Origin: Propionibacterium ruminifibrarum
Lineage (GTDB): Bacteria > Actinomycetota > Actinomycetes > Propionibacteriales > Propionibacteriaceae
Direction: 5' to 3'
NCBI RefSeq assembly: GCF_900289195.1
Contig: NZ_OMOH01000012.1
Span: forward strand, 30,001 to 62,000
Length of the DNA: 32,000 nucleotides
Made by a program: the position numbers and the translations under genes. The notes beneath the pieces were generated by a model. The model was not told the origin of the DNA, did no database searches, and was given only the letters and a program-made list of their open reading frames with translations. Position 1 is the stretch's first letter; every line of letters starts with the position of its first letter. This document shows, piece after piece, positions 1 through 32,000 of the stretch.

Positions 1-348
<348 letters not shown>

Positions 349-373
349 GCATCCCGAGCACACACATCGTGAA

Positions 374-411
374 GAACAGGGCGCGTCGGCTCAGGCTGAC
401 GCGCCCTGTTC
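374..411 (+). terminator. Perfect 14-bp stem-loop between gap and pgk (intra-operon attenuator or mRNA-stability hairpin)
   Basis: GAACAGGGCGCGTC (374-387) pairs perfectly with GACGCGCCCTGTTC (398-411), with a 10-nt loop. There is no T-tract. It lies 26 nt after the gap stop. Confidence 0.45.
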
Positions 412-442
412 GCCCATGAACGACCAATCCAGGAGTTGCCCA

Positions 443-1654
443 GTGAAGACTGTCTCCCAGCTCGGCGATCTGCGCGGCAAGCGCGTCGTGATCCGCTGTG
501 ACTTCAACGTGCCGCTGAACGGCACCACCATCACCGACGACGGCCGTATCCGTGCCGCCCTGCCCACCCTGAAGGCCCTCCTCGGCGCCGGTGCCAGAGT
601 CACCGCGCTCGCCCACCTGGGCCGCCCCAAGGGTGAGGTCAATCCCAAGTTCTCCCTCGCCCCCGTCGCCGCCCGCCTCGGTGAACTGCTCGGCCAGGAC
701 GTGAAGTTCGCCACGGACACGGTCGGCGAATCTGCCCAGGCGACCAGTGCCGCCCTGACCGACGGCCAGATCGCGCTCGTCGAAAACGTCCGCTTCGAGC
801 CCGGCGAGACCAGCAAGGTCGACGCCGAGCGCGAGGCCCTGGCCGCCAAGTACGCCCAGCTCGGGGAGATCTTCGTCTCCGACGGCTTCGGTGTCGTCCA
901 CCGCAAGCAGGCCAGTGTGTACGACCTGGCCAAGTTGCTGCCGAACGCCGCGGGCGAGCTCGTCGCCAAGGAGGTCGAGGTCCTGTCGAGGCTCACCACC
1001 GATCCCGAGCGGCCCTATGTCGTCGTCCTCGGCGGCGCGAAGGTCGCCGACAAGCTGGCCGTCATCGACAACCTGCTCTCGGTCGCCGACACGCTCGTCA
1101 TCGTCGGCGGCATGGCCTACACCTTCCTCAAGGCGCAGGGGCATGAGGTCGGCAATTCGATCCTCGACGAGTCCAAGGTCGAGACCTGCCGCGAATACCT
1201 GGCCCGCGCCGAGGCCACCGGGAAGAAGATCCTGCTGCCCACCGACGTCGTGACGGCCGCCGGCATGGACTTCGACGCCCGCAAGGCCCTCGGCGAGGTC
1301 ACGGTCGTCCCCGCCGACGCCATCGGACCCCAGCGCGAGGGCCTCGACGTCGGCCCCGAGACGGTCCAGGCCATCGCCGCGGAGATCGCGGGCGCCAGGA
1401 CCGTCTTCTGGAACGGCCCCGCCGGCGTCTCCGAGATCGCCGACTTCGCCGAGGGGACCAAGGGGATCGCCGAGGCCCTGGCCTCCAGCGACGCCTTCTC
1501 CGTCATCGGCGGCGGTGACTCCGCCGCCGCAGTGCGCACCTTCGGTTACTCAGACGATCAATTCGGCTGGATCTCCACCGGTGGCGGCGCCTCGCTCGAG
1601 TACCTCGAAGGCAAGGAACTGCCGGGCCTGGCAGTTCTGGAAGGGAATGACTGA
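443..1654 (+). CDS. pgk: Phosphoglycerate kinase
   Basis: ORF 416..1654. Translation contains [34 protein letters not shown] and [19 protein letters not shown], all PGK hallmarks. GTG 443 is preferred as the start: AGGAG at 431-435 lies 7 nt upstream, and ATG 416 abuts the hairpin. ATG 416 remains possible. Confidence 0.95.
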
Positions 1655-1658
1655 CATC

Positions 1659-2447
1659 ATGGCACGCAAGCCGATCATGGCCGGTAACTGGAAGATGAAC
1701 ATGAACCACGTCGACGCCGTCGGCCTGGTCCAGAAACTGGCCTTCACGCTCCAGGACAAGGGCTACGACCCGGACGCCTCCGAATGCGTCGTCATCCCCC
1801 CGTTCACCGACATCCGCACCGTTCAGACCCTCGTCGAGGGCGACAAGCTCCCGATCGTCTACGGCGCCCAGGACGTCTCGGAACACGATGATGGCGCCTA
1901 CACCGGCGACATCAGCGCCGACATGCTCGCCAAGCTCGGCTGCACCTATGTGGTCATCGGGCATTCCGAGCGCCGCCAGTACCACGGCGAGACGGACGAG
2001 ATCGTCAACGCCAAGGCCGTCAAGGCCCTCTCCAAGGGGCTCACACCGATCATCTGCGTCGGCGAGTCCCTGGACGTCCGCAAGGCCGGCCAGCACGTCG
2101 AGTTCACCGTCAACCAGGTCAAGGGGGCGCTCGCCGGCATCCCGGCCGAGCAGGTCGCCGGTCTCGTCATCGCCTACGAGCCCATCTGGGCCATCGGCAC
2201 GGGCGAGGTCGCCACGCCCGAGGACGCCCAGGAGGTCTGCGGCGCCATCCGCGCGGCCGTCACCGACCTGTACGACGAGGCCACCGGCGATGCGGTGCGC
2301 ATCCAGTACGGCGGCTCTGTCAAGCCCGGTTCCGTGGCCGCCATCATGGCCAAGCCCGACATCGATGGTGCGCTCGTCGGCGGCGCCAGCCTGAAGCCGG
2401 ACGACTTCGCGGCCATCGTCCGCTTCTACGCCATGGCCCAGGCCTGA
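1659..2447 (+). CDS. tpiA: Triosephosphate isomerase
   Basis: [14 protein letters not shown]..., VIGHSERR and [12 protein letters not shown] motifs. The start is ATG 1659, or in-frame ATG 1647 overlapping the pgk stop. The upstream extension of track ORF 1515.. lies inside pgk. Confidence 0.95.
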
Positions 2448-2456
2448 CGAAGATCA

Positions 2457-2501
2457 GAACACCGGGGGCGCCCAGGCATCTGCCGGGCGCCCCCGGTGTT
2501 C
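2457..2501 (+). terminator. Strong intrinsic-type hairpin after tpiA
   Basis: GAACACCGGGGGCGCCC (2457-2473) pairs perfectly with GGGCGCCCCCGGTGTTC (2485-2501), a 17-bp stem. It starts 10 nt after the tpiA stop. It has no U-tract, as is common in high-GC actinobacteria. Confidence 0.75.
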
Positions 2502-2579
2502 TGCGTGTGCCCCGCCGATCCGCCCGTCCCGCCAGGCGGTCGTGCCATCAGCCCTTGCGCCGTGGGATAAAATCGCCTG

Positions 2580-2843
2580 GTGATGCTAGTTCCGCTCATG
2601 ACATGGCCCATCACGACGTTGTCCATCGTGCTCGTGGTGCTGAGCTTCACCCTCACCGCCTTCATCCTTCTGCACAGAAGCCGCGGCGGTGGTCTGTCGG
2701 ATCTGTTCGGCGGCGGTATGACCACCTCGACGAGTGGCACGTCCTCCGCCGAGCGCATGCTCGACAGACTCACGATCATCATCGGTCTGCTGTGGGTGGC
2801 CTGCATCCTCGGCCTGCTCACGCTGTATCGCGTGACGGCCTGA
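2580..2843 (+). CDS. secG: Preprotein translocase subunit SecG
   Basis: Small two-TM protein with LLHRSRGGGLSDLFGGG, the SecG signature loop. Position after tpiA matches actinobacterial synteny. Candidate starts are GTG 2580, ATG 2583 or ATG 2598 (MTWPITTLSIV...). TAAAAT at 2568-2573 is a plausible -10, giving a short-leader or leaderless mRNA. Confidence 0.85.
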   Translation: MMLVPLMTWPITTLSIVLVVLSFTLTAFILLHRSRGGGLSDLFGGGMTTSTSGTSSAERMLDRLTIIIGLLWVACILGLLTLYRVTA

Positions 2844-2885
2844 GCCGATCCACACACGCATCCCCCTCGTTAGGAGCATTCAGCT

Positions 2886-3242
2886 GTGGCCAGTGGCAGC
2901 GCAATCCGTGGCAGCCGTGTCGGTGCCGGTCCGATGGGCGAGGCCGAGCGTGGCGAGGCCGCGCCCCGCATCCAGGTCTCGTACTACTGCGCCAACGGGC
3001 ACGTGACGTGTCCCTCGTTCGCGGAGGAGGCCGAGGTCCCCGAGGGCTGGGAGTGCACGAGATGCGGCCTGCCCGCCAGTCAGGACCGGCAGAACCCGCC
3101 CCCGCCCCCGAAGAACACCCCGTACAAGACCCACCTGGCCTATGTGAAGGAGCGGCGCAGCGACAAGGAGGCGGCGGCCATCCTCAAGGAGGCCCTGGCC
3201 AACCTCAAGGAGCGTCGGCGCAGCGGCGAGGTCATCTACTGA
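2886..3242 (+). CDS. rbpA: RNA polymerase-binding protein RbpA
   Basis: GTG start with AGGAG at 2871-2875. IRGSRVGAG N-terminus, a central Cys/His-containing beta-domain and a C-terminal basic helix (KTHLAYVKERRS...LKERRRSG) are typical of actinobacterial RbpA. Confidence 0.9.
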   Translation: MASGSAIRGSRVGAGPMGEAERGEAAPRIQVSYYCANGHVTCPSFAEEAEVPEGWECTRCGLPASQDRQNPPPPPKNTPYKTHLAYVKERRSDKEAAAILKEALANLKERRRSGEVIY

Positions 3243-3297
3243 TCTCGCCCGGATTCCCGTTCTCCCGCCCGGTGATGGTGCTCCCGCCTCAGGGCCG

Positions 3298-4041
3298 TCA
3301 CAGGTCGCACCGGTAGTAGGGCACCTGCGCCGCCGCGGCCCGGTCGACGAACCATGTCGTCCTGGCCGTGCCGCGCACCTGGGCCGCGGGGGTGCGCGGG
3401 TCGCCCCGGAGCGTGTCGGCCAGGCAGCCGGCGATCCCCGCACCGCTGGCCAGGCCCCAGATCTGGCGGGACCTGTTGATCGCGTTGTAGGTCAGCGTGA
3501 TCTGCTCCGGGGGCCCTTCGGGGGCGTCGGTGACGCCCATCGCCAGCAGGTTGAGGTTGTTCTGAGCCGTGAAGCTCGGATGGCGCGGGAAGATCGAGGC
3601 CACCCGGCCGCCCAGACCCAGCTCGAGCAGGCAGATGTCGAACACCGTCGCGCCGAGCTCCTTGGCGTAGATGTACGCGGCGTCATCGGGGTCAGCGGAA
3701 CCGTTCGAACTCGGCATGGCATGGATGTTCGACGGCGGCACCGCGAGGGCCCCGCCCAGGACCCCCAGCGTCGCCAGCGAGTTGCGTGAGGTGTCGGCCG
3801 TGGCGACGAAGGCCTCGGAACTCCACCACAGGTGCAGGCCCGACGGGTCGATGCTGCCCGAGCGGGCCAGCGTGGCCAGGTGCCCGCACACCATCCGTTC
3901 GGCCCGGCCACCGCACAGGCACAGGTGGGCCGTGCCACGTTCGGCCTGGGCCTGGGTCAGCGAGTTCACCAGGTGCTTGCTCACCTCGCCGGCGAGCTCA
4001 CTCTCGTCCGCATAACGCAGGACGTACGGGAGGCTGTTCAT
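3298..4041 (-). CDS. pgl: 6-phosphogluconolactonase-family protein (divergent)
   Basis: MNSLPYVLRY...; overall Pgl/DevB-like layout, and last gene of zwf-opcA-pgl. The ATG at 4041 overlaps the opcA stop (ATGA). The track ORF extension to 4590 is read-through inside opcA. Conserved family motifs are altered (see findings). Confidence 0.8.
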   Translation of the reverse strand: MNSLPYVLRYADESELAGEVSKHLVNSLTQAQAERGTAHLCLCGGRAERMVCGHLATLARSGSIDPSGLHLWWSSEAFVATADTSRNSLATLGVLGGALAVPPSNIHAMPSSNGSADPDDAAYIYAKELGATVFDICLLELGLGGRVASIFPRHPSFTAQNNLNLLAMGVTDAPEGPPEQITLTYNAINRSRQIWGLASGAGIAGCLADTLRGDPRTPAAQVRGTARTTWFVDRAAAAQVPYYRCDL

Positions 4042-4946
4042 CGTCGAGACCTCTCGGCCAGTCGTGCCAGTGCCTGGGCGAGGATCACGTCGGGGTCGAG
4101 CCTGCGCAACTCCTCGCTCAGCAACGCCACCGTGCCACGGCGGCCCAGTGCCGCCGTGCGTACCGGCTGGTTCGGGATGATGAAGGAGGCGTCGGCCGGC
4201 TTCGTGCGGCGCACCGCCAGCTCGCCGGCCTCGGTCTGCAGGCGGACAGCCGTCAGACCCGGGCCCATCGAGGTCCTGACCTCGACCGGTACGCCCAGGC
4301 GGGCGTCGAGCCAGGCCGCGAACAACTCGGCCGGTGCGTTGTCGGCGGCGGCCTCGACGACGGCGGACTGGACGGGTAGGCGACACTGGTCGAGAGCCGA
4401 GGCCACGAGGGCCCGCCAGCGCGTCAGACGGGTCCAGGACAGGTCGGTGTCGGCGCCGCTGTGCTCGCCATTGGCCCGGGCCACCAGGGCGGCGACCGGG
4501 TCGTCCGCATTGGCCGCATCGGTGATGCGGCGCTGGGCCAGTGCGCCAATGGGGTCCATGCCGGGCAACTCGGGCCCGCGGCCGGGCCACCAGGCGATGA
4601 CCGGCAGGTCGGGCAACAGCAGCGGCAGAACGACCGAGTCGCCGTGACCGACGAGATCGCCGGTCAGCCGCAGGGTGATCATGTCGCCGGGGGTTCCCTC
4701 GCCGACCCGGATCTCGGCGTCCATGGCAGTGGGCCTGTCCCTGCTGCCCTCGATGACGACGATGATCCGTGAGGGGTGCTCGATGGCAGTGGCCTGCGCG
4801 GCGTCGAAGGCGTCGGAGTACTGACGCGTGGTGCTGACGACGATGAGCGTCATGACCAGGCCGGATGCGGCACCGGTGGAACGGCGGGCGGCGAGCGCCC
4901 GGGAGGCCACCTCGGCCGAACTGGTGTTGGTGAGTTCGATGATCAT
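4038..4946 (-). CDS. opcA: Glucose-6-phosphate dehydrogenase assembly protein OpcA
   Basis: MIIELTNTSSAEV...LPVIAWWPG...DLSWTRLTRWR..., the typical OpcA pattern. It sits directly downstream of zwf (13-nt gap). ATG at 4946; the longer track ORF (to 5534) overlaps zwf in another frame. Confidence 0.85.
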   Translation of the reverse strand: MIIELTNTSSAEVASRALAARRSTGAASGLVMTLIVVSTTRQYSDAFDAAQATAIEHPSRIIVVIEGSRDRPTAMDAEIRVGEGTPGDMITLRLTGDLVGHGDSVVLPLLLPDLPVIAWWPGRGPELPGMDPIGALAQRRITDAANADDPVAALVARANGEHSGADTDLSWTRLTRWRALVASALDQCRLPVQSAVVEAAADNAPAELFAAWLDARLGVPVEVRTSMGPGLTAVRLQTEAGELAVRRTKPADASFIIPNQPVRTAALGRRGTVALLSEELRRLDPDVILAQALARLAERSRR

Positions 4947-4959
4947 CTCTTCAGACTCC

Positions 4960-6501
4960 CTAGGGGCGACGCCAGACGAAACCGTCATTGGCCAGCATGC
5001 GGGCGCCGCCGGCCGGCCCCCACGTGCCGGACGTGTACTGCTCCGGCCGTCCCCGGGTCGCCCAGTGCGCCAGGACCGGGTCGAGCAGCTTCCACGAGAG
5101 CTCGACCTCCTCCTGCTGCGGGAAGAGCGGTGGCTCGCCGAGCAGGACGTCGAGGATGAGCCGTTCGTAGGCCTCGGGGCTCGTCTCGTTGAACGAGTCG
5201 GCGTAGGCGAAGTCCATGCTGACCTGGCGGATCTCCATCGCCGTGGCCGGCACCTTGGCGCCGAAATGCATCGAGACGCCCTCATCCGGCTGGATGCGCA
5301 GGACGAGCGCGTTGGTGCCGAGCTCGCGTGTCTCGGTGTTGTTGAACGGGAGATGCGGGGCGCGCTTGAACATGAGCGCGATCTCGGTGACACGGCGCGG
5401 CATGCGTTTGGCGGCGCGCAGGTAGAACGGCACCCCGGCCCAGCGGCGGGTGTCGATGTCGAAGCGGACGGCGGCGTAGGTCTCGGTGACCGAGTCGGGC
5501 GCGATGCCCTCCTCGTCGAGGTAGCCGATGACACTGCTGCCGCCCTGCCACCCGGCTGCGTACTGACCGCGCGCGGTGTGGGCGTCCAGATCCGCGGGCA
5601 CGCGGGTCGCGGCGAGGACCTTCTGCTTCTCGATGCGCAGTTGGGTGGCGTCGAAGCTGTTCGGTTCCTCCATGGCGGTCAGGGCCATCAGCTGGAGCAG
5701 GTGGTTCTGGATGACGTCCCGGGCCGCGCCGATGCCGTCGTAGTAGCCCGCCCGGCCCCCGATGCCGATGTCCTCGGCCATTGTGATCTGTACGTGGCTG
5801 ACGTAGTTGTTGTTCCAGATGGGCTCGAACATCTGGTTCGAGAACCGCAGGGCCAGCAGGTTCTGGACGGTCTCCTTGCCCAGGTAGTGGTCGATGCGGA
5901 AGACCGACTCGGCCGGGAAGGCCTTGGACAGGGTGGCGTACAGCTCGCGCGAGCTGGCCAGGTCGTGGCCGAACGGTTTCTCGATGACGACCCGCTTCCA
6001 GCCGGTCGACTGGTCGGTCATCCGGTGACTGGTGAGCTGGTCGATGACCACCCCGAACCTGCTCGGGGGCACCGACAGGTAGAAGGCGTGGTTGCCGCCC
6101 GTGCCCTGCCGGGCGTCCAACTCGTCGAGCGTGTCGTGCAGGCGCTCGAAGGTGCTGCCGTCGTCGAAGTCCCCCCAGACGAATCGGATGCCGGCGACGA
6201 GTTGCTTCCACGTCTCGTCGTTGAAGGGTGTCCGGGCGTTCTCCTGCACGTACCCCTTGACGATCTCGGCGAACTGGGTGTCGGTGTAGTCGCGACGCGC
6301 CACGCCGACCAGGCCGAATCCCGGCGGCAGCAGGCCGCGGTTGGCGAGGTCGTAGACGGCGGGCAGGAGCTTCTTGCGCGACAGGTCGCCGCTCACACCG
6401 AAGAAGACGAGTGCACAGGGCCCCGCGATGTGGGGCATGCGGCTGTCCTCCGGGTCGTAGAGCGGATTCACCCACTCCTGGGGGGTTGCAGCTGCGTTCA
6501 T
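4960..6501 (-). CDS. zwf: Glucose-6-phosphate 1-dehydrogenase
   Basis: 513 aa with FGVSGDLSRKKLLPAVY (NADP-binding), EKPFG and RIDHYLGKE (active-site motif). Confidence 0.95.
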   Translation of the reverse strand: MNAAATPQEWVNPLYDPEDSRMPHIAGPCALVFFGVSGDLSRKKLLPAVYDLANRGLLPPGFGLVGVARRDYTDTQFAEIVKGYVQENARTPFNDETWKQLVAGIRFVWGDFDDGSTFERLHDTLDELDARQGTGGNHAFYLSVPPSRFGVVIDQLTSHRMTDQSTGWKRVVIEKPFGHDLASSRELYATLSKAFPAESVFRIDHYLGKETVQNLLALRFSNQMFEPIWNNNYVSHVQITMAEDIGIGGRAGYYDGIGAARDVIQNHLLQLMALTAMEEPNSFDATQLRIEKQKVLAATRVPADLDAHTARGQYAAGWQGGSSVIGYLDEEGIAPDSVTETYAAVRFDIDTRRWAGVPFYLRAAKRMPRRVTEIALMFKRAPHLPFNNTETRELGTNALVLRIQPDEGVSMHFGAKVPATAMEIRQVSMDFAYADSFNETSPEAYERLILDVLLGEPPLFPQQEEVELSWKLLDPVLAHWATRGRPEQYTSGTWGPAGGARMLANDGFVWRRP

Positions 6502-8033
6502 GGAGTCCTTTCGCAGGATGAGGAACGAACTCCAAGACTAGCCCGCACGGCCGGGGTCTCCCAGTCGCCCCCGCCGTCGTCACGCGTGCGGGTCCCCGCG
6601 TCCCACGCCGCGTCGCCGCAGGCCGCGGCGATCGCCGTCACCGCCCGCTCCAGCTGGGGCACCGGCACGCCGGCGAAACCGAAGACGATGCCCTGCTCGC
6701 CGCCTGCCGTGCCCCAGCGGCCGGCCAGGTCGCCCACCAGGACACCACGGTCCTCGGCGGCCCGGATGACCCTCGCGCCCGGCGCGTCGGTGAGGACGAT
6801 GGCCTGCAGGCCACTCACCAGGGGAGCCAGCCGCGCTCCGGGCGCGTCGGCGAGGTGCTCCATGACGACGTTGCGGCGCGACCGGTAGCGGCGCCTCATC
6901 CGCTGGATGTGCCGCCGCAGTTCCCCGCTGGCCAGGTACTCGGCCAGGGCCTGCTGGACGATCGTGCCGGAGGCCGGGCCGAGAGCCCGCCGGTGATCCA
7001 GCAGGGCCTCCAGCAGATTGGCGGGAGCCACTGCGTAACCGGTTGCCAGAGCCGGTGAGAGCACCGTCGAGAACGTGCCGAGTGTGAGGACGCAGCCCGC
7101 CTCGGGGTCGTCGAGGCTGGCCAGCGGCGGCAGCGGCATGCCGACGTAGCGCAGCTCTGAGTCGTAGTCGTCCTCGATGACGAGCACCCGGCCGGCCTGC
7201 GCCCAGGCCAGCAGCTCCTGGCGGCGGCGGGCCGACAGCACGCCGCCGTGCGGGTACTGGTGGCTGGGGGTGACGATGACCGCGTCGAGTTGCGCGGGGT
7301 CCGGCAGCCGGTCGGTGACCAGACCCTGGTCGTCGGCCGTCAGGGCGATGGTCTCGTGTCCCAGCGCCGCGGGCAGCAGGGACAGCGCGGGGTGGCCGGG
7401 GCGTTCGACGCCGATCGTCAGCCGGCCCGGCCCCTCACCTGTGGAGCCCCGGCGCCGGGCCGAGAGGGCGCCGAGCGCGAGGGTGAGCCCCTCGCGGGCG
7501 CCGGCCGTGATGAGCACCTGGTCGGGCGGGCACACCAGTGACCGCATGAGGCGCAGGTGTTCGGCGATCTCGATGCGCAGGGCCGCGAGCCCGGCGGGGT
7601 CCGTGGTTGCCGCGGGTCTGGACAGCGCTTCCCGCCACGCGCGCCGCCAGGGCGGGGAGTCGACGGCCGAGATGTCCGGGTGACCCGGGCGAAGATCGAG
7701 CACGTCACCGGCCGGGGTCCCGTCGCCGTGCCCCGGGCGAGTCTGCGGGCGGGGCCCCGGGCTCCGCGCCACGATCTGCGCCACATGGGTGCCCGAACCC
7801 CGGGCCGCGGTCAGATAGCCCTCCGCCTCGAGCTGGTCGAAGGCCGTCACGACGGTGCCGCGGGCCACCCCCAGCTCGGCGGCCAGGGCACGTGTCGAGG
7901 GCAGGGCGTCTCCCGCCACGAGAGTGCCCGCCTCGATGAGGTCCCGTGTGCCGGTGACGATCTGGCGTGTCAGCGGCACCGGGAGACTGCGGTCGAGGGT
8001 GAGCGGGGGATGGACCACCAGATCGTTGCGCAT
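6498..8033 (-). CDS. pdxR: MocR/GntR-family regulator with aminotransferase-like domain, PdxR-like (divergent from pdxST)
   Basis: The N-terminal GntR winged HTH reads [31 protein letters not shown]. The C-terminal fold-type-I aminotransferase domain includes [12 protein letters not shown] and [15 protein letters not shown]. Divergent arrangement with pdxS/pdxT supports the call. The stop overlaps the zwf ATG (ATGA at 6498-6501). Confidence 0.85.
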
Positions 8034-8060
8034 GGCATCACTGTCTCACCGAGGACAAGA

Positions 8061-8105
8061 AGTGGTCCATCGAGAATGGCTGGATTTGGATCTTGCAGTG
8101 GTCCA
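8061..8105. promoter_or_regulatory. Direct repeats AGTGGTCCA x2 in the pdxR-pdxS intergenic region (candidate PdxR operator)
   Basis: AGTGGTCCA occurs at 8061-8069 and 8097-8105, 36 bp apart. An inverted partial copy TGGACCAC lies at 8011-8018, just inside the pdxR 5' end. MocR regulators typically bind spaced direct or inverted repeats. Confidence 0.4.
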
Positions 8106-8119
8106 GTTGGCGGTCTGAA

Positions 8120-9040
8120 ATGGCCTCCATGACGACGCAGAACACGACACCGGCAACGACCCGTACCGCCACCACCCGAGTCAAGAGGGGACTGGCCGAC
8201 ATGCTGAAGGGCGGCGTCATCATGGACGTCGTCACCCCGGAACAGGCCCGGATAGCCGAGGACGCCGGCGCCAGCGCCGTCATGGCCCTCGAGCGCGTAC
8301 CCGCAGACATCCGGGCCCAGGGCGGCGTGGCCCGCATGAGCGACCCGGGCCTCATCGAGGGGATCATCGATGCGGTCTCGATCCCCGTCATGGCCAAGGC
8401 GCGCATCGGTCACTTCGTCGAGGCCCAGGTGCTGCAGGCCCTCAAGGTGGACTACATTGACGAGTCCGAGGTGCTCTCGCCGGCCGACTACGCGCACCAC
8501 ATCAACAAATGGGATTTCGACGTCCCCTTCGTCTGCGGCGCCACGAACCTGGGTGAGGCCCTGCGGCGCATCACCGAGGGCGCCGCCATGATCCGGTCCA
8601 AGGGAGAGGCGGGTACCGGCGACGTCTCCGAGGCGGTCAGGCATCTGCGCACCATCCGCGATGAGATCGCCCGGTTGCGCGGCCTCGATCCCGATGAGCT
8701 GTACGTCGCGGCCAAGGAACTGCAGGCCCCCTATGACCTGGTCCGGGAGGTCGCCGAGACCGGCGAACTGCCCGTCGTTCTCTTCGTCGCCGGCGGCGTG
8801 GCCACCCCGGCCGATGCGGCGCTGGTCATGCAGATGGGCGCCCAGGGCGTCTTCGTCGGTTCGGGCATCTTCAAGTCCGGCAACCCGGCGGCCCGGGCGG
8901 CCGCCATCGTCAAGGCCACGACCATGTACGACCGTCCCGAGATCATCGCCGAGGTGTCTCGTGACCTCGGAGAGGCCATGGTCGGCATCAACGTCGCCGA
9001 CGTACCCGCCCCGCACCGTCTCGCCGAGCGCGGCTGGTGA
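8120..9040 (+). CDS. pdxS: Pyridoxal 5'-phosphate synthase lyase subunit PdxS
   Basis: [43 protein letters not shown]...GEAGTGDV... is highly conserved PdxS. ATG 8120 (or 8129) is preferred over track start 8093, which would place the operator repeat inside the CDS. Confidence 0.95.
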
Positions 9041-9645
9041 GCACGTCGCCACGGGCCCCGCTGATCGGCGTCCTGGCGCTCCAGGGCGGCGTGGACGAGC
9101 ACCTCGATGCCCTGGCGGCCAGTGGCGCCCGGACTCGCACCGTCCGCCTGCCGGTCGAACTGGACGGCCTGGACGCCATCGTGATCCCCGGTGGGGAGTC
9201 TTCCGTACTCGACCGTCTGATGCGCGCCTTCGGTCTCGACGGACCGCTTGGCGAGGTCATCGCCGACGGGCTGCCGGTGCTGGCCACCTGCGCCGGGATG
9301 GTCGCGTGCGCCCGCGAGCTGTACGACGCAGCGCCCGGACAGCAGTGTCTGGGCGTCCTCGACATCGGTGTGCACCGCAATGCCTTCGGTTCCCAACTCG
9401 ACTCCTTCGAGACGCGTCTTGACGTCGACGGTGTCGGCGCGGACATCGAGGCCGTTTTCATCCGGGCGCCCGCCGTGACCCGGGTCGGTGGTCGAGTTCG
9501 TGTCATCGCGACCGTGGGGGACCGGGTCGTCGGCGTGCGTCAGGGCGCGATCACCGCCCTGTCCTTCCACCCCGAGCTCACCAGTGACCGACGGGTGCAT
9601 CGCGCTCTCGTCGAGCAGGCCCGGGCCCGCCGGAACCGGCCCTGA
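9037..9645 (+). CDS. pdxT: Pyridoxal 5'-phosphate synthase glutaminase subunit PdxT
   Basis: IGVLALQGG..., IPGGESS, and a CAGM nucleophile-Cys context. The GTG start overlaps the pdxS stop (GTGA). Confidence 0.95.
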
Positions 9646-9812
9646 CCGGGTGTTCGCGCCGTCCTTGTGCCCCAGGCCCCGGGATCATGCCCACCGCTTG
9701 GCCGTGGCGCCGCGCGAGGTGGCCGCAGGGATCACCCGAATTGAGGCAAGGCTTACCAAAATGAGTGGTAAAACCCCTAGCTGCTGTCGTGATTCGCTGT
9801 GGACGATGGGGT

Positions 9813-9840
9813 TTGACAGTGCCCCGATTTAGGAAACAAT
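9813..9840 (+). promoter_or_regulatory. Putative sufR/SUF operon promoter giving a leaderless transcript
   Basis: TTGACA (9813-9818), a 16-nt spacer, then AACAAT (9835-9840). The sufR ATG at 9847 lies 7 nt after the -10 and has no SD, consistent with a leaderless mRNA. The promoter is flanked or overlapped by ATGGGGTT repeats. Confidence 0.4.
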
Positions 9841-9846
9841 GGGGTT

Positions 9847-10551
9847 ATGAAATCGGTGACGGAATTCGAGGACGAGCCCGAACGGGGCGAGTACTCCACC
9901 CGTCACCAGGTGCTGCACGAACTCCTCGTCAACGGGTCCGCGACGACCGCTGAACTGGCCGACCGCCTTGGCGTCACCCCGACGGCCATCCGTCGTCACC
10001 TGGGCATCCTCGAGGCATCGGGTCAGGTCGTCGAGAAGGAGCGCTATGTCCGCGGCCGGCGCGGCAGGGGCCGCCCCGCCAAGGCGTACGCCCTCACCGA
10101 CCGTGGCCGCTCATCCTTCTTCCAGGACTACGACACTCTCGCCCTGCAGGCGCTCGGCGCTCTGGTCGAGGCGGCCGGCCCAGAGGCCATCGTCACGGTG
10201 GGGGAGCGTCGTTACGGCGAGGTCGAGGCCCGCTATCACCAGCTCCGCGCAGAGGCCCCGGACGCCGATCCGGTCGAGGCGCTGGCCATCGTCCTGCGTG
10301 AGGAGGGATACGCGGCTCACGTCAGCGAGGTGCCAGGCGGCCACCAGTTGTGCCAGTATCACTGTCCGGTCGCCCATGTCGCGGCCGAGTACCCGCAGCT
10401 GTGCGAGGCCGAGACGAGCATGTTCGCCAGGCTCTTCGACACCCCGGTGCAGCGGATCGCCACCATCGCCCACGGCGATGGCGTGTGCACCACCAACATC
10501 CCGTTGGGCACCCCCAACGGTCCCCACAAGCGAGAGGCAACACGCGCATGA
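9847..10551 (+). CDS. sufR: SUF-operon transcriptional regulator SufR (ArsR/DeoR-like wHTH with Fe-S binding Cys triad)
   Basis: The N-terminal wHTH reads [27 protein letters not shown]. The C-terminal C-x3-C-x12-C ([19 protein letters not shown]) has the same spacing as the cluster ligands of mycobacterial SufR. It is the first gene of the SUF operon, and its stop overlaps the sufB ATG. Confidence 0.85.
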
Positions 10552-11990
10552 CGCAGGTTGATACGAGGCTCGAGAGCAGACTCGCCGAGCGCGACGAGCT
10601 GGTCGAGGACCTGACCACCTACAAGTACGGCTGGCACGACGCAGACGACTACTCGGCCGCCTTCCAGCGGGGCCTCTCCGAGGATGTCGTGCGCAGCATC
10701 TCCGGGCTCAAGAACGAGCCGGCGTGGATGCTGGAGCGGCGGCTGAAGGGCTTGGAGCAGTTCGAACGCAAGCCCCTGCCCACCTGGGGCTGCGACCTGT
10801 CGAAACTGCGTTTCGACGACATCAAGTACTTCGTCCGTGCCCAGGACAAGCCGGCCAGTGACTGGAATGACCTGCCCGAGGACATCAAGAACACCTACGA
10901 CAGGCTGGGCATCCCCGAGGCCGAGAAGGCGCGTCTGGTCGACGGTGTCGCCGCCCAGTACGAGTCGGAGGTGGTCTACCACAAGATCAACGAGGAACTC
11001 GGCCGCCAGGGCGTCATCTTCACCGACACCGACACCGGGCTGAAGGAGTACCCCGAACTCTTCAAGGAGTACTTCGGCACGGTCATCCCCGCCGGCGACA
11101 ACAAGTTCGCGGCGCTGAACACGGCGGTGTGGAGCGGGGGCACGTTCATCTACGTGCCCAAGGGGGTGCACTGCACCATCCCGTTGCAGGCCTACTTCCG
11201 GATGAACACGGAGAACCTCGGTCAGTTCGAGCGGACCCTCATCATCGTCGACGACGACGCCTATGTGCACTACGTCGAGGGCTGCACCGCCCCCATCTAC
11301 AAGACGGACTCGCTGCACGCCGCCATCGTCGAGATCATCGTCGGCAAGAACGCGCGCTGCCGCTACACGACCATCCAGAACTGGTCGAACAACGTCTACA
11401 ACCTGGTGACCCAGCGGGCCACCGTCGCCGAGGGCGGCACCATGGAGTGGATCGACGGCAACATCGGGTCCAAGGCGAACATGAAGTACCCCGCCTGCCT
11501 GCTCATGGGGCCCCACGCCAAGGGCGAGGCGCTGTCGATCGCCTTCGCCGGCGAGGGCCAGCACCAGGACACCGGCGCCAAGATGGTGCACACCGCGCCC
11601 CACACGTCGAGCACGATCGTCTCGAAGTCGATCAGCCGCAACGGCGGACGCACCGGCTACCGGGGCCTGGTCGCGGTGGCCGAGGGGTCCCACCATGCGA
11701 TGTCCTCGGTCAAGTGCGATGCCCTGCTCGTCGACAACGTCTCACGCTCCGACACCTACCCCTACGTGGACGTGCGGACCGACGACGTGCAGATGGAGCA
11801 CGAGGCCACCATCTCCAAGATCTCCGAGGACCAGCTGTTCTACCTGATGCAGCGCGGTCTCAACGAGGACGAGGCGCGTGCCATGATTGTGCGCGGCTTC
11901 GTCGAGCCCATCGCTCGCGAGCTGCCCATGGAGTACGCACTCGAACTCAACCGCCTCATCGAGCTTCAGATGGAAGGCGCGGTGGGCTGA
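10548..11990 (+). CDS. sufB: Fe-S cluster assembly scaffold SufB
   Basis: 480 aa from ATG 10548 (ATGA overlap with sufR). [17 protein letters not shown] and the C-terminal [18 protein letters not shown] are conserved SufB segments. No intein is present. Confidence 0.95.
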
Positions 11991-13210
11991 TGTCGCAGAG
12001 GAATGGAGCTGTTGCCGTGGCCGAACCGATGAGCCCTGGCGCCGAGGCGGTGGGCAACGCCATCGAGACCGTTGCCTCGCATCTGCACCCGAGGGTCTCG
12101 TGGAACCTCGATGACCATCCCGTACCCACCGGCCGCGAGGAGGTCTGGCGGTTCACCCCGGTCGACGCGGTGAAGGGGCTCCTCACCAGTGGTCCCACCG
12201 GCATCGAACTCGACTGCGAGCTCAGGCTGCCCGCCGGCGTGACCGCCGGGTTCATCGAGGGCGACGCCGTGCGCGCGGCAGCCGTCGAGCCCCCGGCCGA
12301 CCGCACCTCGGCCGTCGCCGCCGCCAACACGGACCGGGCGCGCCTCGTGCAGGTGCCCGCCGGTCTCGAACTGGACGAGCCCATCGAGCTCAACTTCACC
12401 GGCACCGGCGTCGACGGCTTCGCCTACGGGCAGACGATCATCGAGGTCGGCGCCCATGCCACGGCCCAGATCCTGCTGCGCTACGAGGGTTCGGCCCAGG
12501 TCGCGGACAAGATCGACGTGCGGGTCGGTGAGGGGGCCCGCCTCGACCTGGTGACCCTGCAGGACTGGGCGCCGGACGCCGTGCACGTCGGACAGTCCTC
12601 CCTGCTCGTCGGGCATGACGCCACGGTCCGCACCGTGCAGGCCTCGCTCGGCGGGGCGGTCACCAGGATGCTCGAGCGCGCCAGCTACGAGTCCTCGGGC
12701 GGTGAGCTCGAGCAGTTCGGCCTCTACTTCGTCGATTCGGGCCGCCACGTCGAGCACCGTCTGTTCGTCGACCACAACCAGCCGCTGAGCCGCTCGAACA
12801 TCGACTACCGCGGGGCCCTGCAGGACAAGGGCTCACTCGGCGTGTGGGTGGGTGACGTGCTCATCCGCAAGGAGGCCGAGGGCATCAGCACGTACGAGGC
12901 CAACAAGAACCTGCTGCTCACCGAGGGCGCCCGGGCCGAGTCGATTCCGAACCTCGAGATCGCCACCGGTGACATCGAGGGCGCGGGCCACTCGTCCACC
13001 ACCGGTCGATTCGACGACGAGCAGCTGTTCTACCTGCGCAGCCGGGGCATACCCGAGGACGAGGCCCGGCGCCTGGTCGTCCAGGGCTTCTTCGTGGAGA
13101 TCGTCCGCCGGATCGGCATCCCCGAGGTCGCCGAGCGACTCATCGCCGTCGTCGAGCGCCAGCTGGACGCCATCGCCCCGGACTGGGGCGCCCAGGAGCC
13201 GGCCTCGTGA
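11990..13210 (+). CDS. sufD: Fe-S cluster assembly protein SufD
   Basis: 406 aa from ATG 11990 (TGATG junction with sufB). It has the SufB/D beta-helix C-terminus: FDDEQLFYLRSRGIPEDEARRLVVQGFF. Confidence 0.9.
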   Translation: MSQRNGAVAVAEPMSPGAEAVGNAIETVASHLHPRVSWNLDDHPVPTGREEVWRFTPVDAVKGLLTSGPTGIELDCELRLPAGVTAGFIEGDAVRAAAVEPPADRTSAVAAANTDRARLVQVPAGLELDEPIELNFTGTGVDGFAYGQTIIEVGAHATAQILLRYEGSAQVADKIDVRVGEGARLDLVTLQDWAPDAVHVGQSSLLVGHDATVRTVQASLGGAVTRMLERASYESSGGELEQFGLYFVDSGRHVEHRLFVDHNQPLSRSNIDYRGALQDKGSLGVWVGDVLIRKEAEGISTYEANKNLLLTEGARAESIPNLEIATGDIEGAGHSSTTGRFDDEQLFYLRSRGIPEDEARRLVVQGFFVEIVRRIGIPEVAERLIAVVERQLDAIAPDWGAQEPAS

Positions 13211-13319
13211 ACCCGACACGTCTCATACCGCACATTCCCACACCCATGTACCCAGTTCGCGCCGAGGACGCCCCGGTTCTCGTCGGCATCGAACGCCCCG
13301 TGAAGGAGAACTGAAGAAG

Positions 13320-14069
13320 ATGGCTGAACTCGTCATCAAGGATCTGCATGTCGATGTCGACACCGAGAATGGCCCCAAGGAGATCCTCAAGGGTGTCGAC
13401 CTGACCGTCAGGGACGGTGAGGTGCACGCCATCATGGGCCCCAACGGCTCCGGCAAGTCGACCCTGGCCTACGCCATCGCCGGCCACCCGAAGTACACCA
13501 TCACCCAGGGGTCGGTGACGCTCGACGGCGTCGAGCTGTCCGATCTGCCCGTCGACGAGCGCGCCCGCGCCGGCCTGTTCCTCGGCATGCAGTACCCGGT
13601 CGAGGTTCCCGGCGTCTCGATGGCCAATTTCCTGCGCACCGCCAAGACGGCTCTTTCCGGTGAGGCCCCCAAGGTCAGGACCTGGCCCAAACAGGTCAAC
13701 GAGGCCCTGACCGTCATGGACCTGACCAGCGACTTCTCCGAACGCTCCGTCAACGAGGGTTTCTCCGGCGGCGAGAAGAAGCGCGGCGAGATCGCCCAGC
13801 TCGAACTGCTCGATCCGCGGGCCGCCATTCTCGACGAGATCGACTCCGGTCTCGACATCGACGCCCTGCGGGTCGTCTCGGCCGGCATCGAACGGTTCGC
13901 CAAGAAACCCGACAAGCTGGTGCTGCTCATCACGCACTACACGCGCATCCTGCGCTACGTGCACCCCGACCGCGTCCACGTCTTCGTGGACGGTCGGGTC
14001 AAGGTCTCCGGCGGCCCCGAGCTCGCCGACAACCTCGAGGAGCGGGGCTACGAGCAGTATGCGAAGTGA
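13320..14069 (+). CDS. sufC: Fe-S cluster assembly ATPase SufC
   Basis: MAELVIKDLHV..., Walker A GPNGSGKST, signature FSGGEKKR, Walker B ILDEIDSGLD, H-loop ITHY. GAAGGAGAA RBS lies upstream. Confidence 0.95.
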   Translation: MAELVIKDLHVDVDTENGPKEILKGVDLTVRDGEVHAIMGPNGSGKSTLAYAIAGHPKYTITQGSVTLDGVELSDLPVDERARAGLFLGMQYPVEVPGVSMANFLRTAKTALSGEAPKVRTWPKQVNEALTVMDLTSDFSERSVNEGFSGGEKKRGEIAQLELLDPRAAILDEIDSGLDIDALRVVSAGIERFAKKPDKLVLLITHYTRILRYVHPDRVHVFVDGRVKVSGGPELADNLEERGYEQYAK

Positions 14070-15312
14070 CGTCGACGTCGAGGCGATCCGCCGCGACTTC
14101 CCGATCCTGGGACGGCAGGTGGGGCCCTACCCCCTCACCTACCTGGACAGTGCGAACACCTCCCAGAAGCCCCTCAGCGTCATCGAGGCGCTGACCAGCC
14201 ACTACCGTGAGCACAACGCCAATGTCGCCCGCGCCATGCACGTGCTCGGCGCCGAGTCGACGGCGGGTTATGAGGGTGCTCGCGCGAAGGTCGCCGGCTT
14301 CATCGGGGCGAAGGACCCCGCGGAGGTCGTCTTCACCAAGAACGCCTCGGAAGCTCTCAACCTGGTGGCGAACACTCTCGGGAACCGGCTGGGGCCCGGT
14401 GACGAGGTCGTCATCTCGGTGATGGAGCACCACTCGAACCTCATCCCGTGGCAGATGGTGTGCGAACGCACCGGGGCCACGTTGCGCTGGTTCGACATCA
14501 CCGACGAGGGCCGTCTCGACCTCGAGGCGGCCGAACGGGACGGGCTCATCAACGAGCGCACCAGGATCGTCTCGCTGGCCTGGGTCTCCAACGTGCTGGG
14601 CACCGTCAACCCCATCGCGCGCATCGCCGAGCAGGCCCACGCCGTCGGCGCGGTCATGGTGGCCGACGGCTCCCAGGGGGTGCCCCAGCTGCCCACGGAC
14701 GTGTCCGAACTCGGCGTCGACCTGCTGGCCTTCACCGGCCACAAGATGCTGGGACCGACCGGCGTGGGGGTGCTGTGGGGCAGGCGCGCCCTGCTCGACG
14801 AGTTGCCGCCCTTCCTGGGCGGCGGCGAGATGATCGGCGTCGTCACCATGGAGGGCGCCACCTGGGCCGACGTGCCGCACAAGTTCGAGGCCGGCACCCC
14901 ACCGATCGCCCAGGCCGTCGGTCTCGGCGCCGCCGTGGACTACCTCGCGAACGTCGGCATGGAACAGGTCGCCGCCCACGAGCACGAGATCACCGAGTAC
15001 GCGCTGGCCCGGCTCGGCGAGATCCCCGCCGTGCACGTCATGGGGCCGACCACGGCCGTCGAGCGTGGGGGAGCGATCAGCTTCACCGTCGACGACGTGC
15101 ACCCGCACGACCTCATGCAACTGCTCGACTCACGGGGCGTCGCGGTGCGCGGCGGACACCACTGCGCCGAACCACTGCACCGGCGCCTCGGTGTGCAGAG
15201 TTCGGCTCGGGCATCCGGGTATCTTTACACGACGAAGGCCGAGATCGACGCCCTCTGCGAGGCCGTCGTCTGGGCCCACGATTTCTTCACCGGGAAGCTG
15301 AGAGGCCGCTGA
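14059..15312 (+). CDS. sufS: Cysteine desulfurase SufS (class II)
   Basis: 417 aa with YLDSANTSQKP, TGHKMLGPTGVG (PLP-Lys motif) and RGGHHCAEP (catalytic Cys loop). Confidence 0.95.
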   Translation: MRSDVDVEAIRRDFPILGRQVGPYPLTYLDSANTSQKPLSVIEALTSHYREHNANVARAMHVLGAESTAGYEGARAKVAGFIGAKDPAEVVFTKNASEALNLVANTLGNRLGPGDEVVISVMEHHSNLIPWQMVCERTGATLRWFDITDEGRLDLEAAERDGLINERTRIVSLAWVSNVLGTVNPIARIAEQAHAVGAVMVADGSQGVPQLPTDVSELGVDLLAFTGHKMLGPTGVGVLWGRRALLDELPPFLGGGEMIGVVTMEGATWADVPHKFEAGTPPIAQAVGLGAAVDYLANVGMEQVAAHEHEITEYALARLGEIPAVHVMGPTTAVERGGAISFTVDDVHPHDLMQLLDSRGVAVRGGHHCAEPLHRRLGVQSSARASGYLYTTKAEIDALCEAVVWAHDFFTGKLRGR

Positions 15313-15773
15313 TGAACGTCGAGGAGATGTACCAGGACATCATTCTGGACCACTACCGCGAGAAGCACCACAGCGGGCTGCGCACCCCCTTCGGCGCCGA
15401 GGTGCACCACGTGAATCCGAGCTGCGGCGACGAACTGACGCTGCGCGTGGCGATCGACGGTGACCGGATCGGGGATGTGAGCTACGCCGGTGAGGGGTGC
15501 TCCATCTCCCAGGCCTCCAGTTCGGTCATGACCGATCTGGTCATCGGTCACACCGTCGAGGAAGCAATGGACGTCTTCTCGGTGTTCAAGCAGATGATGG
15601 AGAGCCAGGGCCGGATCGAGCCCGACGAGGACGTCCTGGAGGACGCGATCGCGTTCGCCGGCGTCTCACAGTTCCCGGCACGCGTCAAGTGCGCCATGCT
15701 GAGCTGGATGGCTCTGCGCGATGCGCTCGCCCGTGCCGGCGCGAACATCAGCGACGAGAAGGAGACAGAATGA
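15312..15773 (+). CDS. sufU: SUF sulfur-transfer / scaffold protein SufU (IscU/NifU-like)
   Basis: 153 aa from ATG 15312 (TGATG with sufS). NPSCGDELTL, GEGCSISQAS and ARVKCAML are the three conserved Cys motifs of SufU. Confidence 0.9.
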   Translation: MNVEEMYQDIILDHYREKHHSGLRTPFGAEVHHVNPSCGDELTLRVAIDGDRIGDVSYAGEGCSISQASSSVMTDLVIGHTVEEAMDVFSVFKQMMESQGRIEPDEDVLEDAIAFAGVSQFPARVKCAMLSWMALRDALARAGANISDEKETE

Positions 15774-16180
15774 CTGAGCAGCAGTCACTCAACGGCGGTA
15801 TGACGCCCGGGCAGCGCCCGTCCGACTTGGTGCGCGACAGGCTGCCCGACGCCCCGACCGGCGTCACCGAGCCCCCGACCCAGGATCAGGTCCTCGAGGC
15901 CCTCAAGGAGGTCATCGACCCCGAGCTCATGGTCAACGTCGTTGATCTGGGACTCGTGTACGGCGTCGAGATCGACGAAGAGGCCAATGTCGTCGTCGAC
16001 ATGACATTGACGAGCCCGGCCTGCCCGCTCACGGACCAGCTCGAATGGGGTGCCCAGTCGGCTCTCGACGGGCTCGTGAACTCGGTGACGATCAACTGGG
16101 TCTGGCTGCCGCCGTGGACCCTGGACCGCATCACCGACGACGGACGGGAGCAGTTGCGGTACATCGGCTTCAACGTCTGA
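15770..16180 (+). CDS. sufT: DUF59/SufT-like Fe-S assembly protein
   Basis: 136 aa from ATG 15770 (ATGA with sufU). VLEALKEVIDPEL..NVVDLGLVY...MTLTSPACPL is the DUF59 (MIP18/PaaD-like) signature. It occupies the last position of the SUF operon, as in Mycobacterium. Confidence 0.85.
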   Translation: MTEQQSLNGGMTPGQRPSDLVRDRLPDAPTGVTEPPTQDQVLEALKEVIDPELMVNVVDLGLVYGVEIDEEANVVVDMTLTSPACPLTDQLEWGAQSALDGLVNSVTINWVWLPPWTLDRITDDGREQLRYIGFNV

Positions 16181-16190
16181 ATCGGCACAG

Positions 16191-16242
16191 GGCACGTGAT
16201 GGGGGTTGCCGTGCACCGGGCACGCAGCCCCCATCACGTGCC
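16191..16242. terminator. Bidirectional terminator hairpin between the SUF operon and the convergent small gene
   Basis: GGCACGTGATGGGGG (16191-16205) pairs perfectly with CCCCCATCACGTGCC (16228-16242), a 15-bp stem. The 22-nt loop contains a nested CGTGC/GCACG stem. Confidence 0.7.
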
Positions 16243-16268
16243 TGCCCCGACCCGGGCGGGTTCGGGGG

Positions 16269-16481
16269 TCACTCGTTGTGAATCCGTTCGGGGCCGAAGG
16301 AACCGGCCCAGCCCATCAGGACGGCTGAGACGAACCAGCAGACGTTCTCGATGACGCCCAGCCAGGTGCCGACGAAGACCTGGATGAGCGCGTTGATCGC
16401 CATGACGACCACGACGATGAGAACGAAACGCGCCACGAGGGCACGCCGGCTTGGGCGCGATGCACGTGAGGCATCTGACAT
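16269..16481 (-). CDS. Small hypothetical membrane protein (about 70 aa, two predicted TM helices)
   Basis: ORF 16269..16532. ATG 16481 (MSDASRAS...) is preferred. A basic N-terminus is followed by hydrophobic stretches FVLIVVVVMAINALIQVFVG and VCWFVSAVLMGWAG. No family was recognised. Confidence 0.5.
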   Translation of the reverse strand: MSDASRASRPSRRALVARFVLIVVVVMAINALIQVFVGTWLGVIENVCWFVSAVLMGWAGSFGPERIHNE

Positions 16482-16689
16482 CTGGTTCGCTTTCGTCGTC
16501 CTGTGCTGCCTATGGGGGTGGCGGGGGTACATGGCGCCTGCTCCCGGGTACCTCGCACGATCGGGGGGCGTTTGCGACGATGACGCGACACGCAGGTGTC
16601 TTCATTGTGCGACGGAACGTCCCCTGTGACCAAATCGAAAGAACCTTTTTCAACCATTTTGTTGTCCCCATGACGCGGACGGGCGACTT

Positions 16690-16718
16690 TTGTGCGGGGC
16701 CGGCGCGTGCGGGAGAAT
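16690..16718 (+). promoter_or_regulatory. Possible promoter of the ABC-F gene
   Basis: TTGTGC (16690-16695), a 17-nt spacer, then GAGAAT (16713-16718), about 35 nt upstream of the GTG 16755 start. This is a pattern match only. Confidence 0.3.
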
Positions 16719-16754
16719 GGACGACGGTCCATCGTCGAGGAGTGCAGGAGCACA

Positions 16755-18353
16755 GTGTTACAAGCCAATGACCTGGAGGTACGTGTCGGCGCCCGCCTGC
16801 TGCTGGCTCCCGTGAGCTTCCAGGTGGCCGACGGTGACAAGATCGGGGTCGTCGGCCGCAACGGTGCCGGCAAGACGACGACGATGCGGATCCTGGCCGG
16901 TGAGAGTCTTCCATCGGGGGGCGTGGTCAGGCGCTCGGGCCGGATCGGATACCTGCCGCAGGACCCCCGGGAATCGGACCTTTCGATCACGGCTCGGTCG
17001 CGCATCATCTCGGCCCGCAACATCGAGTCCCTGATGACCAGGATGAGCCGGGCCACCGATGACATCTCCCGCACCAGCGGAGCTGAACGCGAGAAGGCGC
17101 TCGCCGCCTACGACCGAGCCGAGGCCGCCTTCGTCGCTGCCGGCGGCTACGGCGCCGAGGCCGAGGCCGCGCGCATCGCGTCCAACCTGGGTCTGCCCGA
17201 CCGGGTCCTCGCCCAGCCGCTGCACGAACTGTCGGGCGGCCAGCGACGCCGCGTGGAGCTTGCCCGCATCCTGTTCAGCAATGCCGACACCCTGCTGCTC
17301 GACGAGCCGACGAACCACCTCGACACCGACTCGATCACCTGGCTCCGTGATTTCCTGGCGTCCTACGCCGGCGGTGTCATGATGATCAGCCACTCCACCG
17401 AGTTGCTGGACGAGACGGTCACCAAGGTCTTCCACCTCGATGCGAACCGGGCCACGCTCGATGTCTACTCGATGGGGTGGAAGCTCTACCTGGCCCAGCG
17501 CCAGGCCGATGAGAAGCGCCGCCGCCGGGAGAGGCTGAACGCCGAACGCAAGGCCGCTCAACTGCTGGCCCAGTCCGAGCGGCTGCACGCCAAGGCGACC
17601 AAGGCGACCGCCGCTCAGAACATGGCCCGCCGCGCCGAGAGACTGCTGGCCGGCACCGAGACCGAACGGACCCAGGACCGGGTTGCGGCGATCTCCTTCC
17701 CCGATCCGGCTCCCTGCGGCAGGACACCGCTCATGGCCGAGGGACTGTCGAAGGCCTACGGCTCGCTGGAGGTCTTCACCGACGTCGACCTCGCCATCGA
17801 CAAGGGCTCCCGGGTCGTGGTGCTGGGGCTGAACGGTGCCGGCAAGACGACCCTGCTGCGCCTGCTGTACGGCGCCGAGAAGCCCGACACCGGCGAGGTG
17901 CTGCCCGGTCACGGCCTCAAGCTCGGCTACTTCGCCCAGGAGCACGACATGCTCGACATGGACGCCACCGTGCTCGAGAACATGCAGGCCGCCGCACCCC
18001 AGCTGAACGAGACCGATGCCCGTGCGGTACTCGGCGCTTTCCTCTTCACCGGGGATGACGACCACAAACCGGCGCGAGTGCTGTCGGGCGGCGAGAAGAC
18101 CCGGCTGGCGTTGGCCACGCTCGTCGTCAGCGCGGCCAATGTGCTGCTGCTCGACGAGCCGACGAACAACCTCGACCCGGCGAGCCGCGAGCAGGTGCTG
18201 GGCGCGATCCGCGCCTACAAGGGCGCGATGGTGCTCGTCACTCACGACGAGGGCGCCGTCCAGGCCCTCAGCCCGGACCGTGTCCTGCTGCTGCCCGACG
18301 GGGACGAGGACCTGTGGAACGAGGACTACGCCGAGCTCGTCGCGCTGGCCTGA
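16755..18353 (+). CDS. ABC-F family ATPase (two ABC domains, no TMD; translation-factor type)
   Basis: Two Walker A sites (GRNGAGKTT, GLNGAGKTT), two signatures (LSGGQRRR, LSGGEKTR), and a charged inter-domain linker (LAQRQADEKRRRRERLNAERKAAQ). GTG 16755 (VLQANDLEVRVG) with CAGGAG upstream is preferred over track start 16692. Confidence 0.9.
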   Translation: MLQANDLEVRVGARLLLAPVSFQVADGDKIGVVGRNGAGKTTTMRILAGESLPSGGVVRRSGRIGYLPQDPRESDLSITARSRIISARNIESLMTRMSRATDDISRTSGAEREKALAAYDRAEAAFVAAGGYGAEAEAARIASNLGLPDRVLAQPLHELSGGQRRRVELARILFSNADTLLLDEPTNHLDTDSITWLRDFLASYAGGVMMISHSTELLDETVTKVFHLDANRATLDVYSMGWKLYLAQRQADEKRRRRERLNAERKAAQLLAQSERLHAKATKATAAQNMARRAERLLAGTETERTQDRVAAISFPDPAPCGRTPLMAEGLSKAYGSLEVFTDVDLAIDKGSRVVVLGLNGAGKTTLLRLLYGAEKPDTGEVLPGHGLKLGYFAQEHDMLDMDATVLENMQAAAPQLNETDARAVLGAFLFTGDDDHKPARVLSGGEKTRLALATLVVSAANVLLLDEPTNNLDPASREQVLGAIRAYKGAMVLVTHDEGAVQALSPDRVLLLPDGDEDLWNEDYAELVALA

Positions 18354-18410
18354 GGCGCCGTGAGGCGGCCGGCGGCCGCCGGACGGGCGCGATGAGCGGC
18401 CCGGACGGGG

Positions 18411-19091
18411 TCAGGGCCACCCGAGCGTGCGGACCACCTCGTCGAAGGTGTTGTCGGTGCGTTCGCTGCGGTTCAGGTGGAGTTCGGCCTGGGCCTGATC
18501 CATCTCGATGGCCATGGCGGCGGGGTCATCGGCGGCGGCCGCCGGCAGGGGATTCCTCGTCGTGGCGTTGAGGCGGACGAAGGCGGCGAGCTCATCGGCC
18601 GCCCGATCGATGTGGGCGCGCACGTTCTCCATGTCCCCGCCCAGCTCGCTGGTCGTCAGGTAGACGCCGGTCGGTGTGGTCATGGTGCGCAGATAGCTGA
18701 ACAGCGGACGCATGGCGTGCTCGATGACGAGCGAATGACGTTCGGAGCTCCCGGTGGCGCCGAGCAGCACCGGCTTGTGGACCAGGTCGGTCGGCGGCAG
18801 CAGGTCGATGAAGGACTTGAACAGGCCCGAGTACGAACCCTGGAAGGTGGGGGAGACGGCGATGAGGGCGTCGGCGTCCTTCACCGAGGCGATCACCTCT
18901 GCCAGATTCGGATGGGTGAAACCGCCCAGGAGCGCGTCGGTGATGGCCTGCGCGTAGTCGCGCACCTCGATGCTGGTCACGGTGAGCGGCCCGGGAAGCC
19001 GCACGCACACCGCCTCGGTCAACTCGTCAGCCAGCATTCGCGTCGTCGACGGTGCGCGCATGCCGGCACTGACCACGGTCAGGGTCGTCAT
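18411..19091 (-). CDS. NAD(P)H-dependent FMN reductase-family protein
   Basis: 226 aa from ATG 19091, with GGAG RBS. MTTLTVVSAGMRAPSTTR...ADALIAVSPTFQGSYSGLFKSFIDLL matches the flavodoxin-like FMN_red fold pattern. The track extension to 19187 is unsupported. Confidence 0.85.
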   Translation of the reverse strand: MTTLTVVSAGMRAPSTTRMLADELTEAVCVRLPGPLTVTSIEVRDYAQAITDALLGGFTHPNLAEVIASVKDADALIAVSPTFQGSYSGLFKSFIDLLPPTDLVHKPVLLGATGSSERHSLVIEHAMRPLFSYLRTMTTPTGVYLTTSELGGDMENVRAHIDRAADELAAFVRLNATTRNPLPAAAADDPAAMAIEMDQAQAELHLNRSERTDNTFDEVVRTLGWP

Positions 19092-19277
19092 GGTGATCTC
19101 CGTTCTCACCCCGGATCGTAAGGCCTCCAGACGGCCGACGACCACGCCGAAATGGATATGTGCCGGACGAGGACATGATCGTGACACCCGACTTCCGGCG
19201 TCACCCCTAGCCGGAGGGCGCCATCACGGTGTTAAGCCGCTCGCGAGTTTCCCGGGCGGGGCCGAGGCGGCCCCGGC

Positions 19278-20138
19278 TCACCGGGCCGTTCGCGTCCAGA
19301 CGCTCACGAGAACGCTCACGGTGATGGTGCCGGGCCCGTTCGGCCCGGCGTGCTCGTGGAAGGCGTTCGGTCCCATGGCCACCAGGTCGCGCAGCTGATC
19401 CAGGGTGCATGCGGCCTCGAACTCGACGAGGCGCCGGCCGGCCAGTTCGAGACCGGCCCCGCCCATCTGCTCTGCGAGCCGCTCGGTCTTGTCACCGGCC
19501 ACGTCGAGCAGCCCGAGCATCGCTCGCAGGCCGGCCAGGTGGGCGGTTTGCGGGGTGGCGACCACGACGCGTCCCGCGGGCGACAGGACGCGGGCGAATT
19601 CCTCGGCGTTGCGTGGGGCGAAGACGCACAGCAGCGCGTCGACGCAGCCAGAGCACACCGGCAGCCCCGCCCAGGTGTCGGCCACGACCGATGCGAGGCC
19701 GCGGGCGGCGGCCCGCCGGAGCGCGGGCACCGAGACGTCCATGCCCAGCGCCGTGGCCCCGGGGTTGGCGGCTGCGGCACCGGCCAGGTACCAGCCGGTG
19801 CCGCAGCCGGCCTCGGCGAGGCGTGACGGCGTCCCGCAGGCTTCGACGACCGCGGTGCGCAGTGGCTCGTAGACGCCCGAGGCGAGGAAGCGGTCGCGGG
19901 CGTCGAGCATGCGTGGGGTGTCCGCGTTGCGCGGCTGGCCCGTCCCGGAAAGGTTCACGTATCCCTGCCGTGCGACGTCGAAGACGTGCCCGTGCGGGCA
20001 GTGCAGGGTTCGCCCGGACATGGCCAGTGGCACGTCCCGGGTGCCCCGGCGGGCGCACACCGGGCAGGCCAGCAGCGGGCAGGCCCGCCCCAGGGCGTCC
20101 AGGCGCTGCGCGATCGGGACGGGGCCCTGCCCGATCAC
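19278..20138 (-). CDS. RlmA-like 23S rRNA (guanine-N1)-methyltransferase (Zn-finger plus class I SAM MTase)
   Basis: CPVC...LHCPHGHVFDVARQGYVNL...ADTPRMLDARDRFLASGVYEPLR parallels the E. coli RlmA N-terminus (CPLC...CPQRHQFDMAKEGYVNLL...). The SAM motif is LAEAGCGTGWY. GTG 20138 is preferred because it forms a GTGA overlap with the upstream SDR stop. The track start is 20177. Confidence 0.8.
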   Translation of the reverse strand: MIGQGPVPIAQRLDALGRACPLLACPVCARRGTRDVPLAMSGRTLHCPHGHVFDVARQGYVNLSGTGQPRNADTPRMLDARDRFLASGVYEPLRTAVVEACGTPSRLAEAGCGTGWYLAGAAAANPGATALGMDVSVPALRRAAARGLASVVADTWAGLPVCSGCVDALLCVFAPRNAEEFARVLSPAGRVVVATPQTAHLAGLRAMLGLLDVAGDKTERLAEQMGGAGLELAGRRLVEFEAACTLDQLRDLVAMGPNAFHEHAGPNGPGTITVSVLVSVWTRTAR

Positions 20139-20878
20139 AGCCCGCGGAGCATCCCGCCGTCGACGGGCAGGAGGCATCCGGTGAGGTAGCTCGCCGCGTC
20201 GGAGAGCATGAAGGCGGCCACGGCGCCGAACTCCTCGGGCGTGCCCAGGCGCTCCATCGGGATGCCGGCGCGTCGGGCGTCCTCGGCGGTCGGTTCATGC
20301 CCCAGCAGGTCGACCATGCGCTGCGTCGCGATGTTGCCCGGCAGCAGACCGAAGGTGCGGCCGCCGTCTCGGGCGATCTCGTCCCCCAGCTGCTTGACGA
20401 GCATCGCCAGGCCGGGGCGCAGGCCGTTGCTCGGCGCCATGTCGGCCAGCGGCATCCTGGCCGAGACCGACAGGACGAAACCGAGGCGGGCGGCCGGGTT
20501 CGCGCCCAGCACGGCGCGCGCGGTGCGGAGCGCGGCGAGGAAGACGGAGTCGAAGGCGCCGAGCCACTGCTCGTCTGTGGTGCCGGTGACGGTGCCCTTC
20601 GGTGGGCCGCCCACCGAGACCATCGCGCCATCGAGGCGTCCCCACGTGGCCAGCGCCAGGTCGACGGCCTCTGGCGCCGTGCCGGGCAGTGACAGGTCCG
20701 CCGCCAGGGCCGTGGCGTTGTCGCCGAGCTCGGCGACGGCGGCGTCGAGGGCCTCCCGGCGGCGGGCCACGAGCACTGCGCGGGCCCCCTCGGCGACCAG
20801 CGCCCGGGCACTTGCCAGTCCCAGACCACTGCCGGCGGCCGTGACGATGAACACCCTGTCGTGCAATCCGAGATCCAT
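20135..20878 (-). CDS. Short-chain dehydrogenase/reductase (SDR) family oxidoreductase
   Basis: 247 aa from ATG 20878: MDLGLHDRVFIVTAAGSGLGLA (Rossmann TGxxxGxG-like), with C-terminal LTGCLLPVDGG. The rest of the 781-aa track ORF is antisense to fabG/fabI and is spurious. Confidence 0.85.
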   Translation of the reverse strand: MDLGLHDRVFIVTAAGSGLGLASARALVAEGARAVLVARRREALDAAVAELGDNATALAADLSLPGTAPEAVDLALATWGRLDGAMVSVGGPPKGTVTGTTDEQWLGAFDSVFLAALRTARAVLGANPAARLGFVLSVSARMPLADMAPSNGLRPGLAMLVKQLGDEIARDGGRTFGLLPGNIATQRMVDLLGHEPTAEDARRAGIPMERLGTPEEFGAVAAFMLSDAASYLTGCLLPVDGGMLRGL

Positions 20879-20944
20879 GTCCTCATCCTGCCGCACTGTG
20901 TGCATCGCCACACGCAGGGGCACGAGAACCGGTAGCGTGGCCGG

Positions 20945-21664
20945 GTGAGCAATGAGCAGAACGGGCGCGTAGCCCTCGTCACCGGAACAAGCCGCGGTAT
21001 CGGCGCGGCCATCGCCGCCCATCTCCTCGAGGCGGGCTACCGCGTCGCGGGGACCAGCCGCACGGGCACCGCCCCAGAGGGCGTGCTGGGCATCGCCTGC
21101 GACATCACCGACCCGGAGCAGGTCGACGCCGCCTACCAGCGGATCGAGGCCGAACTCGGCCCCGTCGAGGTCCTCGTCGCCAACGCCGGGGTCACCCGCG
21201 ACGGCCTCATGGCCATGATGAAGGACGAGGCCTGGCAGGAGGTCATCGACACGAACCTGTCGGGCACCTTCCGCACCGTGCGCCGCGCCGTGCGTCCCAT
21301 GACGCGCGCCCGCTTCGGCCGCATCGTGCTCATCAGCTCGGTGTCCGCCTACGTCGGCACGCCGGGCCAGGTGAACTATGCGGCCAGCAAGGCGGGGCTC
21401 ATCGGCATGGCCCGCTCGGTCGCCGGCGAGCTCGGCAGCCGCAACATCACCTGCAACGTCGTGGCGCCCGGTTTCGTCCGCACCGACATGACCGAGGAGC
21501 TGTCCGACGACGTCAAGGCCGACTACCTCAAACGCATCCCGCTGCGTCGTGCCGCCGAGGTCGACGACATCGCCGCCGCGGTGCGTTTCCTGTGCTCCGA
21601 CGAGGCCGGCTACATCACCGGCGTCGTGCTGCCCGTCGACGGCGGCATCGGCATGGGGCGCTAA
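20945..21664 (+). CDS. fabG: 3-oxoacyl-[ACP] reductase (FabG/MabA-like)
   Basis: VALVTGTSRGIGAAIA, NAG, S...YAASKAG catalytic triad context, and ITGVVLPVDGG. It lies immediately upstream of the enoyl-ACP reductase, as in the mabA-inhA operon. Confidence 0.9.
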   Translation: MSNEQNGRVALVTGTSRGIGAAIAAHLLEAGYRVAGTSRTGTAPEGVLGIACDITDPEQVDAAYQRIEAELGPVEVLVANAGVTRDGLMAMMKDEAWQEVIDTNLSGTFRTVRRAVRPMTRARFGRIVLISSVSAYVGTPGQVNYAASKAGLIGMARSVAGELGSRNITCNVVAPGFVRTDMTEELSDDVKADYLKRIPLRRAAEVDDIAAAVRFLCSDEAGYITGVVLPVDGGIGMGR

Positions 21665-21694
21665 CCTTCGACGGGAACGAAAGGACAAGGACAC

Positions 21695-22468
21695 ATGGGC
21701 ATTCTCGAGGGCAAGAAGATCCTCATCACGGGCATCACGATGGACACCTCCATCGCCTACAAGGCGGCCGAGGTCGCCCAGCGCGAGGGCGCCGACATCA
21801 TCGTCACCGGTTTCGGCCGGGCGCTCAGCCTGTGCAGGCGCGTCTGCGCCAAGCTCGACCCGGCGCCGCCGGTCATCGAGCTGGACGCCACCAGCGCCGA
21901 GAGCCTGGCGGCACTGCCCGGCACGCTGGCCGAGAACGGCTTCGACCACGTCGACGGCGTGCTGCACTCCATCGCCTTCGCCAACCCCGAGACGGCGCTG
22001 GGCGGCAACTTCCTGTCCACCGGGTGGGACGACGTGGCCACCGCACTGCACACCTCGACCTACTCCTACCCGGCCCTCGCCGTGGCGCTGAAGGACATGA
22101 TGGGCCCCGGCTCCTCGGTCGTCGGCCTCACCTTCGACGCCACGATCAGCTGGCCGTCCTACGACTGGATGGGCGTCGCCAAGGCCGGCCTGGAGTCCGC
22201 GAACCGCTACCTGGCCCGCTACCTCGGCCCGGACGGCATCCGCGCCAATCTGGTCTCGGCCGGGCCGATCGACTCGCTGGCGAAGAAGGCCATCCCCGGC
22301 TCGGCCTCGCTCAACGACGTCTGGGACGAACGCGCCCCCCTCGGCTGGGACGCCAAGGACGCCACCCCGGTGGGCACCGTGATCTGCGCCCTGTTCAGTG
22401 ACCTGTTCGCCGCGACCACCGGCGAGATCATCCACGTCGACGGCGGTCTGTTCTCGACCGGCGCCTGA
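21695..22468 (+). CDS. fabI: NADH-dependent enoyl-[ACP] reductase (FabI/InhA-like)
   Basis: MGILEGKKILITGI...SIAY..., HSIAFA, YDWMGVAKAGLES (Y-x6-K) and IHVDGG. AAAGGA RBS lies upstream. Confidence 0.9.
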   Translation: MGILEGKKILITGITMDTSIAYKAAEVAQREGADIIVTGFGRALSLCRRVCAKLDPAPPVIELDATSAESLAALPGTLAENGFDHVDGVLHSIAFANPETALGGNFLSTGWDDVATALHTSTYSYPALAVALKDMMGPGSSVVGLTFDATISWPSYDWMGVAKAGLESANRYLARYLGPDGIRANLVSAGPIDSLAKKAIPGSASLNDVWDERAPLGWDAKDATPVGTVICALFSDLFAATTGEIIHVDGGLFSTGA

Positions 22469-22485
22469 TCCCTGGAACACTGCGA

Positions 22486-22519
22486 CGAAGGGCCCGGTCC
22501 CTCGGGGCGGGGCCCTTCG
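22486..22519 (+). terminator. Hairpin after fabI
   Basis: CGAAGGGCCC (22486-22495) pairs perfectly with GGGCCCTTCG (22510-22519), with a 14-nt loop, 18 nt after the fabI stop. Confidence 0.6.
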
Positions 22520-22799
22520 CCATGTTCACGTCCGGGCCCGGCAGCGGCAGGCGCCCTCCCATCCTCTCGTTCCGGCACGGTGTGGGACCGGTACAGCGCC
22601 ACATGGGTCCGGCCGGAGGACCGGTCACGGGTCTGCGGGCGCCTCGTCGGGTTCCTCGGAGCGGCCGCGGCCTGCTCACCGGCCCGCCGCACGGGCGGGA
22701 CGGGGTGTCCGGTCAACGCTGAAGGATTGCGGGACGGGCGGCCGCTTCTGGCCGGGGGATACCCAGAGGAGGGGCGTGGCATAGGGGCCGACGTGCCGG

Positions 22800-23636
22800 T
22801 CAGGCGCGGGCCGGGCTCATGTCGGGCCAGCTCGCGGCGGCGCTGATGGCCTCGCAGCACAGGGCGTCGAGGCGGCGCAGGTGCGTGAAGCGGATCTGCT
22901 GGGCGTGCGAGTGCAGCAGCGCGTCACCGGCGTCCAGCCCGGCCGCGCAGGCCTCGCGCCAGAGCATCGCCTTGTCGAGCAGCTGCTGGTTGCGGGCCGG
23001 GTAGGCCTGCCCGAGGACGACCGACGCCGCGTCCGCCGGCCTGCTGCCGGCCACCACGTCGAGCGAGGCCAGTTCGCGAGCCGACTCGAGGATCTGCTCG
23101 TTGAGTGCCGTCGCCGCCTCACTCGGAGTGGGAGGGGGCAGGGGGCGCTCGGCGCGGGCCAGCTGCCACTGCATCGCCGGGCCGACCGGGTGGGGGAACC
23201 AGACCGCCCCGCCGTCGTGACGGATGACCGCGGCCCCGCAGGCCAGGGCCTGCTCGTTCACCGCGGCCGGCCCGCGCAGGCCCCCGAGATCTCCCGGCCG
23301 GGCCAGCACCAGCATCCACAGCGCGCCCCGCATCCGGTCTGAGATCCTGGCCAGGGCAAGCCGCACCGGAACGGCGCCGTCGGTGTCCAGGCCCAGTACG
23401 GATTCCGGATCGGCGACGTGGTGGGGACGGTCCGGCTCACCGGCCTCGGTCATGCGCAGCACATGCTCGGCCTGCGGCGCATCGAGAGCGCCGACGCCCA
23501 TGGCGTTGAGCAGGCTCACGAGCCGCAGGCACTCGATGACGGAGTCGGACACGGCGACAAGGTTAACGGCGGTCCCGGCCACGGCTAAGTGGTTGCGTTG
23601 CAGGCGAACGCGGGAATCCCCGGCCGATCCGGGCAA
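22800..23636 (-). CDS. Hypothetical protein (no recognisable motif)
   Basis: 278-aa ORF with GC3-rich codon usage consistent with real coding. In-frame GTG 23552 (VSDSVIECL...) is an alternative start that would leave a 116-bp divergent promoter region. No catalytic or binding motif was recognised by eye. Confidence 0.6.
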   Translation of the reverse strand: MPGSAGDSRVRLQRNHLAVAGTAVNLVAVSDSVIECLRLVSLLNAMGVGALDAPQAEHVLRMTEAGEPDRPHHVADPESVLGLDTDGAVPVRLALARISDRMRGALWMLVLARPGDLGGLRGPAAVNEQALACGAAVIRHDGGAVWFPHPVGPAMQWQLARAERPLPPPTPSEAATALNEQILESARELASLDVVAGSRPADAASVVLGQAYPARNQQLLDKAMLWREACAAGLDAGDALLHSHAQQIRFTHLRRLDALCCEAISAAASWPDMSPARA

Positions 23637-23668
23637 CGCGGCGCCGGGCGGGATTGTAAGGTCTAACC

Positions 23669-24463
23669 ATGGTTTCGGTGGCAGAGCTTGCAGGGGTCAG
23701 CGTTCGGCGTGGTGAGAAGCTTCTGCTCGACGACGTGAACCTGAGCATCGACGAGGGCCAGCGCTGGGTCGTGATCGGGCCGAACGGAGCGGGCAAGACC
23801 ACGCTGCTGTCGATCCTGGCGACCACCCTGTACCCCACCAAGGGCGTCGTCGGAATCCTCGGGGAGGTGCTCGGAGCGGTCAACGTCTTCGAACTGCGGC
23901 CCCGCATCGGCCTGACGAGCGCCTCGATGGCCCACCGCATCCCCTACCGCGAGAAGGTGGGCGACGTCGTCGTCTCGGCCAGCTACGCCATCAACGGGCG
24001 CTGGCACGAGCACTACGACGAGATGGACTTCGAACGGGCCGGCCGGCTCATGGACTACTTCGGGGTGGCCCATCTCGCCGACCGCACCTATGGCACGCTG
24101 AGCGAGGGCGAGCGCAAACGCGTCGAGATCGCCCGCGCCATGATGACCGACCCGGAGCTGCTGCTGCTCGACGAGCCGGGCGCCGGCCTCGACCTCGGCG
24201 GGCGCGAACGTCTGGTGTCCACGCTCAACCAGCTGTGCGCCAGCCCCTACGCCCCGACGACCGTCCTCGTCACCCACCATGTCGAGGAGATCCCGGCCGG
24301 CATCACCCACGCCCTGCTGCTGTCCGACGGCCGGGCCGCGGCATCCGGCCCGGTCGGCGAGGTACTCACCGACGAGAACATGTCCGCCGTCTACGGCATG
24401 CCGCTGCACATCGAGCAGGCCGCCGACGGGCGCTGGACCGCCAAGGCCGCCGTCACCGGCTGA
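23669..24463 (+). CDS. ABC transporter ATP-binding protein (stand-alone, no adjacent permease)
   Basis: Walker A GPNGAGKTT, signature LSEGERKR, Walker B LLLLDEPGAGLD, H-loop VTHH. TAAGGT at 23656-23661 lies 7 nt before the ATG and there is no SD, suggesting a leaderless mRNA. Confidence 0.9.
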   Translation: MVSVAELAGVSVRRGEKLLLDDVNLSIDEGQRWVVIGPNGAGKTTLLSILATTLYPTKGVVGILGEVLGAVNVFELRPRIGLTSASMAHRIPYREKVGDVVVSASYAINGRWHEHYDEMDFERAGRLMDYFGVAHLADRTYGTLSEGERKRVEIARAMMTDPELLLLDEPGAGLDLGGRERLVSTLNQLCASPYAPTTVLVTHHVEEIPAGITHALLLSDGRAAASGPVGEVLTDENMSAVYGMPLHIEQAADGRWTAKAAVTG

Positions 24464-24568
24464 GGCAAGGGCCACGATCCAAGGCGGCGCGGCCCCTGCG
24501 TTGTGCACAGCCTGCGGTTTCTGTGTGTCTTTCCACGACGAACGCAGGGCGAAGTCGTGCAGGCAGGG

Positions 24569-25615
24569 TCAGGTCGAGGGTTTCTCGGTGACGCTCAGCC
24601 GCCCGGCCCGCTCGTGCCAGGCGGGGGACTTGGTGCGGTAGCGCCCGGCGATGACGCCGCAGGCGATCAACTGCGCCATGTGGAAGATCATCAGCGGCAG
24701 GACGAGCAGCGGCACCTGGGCGGCGCTGAACAGCACCGAGGCCATCGGGGCGCCGGTCGCCAGCGACTTCTTCGTGCCGCAGAACTGGATGGCGATCTGG
24801 TCGCGGCGCCCGAAACCGAGCCGGCCGGGCAGCCACCACGTGATGGTCAGCATGACCGCGAGCACGACGAGCAGCACCGGCAGCAGCCGGACGATGTCGA
24901 ACGCGCCGACCGTGTGCCAGACGCCCTCGTTGATGCCGTCGCTGAAGGCGCTGTAGACGACGCAGACGATGCTGAACTGGTCGACGAGCTTCAGTCGCGG
25001 GTGCGATGTGACGAAACCGGCCGTCCAGCGCCGGGTGAGCTGGCCCAGCACGAACGGCAGCAGCAGCTGCACGCACAGGTCGAGGATCGAGCTGGGTTCG
25101 ATGACCAGCCCCCCGGTGCTCATGACGACCATGGCCAGCAGCGGCGTGAAGAAGACGCCCAGGATGTTCGACAGCGAGGCCGAGACGATCGCCCCGGCCA
25201 CGTTGCCGCCGGCGATCGAGGTGAAGTTGATGGAGCTCTGCACCGTGGACGGCAGGATCGACAGCCACAGCACACCCAGGTACAGCTCGGGGCTCAGGTA
25301 GTGCCCCGACAGCGGGCGCAGGGCGAGCGCGATGAGCGGGAAGACGACGTAGGTGAAGACCAGGATCGTCACGTGCAGGCGCCAGTGGGTCAGGCCGGCC
25401 AATGCCTCCCGGGGGGCCAGCCGCACGCCGTACAGGTAGAACAGGATGAAGATCAGCACCTTGACGGCCCAGTCAAGCACGTGATTCGCCTCACCGGTCG
25501 CCGGCAACAGGGTGGCGACGACGGCGGAGACGACGATGGCCGTCACGAACCAGTCGACGCGGATCCGCCGGTACCAGGGCCTGTGCTCGTGCGGTGGGGT
25601 CTGCGACGTAGTCAC
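24569..25615 (-). CDS. Bile acid:sodium symporter (BASS/YfeH-like) family transporter
   Basis: 348-aa polytopic membrane protein with a GTG start. WFVTAIVVSAVVATLLP..., FILFYLYGVRL and TVQSSINFTSIAGGNVAGA are typical of the BASS/SBF-like family. Confidence 0.8.
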   Translation of the reverse strand: MTTSQTPPHEHRPWYRRIRVDWFVTAIVVSAVVATLLPATGEANHVLDWAVKVLIFILFYLYGVRLAPREALAGLTHWRLHVTILVFTYVVFPLIALALRPLSGHYLSPELYLGVLWLSILPSTVQSSINFTSIAGGNVAGAIVSASLSNILGVFFTPLLAMVVMSTGGLVIEPSSILDLCVQLLLPFVLGQLTRRWTAGFVTSHPRLKLVDQFSIVCVVYSAFSDGINEGVWHTVGAFDIVRLLPVLLVVLAVMLTITWWLPGRLGFGRRDQIAIQFCGTKKSLATGAPMASVLFSAAQVPLLVLPLMIFHMAQLIACGVIAGRYRTKSPAWHERAGRLSVTEKPST

Positions 25616-25653
25616 GCGGTCAGTCTAGGATCGAGCGGGCCGGGTGACAGCCG

Positions 25654-26502
25654 GTGCCCACCGCCGGCAGCAACTACTCTTGCGCCGTGGCAACCCTCAT
25701 CCCGGTCACCGACCCCGAAGACGAGCGCCTGGGCGACTACGTGCGGCTGCGCGACGTCTCACTGCGCCGATCGCTCGAGGCCGCCCACGGCCTGTTCATC
25801 GCCGAGGGCGAGAAGGTCATCCGGCGGGCCTGCGAGGCTGGTTACGAGCCGCGCTCCTTCCTGCTGGCCGAACGCTGGATCGCCGGGCTGAGCGAGGTCC
25901 TCGACCGGTTCGACGTGCCCGTCTACGTGGTCGACGAGGCGCTTGCCGAACAGGTCACCGGCTTTCACGTGCACCGCGGTGCCCTCGCCTCGATGAAACG
26001 CACCACCCGGTGGACCATGAGCGACCTGCTGGGGGCCCGGCGGCTCGTCGTGGCCGAGGACATCGTCGACCACACGAACGTCGGCGCGATCATCCGGTGC
26101 GCCGCCGCTCTCGGCTGGGACGGCGTGCTGCTCGCCCCGCGGGCCGCCGACCCGCTCTACCGCAGGGCCATCAAGACGAGCATGGGTGCGGTCTTCTTCC
26201 TGCCCTGGGCGCGCATGGACGACTGGGCAGGGGGCCTCGACGTGCTCAAGCGGGCCGGCTTCACCGTGGCGGCGATGGCCCTGCGCGACGACGCCGTGAC
26301 GCTCGACTCGTTCGCCGCAGAACTGGCCGGCGAGTCCCGCAAGGTGGCCCTCCTCATGGGCACCGAGGGCAGCGGGCTCAGCTCGCGGTGGCTGCGCCAG
26401 GCCGACGTCGCCGTGCGGATCCCGATGGCCCGCGGCATCGACTCCCTCAACGTGGCCGCTGCGGCCGCGGTCGCCTGCTACACGCTGCGACCCGGGGAAT
26501 GA
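25654..26502 (+). CDS. TrmH/SpoU-family RNA 2'-O-methyltransferase
   Basis: The C-terminal SPOUT motifs are DHTNVGAIIRCAAALG, LLMGTEGSGLS and IPMARGIDSLNVAAAAAVACY. The N-terminal substrate-binding domain reads LFIAEGEKVIRRA. Alternative start at GTG 25687. Confidence 0.85.
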   Translation: MPTAGSNYSCAVATLIPVTDPEDERLGDYVRLRDVSLRRSLEAAHGLFIAEGEKVIRRACEAGYEPRSFLLAERWIAGLSEVLDRFDVPVYVVDEALAEQVTGFHVHRGALASMKRTTRWTMSDLLGARRLVVAEDIVDHTNVGAIIRCAAALGWDGVLLAPRAADPLYRRAIKTSMGAVFFLPWARMDDWAGGLDVLKRAGFTVAAMALRDDAVTLDSFAAELAGESRKVALLMGTEGSGLSSRWLRQADVAVRIPMARGIDSLNVAAAAAVACYTLRPGE

Positions 26503-26606
26503 GCCGATCACTGCCGCCCTCACCGCCCGTCGTCAGTCCCCGTACGGGGGAGAGAGGGCTGTGCCACTGTGGCCCGAACGGTGACGGCGAATGGGACAAC
26601 TCGCTC

Positions 26607-27398
26607 TCAATCGGCGGTTCGGCTTCCGGGACCGCCTCTGGCATCCTGCCCGGTGACCGGCCGCTCCGAGACCAGCGTCCCGATCTGCTCGGTGAGCTCG
26701 GCGACCTGCCGCTGCAGATTGGTCACCTGCGCCCGGGTGGCCGCCTCCTCCTCGGCGCTCTCCACGGCCATCGTGCTGACGATCCACGACGCGAGGGTCG
26801 CGGTGATGACGCCGATGAGCGTGATGCCGCCGATCATGAGCAGCGCCGCGACCGTGCGCCCGATCGCGGTGACGGGGGCCAGATCGCCGTAGCCGACGGT
26901 CGTGATGGTCACGAGCGCCCACCACAACGCGTCGGGGAAGGTCGTGATCGAGGTGCCGGGGGTGTTCCGCTCGGCCTCCAGGACGGCCAGCGAGGCCACG
27001 AAGGTGATGAGTGCCGCCCCGCCGGCCGCGTAGATCATGATGCGGCCCCGCAGGGCGAGACCCGCGTTGCGCTGCAGCACCCTCACGAGCGCCACGACGC
27101 GCAGCAGGCGCAGTGGTCTCAGCAGGGGGAGCGCGACGGCCGCGAGGTCGAACAGGTGCTGTAGGAACCAGCGCCCCCGCGCCGGTGCGAGGGCGAGGCG
27201 GACGAGGTAGTCGACGATGAAGACCACCCAGACGGCGTTCATCACGACCTCGGTGACCGTGCGCGCCGTGCTCCGCAGATCGGCGATGACCTGCCATGCG
27301 TAGGCGGCGAGGAAGACCAGGGCGGCGACGATCAGCGGCCACTCGGTGACCCGCTCCCAGGTGAGCAGCCGGTCAGCGCGGACATCACTCCTTGCCAT
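26607..27398 (-). CDS. Voltage-gated potassium channel (6-TM Kv-like)
   Basis: Selectivity filter TTVGYGD. S4-like arginine repeats LRPLRLLRVVALVRVLQR. C-terminal coiled coil. ATG 27398 (MARSD...) is preferred; GTG 27428 is possible. Confidence 0.85.
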   Translation of the reverse strand: MARSDVRADRLLTWERVTEWPLIVAALVFLAAYAWQVIADLRSTARTVTEVVMNAVWVVFIVDYLVRLALAPARGRWFLQHLFDLAAVALPLLRPLRLLRVVALVRVLQRNAGLALRGRIMIYAAGGAALITFVASLAVLEAERNTPGTSITTFPDALWWALVTITTVGYGDLAPVTAIGRTVAALLMIGGITLIGVITATLASWIVSTMAVESAEEEAATRAQVTNLQRQVAELTEQIGTLVSERPVTGQDARGGPGSRTAD

Positions 27399-27527
27399 GA
27401 CTGGATCATAAGTGTCCGGGGGCGGCACTGTCGCCGGTAGCGCTCATCCAGATCAGGCGACTCGCCGTGACGGGGATCGGTGATCAGCCCGGTGGCCCGG
27501 TGTGCCGCAAGGCCTCGTGGAGGCGCC

Positions 27528-27567
27528 GACGGTGGCCGGCCGATGACTGGCCCGGCCGGCCACCGTC
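27528..27567 (-). terminator. Perfect 14-bp hairpin downstream of the lipoprotein gene
   Basis: GACGGTGGCCGGCC (27528-27541) pairs perfectly with GGCCGGCCACCGTC (27554-27567), with a 12-nt loop. It lies about 100 nt past the stop of the minus-strand gene 27668-28204. Confidence 0.45.
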
Positions 27568-27667
27568 AGAAGGGGAGGCCCTCCCCGTGCGGAAACAACT
27601 GAAGAGAGGAGGTGAAGGAATCACGGGGAGGGCCGGTACTGGGTGCGGGCGTCAGCCCGCCGCTGTG

Positions 27668-28204
27668 TCAGCTGTGGAAGATGACGTTCTTGTAGGTGAA
27701 GTCCGGGGCCACCTCCAAGACCAGGTCGGCCGGGTCGTTGACGCCGAAGGCGATCTGGAACTGCACCTCACGGCCCGGCAGGAGCGAGGTGGACGGGCTG
27801 TCGCCGAGCTGCCCGGAGTCGTACACCTGGCTGGCCTCCTGGTTCCCTGACTGGAGCGTCGCGTAGAACAGGCTCGGGTCCCAGTTCTCGCTCGTGCCGT
27901 TGACGATGCGCACGGTGAACACGACGAAATCGCTGTAGCCATCGGAGCCGATCGCGTACTCGCCGGGGGTGAAGGGCTCGGGTGCGCTCACCTCGATCGC
28001 CAGTCCGTCGTCCCAGGTGTATGCGGTGCCGAAGGTGGCGTCGGTGCCCTGCGTCGTGCCAGAGGAGTCCTGGGCGGGTTCGCTCGCCGATCCCGCGTTG
28101 ACTCCGGCCGGTGCGCTGTCCGAGTGGCTGGCCTGCACTGTGCTGCACGCCGTCATGGTCAACGCGGCGAGACAGAGGCCGAGCCCTGCGATCTTCTTCA
28201 TCAT
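27668..28204 (-). CDS. Secreted lipoprotein, DUF4352-like beta-sandwich
   Basis: MMKKIAGLGLCLAALTMTAC is a signal peptide with a lipobox Cys. It is followed by a low-complexity Ser/Ala/Gly linker and then a beta-rich domain (FVVFTVRIVNGTSENWDP...REVQFQIAFGV) resembling actinobacterial DUF4352 proteins. GGAG RBS. Confidence 0.8.
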   Translation of the reverse strand: MMKKIAGLGLCLAALTMTACSTVQASHSDSAPAGVNAGSASEPAQDSSGTTQGTDATFGTAYTWDDGLAIEVSAPEPFTPGEYAIGSDGYSDFVVFTVRIVNGTSENWDPSLFYATLQSGNQEASQVYDSGQLGDSPSTSLLPGREVQFQIAFGVNDPADLVLEVAPDFTYKNVIFHS

Positions 28205-28300
28205 GGTGACTCCTTGATCGGAACAGATGTGGTGCCGGTCATGAGCTCACCGGCGGTGTGACTCAACTGTCGACCAGACCGTTGACAGCCACAACATGAG

Positions 28301-28326
28301 TGACTGATAAGGCCCCTTATCGGTCA
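28301..28326. promoter_or_regulatory. Imperfect palindrome in the lower-GC divergent region upstream of the HTH/hsdM operon (candidate operator)
   Basis: TGACTGATAAGG (28301-12), cc, CCTTATCGGTCA (28315-26): 12-bp arms with 1 mismatch. TTGACA at 28282-28287 lies 18 nt upstream of GATAAG (28306-11), so the palindrome would overlap a -10. Confidence 0.35.
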
Positions 28327-28394
28327 TTCAATGAAAAAGTGAAACAGTGCGATCTAGGCTTGGGGCACCGCGAACACAGGAGCACGGAGGCACG

Positions 28395-30325
28395 ATGAAC
28401 GGTCTTTCCCTCGGTGACGTGGCCCGGCTGGCGCGCGTCCGGCGTCCGGTCGTGTCGATGTGGCTCAAACGGCACAAGGACGGCCTGCCCTTCCCCGAGC
28501 AGGACGCCGAAGGCCGTGTCGACGCCGACGAGCTCGTCGACTGGCTCGAGGCCACCGGTCGGGGCAACAACCCCGATGCCCGCGCCGAGGTGGCACTTCA
28601 CAAGACGCTCACCCCGGGGGTCCCGGTCGAAGAACTCGAGGCGGTCCTCACCCTGCTTGCCGCCCGGGCCGTCACCGGTGTCGACGTTGTCGGCCTCGAC
28701 CGTGACGACCTGCTCGACCGCGTGGAGGAACTCGACCCCGATGACGAGTGGCTGCTCGACGAGACCGAACGGTGCTGGACGCCCGAACTCGCCGCCCGGG
28801 CCGATGCCGTCGCCGACGCCGCATGGAATGACGCCGCGGCCTACGAACTGCTCCACGGGCACCATCTCGCTCGTGGGGAGGCGACACGGCTCGCCGAACC
28901 CCTGGTGCGGCTGCTCGCCTCCACCGCACAGTCCATGCTGGACGACACGGGCCTGCTCGTCGATGTGCGGGGCAGCTGCTGCGATGTCGTCGTCGCGCTC
29001 GCAGCGGACGAGGAGCACGAGATGCCCGGGCTGCTGCTCGTCGCCGGCGACCTCGACGGGCTGCGCCCGATGCGCAGGCGGCTCGCGGTGCACGGGCTGA
29101 GCCCCCTGGTGGCCCGGCTCGACGAGGACTGGGCGCCACCGGCCGGTTCGGTCGTCCTGGTTCGGCTGTCCGATGCCTCGCCGGACGGACTCGACCTGCT
29201 CGACCGGGTCTCGCTGCAGTTGGGCGAGCAGGTGAGCCTGCTCGCCGTCGGCCCCTCGTCCCTGCTGGTCGACCCGCTCAGTGACACGACGGCTACGAGG
29301 CGCGACGAGTTGCTGCGCTCGGGCGTGGTCCGCGCCGTCGTCCAGCTCCCGGCGGGCGTGCTGCGGGGCGGCAGGGGCCGAACGGCCCTGTGGCTGTTGC
29401 GGGGAGGATCGGGGCAGGGGCCTCGTGGCGTCGTGCGGGTCGGCGATCTGTCCGGGCGTCGGTTCGACGCGGCTGTCCAGCAGGGGCTGCTCGATGACCT
29501 GCTCGCCAGCGCCGAGGCCTCCGGCTCGCATGTGTTCTCGGTGCTGCGTCCCGTGGCCAGGGCGCACCTGGTAGCCGGCCGGGGCCCTCTCGTGACGCCG
29601 GAGCGCGTCACCGTCCCGGTCATCGGGGCCACGCCGAGGCAGGACGCCGCACGCATGCAGCAGCTCTACGACTCGCTCGCCCAGGTGTTGCCGCCCTTCG
29701 GGAAGGGTTTCGATGTGGCCGTCGCGGACGACGACGTGCTGAGGGTCGAACGCATCTCACTCGGCGCCGCTCTCGTGCGCCGCGGGGGAGAGACGTTGCT
29801 GAGGCTGCGCAAGGGGCGTCGTCTTCCCGAACTGGCGTCCGGCGAGTTGAGGCGGTGGAGGGCCGAGGACGTCGCGGCCGGTGCGCCCTCGCGGGTCGAC
29901 AGGCTGGCGCTGACCGGGGCCGTGCCCGACCACGAGCTGACCGAGCCGGGCGACGTCGTCTTCACCGTGAGTCCGCGGCCCGCCGCCGTCGTCGACCGCA
30001 GCGGCGGTGCCGTGGTCGCCTATCCGGCGCGGGTCCTGAGGGTGACCGATCCGCAGCGGAGGCTGTCGGCGTCGGCCATCGCCGCGGTGATCAACGCCCG
30101 GGGTTCGGGGGACAGGGCCTGGCGCGGCTGGCTCGTACCGGTACGGGCCGTCGGTGCCGGGGACCCGGAGGAGTTCCTGACACACTTGGAGGGCTGGCGG
30201 GCCCTGCTGGAGCAGTGGAAGGCCCAGATCGACGAGCTGGGGGCCATGGTGATCGACTCGGCGCTGTCCGGGGCGGTCACCATCGGGGCGCGCGATGACG
30301 ACAGGAACAACGAGGAAGGCCGCTG

Positions 30326-30326
<1 letters not shown>
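28395..30326 (+). CDS. HTH - degenerate N6-adenine-methyltransferase-like - TRD-like fusion protein (643 aa), coupled to hsdM
   Basis: ATG 28395 is preceded by GGAGG (28386-90). The N-terminal LSLGDVARLARVRRPVVSMWLKR is an excisionase/MerR-type HTH. The core aligns by eye with the neighbouring HsdM at AGDLDGLRPMRRRLAVHGL vs GQELNEATWRMAKMNLAIHGL and VVRAVVQLPAGVLRGGRGRTALWLL vs LVAAMVALPEKLFRSTGIPVCLWFF. Motif I (DPCCGSGG) reads DVRGSCCD, and motif IV (NPPF) reads RLSD. The C-terminus resembles an HsdS TRD plus conserved helix. The stop overlaps the hsdM ATG. Confidence 0.8.
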
Positions 30327-31995
<1,669 letters not shown>

Positions 31996-31996
<1 letters not shown>

Positions 31997-32000
31997 TGAG
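31996..32000 (+). CDS. First codons of the next ORF (probably hsdS), truncated by window end
   Basis: ATG 31996-31998 overlaps the hsdM TGA (TGATG) and is preceded by GGGGAGG. Identity is inferred only from usual hsdM-hsdS order. Confidence 0.3.

Follow-up and report, generated by a model that had tools for sequence, protein, structure and literature searches.

In the window, by which we mean the whole stretch of 32,000 nucleotides that was analysed, a 643-aa protein termed here X is encoded immediately upstream of a canonical hsdM. Its N-terminal HTH is joined to an HsdM-like domain that lacks the catalytic motif and to a C-terminal part resembling half of an HsdS subunit. A divergently transcribed gene lies upstream, and the intergenic region contains a putative operator and putative promoter elements. 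These features are given below with the evidence used for each.

27668..28204, minus strand: divergent gene for a 178-aa predicted lipoprotein, sharing the intergenic operator region (open reading frame, lipobox-like N-terminus).
28266..28271, minus strand: putative -10-like element GACAGT of the divergent promoter, its assignment in the window being approximate (conserved A/T positions).
28304..28321, no strand assigned: putative operator palindrome TGATAA-GGCCCC-TTATCG (inverted-repeat search; conservation upstream of X).
28355..28360, plus strand: putative -10 hexamer (TAGGCT) for transcription of X-hsdM, with an inferred transcription start near 28367 (conserved TAnnnT).
28386..28390, plus strand: Shine-Dalgarno GGAGG, 4 nt 5' of the X ATG (read from the sequence).
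28395..30326, plus strand: gene X, 643 aa, HTH, pseudo-HsdM and half-HsdS in one protein (open reading frame, homologue alignment, predicted structure).
28395..28574, plus strand: MerR-like winged HTH, X residues 1-60, with the putative recognition helix RRPVVSMWLKR followed by an RGNNP motif (AlphaFold model, Foldseek).
28575..28889, plus strand: helical domain resembling the N-terminal domain of HsdM, X residues 61-165, with an invariant acidic DPDD at residues 114-117 (predicted secondary structure, fold matches, invariant columns).
28890..29594, plus strand: gamma-class methyltransferase-like domain with a Rossmann fold, lacking the catalytic tetrapeptide, X residues 166-400, with VDVRGSCCD at the motif I position and RLSDA at the motif IV position (profile, predicted structure, motif scan).
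29745..30149, plus strand: single HsdS-like target-recognition domain, X residues 451-585, with conserved TEPGDVVF, AVVD..GG, PARVLR and WRxW (hhalign against the cognate HsdS alignment, invariant columns).
30150..30269, plus strand: long helix like the HsdS conserved region, X residues 586-625, ending LSGAVTI where HsdS has LMSGRLRV (predicted helix 591-623, HsdS alignment).
30324..30328, plus strand: TGATG, in which the X stop and the hsdM start overlap by one base (X TGA 30324-30326, hsdM ATG 30326).
30326..31996, plus strand: canonical hsdM of 556 aa that retains DPCCGSGG and NPPF (Pfam matches, orthologue alignment).

The reading frame containing X is open from 28347 to 30326. The ATG at 28395 was chosen as the start, giving 643 aa in agreement with the N-termini of homologues, and the GTG at 28347 was rejected because it precedes the inferred -10 element and finds no support in those N-termini. 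At the other end of the gene, GAGGAAGG occurs shortly 5' of the TGATG overlap, and the position of X as a first cistron translationally coupled to hsdM, proposed when the window was first read, was borne out. The downstream protein is a genuine HsdM (Pfam N6_Mtase at E 8e-105, HsdM_N at E 2e-25) whose orthologues have invariant DPCCGSGG and NPPF motifs.

Residues 1-60 of X were modelled as an alpha-alpha-beta-beta-alpha fold with a pLDDT of 93.6. Foldseek searches with this region returned mostly MerR-family winged HTHs, including RacA, CarH, NmlR, BldC and SoxR, at 2.7-3.2 A over 52-55 residues and with weak E-values of 0.26 to 1. The family profile search gave no match for the N-terminal domain, and amongst 35 family members HTH_17 was matched by two (E ~0.09) and HTH_3 by one (E 0.2). 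EF-hand matches of the isolated domain (E ~0.04), obtained with the window sequence only, were taken as chance. The HTH that had been predicted is thus present and MerR-like by fold, and the label "excisionase-type" attached to it found little backing.

The body of X escapes family annotation, with no match in the Pfam, NCBIfam or PADLOC models, including those for HsdM/N6_Mtase (PF02384, PF12161 and TIGR00497), and N6_Mtase was matched by one of 35 family members at E 0.012. In direct comparisons, X matched the neighbouring HsdM over 45 aa at E 0.034 (BLASTP) and the alignment of cognate HsdM proteins at E 0.11 (hhalign). Neither is significant alone; the homology of X to HsdM was drawn from predicted structure together with a marginal match of the X family profile to HsdM 2okc (E 0.0019) in a search of PDB sequences. 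The best Foldseek match to the AlphaFold model of X (pLDDT 89.1) was 7eew_A, a fused M plus half-S methyltransferase, at E 2.7e-13. The HsdM structures 3lkd, 3khk, 2okc, 7bst, 2y7c and 5ybb were matched at E 7e-12 to 7e-7, and BpuSI (3s1s; E 1.4e-10), PacII, EcoR124I and EcoKI were also among the top matches. Altogether, the model strongly indicates a helical N-domain followed by a gamma-class Rossmann methyltransferase fold, in keeping with the gamma-class N6-methyltransferase scaffold that had been proposed from the sequence.

Motif IV has been lost from this scaffold. Right after predicted beta-4, window X reads R-L-S-D-A and the family reads Q-[L/Y/F]-P-x-P, and a search for [NDS]PP[YFW] anywhere in the sequence found it in none of 85 family members. 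The degeneration of NPPF to RLSD, described earlier for the window protein, is accompanied by the absence of an intact motif in all of these relatives. The SAM loop, also reported as degenerate, requires a distinction. The description holds for the window protein (VDVRGSCCD) but not family-wide, since the family consensus, VDPTGGGSDLL, keeps DPxGGxS; because this consensus is nearer to a SAM loop, loss of SAM binding was not concluded for the family. Additionally, D190 is kept in 82/85 members, and an Asp is frequent after beta-2. Judged from these sequences, ligand binding or a non-canonical activity of the family is possible, given the motif-I-like loop and the acidic residues ending beta-2.

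The C-terminal part of X resembles half of an HsdS subunit, with one target-recognition domain and one helix, not two of each as in HsdS. Residues 453-625 were aligned by hhalign to target-recognition domain 1 of HsdS and its conserved helix (probability 78%, E 1.8e-5, 168 columns against the cognate HsdS alignment), and Pfam Methylase_S (PF01420) gave no match. The HsdS alignment and the predicted structure agree with the single domain and the helix ending ALSGAVTI that had been recognized by eye, and this helix is a probable dimerisation element. Across the family, the target-recognition domain shows invariant motifs and a mean pairwise identity of 40%. By contrast, no such motifs occur in the cognate HsdS subunits, for which full-length identity is 25-53%. 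At the sequence level, the domain in X is conserved and not hypervariable as in an HsdS that sets specificity. The architecture given in the original prediction, an HTH, a dead HsdM-like domain and an HsdS-like target-recognition domain fused at the head of a type I restriction-modification (R-M) operon, was confirmed by these analyses.

Upstream of X, a palindrome had been marked at 28301-28326. It is a real inverted repeat, which extends over 28297-28330 with arms at 28297-28312 and 28315-28330. Its core follows a family consensus of (T/C)GATAA-N6-TTATC(A/G) with a G+C-rich spacer. At least 10 of the 12 core positions were matched in 88 of 90 genome-derived loci, 61 of them perfectly, and in 60 of 63 independent metagenome loci, against a background in which about 0.4% of random 360-nt windows score 10 or more. 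The palindrome is near-invariant across some 150 loci whose X proteins are only 29-45% identical, and its spacer was 6 nt on 84 occasions and never 3-5 or 7-10 nt. Within the 1.56 Mb of flanking DNA searched, which comes from many actinobacterial genera, it occurs once per locus, apart from copies at hsdR genes that are detached from the operon. These second palindromes lie 97-104 nt upstream of the detached hsdR at three loci (L023, L043 and L084), and the latter two also have a TAnnnT, again at an offset of 33 nt. The expectation that every detached hsdR gene would have a second operator was rejected, as this was the case at 3/31 such loci and none was found at the remaining 28/31.

The distance from the palindrome to the putative -10 element is similarly fixed. 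TAnnnT is located 31-34 nt 3' of the palindrome in 72/83 loci and in 57/60 of the metagenome loci. The X promoter was called from this conserved element; a scan of 28100-28500 for sigma-70 consensus promoters and terminators returned nothing. On the opposite side of the palindrome, an A at -39 (63/83 loci) and a T at -35 (62/83) fit a (T)AnnnT on the minus strand.

Relatives of X were found in 270 species genomes, amongst them Propionibacteriales, Micrococcales, Pseudonocardiales, Mycobacteriales and other lineages, and all of the 80 loci listed belong to Actinomycetota; a search with the family profile yielded 1,827 clusters at 50% identity. A phage origin of X was rejected, as no relative was found in a viral contig collection. 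The survey of homologues revealed that linkage to hsdM, hsdS and hsdR is conserved and near-obligate, with hsdM after X in 68/71 loci, hsdS in 66/69 and hsdR in 60/64. At other loci X and hsdM are also adjacent, overlapping by up to 20 nt or separated by as much as about 20 nt, and syntenic loci continue with hsdS and hsdR after hsdM. The HsdM and HsdR partners of X form one clade, 56-77% identical across loci. In look-ups that started from HsdM, X and a perfect operator were present at 3/3 loci, whose HsdM proteins are 66-68% identical to that of the window. No conserved small gene was observed inside the X-hsdMSR operon across the loci compared. The X module and its palindrome occur in differing genomic neighbourhoods, and one locus (L074) has an orphan X with the operator and without hsdMSR.

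The HTH is the most conserved domain of X, with a mean pairwise identity of 56% compared with 35-40% elsewhere in the protein, and the coincidence of the highest conservation with an invariant operator was counted as a link between the two. A peptide pattern based on the putative recognition helix served to retrieve the genome-derived loci, so this sample is conditioned on a conserved helix; a partial offset is provided by the metagenome sample, gathered also with a target-recognition-domain pattern, and by the HsdM-seeded look-ups. The members with the most divergent putative recognition helices, L148 (RQAVTNW) and L099 (RSAVSNW), have TGTTTA-N6-TAAACG and TGTGAA-N6-TTGTCA, respectively, at the same place and with the same spacing as the canonical operator. 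This covariation of helix and operator is seen at 2-3 loci only, and these loci diverge throughout. With the M-to-T replacement that is common in the helix, the operator stays unchanged, and a connection between the PVV[ST]TW helix (in place of PVVSMW) and the odd operator of locus L007 was dismissed because most of the T-variants have the canonical operator.

Taken together, the sequence comparisons and the structural model lead us to consider it reasonably likely that X is a pseudo-enzyme which serves a four-gene type I R-M operon (X-hsdM-hsdS-hsdR) as a dedicated, sequence-specific controller of transcription. Of the three roles put forward without a preference in the original prediction, that of a sequence-specific controller is favoured by the near-invariant operator, its fixed distance to the -10 element and its copies at detached hsdR genes. 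The role of an alternative specificity partner is disfavoured because the target-recognition domain of X is conserved and the cognate HsdS subunits are diverse (40% against 25-53% whole-length identity). A wider defence system continuing beyond 32 kb is unneeded, because syntenic loci simply proceed to hsdS and hsdR.

For such a controller, an ancestral fusion of HsdM and half-HsdS would have lost (N/D)PP(Y/F) and gained an N-terminal MerR-like winged HTH. The protein would form a dimer, probably via its HsdS-like C-terminal helix in the manner of half-HsdS proteins, and this dimer would occupy the palindromic operator TGATAA-N6-TTATCA. The centre of this operator lies some 53 bp 5' of the inferred start of X transcription, and the operator is placed symmetrically between the putative X and divergent promoters. 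Operator-bound X would set the expression of the entire R-M operon and, where hsdR has split off, would also govern hsdR through a second operator-promoter cassette. X may activate transcription in the manner of C proteins, a sense favoured by the location of the operator ahead of the -35 region and by the rationale that hsdR expression be delayed; a bulky, M2S-like X dimer could equally occlude both promoters and thereby repress. Candidate readers of the half-sites are the HTH, the target-recognition domains, or both, and candidate signals for the dead M-S body are SAM, free HsdM, HsdS or HsdR, or DNA mimics. Because the conserved 640-aa pseudo-methyltransferase and target-recognition body exceeds the needs of an autoregulator, regulation may be only part of the role of X.

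This large body can also be explained if X is mainly a fourth structural subunit, which would associate with HsdM, HsdS or HsdR through its HsdM- and HsdS-like surfaces and tune assembly, restriction alleviation or targeting, with autoregulation by the HTH being secondary. The retention of a full-length HsdM-like body, a target-recognition domain and a conserved helix would be in line with this, as would the one-base overlap with hsdM, the adjacency of the two genes elsewhere, the tie of X to one clade of HsdM and HsdR (56-77% identical) and the known control of type I systems by assembly or proteolysis (PMC12707154). An assembly function alone leaves the invariant operator and its copies at hsdR unexplained, and does not fit the orphan X of locus L074, which has the operator without hsdMSR; we regard it as unlikely. 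The kept M plus half-S fold without catalysis would also suit a decoy sensor for anti-restriction proteins, in which the X dimer would mimic the DNA groove of M2S1 and be freed from the operator by binding of DNA mimics such as ArdA or Ocr, switching the R-M operon and the divergent exported-protein genes. The best structural match, 7eew, is an M plus half-S methyltransferase crystallised with Ocr, and Ronin provides a case of HsdMS modules that can serve, independently of catalysis, as decoys responding to Ocr and ArdA (10.1101/2023.04.06.535777). The absence of a consistently linked effector or toxin gene and the presence of a functional hsdR, contrary to most Ronin loci, make this conceptual reading improbable. 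A related and quite unlikely proposal joins the sensor to the controller: the X dimer would be a dead M2S1-like clamp, with target-recognition domains reading the bipartite TAA-N6-TTA core and HTHs the outer bases, and groove ligands (ArdA/Ocr, free HsdM, HsdS or HsdR, SAM) would set its occupancy. Such a transcriptional "guard", assembled from the components of a restriction enzyme, would switch on the R-M and divergent exported-protein operons when a phage or plasmid attempts to disarm restriction.

The placement of X on the palindrome is itself deduced, and the palindrome might belong to a host regulator unrelated to X, which would then have another DNA target. We consider this very improbable, as the motif occurs only before X and detached hsdR genes in the 1.56 Mb from many genera, travels with the X module into different neighbourhoods and is altered where the X helix is most divergent. 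We give hardly any credence to the reading of X as an active methyltransferase that uses an unconventional Q-[Y/F/L]-P-x-P motif to methylate the palindrome or another fixed site. The palindrome does resemble a bipartite type I site read by a half-HsdS dimer, and the family has kept the DPTGGGS loop similar to motif I, together with acidic residues following beta-2 and a D..F/W that recalls motif III. Against this activity are the lack of [NDS]PP[YFW] in all 85 members, the missing motif I Pro and Gly residues and the RLSD at motif IV of window X, and the absence of any match to a methyltransferase profile.

As a proposed transcriptional controller, X can be compared with several known regulators and fused enzymes. 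C proteins have an Xre-type HTH, are about 80-100 aa long and use paired operators. Like C.PvuII, C.AhdI and C.Esp1396I, X is encoded by the first gene of a restriction-containing operon with a conserved palindrome upstream of its own gene, and a role in restriction timing or homeostasis is plausible for both; unlike them, X has 643 aa, an HTH that is MerR-like by fold, a single palindrome and a type I system. In M.SsoII (PMC3978073) and M.Ecl18kI (PMC2760811), the N-terminal DNA-binding region of a methyltransferase regulates its own R-M system, as X would in the proposed role, and the M.Ecl18kI operator lies between divergent R and M genes (PMC2760811). By predicted fold and promoter geometry, X shares with these enzymes an N-terminal DNA-binding domain on a methyltransferase-fold body and a palindromic operator between divergent genes. 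They are active C5-cytosine enzymes and the sole modification enzymes of type II systems, whereas X has a gamma N6-type fold without the catalytic motif, an HsdS-like target-recognition domain and a separate canonical HsdM in a type I operon.

RptR, a small repressor encoded beside type I R-M systems of Gammaproteobacteria, binds TAGCTA repeats (PMC12255303). It resembles X as a dedicated transcription factor heading a type I R-M or defence island and acts on its promoter, as is proposed for X, but it belongs to a different phylum and carries neither a methyltransferase nor a target-recognition body. Methyltransferase and specificity modules are combined in a single polypeptide, as in X, in the HsdM plus half-HsdS fusion of Vibrio vulnificus YJ016 (7eew) and in the type IIG enzyme BpuSI (3s1s), which are the best structural matches over both parts of X. 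Both are active enzymes, with structures deposited as those of a methyltransferase or restriction enzyme, whereas X lacks motif IV, has an added HTH and has a target-recognition domain that is conserved and not variable. Ronin (10.1101/2023.04.06.535777) is likewise a module derived from type I M and S subunits, functioning without methyltransferase catalysis, and consists of separate HsdM and HsdS and a 61-aa toxin (RonA), usually without hsdR. X differs from it as a single fused protein with an HTH, in a complete hsdMSR operon (hsdR in 60/64 loci) and without a linked toxin.

Type I R-M systems are the textbook case of post-translational control, by ClpXP proteolysis or assembly (PMC12707154), and the dedicated transcription factor RptR was described only in 2025 (PMC12255303). 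Full-text literature searches on the operator motif and on type I controllers found no description of the X family, which, with its near-invariant palindrome, looks like a seemingly undescribed type I controller that is present in actinobacterial species by the hundred. Its members suggest that there is a separate type I architecture of four genes, headed by a pseudo-methyltransferase/half-specificity fusion with an HTH and preceded by the almost invariant operator. If the controller role is correct, the modification and specificity modules of a restriction enzyme would have been recycled as a transcription factor. The controller role would also help to explain how such systems are established without killing a new host, provide a defined operator-regulator pair for high-G+C Gram-positive bacteria, and make industrial strains of Propionibacterium, Arthrobacter and their relatives easier to annotate and to manipulate genetically.

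The lipoprotein gene of the window gave no family match, and the divergent genes upstream of X have no PADLOC or NCBIfam function. Because these genes belong to several families and not to one, they were not counted as an obligatory component of the system. Homologues of the 178-aa lipoprotein gene occupy the equivalent position at six other loci, and this gene is possibly co-regulated with the X operon.

The gene preceding hsdM in the window encodes X, which we regard as probably a pseudo-enzyme controller of its operon derived from a fused M+half-S methyltransferase. All that is said here about binding and regulation is inferred from comparative genomics and predicted structures. The features concerned are the following.

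28304-28321, upstream of X: palindrome TGATAA-GGCCCC-TTATCG, an inverted repeat conserved in the family
28355-28360, + strand: putative -10 hexamer TAGGCT, at the TAnnnT position
28347-30326, + strand: open reading frame containing X, as read from the window
28395, + strand: ATG start of X (643 aa), with GGAGG ahead at 28386-28390
30324-30326, + strand: stop codon TGA of X, overlapping the hsdM ATG by one base (TGATG)
30326-31996, + strand: canonical hsdM (556 aa), recognized by Pfam, PADLOC and invariant motifs

The length of 643 aa was adopted because the ATG at 28395 has GGAGG upstream and agrees with the homologues, whose N-termini all coincide. The sequence GAGGAAGG lies immediately 5' of the TGATG overlap joining X and hsdM. 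The adjoining HsdM matched N6_Mtase (E 8.4e-105) and HsdM_N (E 2e-25) in Pfam and the PADLOC type I methyltransferase profile (E 2e-175), and its DPCCGSGG and NPPF motifs were invariant in the aligned orthologues.

Searches of X against Pfam, NCBIfam and PADLOC profiles returned zero matches. BLASTP against the adjoining HsdM gave E 0.034 across 45 residues, a 35-member family alignment compared by hhalign with eight cognate HsdM sequences gave E 0.11, and the family profile matched one solved HsdM (2okc, E 0.0019) in the segment after motif IV. With sequence searches nearly blind, structure prediction was decisive for the fold. The predicted structure (mean pLDDT 89.1) had 118 Foldseek matches in the PDB with E <=0.001, led by 7eew_A (E 2.7e-13), the Vibrio vulnificus methyltransferase described as an 'intact' M+half-S fusion; other leading matches were HsdM structures (3lkd, 3khk, 2okc), HsdM within the EcoR124I and EcoKI complexes, the type IIG enzyme BpuSI and PacII M1M2S. 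In the model, the secondary-structure elements come one after another in the HsdM order as far as roughly residue 400; next are a helix and a beta-rich domain, and then a C-terminal helix of 33 residues. Residues 453-625 align with target-recognition domain 1 and the central conserved helix of cognate HsdS (hhalign probability 78%, E 1.8e-5). Residues 1-74, modelled in isolation (pLDDT 93.6), matched almost exclusively MerR-family winged-HTH proteins (RacA, CarH, NmlR, BldC, SoxR, CadR) at 2.7-3.2 A over 52-55 residues, with E values of only 0.26 to 1 for this small domain. The layout originally predicted, an HTH followed by an HsdM-like region and half of an HsdS, is supported by these fold matches and the HsdS alignment. 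Within the HsdM_N-like helical domain, residues 114-117 (window 28734-28745) form an invariant acidic DPDD, with an invariant Glu six residues on; we know of no HsdM counterpart.

The original prediction also held that both catalytic motifs were degenerate. For motif IV this extends to the whole family: after beta-4, where HsdM has NPPF, X reads R-L-S-D-A and the family Q-[L/Y/F]-P-x-P, and [NDS]PP[YFW] was found nowhere in any of 85 aligned full-length members, so canonical N6-adenine methyl transfer is very unlikely on sequence grounds. For motif I, the reading D-V-R-G-S-C-C-D was correct for X itself but does not describe the family, whose consensus is V-D-P-T-G-G-G-S-D-L-L. Given this consensus, Asp190 (82/85) and the Asp often seen beyond beta-2, many members may still have a site for a nucleotide or SAM-like ligand.

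A word-indexed search identified 53 relatives, and an exhaustive profile search reached 1,827 clusters (50% identity, one representative each) at E <=0.001 (589 at <=1e-30); the top 150 were essentially all full-length. Relatives were encoded in 270 genomes (one per species), and all 80 of those listed were Actinomycetota, including Propionibacteriaceae, Arthrobacter/Pseudarthrobacter, Microbacteriaceae, Cellulosimicrobium, Pseudonocardiaceae, Rhodococcus and Actinomyces; none were found on the viral contigs searched. The genome sample was drawn by a peptide pattern from the putative recognition helix and is conditioned on it, which the metagenome and HsdM-seeded samples lessen without abolishing.

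The order X-hsdM-hsdS-(inserts)-hsdR was observed in all seven diverse loci compared. Among non-redundant loci with enough sequence, hsdM began <=400 nt after X in 68/71, hsdS was present in 66/69 and hsdR was no more than 9 kb away in 60/64. When HsdM relatives of 66-68% identity (Nakamurella, Intrasporangium and a third case) served as the starting point, a gene for an X of 677-713 aa was directly 5' in 3/3. At a syntenic, 75%-identical locus hsdS and then hsdR come straight after hsdM, and the same pair should lie here beyond the 32-kb end of the window.

The palindrome noted in the original prediction proved to be real and conserved. The operator consensus (T/C)GATAA-N6-TTATC(A/G) stood ahead of X with >=10/12 core matches at 88/90 loci (61 perfect), a score reached by ~0.4% of random 360-nt windows, and also at 60/63 independent metagenome loci; the X proteins at these loci are merely 29-45% identical. 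Its G+C-rich spacer is invariably 6 nt: GATAA-Nx-TTATC occurred 84 times with x = 6 and 0 times with x = 3-5 or 7-10. Across 1.56 Mb of fetched DNA, matches of >=11/12 occurred once per locus, upstream of X, with further sites only in L023 and L043, two of the fetched loci encoding X relatives. These second operators (L023 7526-7543, L043 19346-19363), and a 10/12 site in a third locus (L084 12634-12651), each precede, by 97-104 nt, an hsdR gene that insertions have moved 2.5-5.7 kb from its operon; in L043 and L084 a TAnnnT comes 33 nt after the site, the spacing seen at the X promoter. This conserved candidate operator is new here.

A TAnnnT hexamer lies 31-34 nt past the palindrome at 72/83 loci, and a mirrored A/T pattern precedes it (position -39 in 63/83, -35 in 62/83), as expected if a -10 element stood on the minus strand 33 nt upstream. 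The palindrome would thus be centred roughly 53 bp upstream of each of two divergent transcription starts, as placed solely from TAnnnT conservation. Divergent genes at the shared region encode unannotated exported or membrane-anchored proteins of a few recurring families (lipoprotein; Rv1352/Rv1906c-domain proteins, 23 loci; a 465-500-aa family; DUF4352), with zero PADLOC matches; these genes may be cargo under shared control, or may belong to the system as a partner so far unrecognised. In the window this gene is a predicted lipoprotein gene (27668-28204, - strand), with homologues likewise placed in 6 other loci. Divergent genes of these various families also stand ahead of X at L170 1128-3789 (-), L171 1121-3664 (-), L017, L029 and others. 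Between it and a SpoU-type methylase gene, an ORF at 26607-27428 (-) carries the potassium-channel selectivity-filter signature TVGYGD and is missing from the otherwise syntenic L001.

Mean pairwise identity is highest in the HTH (56%), followed by the target-recognition (40%) and Rossmann (35%) domains. The second HTH helix (RPVVSMWR.R) is nearly invariant, apparently mirroring the invariant operator half-sites, and its common Met-to-Thr variant retains the canonical operator. On two metagenome contigs, the helices RQAVTNW (L148) and RSAVSNW (L099) accompany the palindromes TGTTTA-N6-TAAACG and TGTGAA-N6-TTGTCA at the usual place and spacing, a suggestive covariation in a small number of proteins that are divergent overall. 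A variant operator, CGGTAA-N6-TAACCG, occupies the canonical position in L007 (8893-8924). Since the operator is also built like a bipartite, palindromic site for a half-HsdS homodimer, and the target-recognition domain is unusually conserved for its kind (TEPGDVVF, PARVLR, WRxW), these domains may read part of it.

Altogether, a fused M+half-S methyltransferase would have given rise to a pseudo-enzyme that, probably as a dimer, exerts sequence-specific transcriptional control of its own operon. The position of the operator upstream of the -35 region and the benefit that a delay of hsdR would bring at operator-equipped hsdR promoters speak for activation of the C-protein kind; repression, with a large X clamp sterically blocking the two divergent promoters, is just as possible. 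That X is chiefly a fourth subunit modulating complex assembly, in line with its HsdM- and HsdS-like folds, appears unlikely beside the operator's conservation. Less likely still is a role resembling that of Ronin, in which X would be a decoy that senses DNA-mimic anti-restriction proteins. Binding of the palindrome by some other host factor is highly improbable, the site lying almost exclusively ahead of X in the 1.56 Mb fetched, and an unconventional active methyltransferase, for which the motif I-like consensus might speak, is the least probable reading given the absence of [NDS]PP[YFW] from all 85 aligned members.

Functionally, X is nearest to M.SsoII and M.Ecl18kI, HTH-bearing methyltransferases regulating their own R-M systems (PMC3978073, PMC2760811), the latter from an operator between divergent R and M genes (PMC2760811), to C proteins and to RptR (PMC12255303); structurally it is nearest to fused M+half-S methyltransferases (7eew) and type IIG enzymes. 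Unlike HsdM and other methyltransferases it lacks a profile match and motif IV, it has one target-recognition domain whereas HsdS has two, and it is neither a small Xre-type protein like C proteins nor, as in the M.SsoII type, the active methyltransferase of its system. Type I control in a 2025 review of host-dependent R-M is proteolytic or assembly-based (PMC12707154). Relatives are named 'hypothetical protein' in databases, and full-text literature searches found no description of the family. X, which lacks defining features of each of these families, is best described as a kind of R-M controller on an unexpected scaffold.

Several loci depart from the usual arrangement. In Mumia quercus (L074 8974-11025) an orphan X gene has the operator CGATAA-GGGCCC-TTATCA, with hsdM, hsdS and hsdR all absent within 9 kb downstream. 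In others, further genes of defence type interrupt the operon. Two genes inserted between X and hsdM in L067 (10797-12628) look like an AbiEi/AbiEii pair from their translations. The inserts of L006 (14068-17105) comprise a HEPN gene (weak Pfam match), an unannotated 200-aa gene and a Schlafen/AlbA_2 ATPase, and a DUF1016/YhcG nuclease-like gene separates hsdS from hsdR in L007 (13859-14956) and L170 (8847-9953).
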